Of a DNA stretch of 64,000 nucleotides, positions 1 through 64,000 are shown in pieces; within the stretch, counting starts at the first letter, position 1; every line of letters starts with the position of its first letter. The notes under the pieces were generated by a model. The model saw only the letters and a program-made list of their open reading frames with translations, ran no database searches and was not told the DNA's origin. The translations under genes were made by a program, and so were the position numbers. The DNA comes from a virus (lineage: Duplodnaviria > Heunggongvirae > Uroviricota > Caudoviricetes), in the IMG/VR virus record IMGVR_UViG_2724679226_000002, positions 1 through 64,000 of that record. The stretch is one strand, 5' to 3'.

Positions 1-1487
1 AGAATTTAGAATGTAAATACTTACTTCCCAATGGGCAATATTCCGCAGAAACGGTAAAAATTACCGGGAAAAATGAGGTAACATTTCCGATTCATTATAG
101 TTGCTTTACGGTCAATGGTTGGACAACATTAAGAATTACGTTAATCAACGGCAGCGATCGGGTAACGTTGGAAGATATTATCATTAAAACGAAAGAAACG
201 AAGCTCGGAGAGCCGTTCAGCAATACGCAAGTAGAAGAAGCTATTACCCAAGCGATTGAAGTAACTACATCCTCAATTTCAGCAGAAGGGGAAACTATTA
301 AGGAAGAACTTAGAAACTATATCCAAAAAGAAAAAAGCAAGTTAAAAGGAGAAAAAGGGGAAAAAGGAGAACCGGGAGAAAGAGGACCGATTGGAGAACA
401 AGGTCCTAGAGGATTTACAGGAGAACGAGGTCCACAAGGGGTACAAGGCGAGAAAGGTCTTACAGGTCCACGAGGACAGAAAGGAGATAGAGGAGTTGGA
501 ATCATATCGGTTACCGCAATAGATAACAACCGGGTGCGATTAGAATATGGAGACGGGCAAAGCACAGAAGTAGACATTCCTACCGTTGCAGGAAAACATG
601 GAAAGGACGGTATTGGAATTTTAGGAATTTCCTCTAGTCAAGAAGAGGAAACAGTAACTTTGCATTTTGATTTAACAAACTCTACCCGTGAAAATATAAG
701 TTTTACCGTACCGCAATCTTCTGGTAGTGGTAGTACGGCAAGTCCTTTAAAAATTGAATTCGAAGAAATTTTTAACGGGAATTCCAGTAATCTGGTATTT
801 GGGAAACCATTAGGAAATTACCAATTTTTACAAATCCAAAACACTCAACAAACGGCAACCATTCCCGCAAAAATAGGAGCAAATTTCAAATTTTGGTATG
901 CAAGTGGAGAAGTACAGGACGATAGAATTGTAATGACTTCTAGCGGAACTTACAAAGTATATGGGATTAAATTAAGGGGGCAAGTGTCCCCCGATATCAC
1001 AGCAGATTTATCGAATTACTATGACAAGGGACAATCGGATAAAAGATATGCTCGAAACAAGCATTCACATGATGAATTATTGTCACAAAACCAAGCAGAC
1101 AGGCTATATATCCCACAAAGTTTAGGATTGTCTTTTGCGAAACAAGATACTTCGGTTAGTTTTCAGAACATTACTGCAAGTGGAGATATTTTAGCACAAG
1201 GAACAGTGACAGGTCTTTCAGATAAAAGATTAAAACAAAATATTGAGAAAATACAAAACCCATTGAAAATTCTAAAAAAATTAAATGGATACACTTTCAC
1301 TATGAATAAAGAGAGGCACGTAGGAGTCATTGCACAAGAAGTTCAGAAAGCACTTCCTGAAGCTGTTCGAGAAACAGAGAACGGATATTTATCCGTAGCA
1401 TATGGAAATATGGTAGGGTTATTGATAGAAGCAAATAAGGAATTGCTAAAGAGAATCGAGGTGCTGGAAGATGTCATTAAACAGTAG
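1..1487 (+). CDS. Tail fibre protein, cut at its 5' end by the window. It has a collagen-like Gly-X-Y triple-helix region and a C-terminal intramolecular chaperone (peptidase S74 / endosialidase-type) domain.
   Basis: The reading frame is open from base 3, so the ATG at 168 is probably internal. The collagen-like run reads GEKGEKGEPGERGPIGEQGPRGFTGERGPQG. The C-terminus (SDKRLKQNIEKI...GYTFTMNKE..HVGVIAQEV) matches the self-cleaving chaperone domain of phage tail fibres. Confidence 0.8.
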   Translation, partial: NLECKYLLPNGQYSAETVKITGKNEVTFPIHYSCFTVNGWTTLRITLINGSDRVTLEDIIIKTKETKLGEPFSNTQVEEAITQAIEVTTSSISAEGETIKEELRNYIQKEKSKLKGEKGEKGEPGERGPIGEQGPRGFTGERGPQGVQGEKGLTGPRGQKGDRGVGIISVTAIDNNRVRLEYGDGQSTEVDIPTVAGKHGKDGIGILGISSSQEEETVTLHFDLTNSTRENISFTVPQSSGSGSTASPLKIEFEEIFNGNSSNLVFGKPLGNYQFLQIQNTQQTATIPAKIGANFKFWYASGEVQDDRIVMTSSGTYKVYGIKLRGQVSPDITADLSNYYDKGQSDKRYARNKHSHDELLSQNQADRLYIPQSLGLSFAKQDTSVSFQNITASGDILAQGTVTGLSDKRLKQNIEKIQNPLKILKKLNGYTFTMNKERHVGVIAQEVQKALPEAVRETENGYLSVAYGNMVGLLIEANKELLKRIEVLEDVIKQ

Positions 1488-2286
1488 TGGAAGAATATCG
1501 CTTAAAGATATTGCGAAAGAATTGGGAAAAGAAGGGAAGCAAATCTCTTTCAACGACCAAGATGTCTTAACGTTAGCAGGGAAAACCTCAGGGCAAGTTG
1601 TCCTTCCCAATGATTTTTGGGGGAAAAGTTATGCTTCCGTTCCTACGAAATATCCATATAATGCAGTAGTCACCGAAATGTATCTGTACGCACAGAACAT
1701 ATTTATAGTCTTGGAAGAAAGAGATTATCTACTTAAAAGTTTGTACTTCGGGGGAGGGACTGTCGATTGTATATTCGATTCAAAAGTTCCTTACGAAAAT
1801 CTTGTTATTGCTTTTGAAAATGGTACTAAATTATATATAAAAAAAGAATCAGATACGCAATTCGTTTTAGATAAAAATAAACCACCGATATTAATTGAGC
1901 AATCTTTTTCTGGACGTTTTAATATTTTAATAGAAGAAGTTGAAAATGAACCTTTAAAAAATACGGATGAGTATATTTTAACAGTAGGAGAAACAGGTAA
2001 ATCCTTTGGATATGTGGATGGGGTTGGGGATATAACTCCTAAAACATTTAAAAACCTTAATCTAATGGCTGTATACACAAGATACAATTACGTTACGATA
2101 GACCTCAAAGAAAAAACTGGGAACTCAAATACCTATCCCTCTGAAATAAATATCGAAATTGATAGTACCCAATTAAAAATGACGAAAAACTGGTTAATTA
2201 CAACTAGATACGAAGTATATAGTACTGCACTTTCACGAGTAATAAAAGATAAAAAAGAGCAAACTCTTAGAATTAAAATATGGTAA
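1471..2286 (+). CDS. hypothetical tail-fibre-associated protein
   Basis: 271-aa ORF that overlaps the tail fibre stop, placed in the tail and lysis end of the phage. Confidence 0.5.
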   Translation: MSLNSSGRISLKDIAKELGKEGKQISFNDQDVLTLAGKTSGQVVLPNDFWGKSYASVPTKYPYNAVVTEMYLYAQNIFIVLEERDYLLKSLYFGGGTVDCIFDSKVPYENLVIAFENGTKLYIKKESDTQFVLDKNKPPILIEQSFSGRFNILIEEVENEPLKNTDEYILTVGETGKSFGYVDGVGDITPKTFKNLNLMAVYTRYNYVTIDLKEKTGNSNTYPSEINIEIDSTQLKMTKNWLITTRYEVYSTALSRVIKDKKEQTLRIKIW

Positions 2287-2301
2287 AAGGGAGTTGAAGA
2301 A

Positions 2302-2982
2302 ATGAAGAAATATATATTCAAAATAGAAGAAGTTAAAACAGGAAAGTTATTTCCGTTCAAAATTTTAAATGCTGATGAAGAGTTTTCTGTCGAAAACCCA
2401 CAAGAATATATTATTTTTGAAGCAGATAGTTATAACGAAGTCCTCGTATATTACGATATAGAGAGCAACTCTATTCAGAAAAAAAGTAAGACCAGATTAT
2501 TTCAAGAGGGAATTTACCGGTTAAAAATCGGGGAAATTTTCGAGGAAGAAACGCAAGAATTCAAAATGATAGAACAACCAAGCAAATATCATAAATGGAA
2601 CGGGAAAACTTGGGAAGTGAATATAGAAGAAGTAAGAGAAATAAAAAGGCAAGAATTGAAACACATACGAGAACAAAAAATTTCTGAAAATATCGAAGTT
2701 CACGGGTCTTTATTTCAAGTTCGAGAAAAAGATTTAGAAAACTTCGAAGATGTCGCAAGAGCAATTCGAAGAAAGAAAAAAACAGAAGAAGATACAAGGG
2801 CTTGGATATTAGCAGATAATTCTATCAAAACTTTTACTTATGCACAACTCTTAGATGTATTAGATGAAAGAGCTTTAAGAAAAGAAAAAATATTCAATGA
2901 ATATGGATCTTTAGCAATACAACTACAACAAGCCAATACGGTAAAGCAAATTGAGAAAATTACATGGGAGGCGAAAAAATGA
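2302..2982 (+). CDS. hypothetical protein
   Basis: 226-aa ORF preceded by GGAG. Its stop overlaps the endolysin start in an ATGA arrangement. Confidence 0.5.
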   Translation: MKKYIFKIEEVKTGKLFPFKILNADEEFSVENPQEYIIFEADSYNEVLVYYDIESNSIQKKSKTRLFQEGIYRLKIGEIFEEETQEFKMIEQPSKYHKWNGKTWEVNIEEVREIKRQELKHIREQKISENIEVHGSLFQVREKDLENFEDVARAIRRKKKTEEDTRAWILADNSIKTFTYAQLLDVLDERALRKEKIFNEYGSLAIQLQQANTVKQIEKITWEAKK

Positions 2983-3557
2983 AAATAGCTTTAATCATAG
3001 GACATAATCAAAGAAGCAAAGGAGCCTATTCCAATATCGTAGGCTCGGAATTCGATTACTGGAAACGGATCGCAGAAAAAATCAAAACCGAGATACCGGA
3101 ACTGGTTGATATTTACGAAAGAAAACCAAAGCAATATTATGGGCAGGAAATGCGGGAAGTCCTGCAAGAGTTAAATAAGCACAACTATAAGTATTGCTTA
3201 GAACTTCATTACAATGCGGGAGCAAGTCAAGCACATGGGTGCGAATGCTTAGTTTATCATAAAAACGAGCAAGCGAAAGAATTGGCTAGCATGTTCATGG
3301 CAAGGCTCCAAAATACCTTTGGAAGTAAAATTAGACTAAAACAGGGAAAGGTATTGGGAAAACACATAGAAACGCATGGAATTATCCCGGTGGTAAATGA
3401 CAATACAAGAGGAGCTTATGGTATTTGTCATAGTAAAGATACTTATATCCTAGTGGAGCCTTTCTTTGGAAGTAATCCCAACGAAGCTTTGAAATTTTCT
3501 GTAGAAAGCGATGTGGTAGATTTCTTTGTGAAGTTTATTAAGGAGGTTGATATATGA
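2979..3557 (+). CDS. N-acetylmuramoyl-L-alanine amidase (Amidase_3-type endolysin)
   Basis: ALIIGHNQ, LELHYNAG and ILVEPFFGSN resemble the DPGHGG, SiHaNa and vE.gF.sN motifs of Amidase_3. The ATG at 2979 sits 7 nt after a GGGAGG ribosome-binding site, whereas the ORF track starts at 2964. Confidence 0.65.
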   Translation: MKIALIIGHNQRSKGAYSNIVGSEFDYWKRIAEKIKTEIPELVDIYERKPKQYYGQEMREVLQELNKHNYKYCLELHYNAGASQAHGCECLVYHKNEQAKELASMFMARLQNTFGSKIRLKQGKVLGKHIETHGIIPVVNDNTRGAYGICHSKDTYILVEPFFGSNPNEALKFSVESDVVDFFVKFIKEVDI

Positions 3558-3685
3558 TAGATCGTCTTTATCAATATGTTAGCAGTAGTCCTTTTGTATT
3601 AGGATTTACATGCGGAATTATTTATGCAGTTGCCCCTATTATTAGTGCAATTGCGAGCTTTATTACGAAAGGAGGAAGAAGATGA
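3554..3685 (+). CDS. small membrane protein (43 aa), possibly holin-like
   Basis: MIDRLYQYVSSSPFVLGFTCGIIYAVAPIISAIASFITKGGRR with a single transmembrane helix. ATGA overlaps couple it to the amidase stop and the holin start. It is not in the ORF track because it is under 60 aa. Confidence 0.4.
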   Translation: MIDRLYQYVSSSPFVLGFTCGIIYAVAPIISAIASFITKGGRR

Positions 3686-4074
3686 AACTTTCAGAAATGG
3701 CAATCGAAACAATTATGGGAGTGGTTGGAAAATTCTTACCTACCAATGAGGCTGCCAAATTAGAAGCGAGAGCGAAATTGGCACAAATTGAAGTAGATAG
3801 TTGGGAAGCAAAAGCAACATTCCTGGAAAAAATGGGAACAAAAAACCGTGATGGAGTGATTCCTTTGATTATGCTTTCTTGGCTATTTATGCATATCATC
3901 ATGTTTCTGGTCATGGTAGGGTTTGTGTTGCTAGGAAAAGAAACGCCAATTATTCCAATGGATAAAGAATTTTCGGAAGCAGTCAAATTATTGTTCGGTT
4001 TTCTATTTGGTTCTAAAACGGCAAGTAGATTCAGCAAATCATACGTCGAAGCGAAATACAACAAGGGGGAATAA
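3682..4074 (+). CDS. holin (three-TM phage holin family)
   Basis: 130 aa with a hydrophobic core (IPLIMLSWLFMHIIMFLVMVGFVLLG), directly after the endolysin. The antisense ORF 3663-4064 is judged spurious. Confidence 0.55.
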   Translation: MKLSEMAIETIMGVVGKFLPTNEAAKLEARAKLAQIEVDSWEAKATFLEKMGTKNRDGVIPLIMLSWLFMHIIMFLVMVGFVLLGKETPIIPMDKEFSEAVKLLFGFLFGSKTASRFSKSYVEAKYNKGE

Positions 4075-4343
4075 TGGAAAAAGAAACATTACTATTGTTT
4101 TTAACAGTCGGAGGAGCAATTTTTGGCTATCATAAATACTTGATGTCTTGGATTAACAAGAAGTTAGATAAAGAACTGTATGATAGAGATACCAAGAATT
4201 TTAGAGAATGGAGTGACGCAAGAGATAAAGAAATCGATAAAAAAGTGGAAAAATTAGAATCTACAATTCAAACGAATATGGTCGATATTAAAAAAGATAT
4301 TCAGTTAATCAGAGAACATATCTTAGGTTGCAGAAAAGGGTAA
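4074..4343 (+). CDS. small N-terminal-TM protein (lysis accessory?)
   Basis: 89 aa with an N-terminal transmembrane helix, translationally coupled to the holin and followed by a terminator hairpin (GTAAGC..GCTTAC plus a T-run). Confidence 0.45.
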   Translation: MEKETLLLFLTVGGAIFGYHKYLMSWINKKLDKELYDRDTKNFREWSDARDKEIDKKVEKLESTIQTNMVDIKKDIQLIREHILGCRKG

Positions 4344-4376
4344 GCTATATCGCTTACTCTTTTTATAAAAAAATAT

Positions 4377-4405
4377 TTGACACTGAATTTTGGGTGTGTT
4401 ATATT
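4377..4405 (+). promoter_or_regulatory. sigma70-like promoter driving the tandem-repeat RNA
   Basis: TTGACA at 4377-4382, a 17-bp spacer, and TATATT at 4400-4405. Confidence 0.5.
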
Positions 4406-4436
4406 GAAAGTAGCAAAAAGATACTCTGCGAAACCT

Positions 4437-4592
4437 TAATAGAAACATACTGAAATATAAATATAGAGTATAAAATTGCAATTTTTTTTAATAGAAACAA
4501 AGTGAAATGTAAAGGTAGAATATAAGCTAGAAAATTTTTATAATAGAAGCAGATTGAAATGTAAATGTGGGATATAAAATAAAGAAGCTTAT
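4437..4592 (+). ncRNA. Three tandem 52-nt direct repeats, read as a candidate type III antitoxin RNA
   Basis: The three units begin TAATAGAAACATACTGAAATATAAAT, TAATAGAAACAAAGTGAAATGTAAAG and TAATAGAAGCAGATTGAAATGTAAAT, sharing the core TAATAGAARCA..TGAAATRTAAA. They sit between a promoter and a rho-independent terminator. Confidence 0.45.
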
Positions 4593-4610
4593 TCAACCTT
4601 TACAAGAAAA

Positions 4611-4638
4611 AAACAGGAGTAAAATCCTGTTTTTTTTA
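4611..4638 (+). terminator. rho-independent terminator
   Basis: Stem ACAGGA/TCCTGT with loop GTAAAA, then a T8 run. Confidence 0.7.
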
Positions 4639-4647
4639 ATATATCTA

Positions 4648-4681
4648 TTGACATACACTTGATTAAAGTGTATACTATAAT
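4648..4681 (+). promoter_or_regulatory. promoter with an embedded inverted-repeat operator
   Basis: TTGACA, a 17-bp spacer, then TATACT. The spacer contains the palindrome TACACTTGATTAAAGTGTA. Confidence 0.5.
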
Positions 4682-4713
4682 CAAGATAAGAGAGAAAGAA
4701 AAGGAGTGGGAAA

Positions 4714-5293
4714 GATGAAATTATTTAAAAATGTAGGGATTGAAGATTTAGAAAGTATCTTGAAAAACGGAATACTTCCAATTTCTGAGACTGGAAACGA
4801 TAACTGGGAAGAAGGAAAAAGAGGAAACAATGCAAAAGATGTAGTATACCTTTTTTCTCCTAAGTTAGAAGTAAACTCTTTCCCAAAAGCATACGGAATA
4901 GTGCTTTTAGAAGTAGAAGTAGAAGTAGAAGCACAATTAAATACTTTTGAAAAAAATGACGAACACATTGACGATTATGATGAATATATCGTAGATAGAG
5001 TTGAAGTTCAAGACATCAAAGCGGTATATATCCCTAAGATTTTTGAAGATAGAGTGAGAGAGTTTTTGACAGAAGAAACTTTGAAAAAAGTAACTTTTGT
5101 TGAAATTTCAGCAAAACACTATCAAGACTTTAACTTGATAGAAGCAGACGAAAAAACTCTTTCTGCGTTTGGAAAAACTGCTGAAATCGACTCTACTGAA
5201 TTCAATTTCTTTAGAGGTAAGAGAAAAGTTCAAGGTCTTTTCTCTGAAATCGAACAAATATTCGACCTATACAAAGTCGTTTATAAATTCTAA
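4714..5293 (+). CDS. Hypothetical 193-aa protein, read as a candidate type III toxin (ToxN/AbiQ-like?) or abortive-infection protein
   Basis: AAGGAG lies 8 nt before the ATG at 4714. The gene follows a repeat-plus-terminator arrangement. PKAYGIVLLEV weakly resembles the ToxN/AbiQ PK.FIG.VL motif as I remember it. A terminator hairpin follows at 5309-5335. Confidence 0.45.
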
Positions 5294-5478
5294 ACAAAAA
5301 AAGAAAAGAGGGGTCTTTCGGGTCCCTCTTTTCCAGAGATCTCAAAGGTTACATTACTCTCAAACCGCATCTCACACTGTATTATAAAGATACTTCATTT
5401 TTTTTAAAAAGTCAATAATAAAAAAATCACATAAATCAAACACTTTTTTAAATGTAGATTATAATTTTTCTTTATCAC

Positions 5479-6030
5479 TTACAAATCTTGACTTACATAA
5501 AATTCTCCTTTCGCTTCATAGGCTTTCATTTTATCAGTTAAGCCTGTTGCTTCTAATTGCTTTAGTCGATTGTCTAATTTTAATCTATCTAATAACAACT
5601 GAGATTTTAGACTATTCAAGATTCCTTTCACCTCTCTCATGCCTTTTACAAATTCTTCCTCTCGAAAATCAATAACATCGATTTTCATCGGAAGCGTTTG
5701 TTGTAGTTTATTTTCTTCTTTTATGGCTTGTTCCATTCGATTGAACTCATTGATGTATGCCATTTTCTCCTCATATAAACCTTGAACATTGAATAAGTAT
5801 AATATAACTCCGTCTTTGAGTAATAAATATTCTTTATTCTTTTTCCCATTACTTGCCATATATTCAGACTTTATGAATAGCCCTCTAATTTGAGGGCTAC
5901 CCTCTGCGATAATTTTTTCGATATCTCTCATAACATTATCATGTCTTCTTTTAACTACAACTGACACATTTCTACTAGATACTACAAACCCATATTTTTG
6001 ATTTCTTTCTACTTTTACCAAATTATTCAT
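5479..6030 (-). CDS. phage regulatory protein Rha family
   Basis: VVSSRNVSVVVKRRHDNVMRDIEKI matches the Rha (Phage_pRha) N-terminal signature. The real start is the internal Met (MNNLVKV), which is preceded by AGGAGG. Confidence 0.75.
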   Translation of the reverse strand: MNNLVKVERNQKYGFVVSSRNVSVVVKRRHDNVMRDIEKIIAEGSPQIRGLFIKSEYMASNGKKNKEYLLLKDGVILYLFNVQGLYEEKMAYINEFNRMEQAIKEENKLQQTLPMKIDVIDFREEEFVKGMREVKGILNSLKSQLLLDRLKLDNRLKQLEATGLTDKMKAYEAKGEFYVSQDL

Positions 6031-6480
6031 TTTCTTTTCCTCCTTGTTTTTAAGGGGAAAATATAGTACAATATACTTGCGAGGTAGTCTTGTACTACTT
6101 GTCCCCATATTTTGTCTATACGATAAGAGTGGGGACTTTTTATTTCTTCTTTATGACTATTTCTTTTGTTTCTTGTTTATATGTTAATTCTATCTCACTA
6201 TTTTCCTTTGTAATCCCCATATCATTTACCCATTTACTATTCAATGTTATTCTAGGGGTATATCCACCTGCACCTCCTTTATTAAAATTTACTTTTTTTA
6301 CTATTTTTTCTTCCATCCTCTCACCTCTTCCGTACGATATAATTTATGATAGCATTCCGTACGGAAAAAGTCAACCATTTTTTTTATTAAAAAAAAGAGG
6401 AGCTATTCCTCTTTACTTAGCAATTACTCGGCTACTCACTACATAAATATTATTCTTCTTTTCCAAATGCACTAAATAAT

Positions 6481-6600
6481 TCATTTTACATCACCCAACT
6501 TCCAAGCGATAGCGATTGCCCCACTCATAGTTGATGTATAAAATACTAAATCTTTAAGAGTACATTTCCATAATCCGTTGCTACATTTTGTCATTCTCAT
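6481..6600 (-). CDS. conserved 39-aa protein, copy 1 of 3
   Basis: MRMTKCSNGLWKCTLKDLVFYTSTMSGAIAIAWKLGDVK. Paralogs at 27428 and 62507 each lie next to a Rha-family gene. It is not in the ORF track. Confidence 0.4.
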   Translation of the reverse strand: MRMTKCSNGLWKCTLKDLVFYTSTMSGAIAIAWKLGDVK

Positions 6601-6716
6601 TTTTAACTCCTTTCAATAATTAAATTGAAAGAAATCTCTTTTTGTGATACAATATTTCTGAAAGAGAATTCTTTCGCCTGTAGGGTATTGTCTAACCGTC
6701 CAAAGTTCGCAATACC

Positions 6717-6887
6717 CTATTTTTTTAATTCTTCGTCAATTTTCTCGTTGAGCCAAAAAGTTTTGGTTTTATTTTCAGATTTTAATCTTTCTTCTAGCTT
6801 TTCTAACTTCTCCCTGTCTACAAGAACTCCAAAATCTTTTAACTTTTTTCTTCTTTCCTTAAAGTATTCGGCTCTGCTTTTAGTCAT
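6717..6887 (-). CDS. small coiled-coil protein
   Basis: MTKSRAEYFKERRKKLKDFGVLVDREKLEKLEERLK with AGGGAGG upstream. Annotating from the first in-frame ATG would over-extend it. Confidence 0.35.
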   Translation of the reverse strand: MTKSRAEYFKERRKKLKDFGVLVDREKLEKLEERLKSENKTKTFWLNEKIDEELKK

Positions 6888-6972
6888 TTTCTCCCTCCTT
6901 TCTGTATCTGAATACATTATATTGTATCTGAATACAAAAGTCAAGAGTTTTTTATAAAAAAAAGAAGAAGTA

Positions 6973-7383
6973 TTAAACTCCTTCCTTTTCTTGGATATTT
7001 AAATAATTTTTGATTGCAACTTGTAGTAAATTAGAAAAGTTTACAGAATATTTTTCCGCTTCATCATTCAACCATTTAGGAATGGTTAATGTTTTCTTTA
7101 TTGTCTGGTTTCTTACCTTATCTATAATTGGTGTCATCCATACATCTACATAAACTAAAAACTGCCCTTTTTCTAATTCTAGCTTTCTCAAAGTTGGTTC
7201 AGGTACTTTAAGATTATTTTTCAATAAACTAAAAATGGTTCCCTCTAAAACATCTTTCGCATTCACAATAACTTCTTCTATGCTATCACCATCGGTAAAA
7301 CATCCATCAAAATCTTTAAATTCAGCATAAAATACGTTATTTTCTTCATAAATTACACATGGATAAATATATTTTTCTTTCAT
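6973..7383 (-). CDS. hicB: HicB-family antitoxin
   Basis: Shows the HicB/UPF0150 N-terminal fold pattern (YPCVIYEENNVFYAEFKDFDGCFTDGDSIEE) and sits downstream of hicA. Confidence 0.8.
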   Translation of the reverse strand: MKEKYIYPCVIYEENNVFYAEFKDFDGCFTDGDSIEEVIVNAKDVLEGTIFSLLKNNLKVPEPTLRKLELEKGQFLVYVDVWMTPIIDKVRNQTIKKTLTIPKWLNDEAEKYSVNFSNLLQVAIKNYLNIQEKEGV

Positions 7384-7411
7384 AGCTCCTCCTTAAAAAA
7401 GTCTAACAAGG

Positions 7412-7603
7412 CTAAAATTTTAGCCCTGTTATTCTTTTGATACTAGCTAACGTTCCATGCGGAATATCTTTCTTGGTACATTTCACAGGACAGGTTTTTC
7501 CATCTTTCATATAGATTTCATGTGAACCTGTTGTGTGGTCGTATTTCCAACCATTCTCAAGTAAGATTTTAACTAGTGTCTTGTAAGGTATTATATTTGA
7601 CAT
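7412..7603 (-). CDS. hicA: HicA-family mRNA interferase toxin
   Basis: LVKILLENGWKYDHTTGSHEIYMK...IPHGTLASIKRITGL is a typical HicA/YcfA sequence. Confidence 0.8.
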   Translation of the reverse strand: MSNIIPYKTLVKILLENGWKYDHTTGSHEIYMKDGKTCPVKCTKKDIPHGTLASIKRITGLKF

Positions 7604-7620
7604 GTCTACCTCCTTACAAG

Positions 7621-7648
7621 TATATTATACGTATTTTTTATACGTATG
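7621..7648. promoter_or_regulatory. operator-like repeats ATACGTAT x2 upstream of hicAB
   Basis: TATATTATACGTATTTTTTATACGTATG. The same self-complementary ATACGTAT core recurs at 9828, 16855, 21350-21503 and 63811. Confidence 0.4.
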
Positions 7649-7712
7649 TCAAGAGAAATTTTTATAAAAAAAAGAGAAGATAAATTCTTCTCCATATAAT
7701 TTTCATTTAACT

Positions 7713-8057
7713 TTATTCTTTTTTTATACTTTCTAAAACCTGTTGAATTTTAGGGAGTTGAATCGCAATCCAGTCTACAATTTCTTCGTTATCACTCCAA
7801 GCATTACAATGTAATCCACTTTCATATAAAAAAGCATGTACAATTTCATGTCTTAAGACTTTTTCTTGATAATTTTCTAAGTTTGATAAAGTGTCTCTTT
7901 CTTCTCTTATTTTTTCAATTACAATTTCTTTTGTAGAACTATCACAATATCCATTGGCATTTTGCAATTTTACATCCTCTTCTAAAGTTCTTTGATAGAT
8001 TGTATATTCTGTTCCAAGAATATTTATTTTTATGTTTTCATTATTTTTATCTATCAT
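7713..8057 (-). CDS. HExxH zinc-metallopeptidase-like protein (ImmA/SprT-like)
   Basis: Carries an HEIVH motif (LRHEIVHAFLYESG). 114 aa. Confidence 0.4.
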   Translation of the reverse strand: MIDKNNENIKINILGTEYTIYQRTLEEDVKLQNANGYCDSSTKEIVIEKIREERDTLSNLENYQEKVLRHEIVHAFLYESGLHCNAWSDNEEIVDWIAIQLPKIQQVLESIKKE

Positions 8058-8211
8058 ACCTTTTTATTCTCCTTTCTGATTGAGTATTTCACTGAAATTT
8101 TGCATTTTCAAAACATGACCTATAAACTTTATAGATAAAACACAAAAATCTCTTAATTCAGTCTTAAAACGTATTTAAAACGATTTTAGATTTTTTCTAA
8201 CTTTTCCATAC

Positions 8212-8547
8212 TCAATCATCTCCTTCTACATGGTCTGGTTCATTTTTTGCAAGAAATAAATCATATACCTTGTCACTCAATTTTTTACAAAAATAAAAGC
8301 GAAGAAAATGATGTATTTCCTCAACTGTTTCCCCTACTTTTGAAATAAAAGAAAATAAAAAATCTATTTCAAGAAAAAGGAAAACTACAAAAAATAGTGT
8401 TAAAATATCTGTTTTTTTCTTGTAATATTTTGCTGCTTCTGTCATATATAAATATTCTCTATTTTTTAAATCATATTTATAAAGTATATAAAATATCCCT
8501 ATTCTAAAACTTAGCATTGCAAGGAATAGAATTTTCCAAATTTTCAT
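8212..8547 (-). CDS. hypothetical membrane protein
   Basis: 111 aa with two hydrophobic segments. Confidence 0.35.
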   Translation of the reverse strand: MKIWKILFLAMLSFRIGIFYILYKYDLKNREYLYMTEAAKYYKKKTDILTLFFVVFLFLEIDFLFSFISKVGETVEEIHHFLRFYFCKKLSDKVYDLFLAKNEPDHVEGDD

Positions 8548-8801
8548 TTCGACCTCTTTTTATTTATATTTTCTTGTAGCCATTTTATGTATGTGTCATC
8601 TTTTAAAAATCCATCCGCATCTTTAAAAACTTCTTCTATTGCTTCTTCTGTATAGTTTTCTTTTTTTAAATTTTCTAACAATTCTTTCGGAGAGTAGAAT
8701 GAAAATATTGTTCCGTATCTATTTCCACAAGTTTCACATTCTTCGTCAACATAAACAGACGTTACATAAAGATTTCCACAGCAACTTTCGTTTAAATACA
8801 T
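8544..8801 (-). CDS. small Cys-rich protein
   Basis: Has CCGN..C..C motifs. The start is trimmed to the internal Met at 8801 to avoid an 89-nt overlap with the upstream gene. Confidence 0.35.
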   Translation of the reverse strand: MYLNESCCGNLYVTSVYVDEECETCGNRYGTIFSFYSPKELLENLKKENYTEEAIEEVFKDADGFLKDDTYIKWLQENINKKRSK

Positions 8802-8802
8802 T

Positions 8803-9297
8803 TTAATTCCACTCCTTTCCAATTCTTTCTGACATATTATATTGCCATTTCTTCCAATACGTTTTGAGAATATCCTCTTTTGTGTAGCCATATTCTAAAG
8901 TCAAATCCACGAGAGCAGAAAAAACAGAGTATAAACTACGTACAACACCTGTAGCATACATTATCATCGTCAAACTGTCTGGTTTAAAAATTTCTGTTTC
9001 TTTTTTATTAAACAATTCTTCTAATTTCCATTCTTCTAAATATTTTTCATTATTTACTAATTGTGCAAAAAAGAAATAGACATCTGTTAGCTCTTCTAAT
9101 TCTTTTTGGCTGTTATATTCTTTTGTTTTCCAAGTTTTGTGAGAATCTTTTGTCTCTTCATCAAATTCTATAATTTCTGCTATCATAGATTTTATAATAT
9201 CTCTTCCTGTCCTCTCTCGGACATTCACAATATGACTATCTAACTCTTTTTGCAATTCGCATATATCTTTAAAACTCTTTGGCTCTTTCATTTTCAT
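8803..9297 (-). CDS. all-alpha NTP pyrophosphatase / dimeric dUTPase-like protein
   Basis: The N-terminus (FKDICELQKELDSHIV) resembles phage dimeric dUTPase (dUTPase_2). The assignment is from memory of the motif only. Confidence 0.4.
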   Translation of the reverse strand: MKMKEPKSFKDICELQKELDSHIVNVRERTGRDIIKSMIAEIIEFDEETKDSHKTWKTKEYNSQKELEELTDVYFFFAQLVNNEKYLEEWKLEELFNKKETEIFKPDSLTMIMYATGVVRSLYSVFSALVDLTLEYGYTKEDILKTYWKKWQYNMSERIGKEWN

Positions 9298-9320
9298 TTG
9301 TTCTCCTTCATTTTTTAGAA

Positions 9321-9506
9321 TTAATCTTCTAATACTAAATTTGTTTTTCCAACAATGTCAAATTCTTCTTCTGTAGCAAAAATATATGCTGTCCCTTTTT
9401 GTGGTATTGCAACTGCAATCATATATCTTCCCTTTTTTTTGTTAGCTACATATCCGAAACAACCACACCATTTATGTTTTTCGTTAAATTGGATTACATC
9501 ACTCAT
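9321..9506 (-). CDS. hypothetical protein
   Basis: 61-aa ORF in the operon. Confidence 0.35.
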   Translation of the reverse strand: MSDVIQFNEKHKWCGCFGYVANKKKGRYMIAVAIPQKGTAYIFATEEEFDIVGKTNLVLED

Positions 9507-9553
9507 TTTGTATATTCTCCTTTTTTGTATTTTTAAGTACTTTTATGAAAACA

Positions 9554-9799
9554 TCAACGTTTAGTATAATTCGTGTTGCTACTAAATTTTTTTTTAGATT
9601 TTAAAATAACTATTTTACTTTTTTTAGATAATATAGAATTATACATTTTTATCTTTATGAGATGTTGAGATTCTAAAAAATTCAAATAAAGCATATATTT
9701 GTTGAAGTCCATACGTTCGTATTGATCGTTAAAATGTAATACTTCTTTCTTTGCTAAACTGTTGTATATTATTTCTATTTTTTCGTCATCTGTTAGCAT
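9554..9799 (-). CDS. hypothetical protein
   Basis: The start is trimmed to MLTDDEK, which follows AGGAGG. Confidence 0.35.
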   Translation of the reverse strand: MLTDDEKIEIIYNSLAKKEVLHFNDQYERMDFNKYMLYLNFLESQHLIKIKMYNSILSKKSKIVILKSKKKFSSNTNYTKR

Positions 9800-10118
9800 T
9801 TTGTTCCTCCTCAAAAAGCTCAATCATTATACGTATTTTTTTGTTAGCACTCGATAATCTTTTTCTGCACGTAGTTTCTTTTATTCCTAATTTTTTTGCT
9901 ATTTCTTCATAATCGAGTCCTTGTTCTCTTAGTTTATATACTTGTGATTCACGATTACTAAGTGGATTTACCCTTCCTTCAAGCATAGCTTTCATAATCT
10001 TTTTTATGATTTTTTTCTTAGCTTGTGTTAATTCACTTTCCTCTTTATCTGAGAACATATTTCTAGCTGATAGAAAATCCTTGAATTGCAACATAATTAA
10101 GCTCCTTGTTTTTCTCAT
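9786..10118 (-). CDS. sigma-70 region-4-like HTH regulator
   Basis: The C-terminus (ESQVYKLREQGLDYEEIAKKLGIKETTCRKRL) matches a sigma-70 region-4 helix-turn-helix. Confidence 0.5.
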   Translation of the reverse strand: MRKTRSLIMLQFKDFLSARNMFSDKEESELTQAKKKIIKKIMKAMLEGRVNPLSNRESQVYKLREQGLDYEEIAKKLGIKETTCRKRLSSANKKIRIMIELFEEEQNANR

Positions 10119-10495
10119 TAGTCTTTAATTTTAGATTTTAATGTTCCAATTTTTACTCCTAGAGCAAAGGCATCCATATCGGAATAAATTTTTTCTATGA
10201 TTTTTATCAATTCTTTTATGTTTTCCTTTAATGCTTTGTTTTCTTGAACTAAATCGTTATCTTTTTTCTCCATATTTTTATTCTCCTTTTCTTCCTCATT
10301 TTTCACAATAGTATTCAACAAATCTTCCGCTAATAGTTTTTCTAGCACTTCCAATTTTTCAGGATCTAATTTAACTTCTTTTTCAGCTTCAAGCATAGAG
10401 ATGTATGCTTGTGAAATATTTACCTTATTTGAAAAACCTCTTTGTGATAATCCATATTTTTCTCTATATTTTTTTATTTGTTCTCCTAAAGTCAT
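10118..10495 (-). CDS. XRE-family HTH transcriptional regulator
   Basis: MTLGEQIKKYREKYGLSQRGFSNKVNISQAYISMLE. The start is trimmed to the Met that follows GAAAGGAG. Confidence 0.7.
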   Translation of the reverse strand: MTLGEQIKKYREKYGLSQRGFSNKVNISQAYISMLEAEKEVKLDPEKLEVLEKLLAEDLLNTIVKNEEEKENKNMEKKDNDLVQENKALKENIKELIKIIEKIYSDMDAFALGVKIGTLKSKIKD

Positions 10496-10781
10496 AATTT
10501 CTCCTTTCGAATAAATCAAATTGTAATAAATCTTTATAAAACTCCTTTTGTAAAAGTTGAAAAATAGGTATCTTTTCAGTTCCAATTAAAGAAATATTTA
10601 AAATTACTCTTTTATAGACGTTTTCTGTTTCTTCTAATTTTTTTTCCATTTCTTTAATGTCGGTGCAAGAAAGATTTTTTTTACCGCACTTTAAAACAGA
10701 TCTAAACCATTTTCCGCCAGAATGTATTTCTTCTTCGTTAGCATAACTTATTCCACTTACCATAAAAATATATTTTTTCAT
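10464..10781 (-). CDS. hypothetical protein
   Basis: 105-aa ORF coupled to the XRE gene. Confidence 0.4.
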   Translation of the reverse strand: MKKYIFMVSGISYANEEEIHSGGKWFRSVLKCGKKNLSCTDIKEMEKKLEETENVYKRVILNISLIGTEKIPIFQLLQKEFYKDLLQFDLFERRNYDFRRTNKKI

Positions 10782-10788
10782 GCTATCA

Positions 10789-11604
10789 CTAATCCAGTTT
10801 TATTAAGGTATTGCCTTCACCTTGTACTTTTGGTAAGTGTCCATCCCATTTTTCAATGGCCATTTTTTTAATTAGCATAGGACTTAAAGATTGAGCTTCT
10901 ACTGCATTAGCTCTTGCTTGTAATTCTTTTTCTTTTAGTTTAAATTCAGCAATTTTTACTTTATTTTCTTGCTCTACCAACAATTTTGCTTGCTCTGCTT
11001 TTGCTTTTTCTACAGCTTGTTCCGCAACTTTCTTTTGTTCGATAGCCTTTTCGTATTCGTCAGAAAAATCATGATTGACGATTGAGACGTTAGAAACGTT
11101 CATTCCATAAACTGCTAAATCATCAGAAATGTCTTTATTGATAATTCGACTAATTTCTGCTCTTTTAGACACAAATTCTTCAATGGTATATTTTGCTATC
11201 GTAGCTTGCACAACTTCCTTTACTCTAGGTCGCACAAAACGATATTCATATTTGTTTTGAAATGCTCTGTATAGTTTTTCCGGATCTACAATATTTGCTT
11301 GTACTGTTAAATCAATGTGGATAGACTGCATATCTTTTGTAGAAACTTCCAATGTTGTGTCTGCTTCTTCTGTCTTACCGAAAATATATGTTTTTTCTCT
11401 TATTTCCATAAATTGCTTAGATTCAACAAATGGCAGTTTAAAATTCAATCCTTCAGTATCAATTCTGTTAATTTTTCCGAAACGAGAAATAATAGCTACT
11501 TCTCCAGTATCCACGGAGTAACAATTTGTAAATAATAAAGCACATATAATAATTACTAAAACACTCACAAAAATAGTTCCAAACATTTTAAATTCTTTTT
11601 TCAT
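10789..11604 (-). CDS. SPFH/band-7 (prohibitin/HflKC-like) membrane protein
   Basis: An N-terminal transmembrane helix, an SPFH core (GEVAIISRFGKI...) and a coiled-coil AEQA/KAEQ tail. Confidence 0.8.
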   Translation of the reverse strand: MKKEFKMFGTIFVSVLVIIICALLFTNCYSVDTGEVAIISRFGKINRIDTEGLNFKLPFVESKQFMEIREKTYIFGKTEEADTTLEVSTKDMQSIHIDLTVQANIVDPEKLYRAFQNKYEYRFVRPRVKEVVQATIAKYTIEEFVSKRAEISRIINKDISDDLAVYGMNVSNVSIVNHDFSDEYEKAIEQKKVAEQAVEKAKAEQAKLLVEQENKVKIAEFKLKEKELQARANAVEAQSLSPMLIKKMAIEKWDGHLPKVQGEGNTLIKLD

Positions 11605-11807
11605 AAAATTTTCTCCTTTTTTCTTATGTCTTTTTTATAATATTGAATTTATCTCTCTTTAAATAGTTCTAAGATAAATTCTCTTCCAAGTTGCGTTATT
11701 TTTCTGTAGTAAATTACTTTTCCGTTTTCATTTACTTCTTGTTTTATCTTAAAACTCCAAGAAGACTCCCTCCTCTTTAGGTGGTGAGTAGTTCACTTCA
11801 TTCATTT

Positions 11808-12071
11808 CTATCCTCCTTTAAAACAAGCTTCTTCCACTTCTTGCCAACTCAACAATTTTTCTTTTAAACATCTTTCTAAAACAGCTTGAATATAGAACCA
11901 TTTCCCTAAAAATTCATCATCCGCCTTAATTACCCTTGCTCCTTTTGGAATAATATAAGAGAAATTGTTATATCCAACCATTTTTCTATTTTCGGAAATC
12001 ATTATTTCGTTTGGTAACTGAGAAATTGCGTTCCTATATGCCTGTAATATCTTTTCTTTTTCCATTATCAT
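11808..12071 (-). CDS. hypothetical protein
   Basis: 87-aa ORF coupled to the primase-helicase. Confidence 0.4.
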   Translation of the reverse strand: MIMEKEKILQAYRNAISQLPNEIMISENRKMVGYNNFSYIIPKGARVIKADDEFLGKWFYIQAVLERCLKEKLLSWQEVEEACFKGG

Positions 12072-13843
12072 CCCTCATTCAAAAATGGCAAATTATCCAT
12101 TTCTACAATCAATCTTTTCTTTTCTAACTTTTCCCAGCCATATTCTTTGTATTTTGTTTTTTCAGGATTTTTTATATCCAAGAATCTTCCAGTCTTTACT
12201 TCATAATTCCAAAAACCTTTAGAACGAATGTCTCCATACTTTCTATCTTTAGTAAGAATAGCTCCTACACTCGCTTCAACCCCTTGTTCTTCTAGTTTCT
12301 TTACCTCATCTTCACTTAATCTTTTCAAAAAAACTACTGCATTGGCTAAGTTTACAATTTCACTTGCTCCAGAGATAATAAAGTCATCTACTTCATCAAG
12401 AGCTTTTACAATGTTTTTCTTTGGATGGGCAACAATCATCAAACAAACATTGTATTTTTTTACAAACTCCTGTAATTCTATGAATAAATTTTTTTGTGCT
12501 TCGTATTTGTCAGCAGAATCGATGTTAATTGTCATTAAGTTATCAATAACAAAGACCTTTACTCCATTTTTCTTATATGCTTGTTCCATTGTTTCTATAA
12601 GATCTGCTTTTGTTGGTGTTTGTTCAGTATGAATTGTGATTTTTCCTTTTAACCAAGTATTTATTTTCTTCTCTTGTTCATAAGAAATCTTCCCATAAAG
12701 CTTATCTTTTAACGGATGTTTGAAAGTTTCTATTTGTCCTGGACGAGATAAAATTTTACAAATATTTGTTTTAAAGACTTCTTTCCGGAACTCTCCTTGC
12801 ATAGTGAAGACCTTAATCCCTTGTTCCACTAAGTTAGCCATTAGGTTATTTACAAATGTAGATTTTCCACTACCTGGATTACCTGTAAAAATAATAACCT
12901 CTCCGGGACGCATTCCACCAGACATACGATTAAAAGCGTCATCTCCCCAAGAATAATATTCATCATCAGTATCACAGTGAACATCTGAAATATCCATCAT
13001 CTTAGGTTCCATAATGTCCTCTTCTCCTGTTTCAAGAATTTTTTTTAATTTCATTCTTCCAGATTCGTCCATTAGAATTTCATTTGGATCTTTGTAGAAT
13101 AACAAATTGATTTTCTTGATTTCAATTTCAGAATGCTTTAATCTGTCATAAATAGCTTTTATTCCTTTTTTTCCTGCTTCATCATTATCCATGATTAAAA
13201 TAATTTTTTTAAATTTTTCCAACCATTCGTAATGATAATCAATCCAATCATGACTTCCAGCTCCATTTGGAACAGATACGACATTCTTAATTCCGATTTC
13301 TAAGAGAGACAGAAGATCCATTTCTCCTTCAACAATATAGAGCTCTTTTACATCTTTTGGAACTAATCTCCAGTTTAATAAATTCATAACAGAACCTTTT
13401 GCAGCAGATATTTTTTTATCAATGGTTCTGTATTTTACTCCAATACAAGTTCCTGCTTCATCTTCTCCAACGTAGAAAAAGCAGAATCTTCCATTACGAT
13501 TAAAAATCTTTGAATTTATTAAAGTTTCTTTGCTAATTCCTCTTCCAGCCATGTAATCAAGCATTTCTTGTGTAAAATCTTGATTAAAATCTGCCATTCG
13601 TAAAGTAACGTATTCTTTTTGCTCTTTTTTTTCTTTAGTTTTGGGTAGAGAATCCCATTTAAAATGTCCTTTTACTCCACAACTATTTTGTCTATTGCAG
13701 ATATAAGCTCCAGTCTTAGTATTTACTAAGAATCTGTTTTTACTATGTTCATGCTTACAAAAAGGGCATAATTCAAATACTGCTTCATCTCCTTTGAATT
13801 TGTAAGGTATCCCAAAGGAATCTAAAAATTCAATCATTGTCAT
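12068..13843 (-). CDS. bifunctional DNA primase-helicase (CHC2 zinc finger, TOPRIM and DnaB-like helicase domains)
   Basis: CPFCKHEHSKNRF...CNRQNSCGVKGH is the zinc finger. A TOPRIM region (YIVEGEMDLLS, DNDEAG) follows, then a Walker A box (GNPGSGKSTF). Confidence 0.85.
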   Translation of the reverse strand: MTMIEFLDSFGIPYKFKGDEAVFELCPFCKHEHSKNRFLVNTKTGAYICNRQNSCGVKGHFKWDSLPKTKEKKEQKEYVTLRMADFNQDFTQEMLDYMAGRGISKETLINSKIFNRNGRFCFFYVGEDEAGTCIGVKYRTIDKKISAAKGSVMNLLNWRLVPKDVKELYIVEGEMDLLSLLEIGIKNVVSVPNGAGSHDWIDYHYEWLEKFKKIILIMDNDEAGKKGIKAIYDRLKHSEIEIKKINLLFYKDPNEILMDESGRMKLKKILETGEEDIMEPKMMDISDVHCDTDDEYYSWGDDAFNRMSGGMRPGEVIIFTGNPGSGKSTFVNNLMANLVEQGIKVFTMQGEFRKEVFKTNICKILSRPGQIETFKHPLKDKLYGKISYEQEKKINTWLKGKITIHTEQTPTKADLIETMEQAYKKNGVKVFVIDNLMTINIDSADKYEAQKNLFIELQEFVKKYNVCLMIVAHPKKNIVKALDEVDDFIISGASEIVNLANAVVFLKRLSEDEVKKLEEQGVEASVGAILTKDRKYGDIRSKGFWNYEVKTGRFLDIKNPEKTKYKEYGWEKLEKKRLIVEMDNLPFLNEG

Positions 13844-14823
13844 ATGTTCACAGCTCCTTTGAGAAGATTGTCTAGATTTTTTTCTTTTTCTTCTTCTTGT
13901 TTTCTTTCAACATATGACTTTGGAGGATTTTTTATTCTTTCTTCTGCTTTTTTGTTTTGTAAGAAAACTTCAAAATAACGAGCTTCTATTGTTTGCCATT
14001 CTTTTTCAGTAATCCATTTTATAAATTCTTCAAAATACCTGTGATTTAAAATAAAATCTAGTTTTAGTATGCTCTTTAAACTAGAATTTGATTTTAGCTT
14101 TTTCTTGATAAAATATGGTTTTTCTTTAAACCACCAATGACTTAGTAGGTGTTTTATTTTGTCGTCATAAGCAGAATTTGATATTAACGCTTCCGCTTCT
14201 GCTTGCAACGCAGAAGCATCTTCTTGCTTGTACAGACTTTTTTCTTTCTTTACTACTACGTTAGTAGTAGTTTCTTTATTTTTTTTTATAGAAGAATAGT
14301 TTATAGATGAATAATTTATAGTAGAATCTTTGTTAACTCGTTTTGGGTTTTGGTCATACTCATTTTGAGTTTTGGTCATACTCGAAATGGGTTTTGGTTC
14401 ATTTGGCGTAATATCATTTTGAGTTTTGGTGTTTTTACTTCTTTCTTTTTCATTTTTAGAAAATTGCTCTTTAGTGTCATCATAGTCTGTAAGTATAGCG
14501 TGTTTTTCAGAAAAACAAACATATAAAAATCTTCCTTTTACACCATTTTTTGAAGTTTCTAGGTATTTTTTTAAAATGTTTTTTGTGATAAGATTATCAA
14601 TTCTTCTGATTAGTTTATTTTTGCTTCCAATAACAATGATTTGCTCAAGTAAATATTCATAAGTAATCCACATATATTTTTCTTGATCTATTATTTTGAA
14701 ATGTATTTTTTTGCTTCCGCTAGAATACATATCAGATAAAACCCTTAATATTAATGCGTCATCATTGTCTAAGCCATTTTCATACAATTTTTCTTGCTTA
14801 TATCCATGTATTGTATATTTCAT
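13840..14823 (-). CDS. replication initiator-like protein (replisome-organiser-like N-terminus) with internal iterons
   Basis: Its position directly upstream of the primase-helicase suggests the role. The low-complexity mid-region is encoded by the direct repeats at 14341-14440. Confidence 0.45.
   Translation of the reverse strand: MKYTIHGYKQEKLYENGLDNDDALILRVLSDMYSSGSKKIHFKIIDQEKYMWITYEYLLEQIIVIGSKNKLIRRIDNLITKNILKKYLETSKNGVKGRFLYVCFSEKHAILTDYDDTKEQFSKNEKERSKNTKTQNDITPNEPKPISSMTKTQNEYDQNPKRVNKDSTINYSSINYSSIKKNKETTTNVVVKKEKSLYKQEDASALQAEAEALISNSAYDDKIKHLLSHWWFKEKPYFIKKKLKSNSSLKSILKLDFILNHRYFEEFIKWITEKEWQTIEARYFEVFLQNKKAEERIKNPPKSYVERKQEEEKEKNLDNLLKGAVNI
14341..14440. repeat. iteron-like direct repeats inside the initiator-like gene
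   Basis: About four copies of TTTTGRGTTTTGGTCATACTC on the plus strand. Confidence 0.55.
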
Positions 14824-15080
14824 TTGACATCACACTCTTGCTCTTGTGGAAATGGAGTTACTGAAATTTCCCATTTTTTTGTTTTTTTGTCAATTTTCAG
14901 ATAACCGAATTCTTCTAATTCTTTTAAAGTTTTTTTTATTGTTTGAGTGCTTTCTTTGCAATATTTTTTTAGAATACAAATAGAAGCCCAATAGTTACCG
15001 GGTAAGTCTAACATCAAAGCTAGTAACCCTTTTGCTTTTAAAGTCATTTCTGTTTCTAACAAATAATTTCTTCTTCCCAT
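14820..15080 (-). CDS. winged-helix DNA-binding protein (replication-initiator N-terminal-like)
   Basis: 86 aa reading LLALMLDLPGNYWASICILKKYCKESTQTIKKTLKELEEFGYL, with AGGAGGTAAAAAATG as the ribosome-binding site. Confidence 0.45.
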   Translation of the reverse strand: MGRRNYLLETEMTLKAKGLLALMLDLPGNYWASICILKKYCKESTQTIKKTLKELEEFGYLKIDKKTKKWEISVTPFPQEQECDVK

Positions 15081-15094
15081 TTTTTACCTCCTTA

Positions 15095-15210
15095 AATTTC
15101 GGAGAGCCTTGACTAATACTCTCTCTTTGTTGTTTCAATAAGCAATTCCTAATCCCTCAGAGCTTGTCAAGGCTACGAGGGGGAATTGCCAATTCAAACA
15201 ACAAAATTTC
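15095..15210. promoter_or_regulatory. interleaved inverted repeats upstream of the replication operon
   Basis: GCCTTGAC pairs with GTCAAGGC, and TTGTTGTTTCAATAAGCAATTCC pairs with GGAATTGCCAATTCAAACAACAA. The order is A-B-A'-B'. Confidence 0.45.
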
Positions 15211-15280
15211 TGGTAATTTATATTTATTTCTAATAATTTCTATTTCTTAAATATAAAAATGGACTTTTTTATATTTAAGA

Positions 15281-15604
15281 ATTTTTATAGACCAGTTTTT
15301 CTTAAAAAACTGAACTATGGATTTTTATAGACCAGTTTTTTGCATTTTTCTGTACTGTGCGAAACTATGCGAATAATTTTTCTTTTATTTGCAATAAAAA
15401 AATGAAGAAAATACGAATGGACGCGAATACGTACGAAAACTTTTCGCATGATTTTCTCACGAATAACACAAGATATTTTTCTTTTATTTTCAATACTTTT
15501 TTTATCTTTTAAAAGAAAAATCTCACAAATATCTCACGAATAACGCAAGATTCTCATAAATATATATCCAACTGTCGATTATTTGTCGACAGTTCATAAA
15601 CTCA
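15281..15604. repeat. origin-like repeat region
   Basis: ATTTTTATAGACCAGTTTTT occurs twice (15281 and 15321), TCTCACGAATAACRCAAGAT occurs twice (15465 and 15532), and the palindrome AACTGTCGATTATTTGTCGACAGTT lies at 15578. Confidence 0.5.
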
Positions 15605-16312
15605 ACGCTACTTAACTTTACTCAACACTTTTTAAACATAAGTGTAAATAACTGATAGTTTCTAATCATGTTGCCGACGTCAGGAACGTGTTCAAAACTT
15701 CAATTCGAGGGCTCTTAGATTGGATACAAAACTTAGACAACTATGATAAGAAACTATATTTTAAGGAGTAGAGCCCTCTAATTCAAGGGGCAAAACGAGA
15801 GAATGCTCGCACAAATGCTTACCTCATTCTGAGACTCTGTTTGCCCTGTTGCAACATTGAACCAAGTTTTTGCTTAAAGTCTATTGAACTTGGAAAAAAG
15901 ACTTTGTAAAGAGAGTCGGAAGAATTGAATTTCCCGGAGCTACCTACACCACTACTCTCATATTAAAGCGTCCTTAACCTGGTCCACTGCTTCAATTTCT
16001 CTCTAGCTATTCAATGGTCCGAGTTTTCCTCGCAAGTATCACTCGTTAAGAGAGAGCCGTTTGCTCGTGCGTTAAGGACTTTATCATTCCGTTTTCGGAT
16101 TCGCACGGTAACCCTTTATTCGTACAAAACAATCCTCGTAATTCTTGACGACTGCAAACACTCGAATAAATCCGGTAGTGATTTGTCAATATCGATATGA
16201 CGGGAACAGCAAGGCTCGAACTTGCACTCTCCTTGGGTTAAACAACTTAGCCTGAAAATTTATGACTAAATCTAGCAAGGTGCTATTTCCAAATTAAACT
16301 ATGTTCCCATAA
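15605..16312. ncRNA. candidate large structured non-coding RNA in an ORF-free, GC-elevated segment
   Basis: No ORF of 60 aa or more on any frame across about 1.5 kb. It is visibly GC-richer than the flanks. It has several long-range complementary pairs, such as CGAGGGCTC at 15706 with GAGCCCTC at 15771, and GGGCAAAAC at 15788 with GTTTGCCC at 15839. It also has a perfect T-arm-like hairpin (GCAAG-TTCGAGC-CTTGC, minus strand, 16209-16225) bounded by GGGAACA at 16202 and TGTTCCC at 16303. Confidence 0.35.
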
Positions 16313-16313
16313 A

Positions 16314-16398
16314 TGGCGGAAGTAACAAGAATTGAACTTGTAAAGGAATTATCCTCACAGATTAGCAATCTGTTGCCATACCATTAGGCGATACTTCC
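16314..16398 (-). tRNA. tRNA-Ser (anticodon GCU) with a long variable arm and an encoded CCA
   Basis: Minus-strand sequence GGAAGTATCGCCTAATGGTATGGCAACAGATTGCTAATCTGTGAGGATAATTCCTTTACAAGTTCAATTCTTGTTACTTCCGCCA. Folds by hand to a cloverleaf with a 7-bp acceptor stem, a 5-bp anticodon stem, a type-II variable arm and a 5-bp T stem. Confidence 0.85.
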
Positions 16399-16624
16399 AA
16401 ATGATGACTTTTTTACAAGAAGTCTAACTTGTCTAGTGTAAGGAGAGGCACTTTTTATTATTGGGAAGTGTAACCCATTTTTAGTTAGTCAATATTTATT
16501 GAATTTCTTACTCCAAAAAGTTACAATGTAAATAAAATTTTTGGAGTAAGAAAACATGTTTAAAATTTTCCACTTCCTGCTCCTTTTTCTATTCTGAATA
16601 TCTTTAAATACGAATAAAACGTAT

Positions 16625-16831
16625 TTAAAGAATAAAAATTTTTTCTCCTGTTAACTCTTCTATTTTTTTTAGGGTTACAGTAGAAATATGATCTTCTTCT
16701 TTTAATGTCTTAAATTGTCTAGAAAGAGTAGTAGGAGTAATACCTAATGCTTTTGCAACTTTAGCTTTACTCACGTTTCCTCTAATTAGACATATTTCTA
16801 TTTTTTTATACAATTTTTCTCCAAATTTCAT
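16625..16831 (-). CDS. small HTH DNA-binding protein
   Basis: VSKAKVAKALGITPTTLSRQFKTLKEEDHIS is a helix-turn-helix. The promoter region upstream contains ATATACG..CGTAT. Confidence 0.55.
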   Translation of the reverse strand: MKFGEKLYKKIEICLIRGNVSKAKVAKALGITPTTLSRQFKTLKEEDHISTVTLKKIEELTGEKIFIL

Positions 16832-16991
16832 TTTTTTACTCCTTTGTTAGAAATATTATATACGTTTTTGACGTATTAGTCAATAACGAATGTAAATTTT
16901 TTCATTTTTTAGAAAAAAGCATAAAATTATAATAAAAAAACAGGTCATAAAACCTGTTTTGGTAGAAAATAAAAACCCCACGAGTGTGGGG

Positions 16992-17570
16992 CTAGATATT
17001 TGCTGTAACTACTTCTAAATTCAAATTTTGATAACTAATATTTTGACAGTCTTTGTCATGGCTAACAAAAACATAATTTTCTAATTCACAAAAATTCAAT
17101 AAATAATTATCATTGAAATCGAAGGCCATAATGCCATTTCCTAACATACAATTGTTTGAAAGGACTGAAAAATTATCATCTACTTTTGAGCAAAATGTTA
17201 ATATGTTTTGTGAAATTTCACTAGCTATATAATTTTTATCATTTATAAAACTTTGACTTTTTCTGTAAATCCTTTTATAATTACGAGAACTGTATTGCTT
17301 GTTCTGTGAATTTAAAAAAAATTTACCCCTTTCCCTCAAATATACATTAAATATTTCGGAAACTTCTATGGACAAAATAGCAATTTTGCAACCATTTGAT
17401 AAGATGTTAGATAATAATGAAGAGTAAAGAGCTGCATTATTTTGATGATATCCACTTTGGTTCCTTTGTAAGGGTAATAAATACAGCCAGATATTTGTAT
17501 CAAAAATATATTTTTTTGTAGGTTGGACTTGATGAGAGGAGATGTGTGATATTTTCATACTTTTAATCAA
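16992..17570 (-). CDS. PIN-domain protein (putative ribonuclease effector)
   Basis: The N-terminus (KKYIFDTNIWLYLL) is the PIN signature with its first acidic residue. The gene overlaps the upstream STAS-like gene by 8 nt. Confidence 0.55.
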   Translation of the reverse strand: MIKSMKISHISSHQVQPTKKYIFDTNIWLYLLPLQRNQSGYHQNNAALYSSLLSNILSNGCKIAILSIEVSEIFNVYLRERGKFFLNSQNKQYSSRNYKRIYRKSQSFINDKNYIASEISQNILTFCSKVDDNFSVLSNNCMLGNGIMAFDFNDNYLLNFCELENYVFVSHDKDCQNISYQNLNLEVVTANI

Positions 17571-17871
17571 CTCCTCTTCTATACAGTTTTAAAGCGTTTA
17601 TTTTTACTTGCTTTATTTGACTTAAAGAAATTTCTTTTGCATTTTCAAATTTAACTAATTTTTCAACTTCTTCTTCAGTATAATCTTTAAATAATTCGCC
17701 ATATGCTAAATTGAAAAATGTTGAAATTGTCATTTCGATTCCTTCAAAATCTAGAATTATTGGAATTTCCCCTAATGAAATGTTTTTTACAATGCTATCA
17801 TAAAGAGTTTTACCTTTTTCTGCAGAAACAGCAAATTGTCCACCGATAATTTCAAAAACTTTAATTTTCAT
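17563..17871 (-). CDS. STAS-like (anti-sigma-factor antagonist / DUF4325-like) protein
   Basis: 102 aa reading IPIILDFEGIEMTISTFFNLAYGEL, with the size and pattern of a SpoIIAA-type STAS domain. It is coupled to both neighbours. Confidence 0.5.
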   Translation of the reverse strand: MKIKVFEIIGGQFAVSAEKGKTLYDSIVKNISLGEIPIILDFEGIEMTISTFFNLAYGELFKDYTEEEVEKLVKFENAKEISLSQIKQVKINALKLYRRGVD

Positions 17872-17887
17872 CGTTATCCCTCCTCTT

Positions 17888-18817
17888 TTAATAATAATAA
17901 TGTATTTTTTTCTTTAAGTCAATAATTATTGTAATAATTGTTCCCGGAATTTTATATGTAAGATTTTTCATAACTTCTCTTTTTTTTATATCTCCATTTT
18001 TAGAATAAAAAGCTGCTTCATAAAATCCTTTTCCACTAATTATTTGAATTTTTCCCTCTATTTTGTGCATAAAACGAAAAAGTGTATACAATCCGAGTCC
18101 ACCAGATGTAGTTTTCGTAGTATGACTATTTTTTAATGCCCACTTTATACAATCAATATCGTCATTTTTCTTTATAAATGAATTGATATTATCATAAAAA
18201 GTTTCGCCTAGATTAGACATAGAAAAGATAAATTTTCGAGAAACTGGAAAAAACTGACCACAAGTTGATATAAAACTAGAGTTTGTATGTTGTATAACAT
18301 TTGCACATAATTCTGTAGTACATTCTAAAATTTTATTTTTTATTATTTCAGAGACACCATCAAATCTGTAATGAGAAATAACTTCTGTCAACATATAATC
18401 GCAAAATTTTTCAGTAGTCTTTTCTTCTTCTTCTTTTTCTATTCTTTTTATTTCATGTCTTGCAAATTGCACTGTTGTTTTTTTTCTGTCTTGAAGTATT
18501 TCTTCTTCAGATACAAGTTTTTCAGGTGAATTATTAAGATATCGATTTCTACATAACAAATTTTTAATTTCATCATTGAAACCACTGAATGTACTTTGAC
18601 CTAATTTTTCAAAATGATATCTTTTTATCATATCTAAAAAAACAACCATGTTGCCATCAATCTGAATTGTTTCAGAGTAATCAAAATGTACAACGTTCTC
18701 TCCTAAAACGTTTGATAATTTTTGAATTTTATCAAAAAAAATGGCAATTGTTTCATAAGTAAAAAAATCATTTCTTATTTTTATTGGTGCTGTTAATTTA
18801 TGTATATTTTTTTTCAT
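17888..18817 (-). CDS. GHKL-family ATPase (anti-sigma-factor-type serine kinase-like) with an N-terminal accessory domain
   Basis: An N-box (ELCANVIQHT) and a G2-box (TSGGLGLYTLF) in the C-terminal half mark it as HATPase_c-like. Confidence 0.55.
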   Translation of the reverse strand: MKKNIHKLTAPIKIRNDFFTYETIAIFFDKIQKLSNVLGENVVHFDYSETIQIDGNMVVFLDMIKRYHFEKLGQSTFSGFNDEIKNLLCRNRYLNNSPEKLVSEEEILQDRKKTTVQFARHEIKRIEKEEEEKTTEKFCDYMLTEVISHYRFDGVSEIIKNKILECTTELCANVIQHTNSSFISTCGQFFPVSRKFIFSMSNLGETFYDNINSFIKKNDDIDCIKWALKNSHTTKTTSGGLGLYTLFRFMHKIEGKIQIISGKGFYEAAFYSKNGDIKKREVMKNLTYKIPGTIITIIIDLKKKIHYYY

Positions 18818-18903
18818 GTTATCTTCCTTAAAATTTTATATTTTAATAAATCCATTCAACAAAAAGCAACCATGTTCATTCTATTTTGATACCTCAATTT
18901 TTT

Positions 18904-19236
18904 TCACTTAGTAACAATAAGCTTTAAACTTGGTTTTTCTGAAAAATCTATTTCTTCATTAACCGGTTCAATAAAATATTCACAAAACATACTTTCAGTG
19001 TTTCGGTATATTTCATGAAGAAAAACATTTAGTTCATATTCGATACCTTCATCAACATAAATTTGATAAGTTACTGTTTTATCATTTTCCGCTATTTTTC
19101 TTATATAAAAAGAATGTGCTTTATATACTACTTTCTTTAATTCAATGACTTTATTTTTCGTAAACAAACAATAAATATCGTCCCAAATTTTAATGCTTTT
19201 TCCTCCTGTGTGACCGTTTATTTCAATGGTTTCCAC
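18904..19236 (-). CDS. hypothetical protein
   Basis: 110-aa ORF upstream of the GHKL gene. Confidence 0.4.
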   Translation of the reverse strand: METIEINGHTGGKSIKIWDDIYCLFTKNKVIELKKVVYKAHSFYIRKIAENDKTVTYQIYVDEGIEYELNVFLHEIYRNTESMFCEYFIEPVNEEIDFSEKPSLKLIVTK

Positions 19237-19262
19237 TTCTATCCTTTCTCCCTCTTAACTTT

Positions 19263-19691
19263 GTATAATTTTAGTTTCTATCCTAAGTATTCTTTGATTT
19301 CTTCTAATATTTCTTTTTTTAAAAATAACTCTTTATCAGGAACATATTCTTCTCCCAAAATACCTTCTAACAAATAAGCAGCAAACTCATTCGCTTCTCT
19401 TTCTTGCTTTGCTGTCCTAATTATTTTGGTATGGTCTAGTAAAAATCGTGTTGTTTTGTCACAATGTAAGAGAGCATGTCATAACTCATGAGCTAACACA
19501 ATCTTAATTTCCCACTCAGTCAATTTATCGTTGATGGCTATAAATTTATTTCCAACCGCAGAGTTATAAAACCCTTTGATGTTTCCTAATTCCATAAACA
19601 CTACTTCAATATTAAGCTTTTTGCATATTTTAAAAATATTTCTTGTACCACACCGTTCAATCAAATTCTTAACTCTCAACCTAATATTCAC
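19263..19691 (-). pseudogene. ImmA/IrrE-family metallopeptidase gene interrupted by an in-frame TGA inside the HExxH motif
   Basis: The translation reads ...KIVLAHEL, stop, HALLHCDKTTRFLLDH...EREANEFAAYLLEG. The TGA sits where the Gly of HELGH is expected. Both halves are ImmA-like. Confidence 0.6.
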
Positions 19692-19699
19692 GAAAACAC

Positions 19700-20167
19700 C
19701 TACTTTTTATTTGTTTTATTTTTAGCGTATTTTTGTTTGTTTTTAGCCTTTCCGATAAAAAACATTTCTGTCATGGCGTCTAACAATTTTTTCTTATCTT
19801 CTTCTGATACTTTCTCATCTCCAAAGAATGATGAGGCTTGAGATAAAGTGGCTTCGTATTGATTGAGTTCTCTTGTGTTAAGAGTGGAAATTCTTGAATC
19901 CATTTTTTTGTCTAGTGAAATCAATTTCTTTTGAATTTTTTCTGGTAATCTTCTAAATTCTTCGTATTCTTCTATTTCATGTTGTTCTAAATCTGTTATA
20001 TGTAAAATTTTTTTTACATTAGTTAAATATGCCTTACTTGGTTTTGTTGCATTATTTTCAGTCATTGTGACATATGCTTGAGTAACTTTTGTTAGTTCTC
20101 CTAATTTTTCAGCAGTAATTCCCAGCATTTCTCTTTTTTGTTTTAAAATTTCTCCTGTTGTCCTCAT
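19700..20167 (-). CDS. XRE-family HTH regulator (ImmR-like)
   Basis: GITAEKLGELTKVTQAYVTMTENN is a helix-turn-helix. The gene is adjacent to the ImmA-like gene. Confidence 0.6.
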   Translation of the reverse strand: MRTTGEILKQKREMLGITAEKLGELTKVTQAYVTMTENNATKPSKAYLTNVKKILHITDLEQHEIEEYEEFRRLPEKIQKKLISLDKKMDSRISTLNTRELNQYEATLSQASSFFGDEKVSEEDKKKLLDAMTEMFFIGKAKNKQKYAKNKTNKK

Positions 20168-20303
20168 AAAAAACCTCTCTTTATAATTTTTTTTATTCTT
20201 ATATAATCATTTTACACTAATATTTATAAAAAAAGACTTGACATAAGTAAAAATTGGAATATTTTGGGAACATTTTTGGAATATTTTATTCTATTTTTTA
20301 TAA

Positions 20304-21341
20304 TTATTTTTTATTTTTTAAGAATTCTGCATAGTTTAATAAATCTTGTTGTTTGTCTGCTGATAAAGAGTTAAATAATTCAACGAAAGGATCTTTTTGT
20401 TTATTAGTTGAACTTCTTATGATTTTAATAACTTTGCCACAAGTTATAACTTCACTTGATTTTATTTCGATTGGTTTGTAGTAAGGATTGTCACTTTCCA
20501 AAACGAAAACACCATTTTTTTTAGCTAGTCTTTTTACTACTCCATCTCCAAATTCTTTGTTTAATAAAAATACTCCAATATCACCAATATTAACTTCGAC
20601 GTCTTTTTTTACAATTACAATATCTCCGTCATAGATAGTTTTTTCCATACTGTCTCCAGAAACACGAATTCCAATAATATCTCCGTCTATTTTAGGGATA
20701 GATACATATTTGATCGGAAGAGATTCAGGAGAATATCCATATCCAGCAGAAACACTTGAATACACAGGAACTTCTATAAGTTCATAACTGAGTTCAAAAT
20801 CAATATTAGAAATAGTTGAAGGATCCTTAAAGTTATTGTCGTAGTCAATATATGCTTTAATATGTTCAGCTTCAATGCGAGATATTTTAAAAGTTTTTAT
20901 AAAACTATCTATAAAATCGTTATTAGGTGTTTCTATACCTGATAAGTAGTTATTTAATAAAATTTCAGAAGTTTTTATTTTTTTGCATAAAAAAGTTATA
21001 TCATAATTATTTTCGGACATAAAATTTTTTAAATAGGTAGGAAATTTTTTTTCAAATTTGATATAATTTTCCTCTACATATTTGTAATTTTTTGAAGAAA
21101 TTATTTTTTTACTAACATCTAATGGAACTAACGTTGCAAATAATTCAACTCTTTCATCTGAGTTTAGATTTAGAGCTTTTGCCAATTTTTCAAGGGTAGT
21201 TTTTCTAGGTGTATTTCTCCCAGATTCTATATCTCCGATAGTTCCATTACCCACTTTTGCTTTTTCAGATAATTCTTTTATTGTCAAATTTCTGCTTTCT
21301 CTCAATTTTTTTAAAAGAATACGAATTTCCATTAAACTCAC
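20304..21341 (-). CDS. LexA/CI-type phage repressor (N-terminal HTH and C-terminal S24 peptidase)
   Basis: The helix-turn-helix reads LTIKELSEKAKVGNGTIGDIESG. The S24 domain reads GIRVSGDSMEKTIYDGDIVIVKK..VVKRL, with the Ser and Lys dyad. It is transcribed divergently from the early operon. Confidence 0.85.
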   Translation of the reverse strand: MSLMEIRILLKKLRESRNLTIKELSEKAKVGNGTIGDIESGRNTPRKTTLEKLAKALNLNSDERVELFATLVPLDVSKKIISSKNYKYVEENYIKFEKKFPTYLKNFMSENNYDITFLCKKIKTSEILLNNYLSGIETPNNDFIDSFIKTFKISRIEAEHIKAYIDYDNNFKDPSTISNIDFELSYELIEVPVYSSVSAGYGYSPESLPIKYVSIPKIDGDIIGIRVSGDSMEKTIYDGDIVIVKKDVEVNIGDIGVFLLNKEFGDGVVKRLAKKNGVFVLESDNPYYKPIEIKSSEVITCGKVIKIIRSSTNKQKDPFVELFNSLSADKQQDLLNYAEFLKNKK

Positions 21342-21349
21342 CCCTTTTT

Positions 21350-21505
21350 TTTTACATTATACTATACTATATACGTTTTTTGTAAAACTTTTAAAAAAAA
21401 ATGTTGACATATACGGCATAAACGTATATAATAAAAGTGTGAATAAGAAATAACAAATTCACAAATTTTTTTTAAAAACATTATACGGAATTAACGTATA
21501 AAAAT
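21350..21505. promoter_or_regulatory. divergent promoter and operator region
   Basis: TTGACA, a 17-bp spacer, then TATATAAT at about 21404-21432. Three TATACG..CGTATA inverted repeats are centred near 21365, 21419 and 21492. Confidence 0.55.
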
Positions 21506-21719
21506 AAATGTAAATTGGCAATCGAATACATCAAAAAGAACTTGTAAGCGAGTGCAAGTGAGAGAAAGACTACAGCGATAGACACTTCTTTCAAACTACA
21601 TTCAATACGTTCGGTGGAAGACAGAGTAACGAAACGGAGCAGGAAGAAAGGTTCTTTATTTTTAAAGATTGAATAGAATGGAAAGATTGTATTAAATTTT
21701 TAAAATAGGAGATGAGGAT

Positions 21720-22085
21720 ATGTCAACAAAATGTTTAATATTGAAATTTGAAAGAGGGAAATTTCAAGGTATCACTTGTCAATATGACGGGTATCTTGAA
21801 AATGTAGGAATGAAACTTTTAAATGGTTTCAATTCCAATAAAAAATTAAATGAACTAATAGAATTAGGGAATATTAGTTCATTAGGAAACGGTATAGAAG
21901 ATACTGTTTCTTATGGAGAAGACGGGTATGTATTTAGTCATATCCGAGAAATCGAGGAATTTACTGGAAATCCTGATTATGTTTATGTTAGATTTCTAGA
22001 TGGTTGGTACTTCACTAATAATGCTAGAAAATGTAGAAGTACCTTAGAAAAATTAACAAAAAAAACTATTAAAGAGAGAATGTAA
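21720..22085 (+). CDS. hypothetical early protein
   Basis: 121-aa ORF preceded by GGAG and the first gene of the rightward operon. Confidence 0.5.
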   Translation: MSTKCLILKFERGKFQGITCQYDGYLENVGMKLLNGFNSNKKLNELIELGNISSLGNGIEDTVSYGEDGYVFSHIREIEEFTGNPDYVYVRFLDGWYFTNNARKCRSTLEKLTKKTIKERM

Positions 22086-22121
22086 AATTCTCTCTTTTTA
22101 TTAAAAAAAGGAGTGTTAAAT

Positions 22122-22688
22122 ATGAAAGATATAAAATTGAGCAACAAAATTATGAGTTTAGATGTAGAAAGTAATGGACTATGGGGAGAACCAATCTCTA
22201 TAGGTTTTACCATTGAGGAAAACGGAAAAGTTATCGATAAATGGGAAGCTTGTTACATAGATCCAACAAAAGAATACAATGATTGGGTGAAAGAAAATGT
22301 GATAGTTCCTTTAAAAGAAAATAAAAATATATTCCATTGTTCTTCGTACGACAACCTCTTAAGGTTGTTTGTATTGAGATATATACATTATTGTAAAGAT
22401 TGCGGTCATACAGTTTTGTATCATATGGGGCATATAGTTGAAGCTAATCTTTTTAAAGAATTAGTTTCAGGTGGATATATTGGAGAATGGGATGCTCCTT
22501 ATACTCCAATTGAAGTATCTGCATTACTTGCAGTATGTGGATACGAAATGGACAGTGTAGACAAATTAGCGGAATTGAATTTAATTAAAAAGCCGGAGGC
22601 TTCACAACGTCATCAAGCATTGTATGACGCAGAAGTAACCGCTAGAGCTTATTGGTTTTTAAAAGCTCAGTTAGAAAAAAAAGAGTAA
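22122..22688 (+). CDS. DEDDh 3'-5' exonuclease (DnaQ-like)
   Basis: Exo I motif LDVESNGL and Exo III motif HQALYDAEVTA. The ATG at 22122 sits 8 nt after AAGGAG. Confidence 0.65.
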   Translation: MKDIKLSNKIMSLDVESNGLWGEPISIGFTIEENGKVIDKWEACYIDPTKEYNDWVKENVIVPLKENKNIFHCSSYDNLLRLFVLRYIHYCKDCGHTVLYHMGHIVEANLFKELVSGGYIGEWDAPYTPIEVSALLAVCGYEMDSVDKLAELNLIKKPEASQRHQALYDAEVTARAYWFLKAQLEKKE

Positions 22689-22692
22689 TAAT

Positions 22693-22926
22693 ATGAGAAT
22701 TCAAACAAAAAGACGTGGAGAAAAGTTAGAATACAAATTTATAAACAACAATAACCAACAGCAATGGCTACAAAAAGGACATGTTGGCGAAGTTCAAATT
22801 GGAGACATTGTTGTGAACAGAAAGTTCGGGTCAAACGGATTTCGACGTTATGACTACAGGACATTTGAAGAAGTGATCGAAATTTGTGATGATTATGTCA
22901 TCACAAAAGAGATAGGAGGAGAATGA
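22693..22926 (+). CDS. hypothetical protein
   Basis: 77-aa ORF. Confidence 0.45.
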   Translation: MRIQTKRRGEKLEYKFINNNNQQQWLQKGHVGEVQIGDIVVNRKFGSNGFRRYDYRTFEEVIEICDDYVITKEIGGE

Positions 22927-23099
22927 AGATGACTAAGAAAACAGAAAACTTTTTCATGTGTGTGGCTATCATTGGCATGGTCGCACTAGCAATCACGTTA
23001 GGCTATGACTTAATGTGTTTGAAGACCCCAACCATCATTCGATGGATTTTAGGAGTTTGTGGGGTGGTCGGATTTGTTTTTGGATATAAATATATATAG
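22923..23099 (+). CDS. small two-TM membrane protein
   Basis: 58 aa reading MKMTKKTENFFMCVAIIGMVALAITLGY...ILGVCGVVGFVFGYKYI. ATGA overlap with the previous gene. Not in the ORF track. Confidence 0.35.
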   Translation: MKMTKKTENFFMCVAIIGMVALAITLGYDLMCLKTPTIIRWILGVCGVVGFVFGYKYI

Positions 23100-23105
23100 G
23101 AGGGA

Positions 23106-23357
23106 ATGATGGATTTAGATAACATTGAAATAATTGAAGAAATTATTAAAAATATTAAAGTATTAAAAGAAGAAGTTGATTTTATGCAACAGATTATAAG
23201 AGGAGAATCTATACCAAGTAATACTGATTTTAAGAAAGCTGTTTATATAGTAAAAAACTCTTTTGAAGAAGAACAAAGAGAAGAATTTTTAAATGTACTT
23301 TTAAAATTGAAAGAGAAACAACTGAATGAGTATAAAGAAGATTTGAGGGTGATGTAA
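23106..23357 (+). CDS. hypothetical protein
   Basis: 83-aa ORF preceded by GGAGG. Confidence 0.45.
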   Translation: MMDLDNIEIIEEIIKNIKVLKEEVDFMQQIIRGESIPSNTDFKKAVYIVKNSFEEEQREEFLNVLLKLKEKQLNEYKEDLRVM

Positions 23358-23435
23358 ATGGACTATTTTATTGTCGGAATTGTGATAGCAGCATTAGGAA
23401 TTGTTGCTTTTATAGATATAGATTAGGAGGAAGAA

Positions 23436-23630
23436 ATGGAATTAGGGAATATTGATAAAGCTTTTTCTTTGATTATAGAGTACAAGGAAGAAAAGGCGAG
23501 ATTGGAATCATTGGAATATTTTGAAAAAGAAATTCCGAAGAATGATTCTTTGTATAAAAAAATTAAAGAAAGAATGCAAGAAAGAAAAGAAAGTATTCTT
23601 GCATTAGAATATGAAATCAAAGCTTTATAA
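23436..23630 (+). CDS. hypothetical coiled-coil protein
   Basis: 64-aa ORF preceded by GGAGG. Confidence 0.4.
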   Translation: MELGNIDKAFSLIIEYKEEKARLESLEYFEKEIPKNDSLYKKIKERMQERKESILALEYEIKAL

Positions 23631-23645
23631 AAAGGAGGAGTTGCT

Positions 23646-24272
23646 ATGAAAAAAGTTGCTCCTCTTAATAATTTAAGTCATGAAGATTGGCTTAAGTTGA
23701 GAAATTTAGGAATAGGAGGGTCTGATGTTGGTGCGATACTTGGATATGACAAGTATAAGAACAATGTACAGCTATGGAAGCACAAAAAAGGGATAGAGAA
23801 AATTGCTTTTAAAGGAAATGCTGCTACAGAACGAGGACATCAATCCGAAGATCCTATTGTTAGATTATGGGAAGCTTTTAATTTAGAAAGAGTAAGATTA
23901 ATAAAACCTGAATATTCATATTGTCATTCTGAATATGAATTTATGAGGGCGAATTTTGATTATTTCGGAGTGGTAGACGGAGAGAATTGTATTATTGAAA
24001 TTAAATCCGCAGAGCCACAGAATATGAAAGAATGGAAAGATGGAATCCCATATTCTTACTACTGTCAATGTTTACATTATTTGGCAGTTAGTGGATTAGA
24101 AACTTGTTATTTGATAGCTGCAATACGATTAAGAATGTCAAATGATATTGTTTTAAAAGAATATAGAATAAAGCGAGATGAAGATGAAATAAATTACATT
24201 ATAAAAAAAGAGGTGGAATTTTGGGAAAGTTTAAAATCTGATGTTCCACCTTTTTTAATTAAAAATATATAA
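23646..24272 (+). CDS. YqaJ-like viral recombinase exonuclease (PD-(D/E)XK)
   Basis: GIGGSDVGAILGY...LWKHKKG at the N-terminus and ...IEIKS... later. The gene sits upstream of RecT. Confidence 0.8.
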   Translation: MKKVAPLNNLSHEDWLKLRNLGIGGSDVGAILGYDKYKNNVQLWKHKKGIEKIAFKGNAATERGHQSEDPIVRLWEAFNLERVRLIKPEYSYCHSEYEFMRANFDYFGVVDGENCIIEIKSAEPQNMKEWKDGIPYSYYCQCLHYLAVSGLETCYLIAAIRLRMSNDIVLKEYRIKRDEDEINYIIKKEVEFWESLKSDVPPFLIKNI

Positions 24273-24284
24273 AGGAGTGAGAAA

Positions 24285-25181
24285 ATGCAAATACAAACGA
24301 CAACCTGTGTTCCAGCAGTATTAGAATTTAACTTTGAGGAAGTTAAAAATAATCTTCAGGAGCATTTAGAAAAGTATCAAGATTTAGTTGTTACAGAAGA
24401 AAACCAAAAAGAGATGAAATCAACTTTAGCTGATTTAAATAAAACGGCAAAAAGCATTGATGATTACAGAAAAGAACAAAAAAAGTTGATGTCAGAGCCA
24501 ATTAAAAAGTTTGAAGACAAATGCAAAGAGCTTTCGGAACTAGTTGTAAAAGTATCTAGTCCTATTAAAGTTCAATTAGATGTCTTTGAAGAAACTAGAA
24601 TGAAAGGAAAAGAGGAGGAAATCAAACTCTTAATTCAAAATGTTGTAGACAATGTGGAATTAAATCCTTATTATGCGAATCAGCTTGACATTCTTCCTAA
24701 GTATTTGAATAAGACTGCAAAAGAAAAAGATATTGTTGCAGATTTAGAAGCAAGAGCAGCTCAGTTAAAATTGCAACAAGACGCACAAGCTATGAAAGAG
24801 AAAATTCAAGCACAGAAAACAGATTTAATTCAAAAAGAGATTGAGGAAGCAAATAATAAATATAAAATCAATCTGAAAATTTCTAGTTTCCAATACTTAA
24901 TGTCAGATGAATATGAAATGTCTGATATTTCAAGTGTTATTGAAAAAGAAGCAAGAAGTAATTTTGAAAGAAAAGAGTATTATAAAAAATTAGAAGAAAA
25001 AGAAGAACAAGCAGAAGCAGAAGTAACACAAAATATTTCTGAAAAAAAAGAAGAAGTTAAGAAAGCAGTAAAAAATTACAATTTTACTTTACAAATAGAA
25101 AATTGTAGTTTGGAAGCTGCAAAAGAATTAAAAGAATTCCTAGAAGAGAGAGGAATTCAACATAAAATGATACAAGAATAG
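24285..25181 (+). CDS. hypothetical coiled-coil protein
   Basis: 298-aa ORF between the exonuclease and RecT. Confidence 0.5.
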   Translation: MQIQTTTCVPAVLEFNFEEVKNNLQEHLEKYQDLVVTEENQKEMKSTLADLNKTAKSIDDYRKEQKKLMSEPIKKFEDKCKELSELVVKVSSPIKVQLDVFEETRMKGKEEEIKLLIQNVVDNVELNPYYANQLDILPKYLNKTAKEKDIVADLEARAAQLKLQQDAQAMKEKIQAQKTDLIQKEIEEANNKYKINLKISSFQYLMSDEYEMSDISSVIEKEARSNFERKEYYKKLEEKEEQAEAEVTQNISEKKEEVKKAVKNYNFTLQIENCSLEAAKELKEFLEERGIQHKMIQE

Positions 25182-25190
25182 GAGGAAAAA

Positions 25191-25949
25191 ATGGAAGCAA
25201 AAAATAATTTAGTAAAAAAAGAAACAGAGAAAGGAACAATGTTGTTCCAAGTTGATGGAATGGAAGTAAAATTATCGCCTGCACTTGTCAGAAAATACCT
25301 CGTAAACGGGAATGGAAGCATTACAGATTCAGAAGTTGTTTATTTTATGCAACTATGTAAAGCAAGACACTTAAATCCGTTTACAAAAGATTGTTATTTA
25401 ATAAAATACAGTTCTCAACCAGCAACCATGGTTGTTGCAAAAGAAGCTTTAGAAAGAAGAGCTGTAAAGAATGAAAAATACAACGGTAAGAAAGTAGGAA
25501 TTTATGTAGAAAATGAAAATGGAGAATTGATTAAAAAAGATAATTGTATTCTCCTAAAGAGTGAAACTATTGTAGGAGCTTGGTGTGAAGTTTATAGAAA
25601 AGACTGGGAATATCCTGTGAAAATTGATGTAAACTTTGAAGAATACATTGGACGTACAAAAGATGGAACTCCGAATACAAACTGGGGAAACAGACCAGTA
25701 ACAATGATTACCAAAGTAGCAAAAGCCCAAGCTTTAAGAGAAGCTTTTGTAGAAGAACTTTCAGGAATGTATGATAGTGCAGAGGTTGAAAAGATTATTC
25801 CTGAAGAAGTCATCAATGAAGCCGAAACTAGAAATGTAAATGAGCTGGTAGAAGCAGAAGTCGTGACGGAAGAAAAGCCAACAAAGAAAGAAAAAGCAGT
25901 TGAGCAAAATACTTCTGATGATGAAATCGCAAGTATTTTTGGAAAGTAG
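25191..25949 (+). CDS. recT: RecT-family single-strand annealing recombinase
   Basis: A conserved RecT core (LNPFTKDCYLIKY...NWGNRPVTMITKVAKAQALREAF). Confidence 0.85.
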   Translation: MEAKNNLVKKETEKGTMLFQVDGMEVKLSPALVRKYLVNGNGSITDSEVVYFMQLCKARHLNPFTKDCYLIKYSSQPATMVVAKEALERRAVKNEKYNGKKVGIYVENENGELIKKDNCILLKSETIVGAWCEVYRKDWEYPVKIDVNFEEYIGRTKDGTPNTNWGNRPVTMITKVAKAQALREAFVEELSGMYDSAEVEKIIPEEVINEAETRNVNELVEAEVVTEEKPTKKEKAVEQNTSDDEIASIFGK

Positions 25950-25955
25950 GTAATT

Positions 25956-26132
25956 ATGGGAAAGAGTATAAAAAAATACAATTTACATAATATTGGAGAG
26001 GAAGTAGAAGAAGTTGGGAGACGATTGAGAACAATCGCTTCCAATTCTGACAATTCTTTAATTGACAAAGAAGAAATAAAAAGAATTGTTGGAAAATTGA
26101 AAAAATATGTAAAAACATTGGAGGTATTTTAA
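25956..26132 (+). CDS. small hypothetical protein
   Basis: 58-aa ORF filling the gap between RecT and SSB. Not in the ORF track. Confidence 0.3.
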   Translation: MGKSIKKYNLHNIGEEVEEVGRRLRTIASNSDNSLIDKEEIKRIVGKLKKYVKTLEVF

Positions 26133-26518
26133 TGAATGTAATTACTTTGATTGGTCGATTAACAAGAGATCCGGAAGTAAAATTCGGAGCAAGTGGAAAA
26201 GCTTATTGTAGGGTTTCCTTAGCAGTAAACAGACCATTTGATAAAGAACAAGCAGATTTTATTAACTGCGTATCTTTTGGAAAAACTGCGGAACTGATTG
26301 GAGAATATTTTAGAAAAGGACATCAAATTGGGGTATCCGGACATTTACAAATGAACCAGTTTGAAGCGAACGGAGAAAAAAGAACTTCTTATGATGTGAT
26401 TGTTGATAGTTTTGATTTCTTGAATAATAAGAAAGAAGAGGGGACAGTAAAACAAGAAAGTAAAAATACAAGCAAAAACAATGAAGTTTCAGAAGATGAA
26501 GAGGAATTTCCGTTTTAA
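26132..26518 (+). CDS. ssb: single-stranded DNA-binding protein
   Basis: An OB-fold N-terminus (MNVITLIGRLTRDPEV) and an acidic C-terminal tail ending DEEEFPF. Confidence 0.85.
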   Translation: MNVITLIGRLTRDPEVKFGASGKAYCRVSLAVNRPFDKEQADFINCVSFGKTAELIGEYFRKGHQIGVSGHLQMNQFEANGEKRTSYDVIVDSFDFLNNKKEEGTVKQESKNTSKNNEVSEDEEEFPF

Positions 26519-26653
26519 AAAAATGATAGGAGGGAAAATGAAGAAAAAAAGTTTTTGGGATTCGCCAGACGCAGCAAACTATGTTGCTGCTCTAGCATGT
26601 TTAATATCTTTAGCAAGTATTGTTTTCAATGTTTTGACAATCATTGAGAAAAG

Positions 26654-26965
26654 TCAAAAATAATGTGTATATATTGAGAAAGCTAAAGCAATACAAGCGA
26701 TAATGATAGAAAGTATTGCAAGATATAGAGATCGTTTTGAACTTTCTCGATTGTCTTGAATACTGACTTTCATTTTCTCAATCATATCAGAATGTTTGGC
26801 ATTTATATCTTCTAATTCTTTGATTTGTTTTTCTTGATTGATAGGTAAAATTGAAGAATTTTGTGTAATTTGTTCTAAAAGTTTCAAACCATTAAAATCT
26901 TGTGTGTAATAAGATTTTCCAATGGAATTAACATCGAAATTCTCAGATGAAAAATTTTCTTTCAT
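26654..26965 (-). CDS. C-terminally membrane-anchored hypothetical protein, antisense to the operon
   Basis: 103 aa with a C-terminal transmembrane helix (LAILSIIIACIALAFSIY). It has its own upstream region. Confidence 0.45.
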   Translation of the reverse strand: MKENFSSENFDVNSIGKSYYTQDFNGLKLLEQITQNSSILPINQEKQIKELEDINAKHSDMIEKMKVSIQDNRESSKRSLYLAILSIIIACIALAFSIYTHYF

Positions 26966-27074
26966 AGCCTTTTCTCCTTGTATTGTTTCTTTTGATTATA
27001 GCACAAATAAGATAAAGAACTAAATAAAAAGTGCCTTATACTCTCTTGAATTTTATGAGTTTTGTAGTGTAATA

Positions 27075-27133
27075 AAAAATACACTTGACAAAATAGCACC
27101 TAACAATTATACTTGTGTTAGGTGCTATTAAAA
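27075..27133 (+). promoter_or_regulatory. promoter with a perfect 13-bp-arm palindromic operator
   Basis: TTGACA followed by ATAGCACCTAACA-ATTATACTTG-TGTTAGGTGCTAT, which spans the -10 element. Confidence 0.55.
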
Positions 27134-27143
27134 GGAGAAACTT

Positions 27144-27317
27144 ATGGAAAAAAGAATTTTAAAAGTTTCTTATGCTAGAGCTGGAAACGGAAAAGGAGCT
27201 AAGTTATCGTTACCAGTAAAAATGTTAAGACTTATAGAAGTTTCGGAAGAAGAAAGAGAAATTGAACTTTCTTATGATGAAAAGAAAAAAGTTTTGATAA
27301 TAGCTAAGAAAAAGTAA
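27144..27317 (+). CDS. AbrB/SpoVT-like small DNA-binding protein
   Basis: 57 aa reading KLSLPVKMLRLIEVSEEEREIELSYDEK, a swapped-hairpin-like sequence. It sits between the palindromic operator and a long hairpin at 27320-27358. Not in the ORF track. Confidence 0.45.
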   Translation: MEKRILKVSYARAGNGKGAKLSLPVKMLRLIEVSEEEREIELSYDEKKKVLIIAKKK

Positions 27318-27427
27318 AAACTCCCGCCAAGCCTTTTAATAGACCAAAACGGGAGTAGAACAGTATAATACTGCTGAACACTTTTATTATACTGTGAAAC
27401 TCCTTAAAATTCAAGGAGGTATTTTTT

Positions 27428-27543
27428 ATGAGAATGAAAAAGAAGAAAAATCTATGGGAAGTAACAGTATGCGGTTTAAAATTCTACACTGAAAGCATGT
27501 CAGAAGCTATAGCGATAGCATGGAAGATAGGTGGTAGAGCATG
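27428..27543 (+). CDS. conserved small protein, copy 2 of 3
   Basis: MRMKKKKNLWEVTVCGLKFYTESMSEAIAIAWKIGGRA. ATGA overlap with the antirepressor gene. Confidence 0.4.
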
Positions 27544-28095
27544 AATGTAAAAATTCAAAATGAAATGACTAGTTTAGAACTTGTAGAGCAAATTAATTTT
27601 TTCAGAGAGAAAGAGGGGAAGAAAACTAAGTTAGAACATTCTAATCTTTTAAAGGTAATTAGAGATGAATTTTCAGAAGAAGTTAACGGCGTAAAAATTT
27701 ACGGCGTTAAGGAAAACTATTATACAGATAAAAAAGGTGAAAAAAGACCGATGTTCATCTTAACTCTAAGCCAAGCCAAACAAGTCTTAGTCCGAGAGAG
27801 TAAGTACGTAAGAAGAGCAGTTATCCAGTATATTGAAAAATTAGAAAAAGTAATTCAAGAAGAGCGTTTGCCATTTTTAAATGAAGTTGCAATAGAAGAA
27901 ATATTTGGAGACCAATACTTAGATACAATACTTGCGAACCTTAAGAGATGTTATGAGATTGAAAGCTTTATTGAAAAATTATATTGTGAAGAACTTATGC
28001 CTTTATATTCACAGAATCAAAAAATGATGAAGGCTAAAGAATCCATGATGACAGGGCATTTTTGTATGAAATATGGGAAAGCAGCAATAAAATAA
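27541..28095 (+). CDS. phage antirepressor / Rha-ORF6N-family regulatory protein
   Basis: LELVEQINFFREKEGKKTKLEHSNLLKVIRDEF...MFILTLSQAKQVLVRESKYVRRAVIQYIEKLE parallels the N-terminus of the KilAC antirepressor at 51088. Confidence 0.6.
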   Translation: MNVKIQNEMTSLELVEQINFFREKEGKKTKLEHSNLLKVIRDEFSEEVNGVKIYGVKENYYTDKKGEKRPMFILTLSQAKQVLVRESKYVRRAVIQYIEKLEKVIQEERLPFLNEVAIEEIFGDQYLDTILANLKRCYEIESFIEKLYCEELMPLYSQNQKMMKAKESMMTGHFCMKYGKAAIK

Positions 28096-28103
28096 GAAAA
28101 AAG

Positions 28104-28134
28104 AAGCCACGAAAAAAAATCGTGGCTTTTCTAT
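28104..28134 (+). terminator. rho-independent terminator
   Basis: Stem AAGCCACG/CGTGGCTT followed by a T-run. Confidence 0.7.
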
Positions 28135-28153
28135 TTAAAAGGAGTGTATATTT

Positions 28154-28375
28154 ATGGAAGATAAAGTAGAAAATAAATTAAATGAACTTTTAACAAAAGT
28201 CAAAGAGGGAATTAACACAGAGGATATAAATAAGATGATTGAATTACATTGCTTGTTTATTGGAATTGTGTTAGTGAGTAAATCTATGATTCCTCAGAAT
28301 AAAGATTTTCAAAATAAAATAGAAGCTGTTATGGCAACTATACAACAAAATAATCCATTAAGGATGTTACAATGA
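28154..28375 (+). CDS. hypothetical protein
   Basis: 73-aa ORF preceded by AGGAG. Confidence 0.45.
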   Translation: MEDKVENKLNELLTKVKEGINTEDINKMIELHCLFIGIVLVSKSMIPQNKDFQNKIEAVMATIQQNNPLRMLQ

Positions 28376-29160
28376 ACATCGAATTAAAAATTGAAGATGA
28401 TGATATAAAACTTTATCTTCCAAATACACATAGTATTGATTTTATAAAGAGTTTAGTAAAAAAAATACGAGAGAATGATGTTCAAGTGATTTTAACTGAT
28501 AGATTATCCATAGATCAAAATAGACTTATATGGGTATTATGTCATGAATATGGAGAATTGCTTGGATATACAAGAGAAGAAATGCGTGGAATTTTAGAGA
28601 ACGAATTTTGTAATGAAAGAGAAATTGAATATTTTTCTATTTCTCCTCACAAAGAAAATGCCTGTTCTATGGAAATTGCAACAGAATTTATTCAGTTTAT
28701 TATAGAACATTCTATTAAAATGGGAGTAAATCTCATTATTCATGAGGGAAAAGGACCACTTATGAAAAGAAAGCAAGCTAGAGATGTGGTTCCTGATATT
28801 CGTAGATTTGTATTAGCTTGCTTGTTAAATAAAACTTGTGCCGTATGTGGAAGAAAAAATGTAGAACTTCATCATTGGGATCCGATTGGAAGTTTTGGTT
28901 ATGAACATGATGATGGTCTACAAACAAGGTTTATTTCATTATGTGGAGAACATCATAGTGAATTTCACTTGATTGGAGCAGAAGAATTTGAACGAAGATA
29001 CCATTTACAAGGAATATGGTTAAGCGTAAATTTAGTAATTGCTCTAAAAAAGGTGTATCCATGGCATTTTAAAGGATTTAAAAAAGAAAAATATATAAAA
29101 AGTTTGGAGGTAAAAAATGACGAGAGAAGAAATCATAAGCTTAAAAAAGACAATCTTTAG
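28372..29160 (+). CDS. DUF968-like protein with an HNH-type metal-binding C-terminus
   Basis: CAVCGRKNVELHHWDP...HDDGLQTRFISLCGEHHSEFH. Confidence 0.5.
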   Translation: MNIELKIEDDDIKLYLPNTHSIDFIKSLVKKIRENDVQVILTDRLSIDQNRLIWVLCHEYGELLGYTREEMRGILENEFCNEREIEYFSISPHKENACSMEIATEFIQFIIEHSIKMGVNLIIHEGKGPLMKRKQARDVVPDIRRFVLACLLNKTCAVCGRKNVELHHWDPIGSFGYEHDDGLQTRFISLCGEHHSEFHLIGAEEFERRYHLQGIWLSVNLVIALKKVYPWHFKGFKKEKYIKSLEVKNDERRNHKLKKDNL

Positions 29161-29329
29161 AGATTTTACATTGAACTCCGAAGCTTTAAGAACATCTCCT
29201 ATAGAAAGTTATGAATTATGTCTAATTTATGAAAGATACGGTAAAAAATTCAAAATGTCAGAAATTTTGAGAGCCTTGAATATAAAAACATCAACAAAAG
29301 AAATGAAAAAAATACCATATATATATTAA
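29117..29329 (+). CDS. hypothetical protein
   Basis: 70-aa ORF. Confidence 0.4.
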   Translation: MTREEIISLKKTIFRDFTLNSEALRTSPIESYELCLIYERYGKKFKMSEILRALNIKTSTKEMKKIPYIY

Positions 29330-29341
29330 AGGAGCGTAGAA

Positions 29342-29623
29342 ATGAGAAATAGAAAAAAACGTGAAGAAGAATTATTTGGACTTGATCTATTTTCTAAAGA
29401 TTTTGTTGGAGGATATAGCCATAAGAAGAAAAAAGCATGGATTCAGAAAAAAGGATTTCGTTCTACAATTATTCTTTATGGAATAGAGGAAGAAGAAATA
29501 CTATCTCTTTTTTCAGAGCAACATAAATTTTATCCATTTCTTTTTGAAAAAGAAGTAGAAGGATATGAAAGATTTAATATGGGAAAAGGAAAAGGAAAAA
29601 GATATAGGAAAGTGATTTCATGA
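29342..29623 (+). CDS. hypothetical protein
   Basis: 93-aa ORF. Confidence 0.4.
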   Translation: MRNRKKREEELFGLDLFSKDFVGGYSHKKKKAWIQKKGFRSTIILYGIEEEEILSLFSEQHKFYPFLFEKEVEGYERFNMGKGKGKRYRKVIS

Positions 29624-30309
29624 GAAGAGCAAAACCAAAAGAAAAGCGTGAAATAAAAATAAATGAGAAAAAAGAAATTACCGTAATAAGAGATATTCAA
29701 ATTCCGAAAGAACTTGAAAATGCTTTTATTTTTACTGCTTGTATGTTAGAGATGAAAGCATGTTTAGAAGAACATAGAGAAATTTGGAAGAAAGAATTTA
29801 AAAATGGTGGGTATTTAAAAGCTAATTATAAGATAGCATTAGGAAGAATGATAAATCTATGTGATATGTTATCTAAAAAATATACAGAAAATGGAATTAA
29901 GATGACAGATTTTGCAAGAATAAAAATTATTAAAATGATAGAAAGTATTCATATGGAAAAGAATATTCGAGATAAAACAAGAAAAGAAACTCGAGTTATG
30001 TCCTATGAAGATGAATATTTTCCTGAGTATAAAGAATTTTTAAATACGATTTTAGCAGCTTGGACTTATAGTATGATTTTATTTACAAAATTACACCATT
30101 TTATAAGAAAAGAGAAAATAGAGAAAGAAGCAAAAGAATTGAGTGACAAAGTTATTTTATTCATGACTATGATAGATGAGGAAATTGTACTTTCTGAACA
30201 TGAGATTGTAACGAAAGCAGAAAGAAAAAAGTACTTAAAACCAGTTTCTGAAAAGAAATTACAAATAATACATACGAAATTAAAGGAAAAAGGATACTTA
30301 AAAGATTAA
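29620..30309 (+). CDS. hypothetical protein
   Basis: 229-aa ORF. Confidence 0.45.
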   Translation: MRRAKPKEKREIKINEKKEITVIRDIQIPKELENAFIFTACMLEMKACLEEHREIWKKEFKNGGYLKANYKIALGRMINLCDMLSKKYTENGIKMTDFARIKIIKMIESIHMEKNIRDKTRKETRVMSYEDEYFPEYKEFLNTILAAWTYSMILFTKLHHFIRKEKIEKEAKELSDKVILFMTMIDEEIVLSEHEIVTKAERKKYLKPVSEKKLQIIHTKLKEKGYLKD

Positions 30310-30353
30310 GTGTCTTTTTTTTTATTAAAGTATGGAATGAAGTAGGTGTAAAA

Positions 30354-30560
30354 ATGAAAAATTATGAATATGTTTGTGAATTTCCTAGAAAAGAAAAACA
30401 GAAAGCTATCGAACACTGTAAATTTTTAAACAGTAAAGATGTTGGAAAGTTCGAGATAAGAGAATATACTCAAAGTCGTTTGATTGTAACAAAGAAAACA
30501 AAGCCGACAACATATATCGTTGTAAGGAGGTTAGAAGATGAAAACGAAGACAAAGTTTAG
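30354..30560 (+). CDS. hypothetical protein
   Basis: 68-aa ORF. Confidence 0.4.
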   Translation: MKNYEYVCEFPRKEKQKAIEHCKFLNSKDVGKFEIREYTQSRLIVTKKTKPTTYIVVRRLEDENEDKV

Positions 30561-30888
30561 GAAAATAGCAACCTTTAACAATTGGAAAGAAGCTCAAGAA
30601 ATGTGTTTGAAAAAGAATAGATGTCAGCAAAAGCAGAAGTATTCTATTTTGAAATTAAAGAAGAATAAATATGTGGTGATTGAATGGTTGCTTCCAACCG
30701 AAAAATTAGAGGAAGAGAAAAGACCATTTGAAAAGAGGAATAAAAAGGGAAAAGTGCTACAAAACTTACATCTCATTGGCGAAAAGAGAAAGAATGGTAT
30801 CACTTGGGAGGTAATCGCAGAAGAATTAGAATTGTCTGTTTGCACTTGTCAAAGATATTATAGAAAATTTAGAGAGGGAGAGTTTTAG
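30538..30888 (+). CDS. hypothetical protein (possible C-terminal HTH)
   Basis: 116-aa ORF with a C-terminus reading ITWEVIAEELELSVCTCQRYYRKF. Confidence 0.4.
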   Translation: MKTKTKFRKIATFNNWKEAQEMCLKKNRCQQKQKYSILKLKKNKYVVIEWLLPTEKLEEEKRPFEKRNKKGKVLQNLHLIGEKRKNGITWEVIAEELELSVCTCQRYYRKFREGEF

Positions 30889-30896
30889 GAGGAATT

Positions 30897-31370
30897 ATGG
30901 AAAAAGAAACAGTGTTGGAAATAGAATTTATGCCTGTTTGGGATAAATGGGCATGGAGAATTACAAAACAAAATGAAAATGTTTTAGAAAGAGGAGTGTT
31001 TAAAGATGACGAAATAAGGGTAATGTCTAGCAGTGGCCCTTGTTTATGCTTAGACAATTTTTTATATATAAAAGGAATGGATTCATCACACGATGATGAT
31101 TGTTTTGTCTGTACGAATAAAGAAAAAAAGATTATCAAAGAAAAAGTAAAAGCCATCAACGAAAAATATGGAAAACCTAAAAGATGGAGAGCTGAATATG
31201 GTGGAGAATATTTCTTTGTAACTAGTCATGGAAAAGTACGAGCAGCTATTGATTATAAATACGACTATGATACAAACAGGTACAATTTTGGCAATTACTT
31301 CAAAACTAAAGAACAAGCAAAAAAAGCACTTGGGAGAATGAAGGAAGTACTAAAGGAGGTTACAGAATGA
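30897..31370 (+). CDS. hypothetical protein
   Basis: 157-aa ORF. Confidence 0.45.
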   Translation: MEKETVLEIEFMPVWDKWAWRITKQNENVLERGVFKDDEIRVMSSSGPCLCLDNFLYIKGMDSSHDDDCFVCTNKEKKIIKEKVKAINEKYGKPKRWRAEYGGEYFFVTSHGKVRAAIDYKYDYDTNRYNFGNYFKTKEQAKKALGRMKEVLKEVTE

Positions 31371-31765
31371 GAGAAATCAAATTTAGAGCTTGGGATGGAT
31401 TAACTAAAAAAATCACAAATTATCAAATCTGTGATGATATGGTACTTTTCTTTGATAAGCATAAAGGTTGTTGGCTAAAGAGCCAAAAAGACAGATTTGT
31501 GCTTATGCAATCCACAGGTATAAAGGATAAAAATGGAGTTGAAATCTATGAGGGGGATATTGTAAAAGTTCCACATTTTTTACATGATGAAAGAATAAAA
31601 ATAAACGGTGTTGTCAAATATGTCAATAATAGAGCTGAATTCGTCATTGATTTAGAAGATATTGAAGAAACTTTTTATTGTTGCAATCAAAAAGATAGAA
31701 TTGAGGTTGTTGGAAACATTTATGAAAATCCTGAATTGTTGGAGGAAAATAATGTGGAAATGTAA
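31367..31765 (+). CDS. YopX-family protein
   Basis: The N-terminus (MREIKFRAWD) is typical of YopX. A paralog lies at 32727. Confidence 0.65.
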   Translation: MREIKFRAWDGLTKKITNYQICDDMVLFFDKHKGCWLKSQKDRFVLMQSTGIKDKNGVEIYEGDIVKVPHFLHDERIKINGVVKYVNNRAEFVIDLEDIEETFYCCNQKDRIEVVGNIYENPELLEENNVEM

Positions 31766-31964
31766 ATGCTGTGGAAGCACCGATTTTATTGAAAGAGTTG
31801 TAGGCGGATACGAAAAATATTCAGGATATGATAAAAACGGTTACCCAAAAGAATTAGAAGAAACTGACTACGAAACAATAATCGAATGTAATAACTGCGG
31901 AAATTATAAAGATGGTTCTGATGATATTAAAAATATAGCCGACTGGATAGAGGAGGAGAAATAA
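31753..31964 (+). CDS. zinc-ribbon small protein
   Basis: MWKCKCCGS...CNNCGN. A paralog lies at 31964. Confidence 0.5.
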
Positions 31965-32176
31965 TGTGGAAGTGTAAAAAATGTGGAAACGATACTTTTT
32001 ATCAGCCTACAAGAAGTAGATTTATTATTTATAGTGCGGATAAAAACGAAAACATTATCGGTTGCGATGATGATTGCAATGTAGAATATGGAAAATTTTA
32101 TTGTGAAAATTGCAAAAAAACAGGTTGGCGACTTAGTGATGTAGCAAAATGGGTAGAGGAGGAAGAAAATGAATAG
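31964..32176 (+). CDS. zinc-ribbon small protein (paralog)
   Basis: MWKCKKCGN...CENCKK. Confidence 0.5.
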   Translation: MWKCKKCGNDTFYQPTRSRFIIYSADKNENIIGCDDDCNVEYGKFYCENCKKTGWRLSDVAKWVEEEENE

Positions 32177-32441
32177 GTTAGAAAAGATAAATAAATTAGT
32201 AGAGAAAATTAAATATTACGCAGAGGGAATTCCTGAGATTTACGAAAACATTGACATAGATTTAGACGACAACTGCATGGAAGACGGAGACATTTTCACA
32301 AGACTCGAAATAGATAAAAACTCTATAAGATTCGAAATAGATAAGAACGGAGAATTTTACATAGAAACTTCTTTAAATAATTTTGAAGAGCTCGATGAAC
32401 TTGCGTTTTGGAAAACAATGTATATCGTAAGCAATTGTTAA
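32169..32441 (+). CDS. hypothetical protein
   Basis: 90-aa ORF. Confidence 0.4.
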   Translation: MNRLEKINKLVEKIKYYAEGIPEIYENIDIDLDDNCMEDGDIFTRLEIDKNSIRFEIDKNGEFYIETSLNNFEELDELAFWKTMYIVSNC

Positions 32442-32517
32442 GAGATAACGGGAAAAATTGATGTAAAAAAATAGAAATCAATCGTGAAAAAAATTTTCCG
32501 ATTAGAAAAAGGAGACG

Positions 32518-32730
32518 TTGAGAATGAAATATGTTTTTAGTAAAGAGAAATATATAGAAAAAGAGGGAACGACAGCTTACGAAAAAAACAAATATTTGGT
32601 TGATAAATGCGATAAAAAAACAGTTATTTTAAATGAAAATGGTTTTGGTTCTATGCAGGGTGTGCATGAGTTTGAAATTTTCGAAAACGTTGGAAGAGCC
32701 GTGCAAGAATGGTGCGAGGTGGTGGAATGA
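32518..32730 (+). CDS. hypothetical protein
   Basis: 70-aa ORF. Confidence 0.4.
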   Translation: MRMKYVFSKEKYIEKEGTTAYEKNKYLVDKCDKKTVILNENGFGSMQGVHEFEIFENVGRAVQEWCEVVE

Positions 32731-33140
32731 AACAAAGAGAATATAAATTTCGAGCTTGGGATACTAGATATAAATGCATGTTTACTCCTGAAAAAATTGA
32801 TTTTTACAATTTTACCCTGCAAATAGAAGAAGGTTGCATATGGGATTCTTGGGACCCAAACGGAAATGAAAAAGTCATCTTAATGCAATACGCAGGAATG
32901 AGGGACCATATAGGAAGAGAGATTTTTGAAGGAGATATTGTCCGTATGCGGTCTATGACCCCCGGAGCTCCAAGCATTGTTGGAGAAGTACGGTTTGAGG
33001 AAAGTTGCTATTGGGTTGTAAACGAAAAACAAGAAAAAGGTGTACACCTATTTCAAGAGGGAGTGTATATTGAAAAAATTGGGAATATCTTTGAAAATTT
33101 AGAATTATTAAAGGAGTTTAGAGATGAAACTAAAGCTTAG
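32727..33140 (+). CDS. YopX-family protein (paralog)
   Basis: MKQREYKFRAWD. The start is set at the Met that forms an ATGA overlap with the previous gene. Confidence 0.6.
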   Translation: MKQREYKFRAWDTRYKCMFTPEKIDFYNFTLQIEEGCIWDSWDPNGNEKVILMQYAGMRDHIGREIFEGDIVRMRSMTPGAPSIVGEVRFEESCYWVVNEKQEKGVHLFQEGVYIEKIGNIFENLELLKEFRDETKA

Positions 33141-33372
33141 AAAATTGAGAAAGAAGAGGGAATTTACTGCGCATTGGAAAGGTGGATACTCTAAGTGTTA
33201 TGGCTATGGGACTTTTAGACCTTTGATTATTCGAAGAAGAGGGGAAAACATAAAAATAAAAAATTTTGAACTTATGGGGTTTATAACACAAATGTATTTT
33301 TTAAAAAGTTTGAAAAAATATTATAAAAGCGAGGTGGGAAGAATAGATGATAAAACTTATAAGAAACAGTGA
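33124..33372 (+). CDS. hypothetical basic protein
   Basis: 82-aa ORF. Confidence 0.35.
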   Translation: MKLKLRKLRKKREFTAHWKGGYSKCYGYGTFRPLIIRRRGENIKIKNFELMGFITQMYFLKSLKKYYKSEVGRIDDKTYKKQ

Positions 33373-33553
33373 AATTGAACAGCATAAAACAAGATATAAA
33401 TTTTATAACAACCGATGTAACGGCTGTAATAAAGTTGGAGATGTAAATATATTAGAAGTTAGAGCGGATGAATCGTCCGGAGGAACTGTTATTGTACTTT
33501 GCGATGAATGCTTAAAAAAATTAGGAAAGGAAATTGATGAGAAAATAAGATGA
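33347..33553 (+). CDS. zinc-ribbon small protein
   Basis: CNGCNK...CDEC. Confidence 0.45.
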   Translation: MIKLIRNSEIEQHKTRYKFYNNRCNGCNKVGDVNILEVRADESSGGTVIVLCDECLKKLGKEIDEKIR

Positions 33554-33825
33554 AAGAAATTTACATGAGCCAGATTAAAAAGATTTTTGAAATGTATATG
33601 GATATTTTTGAACAAGAAGATTCTGATCATCCAGATTATAGAGTAATCCGACCAAAAGAAAGAGCTATTGATAGAACTTTAGATAAAATCACAGACAACA
33701 AAGAAGAACAAAGAAAAATTTATTATGCAATTATAGGACATCTATTCAACAGAGGAGATGGAACATACAGACCAATATGTAATGACCTTAGAGCATTAGG
33801 ATATACAGTTATAGAGGGGAGATAA
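33550..33825 (+). CDS. hypothetical protein
   Basis: 91-aa ORF. Confidence 0.45.
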   Translation: MKEIYMSQIKKIFEMYMDIFEQEDSDHPDYRVIRPKERAIDRTLDKITDNKEEQRKIYYAIIGHLFNRGDGTYRPICNDLRALGYTVIEGR

Positions 33826-33952
33826 AAGATGAGAACAGTTGAGGAAGTTAAACATAAAATAGATGAATTTGTTGGAGATGATTCTTCGCAACGTTTAGAC
33901 AAACTACAATCTCAAATAAAATTACTAAAATGGGTATTAGGAGAGTGAGGAA

Positions 33953-34612
33953 ATGAAATATACACAAAATATAGAAGTAGAAGCTTTACAATTTACAGAA
34001 GATAACATTGATGAAATACTAGATTTCATTTGTGACGGAGAACCCTTTGAAATGTGTTTTGTTGAAGACAGAGAAACAACAAAATTGGATATTATCAAAA
34101 AGCAAAAGCTTTATATAGAACATCCAGTGGGAATGATTACGGCTTATTTTGGAAATTATCTTGTAAAAATTTCAAAGAATATTTTTCAAGTTTGGAGCAA
34201 AGAAGAATTTGAAAAGTTTCATAAGATAAAGTTAACTGATGTGAAAGAAAATAAAATAAAGTGGGCTTTTAGTTGGAATGGAGAAAACTATTATGGTGGT
34301 TTTGACACAAGAGAAGAAGCAATTGAAGAAGCAAGAAAGACAGATAAGAGTGCAAAATCGGTTTTTGTTGGTATAGAAGTGCCTTATAAAGAAAAATGTA
34401 AAAATATTGTCGAAATTGTTACTGATAGTTTAAATGCAGGTGCATATGAAGAAATGGAAGAATTGGCAGAAGATTATATGCTTTACTTTAGAGAAGGAGA
34501 GAAAAAAATATTGGAAGATAGACTAAGAGAAACAATACTGATATTTCAAAAAGAATTTGGATATGAGCCGAGTTTTTTCTATGTTAAAGAGGCGGAATTT
34601 GTAGAATTATGA
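33953..34612 (+). CDS. hypothetical protein
   Basis: 219-aa ORF. Confidence 0.5.
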   Translation: MKYTQNIEVEALQFTEDNIDEILDFICDGEPFEMCFVEDRETTKLDIIKKQKLYIEHPVGMITAYFGNYLVKISKNIFQVWSKEEFEKFHKIKLTDVKENKIKWAFSWNGENYYGGFDTREEAIEEARKTDKSAKSVFVGIEVPYKEKCKNIVEIVTDSLNAGAYEEMEELAEDYMLYFREGEKKILEDRLRETILIFQKEFGYEPSFFYVKEAEFVEL

Positions 34613-34655
34613 AAGTGAATCAATACTATGCTGAGAGAATGAAAGGAATTGTATA

Positions 34656-35201
34656 ATGGATATAGTAGATATTTATAAAGAATGCGGCGATTTCCATGAA
34701 GCAGTACGAAGAAGTGGATTGCCACCATTAATAGCGCATATAAAGCTTATGAAAAATGGCGTTTTAAAGATACAGGATAAAATAAAATACGGAACAAGAG
34801 CAAATGCTTTAGGAGGAAAGGCGGAGGAATTGTTTCAGAAATTAGTTCCAGAGGCAGTGGATGCCAACAAATATTGGAAAAAGAATAATCCTATTTATGA
34901 TTTTGTGTATAAAGGATTGACAATTGATGTTAAATATTCATCTATACGTCCACATACTACAACGATTTGTTGGTGTGCAAGAGTAAGTGGAGAACAAGAT
35001 GTTACAGTGATATTTTTAGAAAGAGAACGTGGAACAGAGTTAAAAGATCCGTATATTTTGCTGATACCTAGAGGATTTGTGAATGTAAAAAATACTTTAC
35101 ATATTTCATGCTCAGGTTCATGGTTTTCTGATTTTCAGATAGAAATTGAAGAGTTAAAAGATGTTTTAGAACAATATGTGGAGGCTATGAATGGGGTATG
35201 A
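34656..35201 (+). CDS. hypothetical protein, possibly a PD-(D/E)XK-type nuclease partner of the adjacent methyltransferase
   Basis: 181 aa with a D...(D/E)XK-like pattern (IYDFVYKGLTIDVKYSS). It overlaps the methyltransferase start by 11 nt. Confidence 0.35.
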   Translation: MDIVDIYKECGDFHEAVRRSGLPPLIAHIKLMKNGVLKIQDKIKYGTRANALGGKAEELFQKLVPEAVDANKYWKKNNPIYDFVYKGLTIDVKYSSIRPHTTTICWCARVSGEQDVTVIFLERERGTELKDPYILLIPRGFVNVKNTLHISCSGSWFSDFQIEIEELKDVLEQYVEAMNGV

Positions 35202-36177
35202 TATTAAATCTATAAAAAAAGAGTTTGCTTCTAAAGGAATATTTTATACTCCACCAGAATTAGCAGAATTTTTAAAAAGTTTTGTGGATATAGATACTGA
35301 TGAGGTATACGATCCAACTTGTGGACATGGTTCGTTACTATCTGTATTTGGAGATGAAGTTAAGAAATATGGTCAAGACATAAATCCTGTCGCAATTGAA
35401 TATATCAAAGAAAATTTTCCACATTTTCATGTAGAACTTGGAGATACTATCCAAGAAGATAAATTTTCAGAAAAGAAATTTAAAGTTATTCTTGCGAATC
35501 CTCCCTTTTCTGTAAAATATGAACCTAATGAAGAAATGTTATTGGATAAAAGATTTAAAGATTGTGGAATATTATCTCCAGCAAGTAAAGCTGACTATAT
35601 GTTTAATTTGCATATTTTACATAAGTTGAAAGAAAATGGAATAGCGGTAGTAATGAATTTTCCAGGCATATTATATCGAAAAAATAAAGAGGGAGAAATT
35701 CGGAAGTGGCTAATTGAGAATAACTATATTGATACAATTGTTCATATAGCTGGAAAGAAATTTGAGGATACTAACATTGCGACTTGTTTGATTATTTATA
35801 GAAAGAATAAAGTAACTACAGATATTAAATTTGTGGATAGTGAATTTAACTTAGAAAGAATGGTTTCTTTAGAAGAAATACGAGAAAACAACTATAATTT
35901 ATCTATAAGTACATATGTGCAAAAAGAAGAGCAGAAAGAGGAAATTAACATTGATGATGTAAATGAAGAAGCTAATCGTCATTTTTTAATTCATTTAGAA
36001 GAAACGTTAAAAGTAAATTTGTTTTTAGTACAATCCTTAGAGGCGAAAATAGATTACGAAATGTTCTTGAATAAAATAGGAGGATTGGTAAGAAAATATC
36101 GGAGTAAGTTTAAAAATAGAGAAAAGGAGGAAATTCCTAAGCAATGGGAAGAACAACTCCTTTTATTTGATAAATAA
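35191..36177 (+). CDS. N6-adenine DNA methyltransferase (gamma-class)
   Basis: Motif I reads DPTCGHGSLL and motif IV reads ILANPPFSVKY. The N-terminus (FYTPPELAEFL) fits the family. Confidence 0.8.
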   Translation: MGYDIKSIKKEFASKGIFYTPPELAEFLKSFVDIDTDEVYDPTCGHGSLLSVFGDEVKKYGQDINPVAIEYIKENFPHFHVELGDTIQEDKFSEKKFKVILANPPFSVKYEPNEEMLLDKRFKDCGILSPASKADYMFNLHILHKLKENGIAVVMNFPGILYRKNKEGEIRKWLIENNYIDTIVHIAGKKFEDTNIATCLIIYRKNKVTTDIKFVDSEFNLERMVSLEEIRENNYNLSISTYVQKEEQKEEINIDDVNEEANRHFLIHLEETLKVNLFLVQSLEAKIDYEMFLNKIGGLVRKYRSKFKNREKEEIPKQWEEQLLLFDK

Positions 36178-36222
36178 AAAAAGTTTTGGATAAAAAACGA
36201 TAGAAGAAATGAAGGTAAAAGT

Positions 36223-36525
36223 ATGATAAGAGAAGTGAGAAGAAATGAAAGATTAAAGGCAATTCTTTTTACTAAAGATAATGTTGGAGAAGTTGTTAAA
36301 TTTCTAAATTATGGTAAAAAGAGAAAGTTATCTAAAAAACAGATAGAGCAATATATCAAAAATGGCATTAGATTTAAAAGCTATGTGAGTGAAGATGGAA
36401 ACTATATTGGAGATTACGGATATAGAGTGTATGTTGATGAATGGATTGTAATGGGTTCAAATAGATATTTTGAAACTTATACAAAAAAGGAATTTGAAGA
36501 AGAGTTTGAAATAGTAGATTACTAG
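36223..36525 (+). CDS. hypothetical protein
   Basis: 100-aa ORF. Confidence 0.45.
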   Translation: MIREVRRNERLKAILFTKDNVGEVVKFLNYGKKRKLSKKQIEQYIKNGIRFKSYVSEDGNYIGDYGYRVYVDEWIVMGSNRYFETYTKKEFEEEFEIVDY

Positions 36526-36536
36526 GAGGAGTATTA

Positions 36537-36815
36537 ATGATTGAAAAATTTAAAACAAAAGTAGGTTGGACAGTATATAAAATTCCAGCGATAAAAACAA
36601 CTTTATGGGGTGGGTTTGGAATCTGTGATCATTGTAATTCAAGTACAGATTTTGGGTATTTAATTCCGGTATTAAATCATTATTGCTGTGAAAAATGTTT
36701 TCGCGACTGGGAGAAAACAGCGAGGTTTTATCCGGAAGATTTAGAAGTAGAGAATAAAAGAATAAAGTATTACGAAAACATATTGAATATTATAGAAAAA
36801 AGGGGCAAAGAATGA
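36537..36815 (+). CDS. hypothetical Cys-containing protein
   Basis: 92-aa ORF. Confidence 0.45.
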   Translation: MIEKFKTKVGWTVYKIPAIKTTLWGGFGICDHCNSSTDFGYLIPVLNHYCCEKCFRDWEKTARFYPEDLEVENKRIKYYENILNIIEKRGKE

Positions 36816-37045
36816 ACTTTATAAAAACATGGGAAAAAGATAGAGATGAAGCTCTTAAAAGTTTAGATATGGAAAAAATAAGAAAATATTGCTTAAAGTA
36901 TAAAATTCCAATGCCAAAAGATGAGATTGTAATATTAGCAGGTGCACATAAAGCTCGTTTACATATGCTTACAACAACAGAAGAAGAAAAAGAGATTTCA
37001 AAAAAATGGTTAAAGGACCATAATTTTAAAGAAACGATATTTTAA
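36812..37045 (+). CDS. hypothetical protein
   Basis: 77-aa ORF. Confidence 0.45.
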   Translation: MNFIKTWEKDRDEALKSLDMEKIRKYCLKYKIPMPKDEIVILAGAHKARLHMLTTTEEEKEISKKWLKDHNFKETIF

Positions 37046-37066
37046 TTTGAGAGAGGAGAAAAAATA

Positions 37067-37897
37067 ATGGAGAATTTAATAGATATTGAAAACATAAAAG
37101 AACAAACATTTAAACAGTTTTATGCAGAGATTACAGAAAAAGAAAAGAATAATCCTAATGTATATTCTCATTGGATTTCTAAAATTGATAAAAGTAAATT
37201 AGCTATGAATATTGGAGATTATCAAACTATCCATCTACCGGAAGATATATTAGAACTGCTTTTAACCGATGGGAATTTGACAGAAGCAGAAGAGAATAAA
37301 ATAAATACTTTTATGTTGGATTCCTTAAAAGAAAATACTCCATTGCCATTATTTATGAAAAATGGATTATTTTCTAATAAATTTCAATTTGATAATTGTA
37401 TTATTACTCATCATTGCCAGTTTGCTAAGAAATTAAAGCAGATTTATTATGCGGGTATGTGTTATGGAGTGGATTTTACAACAGAAGTTGTTTTAAGAGA
37501 AGTGATTCCTATTTCTACCTCGCATTATATTTATGACAATATGCCATTAAATTTAGAATATCGTTTCTTTGTAGATATAGATAAAAAAGAAATTTTTGAT
37601 GTTTTAGATTACTGGCATCCAAGCATTAAAGAAAGATTATCAGAAAAACAAAAAATTTCTTTTGACTTTGGTAAAAAAGAACAAGGATCCAAATTTGAAA
37701 AATATAAAGATAGAATTAAAGAAGAATTACAAAATTCATTAAAAAACAATACTTTTAATTTGACTGGAATATGGAGCATAGATATATTAGTCGATTATTA
37801 TGATAATTTTTGGCTAATTGATATGGCAATAGCAAAGAATAGTTGGGGCGTGCATTTACTATCAGAAGAAAATCAAAAAAGAATTTTTGGACATTAA
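37067..37897 (+). CDS. hypothetical protein
   Basis: 276-aa ORF followed by a terminator hairpin (AGAGAGAAGAAAATCTCTCT plus a T-run). Confidence 0.5.
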   Translation: MENLIDIENIKEQTFKQFYAEITEKEKNNPNVYSHWISKIDKSKLAMNIGDYQTIHLPEDILELLLTDGNLTEAEENKINTFMLDSLKENTPLPLFMKNGLFSNKFQFDNCIITHHCQFAKKLKQIYYAGMCYGVDFTTEVVLREVIPISTSHYIYDNMPLNLEYRFFVDIDKKEIFDVLDYWHPSIKERLSEKQKISFDFGKKEQGSKFEKYKDRIKEELQNSLKNNTFNLTGIWSIDILVDYYDNFWLIDMAIAKNSWGVHLLSEENQKRIFGH

Positions 37898-37933
37898 GAG
37901 AGAAGAAAATCTCTCTTTTATATTTAAGGAGGA

Positions 37934-39511
37934 ATGATGTTTAATAAAGATTTTTATCCTACTCCGTGTAATTTAGCAGAAAAGATGATTTCTAAAATAG
38001 ATATGAAAGACTATTATTTTAGTATCTTGGAGCCATCTGCTGGGAAAGGAGATATACTAGATGTTTTGTTAGATAAAAATAAATACAGTAGAAAGAATTT
38101 AAGCATAGACTGCATTGAAATTCAACCTGAGCTAAGAAGTATCTTGAAAGAAAAAAAATATAGAGTTGTATATAATGATTTTTTAAGTTTTTATAGCCAA
38201 AAGAAATATGACATTATTATTATGAATCCACCTTTTAATAATGGAGATAAGCATTTATTAAAAGCCATTTCTATTATAAAGAAATATGGTGGACAAATAG
38301 TATGTTTATTAAATGCAGAAACCATTAAGAATCCATATACAATTTATAGAAAAGATTTACTAAGACAATTAGAAGAAAATAATGCAGAAATTCAATTTTT
38401 GCAAGATGAATTTAAAAATGCAGAAAGAAGTACAAATGTAGAGATAGCTTTAATTTATCTAAATATTCCAGAAAAAATTGAAGAAAGTGATTTATTAAAG
38501 AATTTAAAAAAAGCAGAAAAAGAAAAAGAGTATTGTTTTGAAACGAAGCAAGTAACGCATAATGATTTTTTAAAAAATATTATAGAGCATTATAATTTTG
38601 AAGTAAACGCTGGAGTAGAATTTTTAAAAGAATATGAACGAATTAAACCATTTTTTAAAAGTGATTTCGATGTAAAATATGAAAGATACTCAATTTCAGT
38701 TAAAGTAGGAGAAAATGGTTATGAAAGCGATAAAATAAATGATTTTATTTCTCTTGTTCGTAAAAAATACTGGAAACAACTAATTAGTAGTGATAAATTC
38801 AGACAATTATTTACAAGCAATATTTTAGATGAATTATGGAATAAAATTGAAGAATTGAAAGACTATGATTTTAATGAATACAATATTATGGAAATTCAAA
38901 AAGAATTAAATAGGAACTTAGTAAAATCTGTAGAAGAAACTATTTTATCTTTATTTGATAAATTATCTTACCAACATTCATATCGAGATGATTATGGAAA
39001 GAACATACATTATTACAATGGTTGGAAAACAAATAAGGCTTATAAAATTAATAAAAAGGTAATTATGCCGTTGAATGCTTGGTCTAGCTGGCATAATCGA
39101 ATGGAAACTTACCATATTATTGGAAAGCTTTTAGATATAGAAAAGGTTTTAAATTACTTAAATTATAAGGAAATTGAAAGTATTGATTTAAATAAGAGAA
39201 TTGAACAATGCTTTTCACAAGGAATTACTAAAAACATTGAATGCAAATATTTTACTTTAACATTTTATAAAAAAGGAACTTGTCATTTGGTGTTTAAGGA
39301 TGATGATTTGTTATTAAAATTTAATATCTTTGGAAGTCAGAAAAAAGGCTGGCTACCTCATGGATATGGGAAGAAAAACTATGAAGAAATGGAGCAAGGA
39401 GAGAAAGTAGTTATTGATTCCTTTCAAGGGAAAACAGAGTATGAGAAAGTAATTGGTGATAAAAAGAATTATATCATAGATGTTAATAGAAGTTTATTAG
39501 AACTGAAGTAA
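37934..39511 (+). CDS. DNA methyltransferase with a C-terminal DUF4942-like extension
   Basis: FYPTPCNLAEKM, EPSAGKGDIL and IIIMNPPFNNG are class-I SAM-dependent N6A or N4C methyltransferase motifs. A 330-aa C-terminal domain follows. Confidence 0.65.
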   Translation: MMFNKDFYPTPCNLAEKMISKIDMKDYYFSILEPSAGKGDILDVLLDKNKYSRKNLSIDCIEIQPELRSILKEKKYRVVYNDFLSFYSQKKYDIIIMNPPFNNGDKHLLKAISIIKKYGGQIVCLLNAETIKNPYTIYRKDLLRQLEENNAEIQFLQDEFKNAERSTNVEIALIYLNIPEKIEESDLLKNLKKAEKEKEYCFETKQVTHNDFLKNIIEHYNFEVNAGVEFLKEYERIKPFFKSDFDVKYERYSISVKVGENGYESDKINDFISLVRKKYWKQLISSDKFRQLFTSNILDELWNKIEELKDYDFNEYNIMEIQKELNRNLVKSVEETILSLFDKLSYQHSYRDDYGKNIHYYNGWKTNKAYKINKKVIMPLNAWSSWHNRMETYHIIGKLLDIEKVLNYLNYKEIESIDLNKRIEQCFSQGITKNIECKYFTLTFYKKGTCHLVFKDDDLLLKFNIFGSQKKGWLPHGYGKKNYEEMEQGEKVVIDSFQGKTEYEKVIGDKKNYIIDVNRSLLELK

Positions 39512-39528
39512 GGAGATGAGACAAGAAA

Positions 39529-39816
39529 TTGGATATTAACAAGCAAATAGATCAACTAATTGGAGTGACAGAATCATACAAAGCCCCGGAAAAACTACTG
39601 GAAATTGTTTTGGATTACCATAGATTAAAAAAAGTCACTTTGGAAATGTTAAAAGCACATAATTACAAAATGGATTATGACTGGTTTCATGAATACTTTC
39701 AATCCGAACATGCCGATAGAAAAAATAATAAACAAGACTTTACTCCAAATTCGATAGGAAATTTGTTGATTAGATTAAATCGGAAAACAGAGGGCATTAT
39801 ATATGAACCTGCATGA
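39529..39816 (+). pseudogene. possible methyltransferase N-terminal fragment
   Basis: ...QDFTPNSIGNLLIRL...IIYEPA then TGA. The FTP...EPA pattern resembles a methyltransferase N-terminus truncated at motif I. A terminator follows. Confidence 0.25.
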
Positions 39817-39971
39817 TGTATTGGTAAAAAGACAATAGTTTCTAGAATTTGAATGTATATTATTGTTTTATCTTAAAAATAAAAAGAAAATATAATAGGG
39901 TAAGGAAATTTTGAGGAGAGAAAAGAGCAAGAGATTGCTCTTTTTTTCTTTCAAAGAAAGAAGGGAGAAAA

Positions 39972-40235
39972 ATGAGAATTGATATCTATTTTTTAGAAAA
40001 AGAAGAAAAATTTCCGATTAGTGTTTATGATCGAGATGAAATTAAAGTTGGAGAAATATTAGAGTTAGGATATAAAGGTAAAAAAAAGAAATGGGTAAAA
40101 ATATCTAAAATGGAGCTTTTAAAATCTTCACAAGGAAAAAGTGAAAAAGTTGTGGAACTAACTTGTAGTCCATTGAGCATTGAAGAAAGAAGAATGATTA
40201 TAGAAGCATATTTGAAGAAAGGAGATGACAAATGA
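39972..40235 (+). CDS. hypothetical protein
   Basis: 87-aa ORF. Confidence 0.45.
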   Translation: MRIDIYFLEKEEKFPISVYDRDEIKVGEILELGYKGKKKKWVKISKMELLKSSQGKSEKVVELTCSPLSIEERRMIIEAYLKKGDDK

Positions 40236-40804
40236 ATATTACAAAACATGCACTGATGAGATATGTTTCTAGAACACATAAAATAGTAGAAATTAACGAA
40301 AAAACGTATGATAATTTTAAAAGGGAGAATGAAGCTTTAATTTCCGAATTAGAAGAGAGGTTACAAGAAGAATTTCTAAAAGCTGAATTTTTTATAAAAC
40401 AAAAACACGAGGGACATCAAGAAGCTTCTTTTTACATTAACGAGGATAAAATGATGACCTATGTTGTTGCAAATGGAAATATACTTACTTGTTACCCGAT
40501 TGATTTTAATTTAGATGAAATTGGGAATTTAGAGATGTATCACACTTTGAGAAAAAGTTTTAATCGGGAAAAAGAATTACTAAAAAGCATGGAAGAAAGT
40601 TCTGTAATTTCAAAAAAAGAAGAAGAAATAAAAGAAATAGAGCTAGAAATACAAATGTTATTATCGAAACAAAAACAACTGGAAAAAGGAAAACGGATCT
40701 TAGAAAATGAAATTGAAGTAGAAGAATTAAAAATAAATGATGTAAAAAATAAAATTTCATATATTGCAGAAAGAATTTCACGAAGTAGTAAAAAAGGGTT
40801 GTAG
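40232..40804 (+). CDS. hypothetical coiled-coil protein
   Basis: 190-aa ORF. Confidence 0.45.
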   Translation: MNITKHALMRYVSRTHKIVEINEKTYDNFKRENEALISELEERLQEEFLKAEFFIKQKHEGHQEASFYINEDKMMTYVVANGNILTCYPIDFNLDEIGNLEMYHTLRKSFNREKELLKSMEESSVISKKEEEIKEIELEIQMLLSKQKQLEKGKRILENEIEVEELKINDVKNKISYIAERISRSSKKGL

Positions 40805-40813
40805 TGGTGTAAA

Positions 40814-40999
40814 ATGAAAACTTTAAAAGAAATGTGCGACATTATGTTAGAAAAAAGAATTATAGAGAGTTTCGAAATTACAGAATTTGAAGAAATTATT
40901 GCATATACAGACGAGGGAATACTGCTACAAGAAAAAGATATCCAAAGGATTTATAACATAACTTTAGGAAAAAAGGAGAATAAAAATGAATGTGTGTGA
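40814..40999 (+). CDS. hypothetical protein
   Basis: 61-aa ORF. Confidence 0.4.
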   Translation: MKTLKEMCDIMLEKRIIESFEITEFEEIIAYTDEGILLQEKDIQRIYNITLGKKENKNECV

Positions 41000-42257
41000 A
41001 GCAGCAAGAAAAAGAATTCAATATGCTATTTCTGAATTTGACAATATTATTGTATCTTTTTCTGGAGGAAAAGATTCGGGAGTGATGTTAAACTTAACTT
41101 TAGATATTGCAAAAGAAATGAATTGTTTACATAAAATTGGAGTATACCATATGGATTATGAAGCTCAATATCAAGCTACTACTGATTATGTTACAGAAGT
41201 GTTTCATTCTTTACCAATAGAAGTGAAAAAATACTGGGTATGTTTACCAATTAAAGCTCAATGCAGTGTTTCAATGTTTCAATCATTTTGGCAGCCTTGG
41301 AAGTTTGAAGATAAAGAAATATGGTGTAGAAAATTACCTGAAAATTCCATCAATGAGGAGAATTTTCCATATTCTTTTGATTATGAGATTTCAGATTATC
41401 AATTTAATATTAAATTTGGCAAAGAAATAGCAAAGAAAGGAAAAACTTGTTTTTTAATTGGAATTAGAACACAGGAAAGTTTACATCGATACAAAGCAGT
41501 AAATAAGTTTGATGATAAAAATGAGTATGAAGGGAAAAAATATACCACTAAAATAAGTGAGAATCTTGTAAATATTTATCCAATTTACGATTGGCTTGTT
41601 GATGACATATGGATTTATAATTCTAAATTTCAAAAGAGGTATAACAAAATCTATGACTTGTTCTATCAAGCAGGATTAAAAGTAAATGCTATGAGGGTTG
41701 CAAGCCCTTTTAACGATGCAGCACAAGACAGTTTAAAACTGTATAAAGTAATTGATCCTAACAATTGGGGAAAATTAGTCGGAAGAGTAAATGGAGTAAA
41801 TTTTACTGGATTGTACGGTGGAACTACAGCAATGGGTTGGAAAACAATTAAGAAGCCGGATCATTTCACATGGAAAGAATATATGTATTTTTTGCTGGAC
41901 ACTTTGCCTAAACATACAAGAGAAATTTATCTAAAAAAATTAGAAACTTCCATAAAATATTGGACTGTAACTGGGGGAGCATTACCCAAAGAAATTGCAA
42001 AAGAATTAACAGTAGAACATGAAAATTTAGGAAAACCAAAAAATAATAGAAATTATACAACAGAATACGATGTAATACGTTTTAAGGATTATTTAGATGA
42101 AATAGAAATAAGCAAGCCTAATTTATTACCTACATACAAAAGAATGTGTATAGCAATACTTAAAAATGACACAAGCTGTAAAACATTAGGCTTTGGACAA
42201 ACAAAATATGAATTAGAGAAAAGAAAAAATATTATGGAAAAATATAGAAATTTATAG
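40986..42257 (+). CDS. PAPS-reductase-family (IbrA-like, DUF3440-type) protein
   Basis: IVSFSGGKDSGVMLNL is the PP-loop ATP-pyrophosphatase motif. A long C-terminal domain follows. The gene is paired with a ParB-like gene downstream. Confidence 0.65.
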   Translation: MNVCEAARKRIQYAISEFDNIIVSFSGGKDSGVMLNLTLDIAKEMNCLHKIGVYHMDYEAQYQATTDYVTEVFHSLPIEVKKYWVCLPIKAQCSVSMFQSFWQPWKFEDKEIWCRKLPENSINEENFPYSFDYEISDYQFNIKFGKEIAKKGKTCFLIGIRTQESLHRYKAVNKFDDKNEYEGKKYTTKISENLVNIYPIYDWLVDDIWIYNSKFQKRYNKIYDLFYQAGLKVNAMRVASPFNDAAQDSLKLYKVIDPNNWGKLVGRVNGVNFTGLYGGTTAMGWKTIKKPDHFTWKEYMYFLLDTLPKHTREIYLKKLETSIKYWTVTGGALPKEIAKELTVEHENLGKPKNNRNYTTEYDVIRFKDYLDEIEISKPNLLPTYKRMCIAILKNDTSCKTLGFGQTKYELEKRKNIMEKYRNL

Positions 42258-42267
42258 GAGGTATATT

Positions 42268-42774
42268 ATGTATCAAAGTCCAGTTTATAACATAAAAAAA
42301 GTTCCAATTGAGAAAGTTCAAGCAAATTCATACAATCCAAATAGTGTTGCTCCCCCAGAAATGAAATTACTTTATCAGTCAATTAAAAACGATGGCTATA
42401 CAATGCCTATTGTTTGCTATTATTTAAAAGATATTGATAAGTACGAAATTGTGGATGGATTTCACAGATATACAATTATGAAGAAGCATAAAGATATTTA
42501 TGAGAGAGAAAATGGTTGCTTACCTGTTGTAGTTATAGATAAAGACATTTCAAACAGGATGGCTTCTACAATACGTCATAATAGAGCAAGAGGAAGTCAT
42601 TCAATTGAGTTGATGACAAATATTGTATCAGAGTTAGTAGAAAGTGGAATGAGTGATGCCTGGATATTAAAAAACATTGGAATGGATGCTGATGAATTAC
42701 TGAGATTAAAACAATTGTCGGGATTAGCCAGCTTATTTAAAGATAGAGAATTCAGTAAATCGGAAGAGGAGTAA
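42268..42774 (+). CDS. ParB N-terminal-domain (sulfiredoxin-like) protein, IbrB-like
   Basis: NSYNPNSV...IVDGFHRY is ParB/Srx-like. Confidence 0.65.
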   Translation: MYQSPVYNIKKVPIEKVQANSYNPNSVAPPEMKLLYQSIKNDGYTMPIVCYYLKDIDKYEIVDGFHRYTIMKKHKDIYERENGCLPVVVIDKDISNRMASTIRHNRARGSHSIELMTNIVSELVESGMSDAWILKNIGMDADELLRLKQLSGLASLFKDREFSKSEEE

Positions 42775-42779
42775 AAAAA

Positions 42780-43160
42780 ATGTGGTTTGAAATTTATTTA
42801 CAGTATTCTGACATTATTTTAGAAACAGAAAAAGCAGTTTTGATTAGATTACCATATGAAAACATAGAGGAAGCTTGTTATTTTTATTATCCGAAAGCAT
42901 TGATAAAAGAAAAAAAGGGTAAAAAATATTTAATATTTATGTGGGAAAAACCATTTGTGAGAATTTATTATCGAGAAGGTAAAAGAGGAAAAAGAAAATA
43001 TATTTACACAAATGAAGATAGAAGTTTACGAGAAATTATGTATGATTTCGAAGATAGAACACCAACTCATTATGAGCAAAAAACAGAATATTTTAAGAGA
43101 AGAGCAAGCAAAATAACAATTCAGAAAGTGGAGGTTCCAGATGATTTACGAGATGAGTAA
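42780..43160 (+). CDS. hypothetical protein
   Basis: 126-aa ORF. Confidence 0.45.
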   Translation: MWFEIYLQYSDIILETEKAVLIRLPYENIEEACYFYYPKALIKEKKGKKYLIFMWEKPFVRIYYREGKRGKRKYIYTNEDRSLREIMYDFEDRTPTHYEQKTEYFKRRASKITIQKVEVPDDLRDE

Positions 43161-44337
43161 AGAGCAATTAGAGGCAGTTGAAAAATTAAAAAAATTAAAA
43201 GTAGGAGCTTTATTTATGGAAACTGGAACAGGTAAAACAATGACTGCTCTACAGTTATTTAATGACAGATTTCAAGCAAATAAAACAAATCATTTAATTT
43301 GGCTTGCGCCATTGAATACAAAAGACAATTTTTGGAAAGAAGTAAAAAAATATGATTTTGAAAATTTACCAATTACATTTTATGGAATAGAATCTATTCG
43401 GCAAAGTGGAAGAATTTTCTTAGAAGTTCTTAACTTAGCGAAAGAATTAGAAACATCATTTATTGTTTTAGATGAGAGTTTAAAAATAAAAAATTACGTT
43501 CAAGTTTCTCAAAGAATTATTAAAATTGGAAGATACTGTAAATATAGGCTGATTTTAAATGGTACATTAATATCTAAGAACTTTTTAGATCTTTACAATC
43601 AATTAGATTTTTTAAGTCCTAAGATTTTAAATATGAGTTTTCTAGAGTTCAGAAATCGTTTTACAGATGAAATTATTGTAAAGAAAAATGGAAGAGAATT
43701 AAAAAGAATTGTTTCCGACAATGCAAATGAAGAAGCTTTATTTAAAATGATTGACAATTATATTTATCGTTGTGAATTAGTTTTAAACTTAGAACGAGAG
43801 TATGTGAAATACTATTATGATTATTTTGAAAAAGAAGAAGAGTATAACAAAATTAAAGATAGAATGCTAGATGACTTGGAAAGAGGAGGATTTCATTTCT
43901 TAGAATATGCTCAAAAATTACAATCTATTTATGCAGTAACAGAAGATAAGAAGAAAGTTTTTGAAGAGATTTTAAAGGAATATCCAAAATGTATTGTATT
44001 CTGTAAATTTATAGAATCTCAAGAATATTTAAAAGAGAAATACCCGAATATTTTAGTGTTAAGTTATCAAAAACATAGTTTTGGACTCAATCTACAAGAA
44101 TACAATGTAATAGTATTTTGGGATAAGACTTTTGATTATGCTACTATAGAACAAGCAGAAGCTCGTATTTTTAGAATTGGACAAACAAAGTCTTGCACTT
44201 ATATAAGAATGCAATGTGATTGCGGGTTAGATAAAATGATAGCTGGAAATATCTGTAAAAAAGGAAATATGTTAGAAAATTTAAAAATAGAATTTATGAA
44301 ACAAATAGAAGAGAGAAAAAAGGCTAGTTTGACCTAG
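43141..44337 (+). CDS. compact SNF2-family helicase
   Basis: Motif I (METGTGKTMTAL), motif II (LDESLKIKN), LILNGTLISKNFLDLYNQL, and a C-terminal QAEARIFRIGQTK box. Confidence 0.7.
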   Translation: MIYEMSKEQLEAVEKLKKLKVGALFMETGTGKTMTALQLFNDRFQANKTNHLIWLAPLNTKDNFWKEVKKYDFENLPITFYGIESIRQSGRIFLEVLNLAKELETSFIVLDESLKIKNYVQVSQRIIKIGRYCKYRLILNGTLISKNFLDLYNQLDFLSPKILNMSFLEFRNRFTDEIIVKKNGRELKRIVSDNANEEALFKMIDNYIYRCELVLNLEREYVKYYYDYFEKEEEYNKIKDRMLDDLERGGFHFLEYAQKLQSIYAVTEDKKKVFEEILKEYPKCIVFCKFIESQEYLKEKYPNILVLSYQKHSFGLNLQEYNVIVFWDKTFDYATIEQAEARIFRIGQTKSCTYIRMQCDCGLDKMIAGNICKKGNMLENLKIEFMKQIEERKKASLT

Positions 44338-45620
44338 CCTTGTATAATTTTTTGTATTTCTTCAATACTACTATGACTAATTAAATAGAAGTTGTGAGTA
44401 ACACTTTTTAGCTTATTGAAAAAAATATGGGAATTTCGAGAAGTGTCGAAAATAATGAGATCATATTTCTTAATTCCGGACATAGATTTCAAAATATCTT
44501 CACTACGAATAAAAGTAATAGGAAGATTTGAGCTTTTTATCTTTTCATATGTCCATTTTCCACCTAAAACAACTATATTTTTAGGATTCATTTTTGGATC
44601 TTTAGGTGGAATTTCTTGCGAAATTTCTAATTCTTCAACAATGGTTTTGTTTATGTTTAACTCGTTTTCTAGTTCTTGAAGTTTTAGTTGTAATTTTTCA
44701 TTCTGATATTTTAAATAATAATTTTCTTTTTCTAATTCTTTATTTCTTGCTATTAAATCTTCATCGTTTGTTACAATGATTTTTTTCTCTAATGACAACT
44801 CCAATTCTCTTTGTAATAGCTCTACTTTATTTTTTAGACTTTGATTTTCTTTTGTAACAGAAGAAATTTCGGGAGTTTTATTTTGCCATTCTTCATACAT
44901 TGCTGCGATTTTCTGTAAATATGTTTGCAATAAAATGTAACTTTTTTCAGCTTTATAATGTGTTTCAAAAATTTGTTCTAGATACTTATAAGCAAAATCT
45001 AATAATCCTCTTCTAACTTTATAGCCACCTTCTATCTTTTCTGCTAAAAACTTTTTATATAGCTCTTCATCACTTATATTTCCAATATATTTTCCATTTA
45101 GATAATGTTCTAATTCAATCATATAGCTTGTCATTTGAGTACAATCATTGTAAATTTCCTGTAGCTTTTCATCTTGCTTTGTATCGTAGTTTTCTAAAGT
45201 TTTTAAATAAAAGCTCTCACAAAAAGCATAAACAGAATCTTTTGGGACATTGTTAGAATTATAATAAAGTAAAATCATTTCCGGAGCAATTCCATCTCCT
45301 CTTTCCGGAATAAAATAATCCTTTTCAAATTCTTTTTTTAATTCTTCAATTGAATATGACATATATTTTTCTGTTCTACTATTATTTATTTTTTGTAATT
45401 TATTAAAATAAAAGGCTCCTTTTTCAGAAAAGTCAAGAATTTCTGTAAAAACTTTTAATATATTTTCATTGTAATCCTTATCTAATTTAAAAAGAATAGA
45501 AAGATCTGTTTGGGAAAAATTGTCTACCAATAAATCCATGATAATTGTTTTATGTAATTTTAATAATTCTTTAATAAAGTTCTTTTGTTTTAAAGAAAAT
45601 TTACTTTTAATTTTTTTCAT
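44334..45620 (-). CDS. hypothetical 428-aa protein, antisense to the operon, with an alpha-helical N-terminus, a coiled coil and an alpha/beta C-terminal domain
   Basis: It converges on the helicase gene, and their stops overlap. The central coiled coil reads LKNKVELLQRELELS...KLQLKLQELENEL. The C-terminus reads NIVVLGGKW...YDLIIFDTSRNSH, which looks Rossmann- or flavodoxin-like. Confidence 0.55.
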   Translation of the reverse strand: MKKIKSKFSLKQKNFIKELLKLHKTIIMDLLVDNFSQTDLSILFKLDKDYNENILKVFTEILDFSEKGAFYFNKLQKINNSRTEKYMSYSIEELKKEFEKDYFIPERGDGIAPEMILLYYNSNNVPKDSVYAFCESFYLKTLENYDTKQDEKLQEIYNDCTQMTSYMIELEHYLNGKYIGNISDEELYKKFLAEKIEGGYKVRRGLLDFAYKYLEQIFETHYKAEKSYILLQTYLQKIAAMYEEWQNKTPEISSVTKENQSLKNKVELLQRELELSLEKKIIVTNDEDLIARNKELEKENYYLKYQNEKLQLKLQELENELNINKTIVEELEISQEIPPKDPKMNPKNIVVLGGKWTYEKIKSSNLPITFIRSEDILKSMSGIKKYDLIIFDTSRNSHIFFNKLKSVTHNFYLISHSSIEEIQKIIQG

Positions 45621-45683
45621 ATTATCACTCCCTCAAACTTATATTACCATATTTTTTATAAACTAAGAATACAATTGTAAATG

Positions 45684-45705
45684 TGTTCCCAAAAAAATAG
45701 GAACA
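45684..45705. promoter_or_regulatory. palindromic operator TGTTCCCA-N8-GGAACA upstream of the first ParB-like gene
   Basis: TGTTCCCAAAAAAATAGGAACA. A near-identical palindrome lies at 49119-49140 upstream of the second ParB-like gene. Confidence 0.5.
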
Positions 45706-45732
45706 TTTTTCCTATTATGAGGAGGTGTAGAA

Positions 45733-46218
45733 ATGAAAATTGAAAAAAGAAAGTTAGAAACATTAAAACCTTATGCAAATAATGCGAAGGAACATCCGGA
45801 ATGGCAAATTGAACAGATAAAAGAAAGTATCAAGCGATTTGGGTTTAACGATCCAATTGCTATTGATGAACAAGGAAACATTATTGAAGGTCATGGAAGA
45901 TACTTAGCAAGCATACAACTAGAATTAAAAGAAGTTGATTGCATTGTGCTAGGACATTTGACAGAACTAGAGAAAAAGGCATACATTATAGCTCACAATA
46001 AGCTAACGATGAACACTGGATTTGATTTATCTATTTTAGAGGAAGAATTATCTAATTTAAAAGAGAATAAAATCGATTTAGTAATTACCGGATTTTCTGA
46101 ATATGAATTAGAGACATTACTATCTAGTAATGAATTAGAGTTAGATGAGGTTCTATCTGACGACGAAAAGAGCAAACAAGAAGAAAAAAGATGTCCTCAT
46201 TGTGGAGGGATTCTATGA
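45733..46218 (+). CDS. ParB-like nuclease-domain protein, copy 1
   Basis: LKPYANNAKEHPEWQIEQIKESIKRFGFNDPIAIDE..IIEGHGRY. A C-terminal CPHCGG suggests a zinc ribbon. A paralog lies at 49185. Confidence 0.7.
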   Translation: MKIEKRKLETLKPYANNAKEHPEWQIEQIKESIKRFGFNDPIAIDEQGNIIEGHGRYLASIQLELKEVDCIVLGHLTELEKKAYIIAHNKLTMNTGFDLSILEEELSNLKENKIDLVITGFSEYELETLLSSNELELDEVLSDDEKSKQEEKRCPHCGGIL

Positions 46219-47018
46219 ATTTGTATCTTGCTAGTTTAGAGAATGACTATGTAACAATTGAAACTATGATTGATGTAAAACCCTTGTTTGTTTTAGGAAG
46301 TTTTCACTATTTGCAGAAATTAAAACCAGGCATATTGCAACAGTATTTTTCATATATTAACAGCGATGATTGTAAGGGATTTATTTTAGATAGTGGAGCA
46401 TTTAGTATGTTAAATGCAAAAGGAGGAGCAGAATCATTTCTTAAAAACTTGGATGACTATATTGAGAACTATATAGAATTTATTAAATTCTGGAATGTTA
46501 AGAATTTTATAGAATTAGATATTGATCCATTGGTAGGGTACTCAAAAGTTCTCAAAATAAGAGAGAAAATAGAAAAAGAAGTAGGAAGAAAAAGTATTCC
46601 TGTTTGGCATATTTCAAGAGGAATAAATGAATGGAAAAACACAGTAAAACTATATGAATATGTGGCAATTGGTGGAATTGTTACGAAGGAGATTAAGAAA
46701 AAAGATTATAAAAAAATATTCCTACCATTGCTAAAAATAGCTAGAAGTGAAAAATGTAATGTTCATGGGCTTGGTTTTACAGGAAAAGAAATCAATGATT
46801 TTCCATTTTTTTCTTGTGATAGTTCTACCTGGACGACTATAAATAGATTTGGAAGTATGCCTATTTTTTCTATTACAGAAAAATGCATTAAAAATAAGAG
46901 TATTTCAGAAAAAAGAAAGATAAAACTTGGAAATGAAACAAGAATGAAATTAACTAAGTATTCGATTATGGAATGGAAAAAATTTCAGATTTTTTTATTT
47001 AAAGGAGAAGCGAATTAA
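46215..47018 (+). CDS. tRNA-guanine-transglycosylase-like protein (candidate DpdA-type DNA 7-deazaguanine transglycosylase)
   Basis: FILDSGAFSMLN resembles the TGT catalytic LDSGGFQ motif. GSFHYL and a later GGIV fit the TIM-barrel layout. It is co-located with a YhhQ transporter. The assignment is moderate, from motif memory only. Confidence 0.5.
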   Translation: MNLYLASLENDYVTIETMIDVKPLFVLGSFHYLQKLKPGILQQYFSYINSDDCKGFILDSGAFSMLNAKGGAESFLKNLDDYIENYIEFIKFWNVKNFIELDIDPLVGYSKVLKIREKIEKEVGRKSIPVWHISRGINEWKNTVKLYEYVAIGGIVTKEIKKKDYKKIFLPLLKIARSEKCNVHGLGFTGKEINDFPFFSCDSSTWTTINRFGSMPIFSITEKCIKNKSISEKRKIKLGNETRMKLTKYSIMEWKKFQIFLFKGEAN

Positions 47019-47453
47019 ATGAGAAAAATTGTTTTAATTAATTGTGTAAAGAAAAAAAGAGCAGGAAAACATAAAGCCAAAGATTTATATGTGTCTACTT
47101 TGTTTAGGTATCAATTAAAATATGCGAAACTTTTTTCAGAAGAAATTTATATTTTATCTGCGAAATACGGACTTTTGGAATTGGATGATTATATTGAAAG
47201 TTATGATTTAACATTAAACAATATGAGTAATGATTCTAGGAAAAAATGGACCTGTAAAGTTTTAAAACAATTGCAAGAAAAAAATATTACTAAGGAGGAT
47301 AGAATTGTTTTTTTATGCGGTAAAAAATATTTAGAATATCTTGCTGTGTATTTTAAGAATAATGAGATTCCTTTAAAAACAATGGGATTAGGAGAAAGGT
47401 TAAGATTTTTAAAAAAAGAAATAATGAAGAGGAGAAGGAATGAAAGAAAATAA
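47019..47453 (+). CDS. hypothetical protein inside the DpdA-YhhQ cassette
   Basis: 144 aa reading IVLINCVKKKRAGKHKAKDLY...YILSAKYGLL. It is coupled on both sides: a 1-nt gap to the DpdA-like gene and a 14-nt overlap with yhhQ. Confidence 0.5.
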   Translation: MRKIVLINCVKKKRAGKHKAKDLYVSTLFRYQLKYAKLFSEEIYILSAKYGLLELDDYIESYDLTLNNMSNDSRKKWTCKVLKQLQEKNITKEDRIVFLCGKKYLEYLAVYFKNNEIPLKTMGLGERLRFLKKEIMKRRRNERK

Positions 47454-48042
47454 GTTAATGTTTTTAAATTGTCTTTTTATTACATGTTTAATTATTGCTA
47501 ATGTAATATCTAGTAAATTAGTGATTTTAGGAAATTACTTTGTTGTTCCAGCAGCGGTAGTAAGTTATGGAATTACATTTTTATGTACAGATATTATAGG
47601 GGAAATATGGGGAAAAGAAGAAGCAAATAAAGCAGTCAAGAGAGGATTGCTAACACAAATTATAGCAACTTTCTTGATTTTATTTGCAATCAAAATTCCA
47701 ATAGCACCATTTATGTTAGACTTTCAAGAGAAATTTCAAGCTGTTCTTGGAGGAAGTTTAAGAATGACATTAGCAAGTTTGGCAGCATATGTAGTAGCAC
47801 AAACAAATGATGTTTTTATTTTTCATAAATTGAAAACACTAAATGGAGGAAAATATAAATGGATTCGTAATAATGTTAGCACAATATGCAGTCAATTTTT
47901 GGATACTTCTATTTTTATCACAATTGCATTTTATGGAGTAGTACCAGATTTGTTTCTTGTTATTTATAGTCAATTTTTTATAAAAGTTATAATTGCTTTA
48001 TTAGACACGCCATTCTTTTATCTATTTACAAAAAGTGAATAA
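47440..48042 (+). CDS. yhhQ: YhhQ/DUF165-family queuosine-precursor (preQ0/preQ1) transporter
   Basis: GITFLCTDIIGEIWG, DVFIFHKLK and FLDTSIFITIAFYG parallel E. coli YhhQ (FLATDL, DVHVFNRLR, SDTLAFFFIAF). Six hydrophobic segments. Confidence 0.75.
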   Translation: MKENKLMFLNCLFITCLIIANVISSKLVILGNYFVVPAAVVSYGITFLCTDIIGEIWGKEEANKAVKRGLLTQIIATFLILFAIKIPIAPFMLDFQEKFQAVLGGSLRMTLASLAAYVVAQTNDVFIFHKLKTLNGGKYKWIRNNVSTICSQFLDTSIFITIAFYGVVPDLFLVIYSQFFIKVIIALLDTPFFYLFTKSE

Positions 48043-48094
48043 AAATAATAAAAAAAGACAGAATATATTACAATTTTCTGTCTTTTTTTCAATT

Positions 48095-48301
48095 TCATTC
48101 TTCCTCTAATCTCTTCCAACCAGCGTCTATATTTTCAAAAAGCCACTCGTTGAAAATTTCTTGCAATTTATCTTCGTCTTCAAAAATTTTCTTTGCTTTT
48201 TCTTCTGAAAAACCATAGTCTTCTATTAAATCAACATCTTCTTCTACCTCTGCTCCTACATATCTTGTTGAAGCATAAAAATTTACTTTGTATTTACTCA
48301 T
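48095..48301 (-). CDS. small acidic protein
   Basis: 68 aa and highly acidic (EVEEDVDLIEDYGFSEE). Confidence 0.45.
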   Translation of the reverse strand: MSKYKVNFYASTRYVGAEVEEDVDLIEDYGFSEEKAKKIFEDEDKLQEIFNEWLFENIDAGWKRLEEE

Positions 48302-48515
48302 TTTTTCCTCCTTTTTTATTTTTTTTAATAACGCATTTTCGGCTACGTTATTCGATATAAAAGTTTTTTACTCCCTTTCGGCATAAAAAACTTTTATATC
48401 TTTTTCGGCCTGAAAATCTTCGCTAGCTAGATAATCAAGTTCGTCTAAATAATAGCCGTCTGAATTTAGGTATAAAATAGCTAACAACTTAAAGGACTGT
48501 TAACGTATCCTTTTT

Positions 48516-48803
48516 TTATAGACCGAAAAGTTGATTTCTCAACCCTCGGTTTCCCCAAATCATACGAATTGCTCTTTGTAATTCGTTGTGCCAACGAATT
48601 GAGGCTGGAGCAATTTCTTTATGAGTTGTCTCAGTTTCGGCTCTGACAACTTTTCCTTTTTCAAGGTAGAAAATTGTAGAATGTACTACAAATCCACCTT
48701 TGATAAGTCTGAATTGGTATTGATGTTTATACCAATCTTTTTTTACATCAGGGAAGAATTCTCCCCTGATGTTTTTCCTTGTTATTTTGTTTTCTTTTCT
48801 CAT
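48516..48803 (-). CDS. hypothetical protein
   Basis: The start is trimmed to MRKENK, which follows AAGGGGGTG. Confidence 0.4.
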   Translation of the reverse strand: MRKENKITRKNIRGEFFPDVKKDWYKHQYQFRLIKGGFVVHSTIFYLEKGKVVRAETETTHKEIAPASIRWHNELQRAIRMIWGNRGLRNQLFGL

Positions 48804-48807
48804 TTTT

Positions 48808-48981
48808 CTACACCCCCTTGTATTCCCAAGTATTATACGATATAACTTCTTCCCCATTTAACAGATAAACCTTATGTCTAAGGTATCCGTCATAATGACC
48901 GTTGTATTTCCATTCGGAGTACTTTACAAATACTCCTCCCATTTCTTCGATTTCTTTGTTTGATAATTTTATTTGTTTCAT
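48808..48981 (-). CDS. small hypothetical protein
   Basis: 57 aa reading MKQIKLSNKEIEEMGGVFVKYSEWKYNGHYDGYLRHKVYLLNGEEV. It is coupled to the downstream gene. Not in the ORF track. Confidence 0.35.
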   Translation of the reverse strand: MKQIKLSNKEIEEMGGVFVKYSEWKYNGHYDGYLRHKVYLLNGEEVISYNTWEYKGV

Positions 48982-49118
48982 TTTGTTCCTCCTCTTAATC
49001 TCTTTTCTTGAATATAGTATACACTATATTCAAATGTATGTCAACAACTTTTTTTATTTTTTTTAAATATTTTTTTATTTTTCAAAAAAGCTAGTAAAAT
49101 CATAGAAAAATAACGAAA

Positions 49119-49140
49119 TGTTCCCATTTTTTTGGGAACA
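49119..49140. promoter_or_regulatory. palindromic operator TGTTCCCA-N6-TGGGAACA upstream of the second ParB-like gene
   Basis: ATGTTCCCATTTTTTTGGGAACAT has perfect 8-bp arms. Confidence 0.55.
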
Positions 49141-49184
49141 TTTTCTCTATTATAGAGAGTATGTTTTTATAAGGAGAAGTTGCG

Positions 49185-49673
49185 ATGAAAATTGAAAAAA
49201 TTTCTTTAGAGAAGTTGAAAATGTATGAAAATAATGCAAAAGAACACCCAGATTGGCAGGTAAAACAAATTATGAAGTCAATTGAAGAGTTTGGATTTAA
49301 CGATCCTATTGCAGTTGACGAAAACAATGAAATTATAGAGGGACATGGTAGGTATTTAGCGTTAAAAGAACTTGGAATAAAATCATGTGATTGTATTCGA
49401 TTATCTCATTTAACAGAAAATCAGAAGAGAGCATACATTATAGCTCACAATAAGTTAACAATGAATACTGGATTTAATTCTGAAATTCTTGCTTATGAAA
49501 TGAATGCTTTAAAAGTAGATAATTTTGATTTAAGTGTATTGGGATTTGGAGAAGCAGAACTGAATAGCATATTTAATAATTTTGAAGATGATGACGAGGA
49601 TGAACCAGAAATTATACAACCAGAGAAAAAATTGATTACTTGCCCTCTTTGTGGAGGGGAATTTGAAAAATGA
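49185..49673 (+). CDS. ParB-like nuclease-domain protein, copy 2
   Basis: Collinear with copy 1 (KEHPDWQVKQIMKSIEEFGFNDPIAVDE..IIEGHGRY...AYIIAHNKLTMNTGF...CPLCGG). Confidence 0.7.
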   Translation: MKIEKISLEKLKMYENNAKEHPDWQVKQIMKSIEEFGFNDPIAVDENNEIIEGHGRYLALKELGIKSCDCIRLSHLTENQKRAYIIAHNKLTMNTGFNSEILAYEMNALKVDNFDLSVLGFGEAELNSIFNNFEDDDEDEPEIIQPEKKLITCPLCGGEFEK

Positions 49674-49915
49674 TAGAGTTAGCGAGTGAAAAATATAGGA
49701 TTATTTCTATAAAAAGGACAGAAAGTGAAATATGGAGGGTTCTGATACCAGGAGATATTTTAGAAATAAAAACAACAATTACAAGAACGAAGAGAATGGA
49801 TGGGAATCAAAGTGCTATGCAGATGAAAATCTATGCAAATGGTGTATATATGGGGAATTGTTCTGCAACAAGAACATATAATGCTTTACAAAAAATAAAA
49901 TTAGAAAAAATATAA
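49670..49915 (+). CDS. hypothetical protein
   Basis: 81-aa ORF coupled to ParB-like copy 2. Confidence 0.45.
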   Translation: MIELASEKYRIISIKRTESEIWRVLIPGDILEIKTTITRTKRMDGNQSAMQMKIYANGVYMGNCSATRTYNALQKIKLEKI

Positions 49916-49936
49916 ATTGGAGGGAGTATAAAAGAG

Positions 49937-50416
49937 ATGAAAAAGCAAATATTTACTAGGAATGGCTTAAGAATTACTGTAGAAAATGAACGAAAGACAT
50001 TTAGCGTTCTAAAAGCATATATGAAATCTTGGGGATTAGATATAAAAACTTCAAGACGAAATACAAACATCGGACACGAAGGAATGGAACAATTAATTCA
50101 ATCTTTGTTAGATGAATATGCAAACTACAAGATAGAGATTTTTAATGAAAGACTTGAAGAGATAAAAAAAGAATTTAATAAAAAAACAGAGGAAATTCGA
50201 TTAGAAGAAGCAGAAAATAGAGAAAAGCTTTTAAGTACTATTTTAGAATCCGAAGAGTTAATAGCAAAATTAAAAAACTCTGTCAAAGAAAAAGAGATAG
50301 AAAACATGAAAATAGAAAAAATGTACAGAAAAATGAAAATGGGTTGTATCGGAATTTCTGTAATATGTTCAACTGTTTGGTTGGCTATATTTTTGCAATA
50401 TTTATATAGCATGTAG
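49937..50416 (+). CDS. coiled-coil protein with a C-terminal TM helix
   Basis: 159-aa ORF. Confidence 0.45.
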   Translation: MKKQIFTRNGLRITVENERKTFSVLKAYMKSWGLDIKTSRRNTNIGHEGMEQLIQSLLDEYANYKIEIFNERLEEIKKEFNKKTEEIRLEEAENREKLLSTILESEELIAKLKNSVKEKEIENMKIEKMYRKMKMGCIGISVICSTVWLAIFLQYLYSM

Positions 50417-50434
50417 TTTTTATGGGGGATAAAA

Positions 50435-50635
50435 ATGAAACGATATAAGTCACAAAAAAGATACTATGAAAGATTGAAGATGATATTGGAGCTTCAAATG
50501 CGAATAAAAGAATTAGAAAAAGGAAACGAGGATTTGCTGAAAGAGCTAAAAAAAAGTAAACAATTAGATATTGCTTGGCTTATATTTGGAATTGTTATTG
50601 TTTTGATTGGTTTAAATAGTTTAGTTTTTAATTAA
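50435..50635 (+). CDS. small coiled-coil protein with a C-terminal TM helix
   Basis: 66-aa ORF. Confidence 0.4.
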   Translation: MKRYKSQKRYYERLKMILELQMRIKELEKGNEDLLKELKKSKQLDIAWLIFGIVIVLIGLNSLVFN

Positions 50636-50648
50636 AAGAGGAGCAGGA

Positions 50649-51053
50649 ATGACACAGATTTTTATAGCTGGAAATGTTCCAAGTTCTAAGAACAGTAAGA
50701 GAATAGCGAGAATAAAAAATAAAAGAGGGAACATTGTGGCAACTAGATTGATTAATTCAGAAGTAGTGGAAAAATATTTAAAAACATATGCATTTCAATG
50801 GCATTTTGCAGGAAATGTAGCGGAATTTCATAGACAAATTAAAGGAAAAGAAAAACCTTACCGAATTGGATTTTATTTTATCCGGGATAGTAGAAGAAAA
50901 TTTGACTATATCAATGCTATGCAATTGCCCTGCGATTTAATGGTAAAAGCAGGTTGGATAGATGACGACAATGCGAATGAGATTATACCAGTTTGTCTAG
51001 GATATGAAGTAGATAAGGGAAATGCAGGAGTAAGAATTGAAGTTTTAGAATAA
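50649..51053 (+). CDS. rusA: RusA-family Holliday junction resolvase
   Basis: GNVPSSKNSKR parallels RusA PPSNNRY. RRKFDYINAMQLPCDLMVKAGWIDDDNANEI parallels RusA [24 protein letters not shown]. Confidence 0.7.
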   Translation: MTQIFIAGNVPSSKNSKRIARIKNKRGNIVATRLINSEVVEKYLKTYAFQWHFAGNVAEFHRQIKGKEKPYRIGFYFIRDSRRKFDYINAMQLPCDLMVKAGWIDDDNANEIIPVCLGYEVDKGNAGVRIEVLE

Positions 51054-51087
51054 TTTAAGGCTAATGTAAAAAAAGGAGAATAGAGTT

Positions 51088-51903
51088 ATGAACAATTTAC
51101 AAAACAAAAACACATTTACATCATTAGAACTTACAGAACTAATCAATCAATTTAGAAGAGAGGAGGGAGATAGAAAAGAGTTGCAACATTATGACTTACT
51201 AAAGGTTATTAAGCTTGAATTTGAGGAAGAAATAGCTGACGGAAAAATTTCCGCCGGGTCCTATAAAGATAAACAAAATCAAGAAAGACCTATGTTCATC
51301 TTAGACTTGCAACAATCAAGACAAGTGCTGGTAAGAGAATCCAAGTTCGTTAGAAAAGCAGTCATCAAATACATTGATGAACTTGAAAATAAATTGAGAG
51401 GTCAATTCCAAGTGCCAACTAGCTTCGCAGAAGCATTAAGATTGGCAGCGGAACAACAAGAAAAGATTGAGAAATTAGCATTAGATAACAAAGTAAAAGA
51501 TCAACAAATTTCAGAGCTACAACCAAAGGCTAGTTATTATGATTTGATTCTACAATGCAAAGATTTATTATCTATGACTGTTATCGCAAAAGACTATGGA
51601 AAAAGTGCTGAATGGATGAATAAAAAGTTACATCAATTAGGAGTGCAATTCAAACAAAGTGGAATTTGGTTCTTATATCAAAAATATGCTGAAAATGGAT
51701 ATACACAAACAAAAACACAAAATTATTCAAAATCTGATGGAACACAAGGAGCAAGACCACATATGTACTGGACACAAAAAGGGCGCTTATTTTTATATGA
51801 TTTGTTAAAAAATAACGGAGTATATCCAATGATAGAAAGTGAAGAAATGAGAACGAATATAGCATTGGTTGGGGGTACCGAAAATGAAGATAGAGGAATT
51901 TAG
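51088..51903 (+). CDS. phage antirepressor (Rha/ORF6N-like N-terminus and KilAC C-terminal domain)
   Basis: The N-terminus is collinear with the 27541 protein. The C-terminus (YYDLILQCKDLLSMTVIAKDYGKSAEWMNKKLHQLGV) is KilAC-like. Confidence 0.7.
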   Translation: MNNLQNKNTFTSLELTELINQFRREEGDRKELQHYDLLKVIKLEFEEEIADGKISAGSYKDKQNQERPMFILDLQQSRQVLVRESKFVRKAVIKYIDELENKLRGQFQVPTSFAEALRLAAEQQEKIEKLALDNKVKDQQISELQPKASYYDLILQCKDLLSMTVIAKDYGKSAEWMNKKLHQLGVQFKQSGIWFLYQKYAENGYTQTKTQNYSKSDGTQGARPHMYWTQKGRLFLYDLLKNNGVYPMIESEEMRTNIALVGGTENEDRGI

Positions 51904-52687
51904 AAAGAACTGTAAAAAAATCCACCTATGGTGGGGAGAAGAAGACGTAACAAGATTAACAAGGTTTTCCGAGATTATGAAGAAGACTACAGTAGACTCT
52001 GTAAAGTATTTGTTAATATCTAAAGATTCCATTGGATTTACAGATCCCTATCGTGCAGTTGTGATGAAAGCTAAAAAAATTGTAAATGAAGTAAAGAAAC
52101 CTCTTGGATTTTATTCCTCAGACCTATTGTCTTTACTAAAAGTTGCACAAGAAATTGCATTGATAGATGACTGTACTTTGGTAATTCGTGTAAAAGAAGA
52201 AATACATTTATTTACACCTACTGTTAATCAAGTTCCTGATATTTCACAAGTGTGTAAGATTGTACCTAGTGATGCGGAACGTGTGGCATTTCGTACAGAC
52301 ATTTTTTCAAAAAAAGAAATGTCTTTGGCAGATACGTTGTCATGGAAAGCTATTTGCACATCATTTCAGTCAAACGATTTAGATTTTATGTTTCCAAGAT
52401 TCTATTTCACACATGACGGAATTGTTGCAAAAGCAGAATTTGGAAAAACACACTTAGAGATGTTATTTCCAATCACATTAGAAAAAGAATGTCATAAAGC
52501 GTTGAATCCTAAGTTTATCGATTTATGGATAAGAGCAACTACAAAAGAAAAGGTGACAGGAACTTTACTTTATAATGGTAAAACAAGTAGTCCGATTTGC
52601 TTTGAAATATCAAACTTAAAGTACATTGTATTGCCAATCGCTTGGCGGAAAGGAGAGAAAGAATGGAAAACGAAAATAATGCAGTAA
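51884..52687 (+). CDS. hypothetical protein
   Basis: Start trimmed to MKIEEF. Confidence 0.45.
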   Translation: MKIEEFRKNCKKIHLWWGEEDVTRLTRFSEIMKKTTVDSVKYLLISKDSIGFTDPYRAVVMKAKKIVNEVKKPLGFYSSDLLSLLKVAQEIALIDDCTLVIRVKEEIHLFTPTVNQVPDISQVCKIVPSDAERVAFRTDIFSKKEMSLADTLSWKAICTSFQSNDLDFMFPRFYFTHDGIVAKAEFGKTHLEMLFPITLEKECHKALNPKFIDLWIRATTKEKVTGTLLYNGKTSSPICFEISNLKYIVLPIAWRKGEKEWKTKIMQ

Positions 52688-52917
52688 AAAATCCTAAGCA
52701 TTATCAATTGGGAAATTTAGGAATAGAAGTAATTGACGTTATCCGAGAAGTTACAAGAGAGCTGAAAGATGGATTTCAAGGGAAATGTGTGGGAGATATT
52801 TTGAAGTATGTTATGAGAGCACATAAGAAGAACGGAATACAAGATTATGAAAAGGCACAAGAGTACTTGACATATTTGATTAAGTATATGAAGAGAGAGC
52901 AAGGTGGCTTGGAATGA
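52663..52917 (+). CDS. hypothetical protein (DUF3310-like)
   Basis: MENENNAVKNPKHYQLGNLGIEVIDVI, with the ATG after AAGGAGAG. Confidence 0.4.
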   Translation: MENENNAVKNPKHYQLGNLGIEVIDVIREVTRELKDGFQGKCVGDILKYVMRAHKKNGIQDYEKAQEYLTYLIKYMKREQGGLE

Positions 52918-53167
52918 ACAGAATGGTAGGAGCATTATTTGGTGTATTGTGTATGATGTTAGCAATGTTAGAAATTAGAAGAGGGACAGTAACAAAAGAG
53001 AAGAGAAAAATTTACGAAGGAATAGTAGCACTATGTATAACTACATATGCATTTTATTATTTAATACGATAAGTATAAATGCATTTATATTAGACAGGGT
53101 AATAACAAACGATGTTGTTACTCTGTATAGGATAAATACATGAAACAAAAAAGAGAGGAGGGAAGAT

Positions 53168-54100
53168 GTGACTAAGAAAGAGAAAGCATATAAGAAATGG
53201 TTGGAGCTAGGAGGAGAGAAAGCTCCTAGAGGAACACTATCCATGATAGCGAAGGACTTAAGAATATCTTCTAACTCTATTCGAGTATGGAAAAAAAGAG
53301 AATGGTGTGTAGATGGAAAACAAAGAGAAAAGAATGTAACGAATATTCAAAGTGTTACAGATGATTGTAACGTTTCTGGAATGTTACAAAATGTTACAGA
53401 AAATGAAGAAGCTATACCTATTAAGCGTGAAACAAAAAAAAGTCTACTGGAAGAGGAAAATAGGGTAAAAAGGCTCGCTAAGAGTCAAGAACATTCTAAA
53501 AAACTAAAAAAAATCTCTAGAATGACAATGCAAGGATACACAGCAAAAGAGATAGCAGAAGCGGTTGATTTTCATTCAAGCACTGTAGCGAAATGGAGAA
53601 AGCGTTACAACTTAATACAACGAAGAGATGAGTTACAATTGGAAGCACAAGCTAGAATAGCAGAAGCAATCACAAAAGAAAGAGAAAAGAGAGCGTTACA
53701 ATTAATAAAAGGGGCAGAATATTTAGAAGGTGTAGCGTTAGAAAAAATAAAAGACTTTCACACAGGAAAACATGGAGCAAGTGAAGGGAAGAAGTTAGCA
53801 GCGGAAATCAACGCAATTAAACAAGGGCTAGAAACATTAGACGCTGCTAAAAAATATACAGATTCTTGGATAGGAGCAGGAAATACAAAAGAAGTATCAG
53901 AACTAATGTTACAGGACAGGAAATATGAATTAGAACAAGAAAGGCTTGCATTTGAGAAAGAAAAAGCAACAGCAATATTATATACAAAGTTGTTAGAAAT
54001 AGAAAAAGGTAATAAAGAAAATACAAGCGAAGAAATTCGCGGAGCAATTGAAGAACAATTTGGAAATTGGGAAATAGATACTTGGGAGGAAACGGAATGA
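53168..54100 (+). CDS. terminase small subunit (HTH-containing)
   Basis: GTG start after GAGGAGGGAAG. The N-terminal helix-turn-helix reads LSMIAKDLRISSNSIRVWKKR. It sits directly upstream of the terminase large subunit. Confidence 0.55.
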   Translation: MTKKEKAYKKWLELGGEKAPRGTLSMIAKDLRISSNSIRVWKKREWCVDGKQREKNVTNIQSVTDDCNVSGMLQNVTENEEAIPIKRETKKSLLEEENRVKRLAKSQEHSKKLKKISRMTMQGYTAKEIAEAVDFHSSTVAKWRKRYNLIQRRDELQLEAQARIAEAITKEREKRALQLIKGAEYLEGVALEKIKDFHTGKHGASEGKKLAAEINAIKQGLETLDAAKKYTDSWIGAGNTKEVSELMLQDRKYELEQERLAFEKEKATAILYTKLLEIEKGNKENTSEEIRGAIEEQFGNWEIDTWEETE

Positions 54101-54432
54101 CACACAAAGATTCTAAAAGTTTTTTTGAGAATTTTATACAAGAAGATTCTGCGTTTCATAAATATAAAATTAGCAAAAGCATGGAAGAAAGATTAAAAAT
54201 AAAAGATGTTCTTATTGAGATGATTATTTCAGGAGAGCTGAAACCATTTTCTGAATTAGAAAGGAATGTATGGCTATTGTATAGAACTGGAATGTCTTCG
54301 GAAGAAATACAAAACAGATTAGGAATTTCAAAATCAATGTATGGAGTCGTAAAATATCGTGCTGGGAAGAAAATAGAAAATTTTGCAGAAAAGTTCAAAG
54401 AAAGAAGTGAGAAGTTATGTTGCAAAATATAA
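54097..54432 (+). CDS. sigma-70 region-4-like HTH protein between the terminase small and large subunits
   Basis: ELERNVWLLYRTGMSSEEIQNRLGISKSMYGVVKYRAGKKI. The start is set at MTHKDSK, which forms an ATGA overlap with the small-subunit stop. Confidence 0.4.
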   Translation: MTHKDSKSFFENFIQEDSAFHKYKISKSMEERLKIKDVLIEMIISGELKPFSELERNVWLLYRTGMSSEEIQNRLGISKSMYGVVKYRAGKKIENFAEKFKERSEKLCCKI

Positions 54433-55799
54433 TTCGTATTGTTAGTACAGAATATAAAAACACGATATTACGAAAAAGAAATAAACTTTTAGAAGATAGT
54501 TTTAGAATGATAGAACCAAGTTTAAAGCAAAGAAAAGTATTAACTTGGTGGAGAGATAGCAGTCCATATAAAAATTATTTTGGAATTATATGTGATGGAG
54601 CAATCCGGAGCGGAAAGACTTCTTCGGTTATTTATAGTTTTATAACTTGGAGTATGACGAATTTTAATAGGCAGAATTTTATTTTATCCGGAAAAACGAT
54701 AGGAGCATTTAAGAGAAACATCTTAAAAGATTTAGTTAGAATGTTACGTACATTGAAGTTTGAATATTCTTATAATCGTTCTGACAATGTTCTAGTAGTT
54801 ACACTTGGAGAAATAACGAATTATTATTATGTATTTGGTGGAAAAGATGAGAAGTCAGCTGATTTAGTACAGGGGCTAACAGCAGCGGGAGCTTTTTTTG
54901 ATGAAGCAGTGTTAATGCCAAAGAGTTTTTTAGACCAAGCGATTGCAAGATGTTCTGTAGAGAGATCTAAGATTTGGTTTACCTGTAACCCAGATAATCC
55001 TCATCATTTTTTTAAGAAAGATTTTATTGATATGGCAAGCGAAAAGAAATTGCTATATTTACATTTTACTATGGAAGATAATCCAACTCTATCTGAAAAT
55101 AAAATACAACAGTATAAACTGATGTACAAAGGAGCGTTCTATGAACGATTCATATTAGGTTTATGGGTAATGGCAGAGGGACTGGTATATCAGATTATAG
55201 GAGATAATTTTATCGATGAAGATGAAATTCCAGTCTGTGACTATTATTACATTACTTGTGACTATGGAATATACAATCCAATGGCTTGGAATTTAATAGG
55301 GGTATTAGGAAATGAAGTATACATTATGGAAGAATATCATCATAGTGGAAGAGAAAGCAATGAAACAAAGACAGATGAACAGTATACTCAAGATTTTTTA
55401 GAATGGAAAGAAAGCATATGTAATAAATATGGAATTGAGATTGAATATACAATTGTAGACCCGTCAGCTTCTTCCTTTATTGTAGCGTTGGAGCAAGAGG
55501 GAGAATATGTTGTAAAGGCTAATAACAAAGTATTTGAAGAAGATTCAGAAAGAGTATCCGGAATTCCATTGGTACAAATTTATTTAAATAAAATAAGATT
55601 ATTTGTCTGTAGAAATTGCATAGAAACGATAAAAGAATTTTATTCTTATCGTTGGGATGAAAAAAAGAGTATGCATGGAGAAGAAGTACCGGTAAAAGAA
55701 AATGACCACCATATGGATGGAATTCGGTATTTCTTTAATACAGTAATTGGGTATTATTATAAAAATGGAAATGATTCTGATGAAATTATTGCTGCATAG
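54417..55799 (+). CDS. terminase large subunit
   Basis: Walker A (ICDGAIRSGKTSS) in the ATPase domain and a C-terminal nuclease domain with acidic motifs. 460 aa. Confidence 0.85.
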   Translation: MLQNIIRIVSTEYKNTILRKRNKLLEDSFRMIEPSLKQRKVLTWWRDSSPYKNYFGIICDGAIRSGKTSSVIYSFITWSMTNFNRQNFILSGKTIGAFKRNILKDLVRMLRTLKFEYSYNRSDNVLVVTLGEITNYYYVFGGKDEKSADLVQGLTAAGAFFDEAVLMPKSFLDQAIARCSVERSKIWFTCNPDNPHHFFKKDFIDMASEKKLLYLHFTMEDNPTLSENKIQQYKLMYKGAFYERFILGLWVMAEGLVYQIIGDNFIDEDEIPVCDYYYITCDYGIYNPMAWNLIGVLGNEVYIMEEYHHSGRESNETKTDEQYTQDFLEWKESICNKYGIEIEYTIVDPSASSFIVALEQEGEYVVKANNKVFEEDSERVSGIPLVQIYLNKIRLFVCRNCIETIKEFYSYRWDEKKSMHGEEVPVKENDHHMDGIRYFFNTVIGYYYKNGNDSDEIIAA

Positions 55800-55810
55800 G
55801 AGGGAGAGCG

Positions 55811-58378
55811 TTGAGCAAGAAAAATAAAACAGTAGTAGATGATACTACATTAGAAAGTGTTGTAAGAGTATTATTTGAGAATATGCCTGCGGCAAAAGGG
55901 GACCTAACAGAGGATATTATAAAAAGAATGCTACAAGATGTCGAAATTGGTGGAGCGTTACAAAAGATTGAGAGAGAAGTAGCAGGAAGAATTTTGTCTG
56001 TAAAAACAGATAATGAAGAATTAAGAGCGATGATTCCAGAAATCGAAGCTCGATTTAATAATGTAAAATTTAATCGATTATTTAGAAATATGCTAGAAGC
56101 TTGTTACTATGGATATGCTGTATTTGAAAAAGTATATAACAAAGAAGATTATAGTCTAGCAAGATTAATTTATGTTCCACATAAATATGTGAAATATACA
56201 AAGGAAAAGAAATGGTATGTTTCTGCAGATAATAAAGAGCTAAAAATAGATAAAGAAACATTTTTGTTAGCTATTCATAGATATAATATAGCAAATAAGA
56301 CAGGAGTTAGTATTTTAGAATCTTGTAAGATAGCTTTTACAGATAAAGAAATGTTTCAAGGGTACTTAAGGAGCATTTCTCAAAGATATGGAAACGTAAT
56401 TACTTTATTTAAATATAACAAAGGAGAAAAAAGGGAAGATGTAAGAAGAAAAGTCGATGATTTACGAAAATATCAGGATAAACTTGTGTTGGCTATTCCT
56501 AGTGATTTTCAAGGAACTTTAAAAGACAATATGCAATTTATCAATTTATCTGATTTGAAGCCAGAAATTTATGCAAATTTACAGGATAAGGAAAGAAAAA
56601 AGATTATTCAAAATTTGCTAGGTGGAACATTATCTATTGATGATGGAAATGGAGTTGGTTCCAGAGCTTTAGGGACAGTGCATGGAGATGGATTGGAAGC
56701 AGTTATAAAAGAAAGATGTGAGTTTATATGTGATTGTTTACAGTCTTTACTGTATTATGACGGATTGTATCATGGATATGATTCTAAGCAGTTTTATTTT
56801 TCTTTAGAATCTTTAGAAGATGAGAATGATGTCATTCAAAAAGAGAAAGAAAAAGAAAATACAAGAGCAGTAAAAATAAAGAATTTTACTGATGTAAGAT
56901 CGTTGGGATATAAAATATCCAAAAGTAAGCTAGCAGAAGCATTGGGATTAGAAGAAGAGGATTTGGAAGAAGTGGAAGAAATTCCTCATTCGTTAGAATT
57001 TGAAAGTAAAAAAAAAGAAAAATTACAGACTCTAGTCGAAAATGTAAGTAATACAGTGGACAAAAGATTGAAAAACAATAAAGAAAAAGAAAATGCTTTT
57101 TCTAAAAAAATGAATATTGCTATGAAAAAATGGTTAAAAAATCCATTAGAGGAAGAATTGGATTTGGATATGGAAATATTAGAAGAAGATTATATTATTA
57201 TGTTCTTACTGGGGTATTTGGACAGTCAGGAAAAAGCATTAGAATTTGAAGAAGAATTAGATCCAATCTCTTTACCATTTACAAAAGCGATTAAGTCTAT
57301 TGTAGAGAGAAATCCAGTAATGTATGACACTATAGAAAAAATAGAGGAAGAAGCAAGAAATAGAATGTTTTGGATAAAAAAATCTACAGAGCTGGAAGCT
57401 ACTAAGAAAGTCTTAACCAGTTTGCAAAAGAATTTAGAAAAAGGTGGAACTTATCATGAATGGAAAAAAGATATTGAAAGTATAGCAGAAAAAGCAGGCT
57501 TAGGAGAAGATGGTTGGTATTCTGAATTGGTATACAGAAATGCTATGAATAATGCTTATGCAGCAGGAAGATATGAAGAACAAATGAATAACATAAAACA
57601 AAGACCATATTTTATGTATAGTGCTATCAATGATGATAGGACAAGTGAAATTTGCAGAAGTTTAGACGGAAAAGTATATCCAGCAGATGATGCAATTTGG
57701 CATGTTATTTATCCACCTAATCATCATAATTGTAGAAGTCAAGTGATTGCATTAAATGAAAAGGAAGTGCAAGGATATGGTTTAGAGATTGAAAAGCCGG
57801 ATAAAGAAATTAAGAAAATGGCTAAAAATATGAAAAATTTTAATACGGCTCCTGTCTCTAATAGGTTGAAAAATTTAGAAGAAAATGTTAAAATAAAAGA
57901 AAAAAAGGTTGTAAAAATAAAGGAAACGATTGGAAAAATTTCTGGAGCTGTAAAAAATTCAGGAGCATTGAATAATGAGAATGACCCTTACGGAGAAAAA
58001 AGAGATGCTCATGCAGAAAGATATTATAAAAGTGTAAGAAACAGAAAAATAAAATTTTATATCAATGCGATTGCTAGGAATACAAAAATGAATAAGAAAG
58101 CAGTAGAAAACATTATTCAACATGTATTTTTTAATGAATATCTGTTGAATGGGAAAATAAAGAAATTTGATCCAAATTATGATATGTCAGAATCATTTAG
58201 AAGATTAAGTACAGGAGTTGATATACAACCTCATGACATAATTTTGTTAAAACATGAAAGATTAGAATATTTCTTAATGAGAAGATATGGGTATGACTAC
58301 GAAACAGCACATAGCATAACTGAAAGAAAATACAACTATAATTTAGCAACAGACATCTTTTTAGAAAAAATAAGATAG
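55811..58378 (+). CDS. portal protein fused to a MuF/SPP1-gp7-like head morphogenesis domain
   Basis: 855 aa with a TTG start after GGAGGGAG. The C-terminal region (WHVIYPPNHHNCRSQV) matches the gp7/MuF PNCRC motif. Confidence 0.75.
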   Translation: MSKKNKTVVDDTTLESVVRVLFENMPAAKGDLTEDIIKRMLQDVEIGGALQKIEREVAGRILSVKTDNEELRAMIPEIEARFNNVKFNRLFRNMLEACYYGYAVFEKVYNKEDYSLARLIYVPHKYVKYTKEKKWYVSADNKELKIDKETFLLAIHRYNIANKTGVSILESCKIAFTDKEMFQGYLRSISQRYGNVITLFKYNKGEKREDVRRKVDDLRKYQDKLVLAIPSDFQGTLKDNMQFINLSDLKPEIYANLQDKERKKIIQNLLGGTLSIDDGNGVGSRALGTVHGDGLEAVIKERCEFICDCLQSLLYYDGLYHGYDSKQFYFSLESLEDENDVIQKEKEKENTRAVKIKNFTDVRSLGYKISKSKLAEALGLEEEDLEEVEEIPHSLEFESKKKEKLQTLVENVSNTVDKRLKNNKEKENAFSKKMNIAMKKWLKNPLEEELDLDMEILEEDYIIMFLLGYLDSQEKALEFEEELDPISLPFTKAIKSIVERNPVMYDTIEKIEEEARNRMFWIKKSTELEATKKVLTSLQKNLEKGGTYHEWKKDIESIAEKAGLGEDGWYSELVYRNAMNNAYAAGRYEEQMNNIKQRPYFMYSAINDDRTSEICRSLDGKVYPADDAIWHVIYPPNHHNCRSQVIALNEKEVQGYGLEIEKPDKEIKKMAKNMKNFNTAPVSNRLKNLEENVKIKEKKVVKIKETIGKISGAVKNSGALNNENDPYGEKRDAHAERYYKSVRNRKIKFYINAIARNTKMNKKAVENIIQHVFFNEYLLNGKIKKFDPNYDMSESFRRLSTGVDIQPHDIILLKHERLEYFLMRRYGYDYETAHSITERKYNYNLATDIFLEKIR

Positions 58379-58387
58379 GAGGGAAAT

Positions 58388-58627
58388 ATGGTAGGTTATA
58401 ATTTAAAAGAAGAAACAATAGACAAAGTAATATACGAATATTTTCCTGAAAAAAGAGGAGAAGCGGGAATATTACTTTATATAAAAAATACAAAAGAGCT
58501 TTTGATAGAAAAAGAAGCTCCAGAAGATAAATTTAGACGTTATGCTTTTCATGCGAGAAAATCCATTTTAAATGATATTGAAGAAAATGGAAAATTCCCT
58601 AAAACTGGAATGGCTGCATGGTACTAG
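58388..58627 (+). CDS. hypothetical protein
   Basis: 79-aa ORF. Confidence 0.45.
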   Translation: MVGYNLKEETIDKVIYEYFPEKRGEAGILLYIKNTKELLIEKEAPEDKFRRYAFHARKSILNDIEENGKFPKTGMAAWY

Positions 58628-58637
58628 GTGATGTATC

Positions 58638-59219
58638 ATGATAGAATTAAAAATAAAAAATGACTTAGCTCTTTATGTCAATAAAGTTTCCGGAAAGGTA
58701 AATACGAAAGAATTAATGGAAGAGATTGCTAATGATATGCAAGCACGTGTCCAATCAAGATTCAGAATGTCAGTGGGACCTGATGGTCATAGATGGTTTC
58801 CAATCGGAATCCGTAAGGGAAAACCCTTGATGAATACCGGGTTATTGTCTAAAAGTATTAGTAGCAAAGCTACTATGACAAAAGCAATTGTCGGTACAAA
58901 CAATAGATATGCTAGATTGCATAACTATGGTGGAGTGATACGAGCAAAAAGTGCAGGAGCATTGACAATTCCCATTAGTCCTAAGTCATATGGAAAAAGT
59001 GCTAGAAGATTTAGAAGTGCTTTTTTAGTAAGAACACCCGGAGCAACTTTTATAGCAAGAGAGGTAGGAAGAGGAAAAAAGAGACAACTAGAATTTCTAT
59101 ATGTATTAAAACAATCTGCAAAGATTAAAGCCAGACCTTTCTTAGGTATCAATACCGCAATGCAAGAAAGGTACAGACGAATTGCAGAAGAATTTTATAG
59201 AAAAGCTTGGAAAAAGTAA
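58638..59219 (+). CDS. phage virion morphogenesis family protein
   Basis: MNTGLLSKSIS...ARLHNYGGVIRAK...RPFLG. Confidence 0.55.
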   Translation: MIELKIKNDLALYVNKVSGKVNTKELMEEIANDMQARVQSRFRMSVGPDGHRWFPIGIRKGKPLMNTGLLSKSISSKATMTKAIVGTNNRYARLHNYGGVIRAKSAGALTIPISPKSYGKSARRFRSAFLVRTPGATFIAREVGRGKKRQLEFLYVLKQSAKIKARPFLGINTAMQERYRRIAEEFYRKAWKK

Positions 59220-59228
59220 AAAAATAAG

Positions 59229-59440
59229 TTGATTTTTTGTAAGAAAAAATGTATACTTCAAGTAAGAAGAAATTCTTCCCTTGACTATCGAGGTTGGGGA
59301 TAGGACTTACTAGGAAGACAGTAGGGACCCATATGGGGGCAGGAATAATACCATATTCTCGCTGATGAAGAACAGCTAAAAAATCTTTCAGTCTTCAAAA
59401 ATAAAAATTAGCCTGTTATGATATTTAACAGGCTTTTTTC
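59229..59440 (+). ncRNA. candidate small RNA or structured leader
   Basis: TTGATT, a 17-bp spacer, TATACT, then about 150 nt of GC-richer transcript (GGTTGGGGATAGGACTTACTAGGAAGACAGTAGGGACCCATATGGGGGCAGG). It ends in the terminator at 59411-59440. Confidence 0.3.
59411..59440 (+). terminator. rho-independent terminator
   Basis: Stem GCCTGTTA/TAACAGGC followed by T6. Confidence 0.7.
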
Positions 59441-59454
59441 TTAGAGGAGAAAAT

Positions 59455-60033
59455 ATGACAATTGATTATAAAACTAGGAATAAAAAAGTCTCTATTAGTC
59501 AAGTGAACTTCTATGATATTTTTCAATTTTATAAAAAAGAGATAATTCCATATAAATTTACATATTTTTTATCAAATGGAAGTATTATTGACTTAGAATT
59601 TGAGGAAAGTAATTTTTCTCATCTAATAGGGGTTCATAAACTTTATAAAGCGAAAAAACCATTAGAGATCATAAATGAAATACTAAATAAAAAAATTACA
59701 ATAGGAAACGTTAAAAAAATTTATGGAGAAATAAAACCTGAATTAAAAGATCGTTTTATGTATTTTCCTTGTTTGTACCACATATTGCTTAATTCTGCCG
59801 AAATTTTAATATTTGATTCTAAAAAATGTATGCCTACTAAATTAAAAGCGTCTTTTCTTCTAATTGCTGGAGATATAGCTGTAACTGTATATGTTGCTAT
59901 TAAGAATATTGATGAAAATAGTGGAACAATACGTTGTGTTGGAGTAAGCTTTATTGTAGATAGAGTAGATAAATATCAAAAAGAAAAACAAGACAAATTA
60001 GAAATAATAAATATACAAATGCAACAGAGATAG
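59455..60033 (+). CDS. hypothetical protein (moron)
   Basis: 192-aa ORF preceded by AGAGGAG and followed by a terminator at 60022-60058. Confidence 0.5.
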   Translation: MTIDYKTRNKKVSISQVNFYDIFQFYKKEIIPYKFTYFLSNGSIIDLEFEESNFSHLIGVHKLYKAKKPLEIINEILNKKITIGNVKKIYGEIKPELKDRFMYFPCLYHILLNSAEILIFDSKKCMPTKLKASFLLIAGDIAVTVYVAIKNIDENSGTIRCVGVSFIVDRVDKYQKEKQDKLEIINIQMQQR

Positions 60034-60147
60034 AAAATTCATCTCTGTTTTTTTTTATTATATTTTATATAAAACTGTCGAAAGTTTGACAAATAAAGAA
60101 AAATATAGTACAAATAGATTGTAATCAAAATTATTGGAGGCTTATAA

Positions 60148-61608
60148 ATGGTATTTTATATTGTAATTGTTATATTGTTAGTTATAGCTGTTGTCGGTTG
60201 GACATCTGGAAGTGGTTTTCAAAGAGAAAACTTGATTTTAAAACAAGAAAAAGATATTTTAGAAAAAGAGAATCAGAATTTAAAAAATAAATACAATGAT
60301 TTTTATTCTAAGGTAGAAAAAGAATATAAACAAATTATGGATATGGATCAGGCAGTACAAGAAAAAGAAAATAAAAAAAACGAAATAGAAAAAGAAATTT
60401 TAAAATTAAAATCTGAAAACGAAACAGAAAAAGAACGTGCATTAAAGATTTTAGATAAAAAAAGAGAACTAGAGAAAGAAATTGAAATACTAGAGGAAAA
60501 ACAAGATTTACAAGAATTTAGTTTTTATGAACCAAAATATTATTATGAAAGTTCCGCTCATTATAAAGCTATGATTGAAAGAGTAAACAATGAGATGAAA
60601 TGGATGATTAAAGACAAAAAAGCTGCAACTTGTTCTGTTAGCTGGGAAGTTGGCGGAGATAAAAAGAAAGGTCAAAAAATGATTGATGATAATTTGAAAT
60701 TGATGTTGCGAGCTTTTAATGGAGAAGCGGATGCAGCAATAGCAAAAGTAAAATTTAATAATGTTCATGTAATGGAAAAAAGAATCAATAAAGCTTATGA
60801 AACAATCAATAAATTAAACGAAACAAATATGTGTATTATTTCAGGAGATTATTTAAGATTAAAACTACAAGAATTATATATGAATTATGAAATGGCACAA
60901 AAAGAACAAGAAGAAAAAGAAGAGCAACGAGCTATTCGTGAACAAATAAAAGAGGAAGAAAGAGCACAAAGAGAATTTGAAAAAGCACAGGTAGAGGCTC
61001 AAAAAGAAGAAGAGAGAGCTCAAAAAGCATTAGAACAAGCACAACAAAAGTTACAAGAAGCTCATGGAGCAGCTTTAGATAAGTTAAATGCTAAAATAGA
61101 ATTATTAAAAGCACAGTTAGAAGAAGCAAGCCACAACAAAGAAAGAGCAATGTCTATGGCACAACAAACAAAGTCTGGACATGTTTATGTTATTTCTAAC
61201 ATAGGTTCTTTTGGAGAGAATGTTTATAAGATAGGAATGACAAGAAGATTGGATCCAATGGATAGGGTTCGGGAATTGGGAGATGCCTCTGTTCCATTTA
61301 ATTTTGATGTACATGCTATGATTTATTCTAAAAATGCACCAGAATTAGAAAATGCTTTACATAAGAAATTTTATGATAATAGAGTAAATAAAATAAACGA
61401 CAGAAGAGAATTTTTCCGAGTGAACTTAGATGAAGTGGAGAAAGTTGTTAAAGAGTATAATGCAGAAATCGAATTCACTAAGATAGCAAAAGCAGAGCAA
61501 TATAGAGAAACATTGGCAATGGAACAAAATCAAAAAACGAAATCAGAAATACAGGAAGAAGAGCAAGAAAAAGAAAGAAAAGAAGAAGAGTTAATTTTAA
61601 ATATTTAA
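60148..61608 (+). CDS. DUF4041/T5orf172 (GIY-YIG-superfamily-like) domain protein with an N-terminal TM helix and a coiled coil
   Basis: The N-terminal transmembrane helix reads VFYIVIVILLVIAVVGW. A long coiled coil follows. The C-terminus (GHVYVISNIGSFGENVYKIGMTRRLDPMDRVRELGDASVPFNFDVHAMIY) matches the T5orf172/MUG113 motif. Confidence 0.6.
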   Translation: MVFYIVIVILLVIAVVGWTSGSGFQRENLILKQEKDILEKENQNLKNKYNDFYSKVEKEYKQIMDMDQAVQEKENKKNEIEKEILKLKSENETEKERALKILDKKRELEKEIEILEEKQDLQEFSFYEPKYYYESSAHYKAMIERVNNEMKWMIKDKKAATCSVSWEVGGDKKKGQKMIDDNLKLMLRAFNGEADAAIAKVKFNNVHVMEKRINKAYETINKLNETNMCIISGDYLRLKLQELYMNYEMAQKEQEEKEEQRAIREQIKEEERAQREFEKAQVEAQKEEERAQKALEQAQQKLQEAHGAALDKLNAKIELLKAQLEEASHNKERAMSMAQQTKSGHVYVISNIGSFGENVYKIGMTRRLDPMDRVRELGDASVPFNFDVHAMIYSKNAPELENALHKKFYDNRVNKINDRREFFRVNLDEVEKVVKEYNAEIEFTKIAKAEQYRETLAMEQNQKTKSEIQEEEQEKERKEEELILNI

Positions 61609-61621
61609 GGAGGATAAAAAA

Positions 61622-62083
61622 ATGAAAAAGTGGTTATTATGGTTTTTAGTTGTTTTATGTGTATTTATGGTTGGGTGTACAAATGTTAGACCTCATAATG
61701 AAATTATGAAATCATCTAGCTTTGTAGATGTTGAGGTGAATGAAATAATATTTAATGGAATCGGAATAAAAATCACTAATAAAACAGATGATTTTGTTGA
61801 AATTGTTTGGGATAGTTCAAATTTAAATGATTATCCATTATCTTTTGGAAATAATCTTGTTACTAAGGCTTTGGAAAAGAAACCTAATACTTCAATAGAA
61901 CCTAACGGAATTTTTAAAAAAGAAATGTACATTCCGGAGAAAATAAAAATGCCTGCAAAGTTACTTTTGAAATTAAAGAAAAAAAATGTTGAAGAATATG
62001 TTTCCATTATGTTGGAAGATAGAGGAGAAAAGATAGAAAGAAAATATAATATGTGGACAGGAGAATGGGAAAGTGGAAAATAA
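61622..62083 (+). CDS. lipoprotein
   Basis: A signal peptide with a lipobox (LVVLCVFMVGC). Confidence 0.6.
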   Translation: MKKWLLWFLVVLCVFMVGCTNVRPHNEIMKSSSFVDVEVNEIIFNGIGIKITNKTDDFVEIVWDSSNLNDYPLSFGNNLVTKALEKKPNTSIEPNGIFKKEMYIPEKIKMPAKLLLKLKKKNVEEYVSIMLEDRGEKIERKYNMWTGEWESGK

Positions 62084-62088
62084 ATTAA

Positions 62089-62113
62089 AGAGAGCCTTTA
62101 GGCTCTTTTTTTA
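62089..62113 (+). terminator. rho-independent terminator
   Basis: Stem AGAGCC/GGCTCT with loop TTTA, followed by T7. Confidence 0.7.
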
Positions 62114-62177
62114 TATTTAAATATAGATTGACATTTTACAACAAATAAAGTAATATATATTCAAAGGAGGGGTATAG

Positions 62178-62309
62178 ATGGAAGAAAAAACGATAAATTT
62201 TAAAATTGATTCTGAACTTTACAAAGAAATTAAAATAAAAATAGCAAAGGAGGGAAAAACAATTAAACAATATTTAACTGATTTAATAAAAAAAGACATG
62301 AAAAAATAA
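62178..62309 (+). CDS. ribbon-helix-helix (CopG/Arc-like) small protein
   Basis: 43 aa reading MEEKTINFKIDSELYKEIKIKIAKEGKTIKQYLTDLIKKDMKK. A TTGACA-type promoter lies upstream. Not in the ORF track. Confidence 0.5.
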   Translation: MEEKTINFKIDSELYKEIKIKIAKEGKTIKQYLTDLIKKDMKK

Positions 62310-62506
62310 ATAAAATCCCCTCTTCTATATTTTTCAATACAAAAAAGGGGAAGAAGTATGAGTATACTCACACTATAGCAAATGTATTATACCACCTTTT
62401 TCCTTTTTTTTAAAGTAAATTGTAGGCAATGTTTTTATTTTCAATTGAAAATGAAAACTGTATTGAACTACTCTTTACAACAAAATGTAAAAAAGGAGGC
62501 ATTTAT

Positions 62507-62629
62507 ATGAAAATGCAAAAATGTAAAAACGGGTTATGGAAATGTACTTTTAAAAACTTAGAGTTCTATACATCTACCATGAGTGGAGCAATAGAAATCG
62601 CATGGAGAATGAGTGGTGGTAGGGTATGA
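62507..62629 (+). CDS. conserved small protein, copy 3 of 3
   Basis: MKMQKCKNGLWKCTFKNLEFYTSTMSGAIEIAWRMSGGRV. The ATG follows AGGAGG. ATGA overlap with the Rha gene. Confidence 0.45.
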   Translation: MKMQKCKNGLWKCTFKNLEFYTSTMSGAIEIAWRMSGGRV

Positions 62630-63159
62630 CATACAAGCCAGAACTAATAAAGAAAAATAATGTCTATGTAGTAAATAGCAGAATAGTAGCTAAAGAATTA
62701 GGAAAAGAACATAATCGAGTATTAAAAGATATTGATAAGATTTTAGAAAAGTCAGATTTGACTTCTCTAATAATACCAAGCACTTATAGAGTGCCTAACC
62801 AAAGAAGAAGCTATAAAGAATATCTTTTAACGAAAGACTGCTTCATTCTGTATATGTTCAACATTCAAGGATATAATGATTTTAAAATAGCATATATCAG
62901 AGAGTTTAACAGAATGGAGAATCTCTTAAAACAACAAACATTACCACTAGAAAATAAAGTAAGAATTGAAGACATGACCTTTGAACAAACTATGAGAACA
63001 GTCAAAGGTATTATGAACAATTTAAAATCTAGGTTAGTCCATGAACGTGATATTTTAAATATGCAAATATCTGAATTAGACAAGACAGGACTAACAGATA
63101 ATATTTATACTGTAAAAGCAAAAGGAAAAACTTATACAGTACAGGATTTAGGTGATTAA
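62626..63159 (+). CDS. phage regulatory protein Rha family
   Basis: VVNSRIVAKELGKEHNRVLKDIDKILE. Confidence 0.75.
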   Translation: MTYKPELIKKNNVYVVNSRIVAKELGKEHNRVLKDIDKILEKSDLTSLIIPSTYRVPNQRRSYKEYLLTKDCFILYMFNIQGYNDFKIAYIREFNRMENLLKQQTLPLENKVRIEDMTFEQTMRTVKGIMNNLKSRLVHERDILNMQISELDKTGLTDNIYTVKAKGKTYTVQDLGD

Positions 63160-63526
63160 CATGGCAGCAAAATTTCGATATATGTTTATAAGAGATTGTG
63201 ATAGATATAATTATAAAAAATGTATCTATCGAGATACCCCGCTTGGATTTTATTGTATTAAATCTTCTATAAGCCAAGTTATGCTAAAAAAAGATCGTGT
63301 AGATAGTGAAATTTTTGAAATGATATTTCCTAATGTAGACGGATTTGAAATGAAGAAAATATATCCAGGCGATTCAAGAAAGTTACTAGCTCTTTTAGCA
63401 GAATACAAAGAAGAATTATACAAAATAGATTTTTTAGCAGAAAAAAAGGATTTTTTTGTAAAATTTGAAACAATGTTGGAAAAATCTATTGAATTAAAAA
63501 AGCCAATTATTATTGGAGTAAAATAA
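63152..63526 (+). CDS. hypothetical protein
   Basis: 124-aa ORF. Confidence 0.45.
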   Translation: MINMAAKFRYMFIRDCDRYNYKKCIYRDTPLGFYCIKSSISQVMLKKDRVDSEIFEMIFPNVDGFEMKKIYPGDSRKLLALLAEYKEELYKIDFLAEKKDFFVKFETMLEKSIELKKPIIIGVK

Positions 63527-63565
63527 GATAAACAGGACATTGGGAATTGAATAAGGAGTAAAATT

Positions 63566-63754
63566 ATGAAAGAAGAAAGATTACAAAGAACAATCACTAT
63601 CAATTCTTCCTTAGATACTGCAATTATAGAAATTGCAGATGAAAATGATAGGAAATATACTTTTGTACTAGAAGCATTAGTATATGAAGCTTTACAAGGT
63701 AAAACGGATATAGGGAAGATATTGAACAATTATGAACAGTATAAGAAGTTATAG
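63566..63754 (+). CDS. hypothetical small protein
   Basis: 62-aa ORF. Confidence 0.4.
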   Translation: MKEERLQRTITINSSLDTAIIEIADENDRKYTFVLEALVYEALQGKTDIGKILNNYEQYKKL

Positions 63755-63804
63755 AAAAACATTTATAAGAGGGAGAAATTCCCTCTTTTTTTATAAAAAA
63801 CACT

Positions 63805-63833
63805 TGACTACGTATATAATACGTGTTATAATA
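63805..63833 (+). promoter_or_regulatory. promoter with an ATACGTAT-type operator
   Basis: TTGACTACGTATATAATACGTGTTATAAT. Confidence 0.45.
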
Positions 63834-63849
63834 ATTATGAGGTGGTTAC

Positions 63850-64000
63850 ATGAGCTCAAAAGACCTCATAAAGCTACTCAAGCAAGACGGTTGGTATCTT
63901 GACAGGATTAAAGGCAGTCATCATCATTTCAAGCACCCTAGCAAGAAAGGATTGGTAACTGTTCCACATCCTAGAAAAGATTTACCTCAAAAGACCGTTG
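63850..64000 (+). CDS. hicA: HicA-family toxin, cut at its 3' end by the window
   Basis: MSSKDLIKLLKQDGWYLDRIKGSHHHFKHP...PHPRKDLPQKTV. Confidence 0.75.
   Translation, partial: MSSKDLIKLLKQDGWYLDRIKGSHHHFKHPSKKGLVTVPHPRKDLPQKTV

Follow-up and report, generated by a model that had tools for sequence, protein, structure and literature searches.

In lambdoid phages, short structured cis-acting RNAs such as lambda nutR/boxB and HK022 put lie just downstream of the early promoter and cro and upstream of the replication genes. They travel with the immunity/switch module whichever replication genes follow, and these phages carry left and right nut/put copies. The put RNA of HK022 is ~70 nt long, with conserved unpaired bases flanking covarying stems. 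RNase P cleaves the P4 CI and P1 C4 RNAs out of operon leaders (replication or antirepressor operons), and the T4 tRNA cluster includes two stable RNAs (species 1 and 2). GOLLD and ROOL are large prophage-borne RNAs associated with tRNA genes (PMC5737381, PMC12990946), and GOLLD has a variable 5' domain that sometimes holds an embedded tRNA (PMC12990946). Orphan structured motifs have been described in Fusobacteria or plasmid replication regions; ARRPOF and GEBRO are structured motifs associated with plasmid replication, and the authors note that replication-linked motifs in Fusobacterium plasmids are possibly ssDNA (PMC5737381).

The window analysed here, a stretch of 64,000 nt (positions 1–64,000 of IMG/VR record IMGVR_UViG_2724679226_000002), holds a GC-rich ORF-free stretch that sits in a Fusobacterium prophage. 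As originally predicted, 15081–16624 contains no ORF of 60 aa or more; in the open-reading-frame list of the window the longest ORF there is 51 aa, and this gap of 1544 nt is the largest in the window, the runner-up measuring 575 nt. The 15.6–16.3 kb part is GC-richer than its surroundings, as had also been claimed: the GC content is 0.401 at 15690–16310, against a mean of 0.295 (sd 0.033) for 600-nt windows, and the sole equally GC-rich region in the window is a collagen-like tail-fibre gene (168–1487). The folding energy of the segment (z = -2.2 on either strand) is by itself modest evidence, and it is the comparison with relatives that carries the case for structure.

A protein gene at this position in homologous phages would have spoken for an overlooked coding sequence. 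The tiny CDSs annotated over the region in phiFN37 and phiBB are not conserved and their frames are broken by indels: the 66-aa CDS of phiBB, which spans the H0 hairpin and domain A described below, is interrupted in relatives by a 6–8-base homopolymer run, and the mini-CDSs of phiFN37 have no counterpart in the window. We take these mini-ORFs to be spurious. The published genomes of Funu2 (carried by F. nucleatum 7_1) and FNU4 leave 750–800 nt blank here. Judged by sequence comparison, the segment is non-coding and conserved. Over this region the assembly GCA_000158235.1 shows 99.3% identity to the window.

The adjacent tRNA-Ser(GCU) named in the original prediction is a canonical gene at 16314–16398 on the minus strand; ARAGORN finds a 7-nt anticodon loop presenting the anticodon, and the Rfam tRNA model (RF00005) matches 16317–16398(-) at 59.1 bits against a gathering score of 29. 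Next to it, at 16201–16308(-), lies a second tRNA-shaped RNA, here called tRNA-X, which also exceeds the gathering score (42.7 bits, with a 38-nt insertion). The motifs GGGAACA and TGTTCCC, first read as the bounds of a 0.8-kb segment, are ~100 nt apart and form the acceptor stem of tRNA-X (16203–16209 and 16302–16308). The hairpin at 16209–16225 is a T arm, as had been proposed, but one that belongs to this second tRNA-like gene. Since these elements are parts of tRNA-X, ~200 nt of the segment at 15605–16398 are tRNA or tRNA-like.

tRNA-X shares with the canonical tRNA genes of bacteria and phages a score above the Rfam gathering threshold, the acceptor, D, anticodon and T stems, a T-loop (UUCGAGC) and, in two lineages (phiFN37 and L177), an encoded ACCA 3' end, which reads GUCA in the window. 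Unlike them, it carries a 40-nt insert in place of the 7-nt anticodon loop, with an 8-bp helix (16245–16271) and an 11-nt loop as its cap, and its variable arm is short despite the ARAGORN ‘Ser’ label. Because this helix stands in for the anticodon loop, tRNA-X cannot decode. The insert helix covaries and is kept in 5 distinct sequences, in which 96.6% of cells are paired, 3 pairs are changed on both sides and 17 cells are G·U; the acceptor and anticodon stems covary. We rejected tRNA-X as a Ser(AGA) gene with a 33-nt intron, a label that ARAGORN -i bases on anticodon position only: the variable arm is short, no splice motif is present, A34 and U37 would be abnormal, and the insert is a conserved helix. 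Neither group I nor other Rfam intron models matched the insert, and by eye it is not a bulge-helix-bulge, as the bulges are all on the same side. At the same place, unusual tRNAs whose anticodon loop has 8 nt occur in other Fusobacterium phages. The H0 hairpin (GUUAG-ACUUC..AAAAAAGUC, 16406–16428, minus strand) is located 5' of the tRNAs or of domain A and is conserved in all group-1 forms; its stem variants GACUU/AAGUC, GGCUU/AAGCC, UACUU/AAGUA and GUCUU/AAGGC indicate covariation as read by eye, not tool-counted.

The remaining RNA-level modules occupy ~500–510 nt (15698–16200, minus strand). The most widely shared is domain A (15995–16058, minus strand), a hairpin of about 65–80 nt with two stacked covarying helices. 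In the window its outer helix is CUCUCU/AGAGAG, the 5' loop is UAAC, the 3' loop is GGAC...AUAGCU, and the inner hairpin bears the pentaloop UGCGA (consensus CAAGA). About 17 unpaired bases are conserved, namely UAA, the CAAGA pentaloop, GGA-A and UAG..AGCU; in the palindromic loops UAGCUA, AGCUAGCU and CAGCUG, considered as dimerisation sites and set aside, the truly conserved part is AGCU only. Pairing reached 98.2% in the group-1 alignment (A4) and 97.9% in the group-2 alignment (A2), where 17 of 24 pairs changed on both sides, a result reached by 0 of 500 shuffles. Across 50 distinct sequences, 95.9% of cells were paired and 23 of 26 pairs had changed on both sides, while slid controls gave at most 52% pairing. 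In a count of the exceptions in domain A, 15 cells were G·U and zero were A·C. A covariance model built from group 2 alone recovered group-1 copies (E = 2e-7 to 4.5e-3) and recognised the window's own copy weakly (12.7 bits, E = 0.03 in 2 kb).

Domain A is enclosed by a further helix, GUCCUUAAC (16071–16079) with GUUAAGGAC (15970–15978), also on the minus strand, which L156 and L162 maintain by a compensatory change (U-A to C-G) and in which the recombinant L165 has a mismatch. In group 2, the loop atop the P2 helix is C-rich and resembles an anti-SD sequence. Pairing of domain A with the replication-gene leader, in trans or in cis (CUCUCUCUU with AAGAGAGAG), was discarded as a polypyrimidine coincidence without covariation in group 2, and inspection by eye for complementarity between the modules and the downstream leader gave no covarying case.

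On its 5' side, domain A is preceded by module M3 (16080–16200, minus strand), with the nested hairpins CGGAUU/AAUCCG and UUUAUUCG/CGAAUAAA. M3 is specific to window-type phages, phiFN37 and L177 having an unrelated 65-nt linker there, and its structure is predicted only, because its sequences vary too little. Downstream of domain A on the minus strand follows module E (15911–15959), an acceptor-plus-T-arm-like minihelix (GAGAGU...GGAAA-UUCAAUU-CUUCC-GACUCUC) whose T-arm is perfect in L166 and phiFN37 and which no tRNA model matched. Hairpin F (CCAAGUU...AACUUGG, 15862–15893, minus strand) was recognised from folding and comparison with relatives. In module C (15788–15846, minus strand), a long GGGCAAA../..UUUGCCC helix closes a small three-way junction in which AGAAU and GGUAAG are conserved; in alignment A3 the helix is 98.5% paired, with 2 pairs changed on both sides and 3 G·U, and its group-2 homologue is GGAUAAAAC/GUUUUAUCC. 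Module D (15698–15787, minus strand) is variable; in the window it is the hairpin GAGGGCUC/GAGCCCUC, AT-rich at its top, between the conserved flanks CUUGAAUU and AUUGAAG; phiFN37 and L166 have an unrelated hairpin, GGUAGCUCC/GGAGCUACU, at its site. Both complementary pairs pointed out originally are present, CGAGGGCTC/GAGCCCTC at 15698–15715/15770–15787 and GGGCAAAAC/GTTTGCCC within 15788–15846, and in relatives they are either kept or have their place taken by other hairpins. Covariation-supported RNA folding, which the prediction had called for, was thus found among relatives, and the alignments show that even distant phages share domain A and module C, both of which covary strongly.

Beyond module D the sequence changes character. 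The part at 15570–15690 contains an imperfect CCGACGUCGG palindrome (15674–15684), three GTTGAGTNNN iterons with 10-bp spacing (15597–15626) and an inverted repeat (15570–15594) whose stem covaries with phiFN37. The AT-rich direct and inverted repeats at 15240–15560 (D1, D2, D6 and I6; GC 0.20–0.28) are probably the origin or operator region of the replication module, and 15240–15690 as a whole is DNA-level origin/operator sequence, not RNA. The replication gene itself has a structured leader (15078–15202, minus strand), in which a hairpin loop forms an RBS-proximal pseudoknot (AGCCUUGAC/GUCAAGGCU) beside an anti-SD/SD hairpin. All pairings covary across at least 5 leader variants, and Rfam gave no match to this leader.

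Among phiFN37, phiBB, Funu2, FNU4 and many IMG/VR contigs, the modules are kept, lost, swapped or reordered. L156 and L162 lack modules E and C (~175 nt) through a clean deletion; module C is present in 22 of 82 group-2 loci; and A precedes C in group 1, whereas group 2 has the reverse order. A tRNA is missing from most group-2 elements. Some phages lack any given module, domain A included (FNU4 and 20 of the 82 group-2 loci), so no module is essential for replication-gene expression. The plasmid collection gave no match to the element, the 14-mer CTCTGTTTGCCCTG had mostly chance matches on viral contigs, and a pattern scan of genome contigs (GGCAAAACGAGAGN{30,60}TTGCCCTG) returned 12 chance matches and no Fusobacterium.

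The G·U pairs in tRNA-X, domain A and module C, together with the orientation of the tRNAs and a terminator in L177, place the RNA on the minus strand. In that relative, the unit of tRNA-X and domain A is closed by an intrinsic terminator (12 bp) that lies on the same strand as the tRNA. In the window the element directly follows a 68-aa helix-turn-helix cro-like gene (16625–16831, minus strand; weak Pfam HTH_Crp_2), and upstream of this gene a putative sigma-70-like early promoter, TTGACT-17-TATAAT (16855–16883, minus strand), matches the consensus at 11 of 12 positions; it is likely to be the start of the transcript through the element. The element has a cro-like switch gene on one side and the replication genes on the other, and it lies in the early transcript in the sense orientation. 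It is likewise downstream of cro-like or repressor genes in phiFN37, phiBB, Funu2 and FNU4, and it precedes at least 9 unrelated first genes. It is absent from the L185 group, which has the same initiator.

Our preferred reading, to which we give a probability of roughly one in two, is that the interval is the RNA-level part of a long, modular, tRNA-punctuated non-coding leader in the minus-strand early operon of a temperate Fusobacterium phage. The segment is non-coding, folds on the minus strand, is modular and holds a constant position downstream of the switch gene and upstream of varied replication genes. The operon would run from the cro-like gene into the replication genes, and the leader would be a cassette-like string of H0, tRNA-Ser(GCU), the non-decoding tRNA-X and five further modules: M3, domain A inside its enclosing helix, minihelix E with hairpin F, junction C and hairpin D. 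The whole stretch would be transcribed from the putative promoter at 16883–16855. RNase P and RNase Z may excise both tRNA-shaped units, which would split the cro message from a replication message that starts with the structured modules. Domain A could be the functional core, acting in cis on the transcript or on the transcribing polymerase through read-through, processing or stability, and so setting the timing and strength of replication-gene expression.

Such a leader resembles the lambdoid nut/put sites in its sense orientation, in its early-transcript position between promoter/cro and the delayed-early genes and in travelling with the switch module whichever replication genes follow; like put, domain A combines covarying stems with conserved unpaired bases. 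No further likeness of sequence or structure is apparent. The leader differs in being far longer and in carrying tRNAs. In contrast to the left and right sites of lambdoid phages, the Funu2 record (38.8 kb, a partial genome) yielded one copy of domain A and no second; a downstream terminator was identified in L177 alone, right after domain A. With P4 CI, P1 C4 and T4 species 1 and 2 it shares the character of a non-coding RNA in the leader of a phage replication (primase-helicase) operon, and its tRNA-like shapes could likewise recruit RNase P, but it has no homology to these RNAs, and beyond the tRNAs Rfam gave no match over the stretch. An attenuator was considered and set aside: neither the window nor the short-form relative L022 has a terminator before the first gene, and a search inside leaders gave canonical ones in 4 of 68 distinct group-2 cases.

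The modules might instead be free-standing, stable trans-acting RNAs that are co-transcribed with the tRNAs, freed by tRNA-processing enzymes and directed at host or phage targets, much like the two stable RNAs of the T4 tRNA cluster. A link of this kind with tRNA arrays has been proposed for GOLLD and ROOL. The modules adjoin tRNAs on the same strand, share their elevated GC content and behave as autonomous cassettes, while domain A has many conserved unpaired bases and the group-2 P2 loop is C-rich and anti-SD-like. In L177 and L174, moreover, the tRNA-X and domain A unit with its own terminator stands away from the replication genes, which fits a free-standing small RNA better than a leader, and a raised GC content is more usual in stable RNAs than in leaders. 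Nevertheless, nothing in the window defines a 3' end, by a terminator or otherwise, before the gene that follows the modules; terminators are as rare in group-2 leaders as stated above; most group-2 elements lack a tRNA that could supply processing sites; and the elements are without exception oriented and placed as 5' leaders. We therefore regard free-standing RNAs as unlikely, though deserving real weight. Three other observations count against a leader: the modules of L166-type prophages are separated from the replication leader by two ORFs and a region resembling an origin, the group-2 model recognises the domain A of the window only weakly, and no module is present in all phages.

Much less probable is that the conserved hairpins act as ssDNA or DNA sites of a replication origin, such as priming or initiator-loading signals. 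ARRPOF, GEBRO and the possibly single-stranded motifs of Fusobacterium plasmids (PMC5737381) offer precedents, and the element sits immediately beside iterons, AT-rich repeats and replication genes. Covariation alone cannot tell RNA from ssDNA, because ssDNA tolerates G·T pairs. Against this, the element travels with the switch side and not with one initiator type, given its varied first genes and its absence from the L185 group; it contains bona fide same-strand tRNA genes; the L177 unit ends in a transcription terminator; and the DNA-looking iterons and palindromes fall outside the modules (15570–15690). The ARRPOF, FuFi-1 and skipping-rope Rfam models did not match the element itself, although the latter two occur in the same phage contigs, FuFi-1 in L198 on the opposite strand and upstream of the element, and skipping-rope in L177 at a distance of 2.4 kb.

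The original prediction of one large ornate RNA of GOLLD/ROOL type, with a single conserved multi-domain fold of 0.6–0.8 kb, is largely refuted by model searches and module shuffling, and we consider it very improbable. The element does share with GOLLD and ROOL that it is prophage-borne, adjoins or is interleaved with tRNA genes, spans hundreds of nucleotides and is GC-elevated and multi-stemmed, and GOLLD, too, has a variable 5' domain and at times bears a tRNA (PMC12990946). Yet the ROOL model (RF03087) gave no match at E ≤ 10 over 15000–16700 or 15680–16205 on both strands, nor in phiFN37, phiBB, L193, L204, L198 or L177; the GOLLD model (RF01998), with its conserved 3' domain, did not match the segment; and HEARO, group I and group II intron models, the other candidates named, were unmatched at E ≤ 10, these searches using permissive filters on stretches of 526–1701 nt. 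Across all of Rfam, at gathering scores and at E ≤ 10, tRNAs alone matched the segment, hits to miRNA, NRON and Phe-leader models at E > 0.3 being noise. In place of a fixed architecture the element has optional, reordered modules, deleted or swapped in close and distant relatives and none of them universal, and its conserved units are small (~60–80 nt) and placed as the 5' leader of an early/replication operon. By these comparisons it is not a GOLLD or ROOL RNA, and its modules match no described RNA family.

That the locus is a decaying phage tRNA array, its modules eroded tRNA genes with stems of no present function, is highly improbable. In its favour are the aberrant form of tRNA-X, the acceptor and T-arm shape (loop UUCAAUU) still seen in module E, the acceptor-like 7-bp helix of module C and the odd tRNAs at this place in other phages. 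However, no further tRNA-model matches appeared even at E ≤ 10, domain A has no tRNA-like layout, and in tRNA-X, domain A and module C compensatory changes preserve the helices across distant phages, which points to selection and not to decay. The 26 calls made by ARAGORN in mitochondrial mode over 1.5 kb were noise and do not make the modules degenerate tRNAs.

These results carry a caution, since being large, GC-rich, tRNA-adjacent and phage-borne is insufficient to indicate a GOLLD/ROOL-type RNA, and the same signature can arise from a cassette-like leader. Temperate Fusobacterium phages are under development as tools against F. nucleatum and F. necrophorum, and the blank in their unannotated early regulatory region holds conserved RNA structure. 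Tentatively, domain A may represent a new class of functional RNA common to most temperate Fusobacterium phages; as such, it could sense a ligand, process itself or, like put, modify RNA polymerase without the help of a factor. The window would then show its most elaborate setting, a tRNA-punctuated leader that retains a tRNA mimic, unable to decode, as a handle for processing or recognition. The region yields at least two new, well-supported motifs, domain A and module C, besides a replication-gene leader with a pseudoknot and the tRNA mimic; together they are concrete targets for work on replication timing after the lysis-lysogeny switch.

The window, which derives from a Fusobacterium prophage, is AT-rich (GC ~29.6%) and dense in coding sequence. 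As the original prediction had it, no ORF of ≥60 aa is present in any frame at 15081–16624; this gap of 1544 nt is the largest ORF-free gap in the window, with the runner-up measuring 575 nt. The GC enrichment proposed for 15.6–16.3 kb was likewise confirmed: GC climbs to 0.36–0.44 between 15.6 and 16.4 kb, and the value for 15690–16310 (0.401) lies ~3 standard deviations over the 600-nt-window mean, its sole equal within the window being a collagen-like tail-fibre gene with Gly-X-Y repeats (168–1487, plus strand). The complementary pairs quoted earlier are present in the sequence, and the folding energy is unremarkable by itself (z about −2.2 on both strands).

ARAGORN located the expected tRNA-Ser(GCU) at 16314–16398 on the minus strand, as its only tRNA there. 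A second tRNA-shaped gene, tRNA-X (16201–16308, minus strand), had been overlooked, and scored 42.7 bits with the Rfam tRNA model (gathering score 29). The hairpin described as a perfect T arm is a real T arm but belongs to this gene, and the GGGAACA/TGTTCCC pair, taken for the segment boundary, is its acceptor stem. According to the Rfam tRNA alignment, the anticodon loop carries a 38-nt insertion. The insert folds as an 8-bp helix including G·U pairs, and the cloverleaf is 96.6% paired among five distinct relatives, three pairs varying on both sides. tRNA-X thus has the shape of a tRNA but lacks an anticodon loop. It is labelled "tRNA-OTHER" in the phiFN37 record; its encoded 3′ end is ACCA in phiFN37 and contig L177 and GUCA in the window. 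The ARAGORN assignment with introns allowed, Ser(AGA) with a 33-nt intron, was rejected because the variable arm is short and the splice motif is absent. In another Fusobacterium phage group, a tRNA whose anticodon loop is 8 nt long (four-base anticodon 'gctc') lies 5′ of an O-like replication gene (L224 2106–2185; also L226, L228, L231 and L244); in L215, that neighbourhood contains a tRNA-Ser(GCU).

Close relatives (group 1) include phiFN37, which matches the region in three pieces (63% query cover, 91% identity), phiBB and IMG/VR contigs with a short form of ~330 nt without tRNAs, and 19 further loci obtained by exact-protein look-up of both flanking genes. Hairpin D (15698–15787; GAGGGCUC) is swapped for an unrelated hairpin at the identical site in phiFN37 and L166, modules E and C form a 175-nt block cleanly deleted from L156 and L162, and phiFN37 has a different 65-nt linker where the window has module M3. 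Contigs L177 and L174 (155–180 kb) possess only module H0, tRNA-X, the linker and domain A (15995–16058 in the window); the unit closes with an intrinsic terminator of 12 bp, on the same strand as the tRNA. A protein gene in homologues would have pointed to a missed CDS; over the RNA modules, GenBank annotates five 'hypothetical proteins' of 29–42 aa in phiFN37 (L001 4112–4942) and one 66-aa CDS in phiBB (L002 3131–3331). These are not conserved, a 6–8-base homopolymer run disrupts the frame in relatives, and they are probably spurious.

More distant phages (group 2), fetched via their replication proteins, comprise sequences from human oral metagenomes and, in addition, phages Funu2 and FNU4. 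They carry a GC-elevated non-coding stretch at the equivalent position, undetected by BLAST from the window, and share two modules with group 1, domain A and module C. In eight group-2 sequences domain A is 97.9% paired, with both-sided change in 17 of 24 pairs (reached by 0 of 500 shuffles), and RNAalifold agrees with the structure. With only these eight sequences as its basis, a covariance model recovers group-1 copies (L176, phiFN37, L016/L022, phiBB and L156-type loci) with E-values between 2e-7 and 4.5e-3 and gives the single Funu2 copy 66 bits; FNU4 lacks the domain. The window's copy is divergent (pentaloop UGCGA, not CAAGA), its membership being supported by the group-1 alignment and not by its 12.7 bits with this model. 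The group-2 5′ module comprises a hairpin (UCUAAGG-N5-CCUUAG), then ACANAUAG, then a long covarying helix (L193 ~1977–2070) with a C-rich, anti-SD-like top loop (CCCCUC/CUCCUCC). Contigs with this hairpin pattern number 82 in IMG/VR (L249–L330), and 64 of 80 such loci contain a domain A recognised by the model, on one strand throughout. Across 50 distinct sequences, in an alignment that leans towards structure because it was fitted to the model, both partners change in 23 of 26 pairs, and 95.9% of cells are paired, against no more than 52% in slid controls; ~17 unpaired positions are near-invariant.

The RNA lies on the minus strand, as indicated by G·U pairs without A·C exceptions (those of the tRNA-X helix would become A·C mismatches on the opposite strand), tRNA orientation and the L177 terminator. 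The element is downstream of switch genes (repressor or cro-like) in every case, and the first gene after it varies among nine or more unrelated kinds, most of them replication initiators; it is thus the early-promoter side with which the element moves. Counted from the 5′ hairpin, 314–1241 nt of non-coding sequence precede the first gene. Canonical terminators ahead of that gene are rare, being present in 4 of the 68 distinct leaders of group 2 and absent from the window. We give a probability of about one half to the early operon having a long leader RNA, modular and punctuated by tRNAs, whose likely functional core is domain A, acting in cis; cleavage at the tRNA-shaped units would then split the cro and replication messages apart. 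Stable trans-acting RNAs freed by tRNA processing are a possible but rather unlikely alternative. Just upstream of the cro-like gene, three accessory genes (16992–18817, minus strand) encode a 192-aa protein whose N-terminus is PIN-like (FDTNIW), a 102-aa DUF4325 protein and a 309-aa protein without assigned function, and may be a prophage-borne defence or exclusion cassette.

That the element works as ssDNA or origin DNA in replication is improbable; DNA-level features do adjoin it. AT-rich direct repeats (15240–15560) are followed by three GTTGAGTNNN iterons with a 10-bp spacing, plus an inverted repeat and an imperfect CCGACGTCGG palindrome (15570–15690), the palindrome plus its GAATTGAAGTTTTGAACAC flank being duplicated in L156 and L166. 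These are probably the replication origin or operator of this particular replication module, not RNA. Separate from the element, 15078–15202 (minus strand) is the leader of the replication gene; it seems to be of a translational type controlled by a pseudoknot, recalls IncB/IncI repZ leaders and has no match in Rfam. It has a long closing helix, two inner helices and a hairpin loop AGCCUUGAC complementary to GUCAAGGCU, adjoining an anti-SD/SD hairpin; all pairings covary across many variants (phiBB, L021, group 2, L204, Funu2).

A single ornate GOLLD/ROOL-like RNA, as originally proposed, is slightly less probable still. The long helix of module C (15788–15846) covaries between groups (GGGCAAA/UUUGCCC vs GGAUAAAAC/GUUUUAUCC), but module order differs (group 1 runs A–C–D; in group 2, C comes before A and is nested within a helix that other phages cap with a small loop), and modules are individually lost, as in FNU4 and the 82 group-2 loci (domain A in 58, module C in 22, neither in 20). 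As read from these comparisons, such gain, loss and reordering is cassette behaviour, not GOLLD- or ROOL-like architecture. Covariance-model searches of short stretches of the window (GOLLD, ROOL, HEARO, intron, RNase P, tmRNA and other Rfam models) returned no match even at E ≤ 10, tRNAs excepted, and the relatives' versions gave the same result, which lends no support to the GOLLD/ROOL identity or to the suggested group I/II intron remnant. Two known orphan RNAs of these phage contigs, FuFi-1 (107.7 bits; L198 1467–1701, minus strand) and skipping-rope (65.3 bits; L177 4937–5007, plus strand), lie near the element and are distinct from it. A decaying tRNA array is the least probable reading.

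Overall, the element is absent from Rfam 15 and carries no annotation in four published phage genomes; it represents a new motif set inside a familiar kind, the structured non-coding RNAs found in the early regions of phages and around their tRNA genes.

Follow-up and report, generated by a model that had tools for sequence, protein, structure and literature searches.

Three consecutive genes on the minus strand of the window, the 64,000-nucleotide stretch of a Caudoviricetes record analysed here (IMGVR_UViG_2724679226_000002, positions 1 to 64,000), are very probably a divergent copy of vapKSC and, as read from sequence, would encode a kinase, an antitoxin with a STAS domain and a toxin of the PIN nuclease type. 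The first, vapK (17888..18817), encodes a 309 amino acid protein in which a STAS-like domain at the N-terminus is followed by a GHKL serine-kinase domain resembling SpoIIAB/RsbW. After a gap of 16 nt it is followed by vapS (17563..17871), encoding a 102 amino acid STAS-domain (DUF4325) putative antitoxin of a short-tail form with Ser50 as predicted phospho-acceptor. The third gene, vapC, encodes a VapC-like PIN-domain nuclease toxin of 188 amino acids if translated from the ATG at 17558 (16992..17558), which leaves a 4-nt spacer after vapS; its longest open reading frame begins at a TTG at 17570, yields 192 amino acids and overlaps vapS by 8 nt. All three genes are intact, tightly spaced in the order K-S-C and preceded by good ribosome-binding sites. 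The GHKL/STAS/PIN triad of the original prediction is thus confirmed in its strand and order, its 8-nt overlap corresponding to the TTG start.

Directly 3' of the vapC stop codon lies an intrinsic terminator-like hairpin (16974..16993, minus strand) with an 8-bp stem, 5 G-C pairs and a T-run, and a second hairpin is located beyond vapC at 16937-16960. Upstream of vapK, an 86-nt spacer contains a weak sigma-70-like promoter candidate (18878..18907, minus strand; GTGAAA-18-TAGAAT, 9/12); it is a consensus match only, in a region whose total of promoter-like sites is not above that of shuffled sequence. The immunity genes upstream are not separated from vapK by any predicted terminator, which makes transcription by read-through just as possible.

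The vapKSC system was described by Chambers, Rani, Min, Villa and Corbett (bioRxiv, February 2026; EMBO J, June 2026; PMC13373217; PDB 9Z7O), which supersedes the earlier remark that the module is not a described defence system. In Escherichia sp. E4736, VapC is toxic and is neutralised by VapS, S48E VapS loses binding, and the operon confers about 100-fold protection against one phage in a manner dependent on VapK, VapS and VapC (PMC13373217). The model put forward for this strain has ssDNA-activated VapK phosphorylating VapS and thereby freeing VapC (PMC13373217). PADLOC, NCBIfam and PHROGs searches returned no functional name for the window proteins, and the PADLOC comparison that had been suggested was uninformative in this respect, version 2.0.0 of 2023 being older than the description of vapKSC.

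VapK starts straight with its STAS domain and carries no N-terminal HTH. The protein is matched over its full length by PHROG 3364, annotated as 'unknown function', and shares about 26% identity with Escherichia VapK, which scores 4.9e-53 against an HMM made exclusively from relatives of the window protein. Both the N-box (E169/N173/H177) and the G2 box (GGLGL) are intact, as originally proposed, and invariant in the alignment. The G1 box reads N202-L-G-E-T, with Asn202 in place of the DxGxG Asp (DFGVG in Escherichia), a residue that contacts adenine in GHKL proteins, as reported by Dutta and Inouye (2000). A G1-box Asn occurs in 4 of 84 aligned VapK members and in all five lineages with a short VapS. 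A second departure concerns Gln52, which aligns with Escherichia F54, a proposed ssDNA contact; among 82 aligned relatives this column holds Trp in 58, Phe in 23 and Gln in one, the window protein being the sole non-aromatic case, and a further relative (P0003, locus L088) carries Glu at the equivalent position. F54 of Escherichia VapK and W68 of CapK are the predicted ssDNA-binding aromatics, and the F54A substitution in Escherichia VapK abolishes protection (PMC13373217). The published Escherichia model of VapK with ssDNA has an ipTM of 0.94.

The STAS-like nature proposed for the second protein is borne out by a match to PF14213 (DUF4325; E 2.4e-10) and by a sole meaningful PDB match, Escherichia VapS (9z7o_A; E 9.2e-9). 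The two VapS proteins share 30% identity, and an HMM from relatives of the window protein only scores the Escherichia one at 2.7e-33. A conserved Ser/Thr had been sought at a position like Ser58 of SpoIIAA; S50 aligns with the validated Escherichia S48, at a position occupied by Ser or Thr in 82/82 relatives. Pfam gave no match to a DNA-binding domain in VapS, whose 102 residues correspond to the STAS domain alone. After the invariant Ala93 only about 9-10 residues follow (ALKLYRRGVD), and the protein stops at the equivalent of Escherichia Y100, about 16 residues early, while in 81 of 84 relatives the tail comprises 16-29 residues, mostly at least 20 with an SIxEIL motif. Residues 94-116 of Escherichia VapS reach the VapC active site, and their deletion abolishes antitoxin activity (PMC13373217). 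Window VapS is thus without an equivalent of this essential C-terminal region.

Similarity between window and Escherichia VapC is seen at the profile level only. A profile of VapC and 11 relatives matches a single PDB chain, Escherichia VapC (9z7o_C; E 1.3e-13), which an HMM from relatives of the window protein alone scores at 9.1e-19; Pfam yielded weak PIN_12 and PIN matches. The AF2 model (pLDDT 87.8) has VapC/PIN toxins as its best Foldseek matches (probability 1.00), including VapCs from M. tuberculosis, Shigella and archaea, in agreement with the PIN domain initially assigned. Foldseek against a PDB copy extending to 8 April 2026 did not return 9Z7O, which was found by the sequence searches. 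D24, which is D20 when numbered from the ATG, corresponds to the catalytic D28 of Escherichia VapC, and E72 is likewise retained. The Escherichia Mg ligands D151, D154, D173 and D175 have their counterparts in D151, D154, D172 and D174. These catalytic and Mg-binding Asp residues are invariant across the family.

The three genes are linked almost without exception. Conservation of the triad neighbourhood had been named as a check. Of 78 informative genome loci, spanning many phyla with archaea among them, 77 have the K-S-C order, which also recurs on metagenomic and viral contigs. Among the retrieved loci are those of Nitrosomonas eutropha Nm57 and Legionella rubrilucens, organisms also present in Dataset EV3 of the vapKSC study (PMC13373217); of F. 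varium, F. gonidiaformans and F. necrophorum, only the first is on the organism list of that study (PMC13373217). Among the genes directly adjoining the triad, restriction-modification (R-M) genes occur most often (HsdR nine times and HsdS nine times among 136), and one related clade is embedded in an R-M operon that resembles type III. Relatives are nearly absent from sequenced phages and plasmids, with one weak phage match and one Deinococcus plasmid, and the phage collection searched contains nothing that matches the cassette DNA. Pfam scans detected no sigma-70 or PP2C/SpoIIE domain in the cassette or its neighbours, and neither domain recurs in related loci. On sequence grounds the window represents a divergent VapKSC subclade characterized by a short VapS, a G1-box Asn and Gln at the F54 equivalent.

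The cassette is accessory cargo in a variable slot of a phiFN37-like Fusobacterium prophage, located downstream of an ImmR/ImmA-type gene pair, in accordance with the cargo (moron) position beside the repressor first suggested, and it recurs with identical nucleotide sequence on at least 11 independent contigs. It is flanked on its downstream side by a small HTH gene (16625-16831, 68 amino acids) and on the other by an ORF of 110 amino acids (18904-19236). Neither has a homolog in the other related loci searched. The HTH gene has its own promoter, is separated from vapC by two terminators and is replaced by a different 72 amino acid HTH gene in sister phages with an identical cassette. Both ORFs were consequently rejected as members of the system, and the inclusion of the HTH gene in the original cassette has to be withdrawn.

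The upstream pair consists of an HTH gene (HTH155) and an M78 peptidase gene. An in-frame TGA in the ImmA-like HExxH motif raised the suspicion of TGA recoding (code 4 or 25), which was rejected given the long table-11 ORFs throughout the window; sister phages have GGA at this codon, so the window TGA is a nonsense mutation. In these phages the intact peptidase comprises 137 amino acids and the M78 domain alone. A role of the pair as a CapH/CapP-type controller of vapKSC was also rejected. The CapH-CapP genes precede the operon that they regulate and lie on the other strand, and CapP has a C-terminal GAF domain, whereas the window pair lies on the vapKSC strand, has a peptidase without GAF and is closer to the ImmR/ImmA type.

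Taken as a whole, the operon is in all likelihood a three-component toxin-antitoxin and anti-phage system. The basis for this is the homology of all three proteins, their folds, the retained catalytic and phospho-acceptor residues, the near-obligate linkage and the prophage context. By analogy with Escherichia, VapS would bind VapC and keep it inactive until VapK senses a stress signal, which in the Escherichia system is proposed to be ssDNA from DNA damage or phage replication, and phosphorylates VapS on Ser50. Phospho-VapS would then release VapC, leading to growth arrest, probably by RNA cleavage, and to an aborted infection. Since the operon lies just downstream of the phage HTH and M78-peptidase (ImmR/ImmA-type) genes, a lysogen probably expresses it and may thereby gain protection against other phages. 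We infer that the window copy is active, that ssDNA is its trigger and that its RNA target is similar. The short VapS, Gln52 and Asn202 are departures from features tied to the published mechanism and, as sequence features, would count against a canonical reading. Some otherwise identical sister copies have frameshifts in vapK or vapC, so that the module may be dispensable or costly. In addition, a toxin set off by DNA damage would seem hard to reconcile with the induction of the SOS-inducible prophage that carries it.

These departures lend some weight to a different, less probable reading, namely that the window belongs to a distinct, mostly phage-associated VapKSC subtype, marked by a short VapS devoid of the inhibitory C-terminal helix and by the G1-box Asn of VapK, with additional loss of the putative ssDNA-contacting aromatic in this Fusobacterium lineage. 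Such a subtype would depart from the published model in how the toxin is inhibited and in what signal activates the system. The short VapS could, with rather low probability, inhibit VapC by its STAS domain alone. VapK could, equally tentatively, sense something different from ssDNA, handle nucleotide in another way or capture VapS stoichiometrically instead of phosphorylating it catalytically; such a system would stay silent during the prophage's own SOS induction. One possible reason for a variant is the need for a copy encoded by a prophage to remain inactive in the presence of the ssDNA that this induction produces. The short VapS tail is found in at least five diverged lineages, all with complete triads (the window clade, L001/L102, L088, L106 and L109) and all with the G1-box Asn, which resembles a maintained alternative state more than decay. 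A number of these loci look phage-like: the window clade, L001 and L102 have an HTH and M78 pair immediately upstream of the cassette, and L106 has a large serine recombinase gene nearby. In the long-tail viral locus L103 the cassette is likewise preceded by an HTH and M78 pair, and a serine recombinase gene follows it. None of 80 chromosomal loci has an M78 gene adjacent to vapK. The window and L088 additionally lack an aromatic at the F54 position, but Phe is kept there in three of the five short-tail lineages. The N-L-G-x-T motif also occurs in the long-tail members L005 and L026, which are embedded in R-M loci, and is therefore not tied to phage carriage. Strict conservation of Ser50 points to retained phosphorylation, though this residue is also part of the VapS-VapC interface.

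It is improbable that the operon is a plain addiction or stabilisation module acting by post-segregational killing without a role in defence. A toxin-antitoxin architecture on a mobile element, carried unchanged on so many independent contigs, would fit such a function. However, the Escherichia homolog provides about 100-fold phage protection (PMC13373217), the family is enriched beside R-M and other defence genes, a dedicated sensor kinase would be superfluous for simple addiction, and segregational loss matters less for a chromosomally integrated prophage.

Decay into a non-functional remnant is more doubtful still. Four sister copies differ solely by the deletion of 1 nt from an A8 or T8 run, which causes frameshifts in vapK (L089, L097 and L090) or vapC (L095), and the window copy is altered at positions of functional importance. 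Window coordinates of such tracts are 18807-18814 for A8 and 18734-18741 for T8. Against decay, the window retains three intact ORFs with good ribosome-binding sites and all catalytic residues, its deviations are common to diverged lineages under apparent purifying selection, and the frameshifts are no commoner than homopolymer changes elsewhere on the same contigs (7/33 outside against 4/48 inside the cassette, Fisher p 0.98). Because similar changes occur outside the cassette, a cassette-specific homopolymer phase variation is also unsupported. A CapK/CapS-type transcriptional switch for neighbouring phage genes would draw on the homology of VapK and VapS to CapK and CapS, a pair that relieves the repression of adjacent operons once DNA is damaged, but it is highly implausible here given that VapK is without the N-terminal HTH, that VapS is without a wHTH or other DNA-binding domain, and that vapC is followed by a terminator and then by an HTH gene with its own promoter.

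Under the toxin-antitoxin and anti-phage reading, temperate phages of the clinically relevant genus Fusobacterium are further carriers of the kinase-gated PIN toxin system that was first reported in 2026, which, from the classic cargo slot beside the repressor, could shape which phages infect lysogens. The short-VapS subclade offers a natural test of whether the C-terminal helix of VapS is needed to block VapC and an F54-type aromatic for sensing, and the coexistence of a DNA-damage-sensing toxin with a DNA-damage-inducible prophage raises a concrete question. The discovery is modest, since published work already covers the family together with its architecture and basic mechanism.

A linkage of PIN and DUF4325 proteins was noted nine years earlier as clade 'PIN.4' by Matelska et al. 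2017 (NAR 45:6995; PMC5499597), a clade to which window VapC may belong; the kinase was not noted there and no mechanism was proposed. The window system resembles SpoIIAB/SpoIIAA in combining an anti-sigma-type GHKL serine kinase fold with a STAS substrate carrying a phosphorylatable Ser. Unlike SpoIIAB-SpoIIAA and RsbW-RsbV, the window locus has neither a sigma factor target nor a PP2C phosphatase, the kinase has its own N-terminal STAS domain, and the protein released would be a STAS-held PIN toxin instead of a kinase-held sigma factor. Of the partner-switching logic originally invoked, the kinase and STAS substrate therefore stand, and the arrangement is better described as kinase-gated antitoxin release than as a full partner-switching circuit.

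CapK-CapS shares a homologous STAS and GHKL kinase together with a STAS substrate, and phosphorylation of a conserved STAS-domain Ser breaks the protein complex there as well (PMC13373217). It differs in that CapK has an additional N-terminal HTH, CapS is a DNA-binding repressor with a C-terminal wHTH and the output is transcription; neither DNA-binding domain is present in window VapK or VapS. As in type II VapBC, a VapC-like PIN toxin gene, also matching in fold, follows right after the antitoxin gene with a tiny spacer. VapB, in contrast, is a DNA-binding antitoxin (AbrB, RHH, PHD or MazE type) that autoregulates its operon, while window VapS is a STAS protein without a DNA-binding match. 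Release in VapKSC is proposed to occur via phosphorylation and not antitoxin proteolysis, Escherichia VapS does not displace the active-site Mg of VapC (PMC13373217), and window VapC is larger, with about 188 amino acids versus about 135 in VapBC.

With Escherichia VapKSC, the window operon has in common the same three genes in the same order, a VapK of STAS and GHKL domains without HTH, the equivalence of S50 and S48 and of VapC D24 and D28, and the four Mg-binding Asp residues; it differs in residing on a temperate phage beside immunity genes. A serine kinase and STAS substrate gating a PIN toxin as an abortive-infection or defence module, the core of the original prediction, is supported and essentially matches the published vapKSC model (PMC13373217). 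The module is real, was correctly interpreted and is a variant of an already described system.

All five ORFs of the original prediction are present on the minus strand: vapK (17888-18817), vapS (17563-17871) and vapC (16992-17570), with a 68-aa HTH gene (16625-16831) and a 110-aa ORF (18904-19236) on either side. The first two cassette genes are spaced by 16 nt. vapC overlaps vapS by 8 nt when read from the TTG of the longest ORF, or follows after a 4-nt gap from the ATG at 17558, which is the start used by relatives and gene callers. A strong terminator-like hairpin is found directly 3' of vapC (16974-16993), with a second one at 16937-16960. VapS is the sole cassette protein for which Pfam alone was decisive (PF14213, DUF4325, 'STAS-like', E 2.4e-10), bearing out the proposed STAS-like nature of the 102-aa protein. 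Pfam matches of VapK (HATPase_c_2, E 0.26) and of the vapC product (PIN_12, E 0.0014) were below threshold, and searches of the cassette proteins with PADLOC and NCBIfam returned nothing useful. The GHKL and PIN identities were settled by structure prediction. The predicted structure of the 192-aa vapC product (pLDDT 87.8) matches VapC/PIN toxins in Foldseek with probability 1.00, so that the PIN domain predicted for the third gene was also confirmed. In family alignments, the VapK N-box (E169, N173, H177) and G2 box (G239-G240-x-G242) are invariant.

The cassette had originally not been recognized as a described system; it was, however, published in 2026 as vapKSC. Chambers et al. [quoted passage not shown] VapC of Escherichia sp. 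E4736 is toxic, its D28A mutant is not, and the toxin is neutralised by VapS; neutralisation is lost when VapS residues 94-116 are deleted or with the phosphomimetic S48E (PMC13373217). A VapS2-VapC2 crystal structure was solved at 3.4 A (PDB 9Z7O), and the E4736 operon gives ~100-fold protection against phage Bas42, requiring VapC D28, VapS S48 and VapK F54 (PMC13373217). In the published model, ssDNA activates VapK, VapS is phosphorylated and VapC is released; for VapK itself, kinase activity and ssDNA activation are proposed there, not demonstrated (PMC13373217). Window VapS and the window PIN protein profile each have one significant PDB match, Escherichia VapS (9z7o_A, E 9e-9) and Escherichia VapC (9z7o_C, E 1.3e-13), respectively. 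Family HMMs match Escherichia VapK, VapS and VapC, taken from the supplementary files of PMC13373217, at 4.9e-53, 2.7e-33 and 9.1e-19, and the organisms of two retrieved loci appear in Dataset EV3 of that paper. Judged by sequence, the window triad is VapKSC, and the link is direct. A PIN clade coupled to DUF4325 genes had already been recorded in a 2017 PIN-superfamily survey (Matelska); neither 'DUF4325' nor 'Matelska' occurs in the main text of the 2026 paper (PMC13373217).

Co-occurrence of the three genes extends well beyond the window. A scan for kinase relatives, limited to one genome per species, gave 155 relatives, of which 80 loci were kept, spanning Bacteroidota, Spirochaetota, several proteobacterial classes, Firmicutes, Chloroflexota, Cloacimonadota, Melainabacteria-like lineages and two archaea. 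ORFs were called in each locus and searched with HMMs made from the window proteins and their relatives. The kinase-STAS-PIN order was found in 77 of the 78 loci with enough sequence, two further loci ending too early, and likewise in metagenomic and viral contigs. The lone exception is a Clostridia MAG locus (L067:1342-3757), where the gene after vapK and vapS encodes a TIR-NB-ARC/AAA_16-TPR (STAND/NLR-like) protein in place of VapC. This could represent an effector swap or a replacement after vapC loss. At three reference-genome loci (L020, L073, L083) vapK is in two ORFs, for which a frameshift, a stop codon or an assembly error could be responsible. The commonest immediate neighbours of the triad are restriction-modification genes (HsdR and HsdS, each 9 of 136 flanking genes), also including Eco57I-type and N6_N4 methylases, and in one clade the triad is located between the Mod-like and Res-like genes of a restriction-modification operon.

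The window is a Fusobacterium prophage. Its close relationship to F. necrophorum phage phiFN37 shows in one protein of 98.6% identity and in a 15-kb segment, 58% of which matches at 91%. F. gonidiaformans 3-1-5R has an identical VapS, annotated there as a hypothetical protein and encoded on a 965-kb contig. Between its tRNA genes and CI-like repressor, phiFN37 encodes a 488-aa protein in the cassette's place, and among about 50,700 phage records none matched the cassette DNA; the vapKSC site is thus a variable cargo slot. The phiFN37 protein (CDS0046, L091:7009-8475) has no Pfam match and could serve as alternative cargo or in defence. A second tRNA-like element, 108 nt long, adjoins tRNA-Ser(GCT) in the window (16201-16308, minus strand; Rfam tRNA model, 42.7 bits); ARAGORN does not call it, and its phiFN37 equivalent is annotated 'tRNA-OTHER'. 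For Francisella phage KIRK, a 293-aa hypothetical protein and, after it, a 112-aa DUF4325 protein appear in the gene table right beside the CI repressor; the third gene encodes a transmembrane protein of 125 aa, not a PIN protein (PMC7924643). The first two may form another prophage-borne VapK/VapS-like pair.

The flanking HTH and 110-aa genes, originally grouped with the cassette, are not part of it, as a search of the other related loci gave no homolog of either. The 68-aa HTH gene moreover has its own near-consensus promoter beyond the terminators, and in several sister phages whose cassette is identical (L089, L093, L095, L097, L101) its place is taken by another HTH gene, of the HTH_3 type and encoding 72 aa. 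Directly upstream of vapKSC, on the same strand, are a 155-aa HTH gene (19700-20167) and an M78 (ImmA-like) peptidase gene. The same arrangement recurs upstream of vapKSC in three more phage-like loci (L001, L102, L103), but none of the 80 chromosomal loci has it. As the pair shares the orientation of vapKSC and its peptidase has no GAF domain, it is better assigned to the ImmR/ImmA type than to CapH/CapP. In the window the peptidase gene is a pseudogene (19278-19691, minus strand) with an in-frame TGA (19479-19481) within HExxH (AHEL*HALLH); sister phages carry GGA here (Gly, giving HELGH) and encode the full 137 aa. Contig L096 shares the truncation with the window, together with a gene for a 345-aa HTH and Peptidase_S24 repressor (LexA/CI-like, autocleaving; 20304-21341, region about 20233-21465). 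Contig L092 combines this repressor with an intact M78 gene. Direct DNA comparison showed the repressor gene to be absent from the near-identical L089 and L090, and it was not called in L093; sister phages without it have only about 84 bp at the site. Its presence or absence may reflect a switch between ImmR/ImmA-type and CI/S24-type induction modules. Of the 75 differences that separate the window from L089 over 3.3 kb, 62 fall in the 155-aa HTH gene, which looks like an immunity-specificity hotspot, adjoining genes being nearly identical.

Across eleven independent contigs, the cassette coding sequence shows zero base substitutions. Four contigs (sister loci L089, L090/L094, L095 and L097) carry a 1-nt deletion in an 8-nt homopolymer, namely vapK A8 to A7 (18807-18814, two samples), vapK T8 to T7 (18734-18741, one sample) and vapC T8 to T7 (17314-17321, one sample), each causing a frameshift. 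vapK contains 4 of the window's 47 A/T runs of at least 8 nt. The deletions resemble phase variation, but control homopolymers elsewhere in these contigs vary about as often. Phase variation of the cassette is therefore not claimed, and neither it nor sequencing error can be concluded from these frameshifts.

Like Escherichia VapKSC, the window copy keeps the gene order, a VapK of the same domain architecture without an HTH and a VapS STAS domain in which Ser50 aligns to the validated Ser48. All 82 of 82 relatives have Ser or Thr in this column, the conserved residue that the original check was to look for. In window VapC, D24 takes the place of Escherichia D28, and the four residues that bind Mg in 9Z7O have their counterparts in D151, D154, D172 and D174. 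What the analysis shows for the window copy is homology, folds, the retained residues and gene linkage. Toxicity, antitoxin function and phage protection have been demonstrated for the Escherichia homolog only; for the window copy we infer the trigger, kinase activity and target. In a lysogen, VapS would keep VapC inactive until a stress signal leads VapK to phosphorylate Ser50; freed VapC would then arrest the cell, probably via RNA cleavage, and block the superinfecting phage. The kinase/STAS-gated PIN toxin originally envisaged is essentially correct, matching the published model for the homologous operon.

Unlike its Escherichia counterpart, window VapS lacks the C-terminal region: 9 residues follow the invariant Ala (A93), compared with 16-29, mostly at least 20 and including a SIxEIL motif, in 81 of 84 family members. 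Window VapK has no aromatic residue at the F54 position, where it carries Gln52; the other 81 of the 82 aligned sequences have Trp or Phe there. Its G1 box, a less clear-cut case, reads N-L-G-E-T instead of D-x-G-x-G. The G1-box Asp of GHKL proteins normally contacts adenine. In an exhaustive search, the nearest relatives of VapS, forming at least 8 clusters at 50% identity, were all 98-106 aa long. Five diverged short-VapS lineages (the window clade, L001/L102, L088, L106 and L109) each have a complete triad; all five have Asn at the G1 position and three keep Phe at the F54 position. Because short VapS and G1 Asn are common to diverged lineages with complete triads, these deviations are not private accidents, and the window belongs to a maintained VapKSC subtype. 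The main rival to the published mechanism, an unlikely one, is that the short-VapS subtype blocks VapC in a different mode and senses a different signal through VapK. Otherwise, a toxin triggered by DNA damage would be set off by induction of the very SOS-inducible prophage that carries it. Less likely still as explanations of vapKSC are pure addiction, transcriptional regulation and decay. The finding is real and the system already published in 2026; the remaining interest lies in a divergent, largely phage-associated short-VapS subtype and its two departures from the published mechanism.

Follow-up and report, generated by a model that had tools for sequence, protein, structure and literature searches.

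Organization of the locus

The 64,000-nucleotide stretch of viral DNA analyzed here (the window) is a Fusobacterium necrophorum prophage with approximately 95% identity to phage phiFN37. An ORF check recovered all reported reading frames in the window, and the gene and palindrome positions given in an earlier note on this DNA were borne out (Table 1). The genes at 45733-48042 most likely constitute a single operon, ParB1-DpdA-DUF6884-YhhQ, of a temperate phiFN37-type F. necrophorum phage; its extent is best explained by transcription that starts at a promoter immediately after palindrome 1 and ends at the terminator that follows yhhQ. Within the prophage the module precedes the packaging genes.

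Table 1. Features of the ParB1-DpdA-DUF6884-YhhQ region (window coordinates).
Feature	Position	Strand	Evidence or remark
Palindrome 1, TGTTCC-N10-GGAACA	45684..45705		divergent intergenic region
ParB1, small ParB/Srx-superfamily protein, 161 aa, C-terminal CxxC	45733..46218	+	phrog_620 E 2e-53; weak Pfam ParB_N
DpdA-type DNA-guanine transglycosylase, 267 aa	46215..47018	+	fold, profile, motifs
Stand-alone DUF6884 protein, 144 aa, YaaA-like fold	47019..47453	+	PF21818 E 6e-41, full length
YhhQ/QPTR (COG1738) queuosine-precursor transporter, 200 aa	47440..48042	+	PF02592 E 1e-47; TIGR00697
Bidirectional intrinsic terminator, operon end	48050..48089		dG -14.3 kcal/mol, z -6.1
Variable stretch, three small ORFs: 68 aa (DUF7167), 113 aa, 57 aa	48095..48981	-	content differs in phiFN37 and L243
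Palindrome 2, TGTTCCCA-N6-TGGGAACA	49119..49140		pattern search against shuffles
ParB2, ParB1 paralogue, 162 aa	49185..49673	+	same family as ParB1

The stop codon of ParB1 and the start codon of dpdA overlap in the tetranucleotide ATGA, an arrangement of translational coupling, and a GGAGGG Shine-Dalgarno sequence lies 7 nt upstream of the dpdA start. The 144-aa gene had been described as coupled on both sides: its 14-nt overlap with yhhQ is real, but the gap to dpdA is 0 nt rather than 1 nt. Small minus-strand genes do follow yhhQ, although there are three (48095-48301, 48516-48857 and 48808-48981) where two had been counted; the stretch that they occupy before ParB2 is strain-variable, and they probably lie outside the modification module.

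A DpdA-type transglycosylase and a YhhQ transporter as its probable supplier

Fold, profile and motifs all agree in identifying the 46215-47018 product as a member of the TGT/DpdA group, as the earlier note had proposed. The protein has the TGT-type (beta/alpha)8 barrel, the DNA enzyme DpdA is its nearest match among solved structures, it matches PHROG 887 (E 4e-46), and it is homologous to the experimentally validated DpdA1 proteins of phages 9g and Iggy (hhalign probability 99.3%). Across 36 homologues D59-S-G-A-F63, which is the LDSGAF motif previously noticed at the catalytic position, is invariant, as are E100-L-D102-x-D104, H132, H184-G-L186 and D202-S203; in the alignment these catalytic and base-recognition residues fall on the LDSGAF, VHGFG and CDSSSW motifs in the 9g enzyme. 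In bacterial DpdA (bDpdA) the corresponding residues are D95, F99, D130, H181, L236 and D256 (PMC10164549), and D59xxxF63, D102/D104, H132, L186 and D202 of the phage protein follow the same order and spacing, a correspondence at the level of sequence rather than of a residue-level superposition. The protein has neither a CxCxxC motif nor any conserved cysteine, so that the zinc site CxCxxCx22H is missing. This excludes membership of the bacterial bDpdA subfamily but not of the phage DpdA enzymes, as the validated DpdA1 proteins of 9g and Iggy likewise have no zinc motif.

The transporter is identified by profile: YhhQ passes the curated cut-offs of both Pfam Vut_1 (PF02592; 162.7 bits against 27.2) and TIGR00697 (153.1 bits against 50.95). 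It falls below the cut-off of the E. coli-specific model NF008406 (52 against 252 bits), and its substrate could therefore be either preQ0/preQ1 or queuine, a range of specificities that is documented for the YhhQ family (PMC11130926); Fusobacterium is listed as one of the consumers of queuosine precursors (PMC11130926). The phage itself carries neither queCDE nor folE. Base supply is a consistent companion of this DpdA clade: queC/D/E with folE, or yhhQ, occurred in 66 of the 68 viral loci that had at least 3 kb of downstream sequence, and bacterial and archaeal genome loci were alike in this respect.

The 144-aa protein belongs to DUF6884

The 144-aa protein, formerly regarded as unknown, is a DUF6884 protein, that is, it carries a domain of the DpdC type. 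The defining CxxxK and LSAxxG motifs of DUF6884 (PMC11701544) are present (C9 and K13; L46-S-A-K-Y-G51) and invariant or nearly so. DpdC is the DUF6884 protein of the dpd islands (PMC12235509), and as the only characterized DUF6884 protein from a deazaguanine context it converts dPreQ0 to dADG (PMC10164549). Genomic association points the same way: of the 80 closest viral relatives, about 57 lie within 5 kb of dpdA, queC/D/E, folE or yhhQ and 45 adjoin dpdA, with four further occurrences in prophage loci of bacterial genomes. The gene is thus a recurrent component of DpdA cassettes, as the earlier note had required of it. We suggest that it is most likely a phage analogue of DpdC, acting on dPreQ0 to give dADG.

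Some of the evidence would fit a different role, in which preQ0 or preQ1 is inserted and the end product stays dPreQ0, and the DUF6884 protein, instead of being an amidohydrolase, helps in base flipping or lesion binding; shielding or processing of abasic or covalent transglycosylation intermediates is one task it could have. Pfam curators associate the B. subtilis member YfjM with the binding of DNA lesions and not with deazaguanine chemistry, tying it to abasic and RNA-base lesions and modeling base flipping. Neither YfjM nor the YaaA protein of E. coli (PDB 5CAJ), both chromosomally encoded and involved in stress or repair, has a connection to 7-deazaguanine genes. The phage protein is also less than half as long as DpdC, whose PADLOC profiles span approximately 310 aa; no full-length DpdC match was obtained, the best model covering residues 13-75 (about 63 residues, E 7e-9). 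While 29 of 33 relatives match PADLOC DpdC models, all 33 fit PDC-M57A (138 positions) far better, and about 23 of the 80 viral relatives, together with distant homologues in cultured phages, lie outside recognizable deazaguanine clusters. Against this stand the activity of DpdC itself, the tight clustering of the family with queC and dpdA, and the conserved Cys-Lys pair and LSAxxG motif, which hint at catalysis. We regard a helper function as rather unlikely.

ParB1 as a candidate partner of DpdA

ParB1 and ParB2 are 56% identical (BLASTP E 1e-59). The ParB1 motif E52-G53-H-G-R56-Y-L-A59 is of the NTP-binding [DE]GxxR/GxxRxxA type that marks the N-terminal domain of the ParB/Srx fold, and in the family alignment G53 and A59 never vary, and conservation of H54 and R56 is 90% or higher. 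In bacteria DpdA requires the ParB-like ATPase DpdB (PMC10164549), a protein with a C-terminal helical domain and a length of approximately 400 aa as judged from its monomer mass in SAXS/MALS (PMC10164549). ParB1 has neither this length nor a DndB-type domain, and for both phage paralogues searches at E <= 0.1 returned no PADLOC DpdB and no Pfam DndB match, only MTase_II and a weak ParB_N hit.

ParB1 does, however, share with DpdB its place beside dpdA and its co-inheritance with it. ORF calling places a ParB-like gene immediately before dpdA in 63 of 67 informative viral loci of the clade, and tblastn recovers it in the remaining four; among independent genome loci of bacteria and archaea the count is 66 of 72. 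In the viral loci the modal overlap of the two genes is 4 nt. Virtually all informative loci of the clade have such a gene before dpdA, which makes ParB1 part of the module and not its flank. Outside dpdA loci, members of the family are mostly fused to a DNA methyltransferase or followed by one (long fusion ORFs make up 42 of 73), so that the family behaves like a general partner of DNA-modifying enzymes. The N-terminal domain (approximately 150 aa) of the ParB-domain DNA methyltransferases of phages corresponds to that of ParB1 and ParB2 (phrog_498, E 1e-47 to 1e-49; PADLOC MTase_II, E 1e-31). These proteins occupy the same position just before terS/terL, with the difference that an N6, N4 or C5 methyltransferase is fused to their ParB domain or encoded after it, in place of a coupled transglycosylase. 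We propose ParB1 as a candidate partner of DpdA, an analogue of DpdB.

It might be argued that ParB1 is unrelated to DpdA, its pre-terminase position being a coincidence and its role that of a nuclease, partition protein or transcription factor, and that DpdA acts by itself. The DpdA proteins of 9g and Iggy have no ParB neighbor and 9g DpdA1 works in E. coli without one, so that a ParB partner is not an intrinsic need of phage DpdAs; members of the same family also occur without dpdA, and the palindrome before each ParB gene is a candidate autoregulatory operator. Position alone can hardly explain the frequent methyltransferase fusions away from dpdA, nor why 92-100% of the loci, in two collections independent of each other, have a ParB-like gene immediately before dpdA with a modal overlap of 4 nt. 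We consider an independent ParB1 a minor possibility.

Proposed function and relation to known systems

The earlier proposal of a phage 7-deazaguanine DNA-modification cassette is upheld by the fold, profile and motifs of DpdA, by the transporter cut-offs and by the recurrence of the 144-aa gene. In the scenario that we consider reasonably probable, the operon replaces guanines of the phage DNA with imported preQ0, which is then converted to the amide form. YhhQ would import a 7-deazaguanine base, most likely preQ0, and DpdA would exchange it for guanine in the DNA by a TGT-type double displacement with D59 as acid/base and D202 as nucleophile. The translationally coupled ParB1 would serve as a DNA-binding, probably NTP-dependent partner of DpdA, on the model of DpdB in bacteria, and the DUF6884 protein, as a stand-alone DpdC catalytic domain, would hydrate the nitrile of DNA-bound preQ0 to yield dADG. 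DNA modified in this way may resist host restriction. We found no analysis of phiFN37 DNA in the searchable literature.

An activity on host tRNA, with queuosine-type modification boosted or altered during infection, could be suspected from the TGT superfamily membership of DpdA, its annotation in phiFN37 as 'queuine tRNA-ribosyltransferase' and the role of YhhQ in bacteria as a tRNA-Q salvage transporter. This seems very improbable, given that both the closest solved structure and the closest characterized sequence relatives (DpdA1) are DNA-modifying enzymes, that the zinc subdomain of TGT is missing, as are its C-terminal parts for tRNA binding, and that the fixed partners, ParB and DUF6884, come from DNA-binding families.

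The ParB1-DpdA-DUF6884-YhhQ arrangement mirrors the bacterial DpdA/B/C system and is so far undescribed for phages. As in the Dpd system of Salmonella Montevideo (DpdA-DpdB-DpdC; PMC10164549), a TGT-fold DNA transglycosylase is combined with an adjoining ParB-superfamily partner and a DUF6884 protein, the latter turning dPreQ0 into dADG in bacteria, where some dpd islands also include yhhQ (PMC12235509). The proteins are not orthologous: bacterial DpdA has 413 aa, compared with 267 aa and neither zinc site nor Ins8 in the phage enzyme, ParB1 (161 aa) lacks the DndB/DpdB signature, and DpdC is roughly twice as long (approximately 310 against 144 aa). The restriction half of bacterial Dpd (dpdD-K) is absent from the phage locus. 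With the DpdA1 systems of Enterobacteria phage 9g, CAjan/Seurat and Pseudomonas phage Iggy (PMC6884629, PMC10484667) the locus shares a DpdA of about 27% identity, the LDSGAF, VHGxG and DSSxW motifs and nearby genes for preQ0 supply. However, these phages have no ParB-like gene beside dpdA and no DUF6884 gene, and they make their own preQ0, whereas the phiFN37-type phage encodes only an importer.

Origin of the arrangement and the upstream palindromes

The two ParB copies had been seen as brackets of a cassette inserted by recombination between them. Two paralogues with upstream sequences that resemble each other do lie on either side of the region, but insertion of DpdA, the 144-aa protein and YhhQ as a unit is hardly credible. 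The pairing of ParB with DpdA predates the divergence of the DpdA clade, the two copies at 56% identity bear no trace of recent exchange, and no empty-site contig with a single ParB was found (all 24 F. necrophorum contigs read with ParB2 carry the full arrangement). In the nearest relatives that are not F. necrophorum, ParB next to DpdA occurs once and the additional copy is absent. An 81-aa ORF (49670-49915) overlaps the end of ParB2, and the ParB2 neighborhood contains no recognizable enzyme partner.

The palindromes themselves are genuine, their pattern having two matches and no others in the 64 kb where shuffled sequences give an expectation of 0.01, while the operator role assigned to them is plausible and should be taken as putative. 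Seven nucleotides separate the right arm of palindrome 1 from a TATTAT -10-like box (45713-45718), and palindrome 2 has the same spacing to a TATTAT box at 49148-49153. The likeness of the regions upstream of ParB1 and ParB2 extends beyond the palindromes (GGAACATTTTYYCTATTAT). Most simply, the palindromes belong to a promoter-operator element common to two paralogous transcription units, each headed by a ParB gene. Their arms are parS-like. A further palindrome, AATAGGAA-N5-TTCCTATT at 45696-45716, overlaps palindrome 1 and shares bases with it, and palindrome 2 is predicted to form a 12-bp hairpin as RNA.

A compact, probable DNA-modification operon in a Fusobacterium phage

The earlier note had read the DpdA-like gene, its 144-aa neighbor and yhhQ as a phage 7-deazaguanine DNA-modification cassette, and this core interpretation is well supported by the profile and motif matches of DpdA, by the assignment of the 144-aa protein to DUF6884 and by synteny; all open reading frames and both palindromes were likewise found where they had been reported. 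We refine the reading to a predicted phage counterpart of the bacterial DpdB/DpdA/DpdC trio together with an importer, and we predict that dADG is the final product. DpdA and YhhQ are ordinary elements; what had not been described for phages, as far as the accessible literature shows, is a ParB partner that is nearly obligate and a DpdC-like protein that recurs.

The region is approximately 95% identical to Fusobacterium phage phiFN37 (OR492271.1, 85 kb), in which the four plus-strand genes are annotated as "ParB-like partition protein", "queuine tRNA-ribosyltransferase", "hypothetical protein" and "queosine precursor transporter". Many F. necrophorum contigs, one of them 2.29 Mb long, encode identical 144-aa and ParB2 proteins, which indicates a common temperate phage of this species. 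The ParB1 stop and DpdA start codons overlap as ATGA, the gene for the 144-aa protein directly abuts the DpdA stop codon and overlaps yhhQ by 14 nt, and a strong bidirectional terminator follows yhhQ (dG -14.3 kcal/mol, z -6.1), so that the four genes form one compact operon. The only strain-variable part of the region is the minus-strand stretch between yhhQ and ParB2, where the genes of phiFN37 are merely 69-70% identical or replaced, and where strain L243 lacks both the DUF7167 gene and a 57-aa open reading frame.

Coordinates of the features discussed (window positions unless a compared locus is named)
Feature	Position	Strand	Remark
tRNA-like Rfam match	16201-16308		42.7 bits; unusual length; no ARAGORN call
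tRNA-Ser(GCT)	16314-16398	-	adjoins the preceding match
N6 DNA methylase	35191-36177		upstream of cassette; PF02384, E 2e-52
Dam-like methyltransferase fused to DUF4942	37934-39511		upstream of cassette
PAPS-reductase/DUF3440 protein, then ParB3	40986-42774		IbrA/DndC-like, PF11922, E 1e-80; ParB_N above Pfam cut-off
SNF2-type helicase	43141-44337
Palindrome 1	45684-45705		ahead of ParB1
Second, overlapping palindrome	45696-45716		AATAGGAA-N5-TTCCTATT
Operon ParB1-DpdA-144aa-YhhQ	45733-48042	+
DpdA	46215-47018	+	267 aa
144-aa DUF6884 protein	47019-47453	+
YhhQ	47440-48042	+
Terminator	48050-48089		bidirectional
Variable stretch, yhhQ to ParB2	48095-48981	-
Same stretch, compared locus L001	L001:10496-11469
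Same stretch, strain L243	L243:6189-7000
Palindrome 2	49119-49140		ahead of ParB2
ParB2	49185-49673	+
Canonical parS, compared loci	L013:5463-5478; L020:134-149; L028:38-53		TGTTCCACGTGGAACA
Tandem DpdA paralogues, compared loci	L021:669-2196; L123:3396-4831; L285:4138-5762		two per locus

DpdA is related to the phage DpdA1 enzymes

No Pfam or NCBIfam model matches DpdA; it does match PHROG 887 (E 4e-46), and tblastn against 50,697 phage genomes recovered the validated DpdA1 proteins of phages 9g (E 5e-11) and Iggy (E 2e-8) at approximately 27% identity, with phiFN37 as the sole close relative. A profile of 36 homologues aligned with 9g DpdA at 99.3% probability, pairing LDSGAF, PVWH, VHGLG and DSTSW with motifs of the 9g protein, and the invariant residues D59/F63, D102/D104, H132, L186 and D202 occur in the same order and at the same spacing as the catalytic residues defined for bacterial DpdA. 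The Zn site of TGT and bacterial DpdA is missing, as it is in the 9g and Iggy proteins. The proposal that DpdA is a TGT-fold barrel stands: searches of PDB sequences with the protein and with the 36-sequence profile returned no match, so that a fold comparison was needed, and this gave the DNA enzyme DpdA as the closest solved structure. A 235-aa DpdA variant in other strains reflects a different start-codon call only, the DNA being identical. Tandem DpdA paralogues occur in some of the compared loci.

A DpdC-like protein in the cassette

The 144-aa protein is a full-length DUF6884 protein (PF21818, E 6e-41) with a weaker match to YaaA. According to the Pfam curators, DUF6884 has a YaaA-like "cantaloupe" fold and is marked by CxxxK and LSAxxG motifs; both motifs are present here and invariant across 33 relatives (C9, K13, L46-G51). 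DUF6884 is also the domain of DpdC from bacterial dpd islands (PMC12235509), which converts dPreQ0-DNA to dADG-DNA without need for DpdA or DpdB (PMC10164549). Five DpdC models of PADLOC match the 144-aa protein (best E 7e-9, residues 13-75), as they do 29 of the 33 relatives, and a separate family, PDC-M57A (138 positions), is a much better fit in all 33. The protein represents a family sister to the DpdC catalytic core rather than a DpdC orthologue.

Among its best 80 viral relatives, dpdA lies within 5 kb in 45, queC in 47, yhhQ in 25 and a ParB-like gene in 23; a 7-deazaguanine cluster can be recognised around approximately 57 of the 80, mostly with dpdA on one side and queC or yhhQ on the other. 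The earlier suspicion that this gene is a component of such cassettes is thus borne out, and the description of its product as unknown gives way to DUF6884. The family also occurs at DpdA prophage loci of bacterial genomes such as that of Staphylococcus intermedius NCTC 11048. The only close relative in a cultured phage is that of phiFN37, and all homologues from cultured phages carry the annotation "hypothetical"; distant DUF6884 homologues in cultured Caulobacter, Bradyrhizobium and Microbacterium phages show no annotated deazaguanine context, the annotation being uninformative. NCBIfam has no model for the protein, and phmmer matches in the PDB were spurious designed-repeat proteins only. 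The family corresponds to component A in PDC-M57, which PADLOC lists as a "phage defence candidate" system still to be characterised and whose name has no literature matches; it is catalogued as a defence candidate, yet here it lies inside a presumed phage counter-defence module.

A ParB-like gene is the regular neighbor of DpdA

At least 481 viral contigs carry this DpdA clade, which is also found in prophages of Veillonella, Faecalibacterium, Prevotella, Alistipes, Enterococcus, Staphylococcus and Fusobacterium. We retrieved 80 of these confirmed viral loci with the DpdA profile and clustered the neighboring open reading frames. A ParB-like gene was the first gene upstream of dpdA in 63 loci and the second in six. 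Where at least 600 nt of upstream sequence were available, ORF calling found it in 63 of 67 loci and tblastn in the remaining four; an independent scan with one genome per species placed it upstream of dpdA in 66 of 72 loci. The commonest junction is a 4-nt overlap. Of the 68 informative viral loci, 66 have queC-queD-queE-folE or yhhQ downstream of dpdA and then terminase genes. The conserved unit therefore runs from a ParB-like gene through DpdA to a preQ0 supply and lies just ahead of the packaging genes, and ParB1 belongs to the modification module.

Its ParB domain retains a GxxRxxA-type motif (G53, H54, R56, A59) and, usually across the family, a C-terminal CxxC. ParB1 holds the same place beside DpdA as DpdB, a bacterial ParB-superfamily ATPase, although it is of another family: Pfam and PADLOC profiles do not place it among the DpdB/DndB families. 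Bacterial DpdB is needed for preQ0 insertion (PMC10164549). Phages 9g and Iggy, in contrast, have validated DpdA proteins without a ParB-like neighbor, and 9g DpdA is active alone, so that a need for ParB, if real, would be limited to this clade. One paper remarks in passing that a ParB-like gene close to dpdA in mycobacteriophages may be homologous to dpdB (PMC6392294); the main phage papers nowhere mention ParB.

ParB2 is 56% identical to ParB1, belongs to the same family and is nearer than ParB1 to 47 of 69 DpdA-linked ParB proteins; only small open reading frames of unknown function follow it. DpdA follows in just eight of its 73 closest viral relatives (loci L162-L241, found with the ParB alignment). 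In 42 of the 73, the ParB domain is the N-terminus of a long open reading frame (>260 aa) and is fused to a DNA methyltransferase, and others precede a separate N6- or C5-methyltransferase gene. These genes usually lie directly upstream of the small and large terminase genes, and the methyltransferase link agrees with matches to phrog_498 and PADLOC MTase_II. The label "partition protein" looks misleading for this family.

The two ParB genes had also been taken as traces of recombination that inserted the cassette between them. We found no positive evidence for this: all 24 ParB2-encoding contigs read have the complete arrangement and vary only in the small minus-strand genes, and the closest relatives not from F. 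necrophorum carry just one ParB-DpdA pair.

Palindromes ahead of the ParB genes

TGTTCC-N(6-14)-GGAACA occurs exactly twice in the 64 kb, against 0.01 expected, and its arms are the same as the outer hexamers of canonical parS. Each copy is found between divergent genes, with a TATTAT box 7 nt downstream of the right arm, and overlaps the -35/spacer region of one of two paralogous promoters. In phiFN37 both are conserved in part; the likeness of the two upstream regions extends downstream of the palindrome. Read as its reverse complement, palindrome 1 agrees with palindrome 2 in 21 of 22 positions; upstream of ParB2, strain L243 has an exact reverse-complement variant of palindrome 1. The second palindrome at ParB1 shares sequence with the right arm of palindrome 1 and with a -10-like box, and palindrome 2 as RNA is predicted to form a 12-bp hairpin (-16.4 kcal/mol). 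In an unrelated lineage of ParB-DpdA-queCDE operons, whose small ParB-like protein is 42-45% identical to those of the window, a perfect canonical parS lies 27 nt upstream of the ParB start codon. The most economical reading is that the palindromes would serve as an operator, possibly bound by ParB. They are not a family-wide feature, since TGTTCC...GGAACA was found only in the F. necrophorum lineage and one other among 156 scanned regions upstream of ParB genes.

Supply of the base

The window region examined holds no queCDE or folE gene, and Rfam found no riboswitch or other RNA family in the cassette and no preQ1 riboswitch ahead of yhhQ. In oral communities, Fusobacterium is counted at genus level among queuosine-precursor consumers (PMC11130926), which fits a phage-borne importer; specificity within the YhhQ family varies. 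The prophage of S. intermedius NCTC 11048, a strain from a type collection (locus L267, NZ_PPQH01000029.1), has the row ParB-like, DpdA, DUF6884, QueC, QueD, QueE, FolE.

A possible mechanism and its implications

DNA modification with 7-deazaguanines is an established anti-restriction strategy of phages. The published pathways comprise DpdA1-4, Gat-QueC, ArcS, QueF-L and DpdL/M/N, with no DpdC-type enzyme or DpdB-type partner among them in the searchable literature, the 2024 MMBR 7-deazaguanine review (PMC10966956) aside. We put forward a joint reading, speculative and on balance improbable as a whole, of ParB clamps, a general "ParB-delivered DNA modification" and a previously unrecognised, DUF6884-completed phage route to dADG. 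The small ParB-like proteins would act as NTP-gated DNA clamps. They would load at a parS-like palindrome that heads the operon, just ahead of the packaging genes, then slide over the phage genome and bring with them, or activate, an enzyme that modifies DNA. This cargo would be DpdA here and the fused methyltransferase in most relatives, by a mechanism common to phage DpdA, the ParB-methyltransferase fusions and bacterial DpdB/DndB, and the stand-alone DUF6884 enzyme would finish the route to dADG.

If the inferences on ParB1 and on the DUF6884 protein hold, bacterial and phage systems would be mechanistically united by a large DpdA clade in which a ParB-like partner is almost obligatory, phages would own a compact enzyme for dADG formation after insertion, and the label "ParB-like partition protein" in phages would often denote an accessory factor of DNA-modifying enzymes. 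The predicted pathway can be tested directly in two cultured systems, phiFN37 and S. intermedius NCTC 11048. The cassette matters for phage therapy against F. necrophorum as well, since modified DNA alters sensitivity to restriction and CRISPR.

Other candidate modification genes in the window

With its methylases, SNF2-type helicase and cassette, the window from approximately 35 to 50 kb looks like a DNA-modification and anti-restriction island. The PAPS-reductase gene followed by ParB3 may be a second ParB-partnered DNA-modification module; the same pair also lies beside a DUF6884/queCDE/folE cluster in viral locus L154, and a PAPS reductase, a YaaA-like protein and DpdA have been reported together in haloarchaeal virus HRTV-29. 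The adjoining tRNA matches may represent a duplicated tRNA end marking the prophage attachment site.
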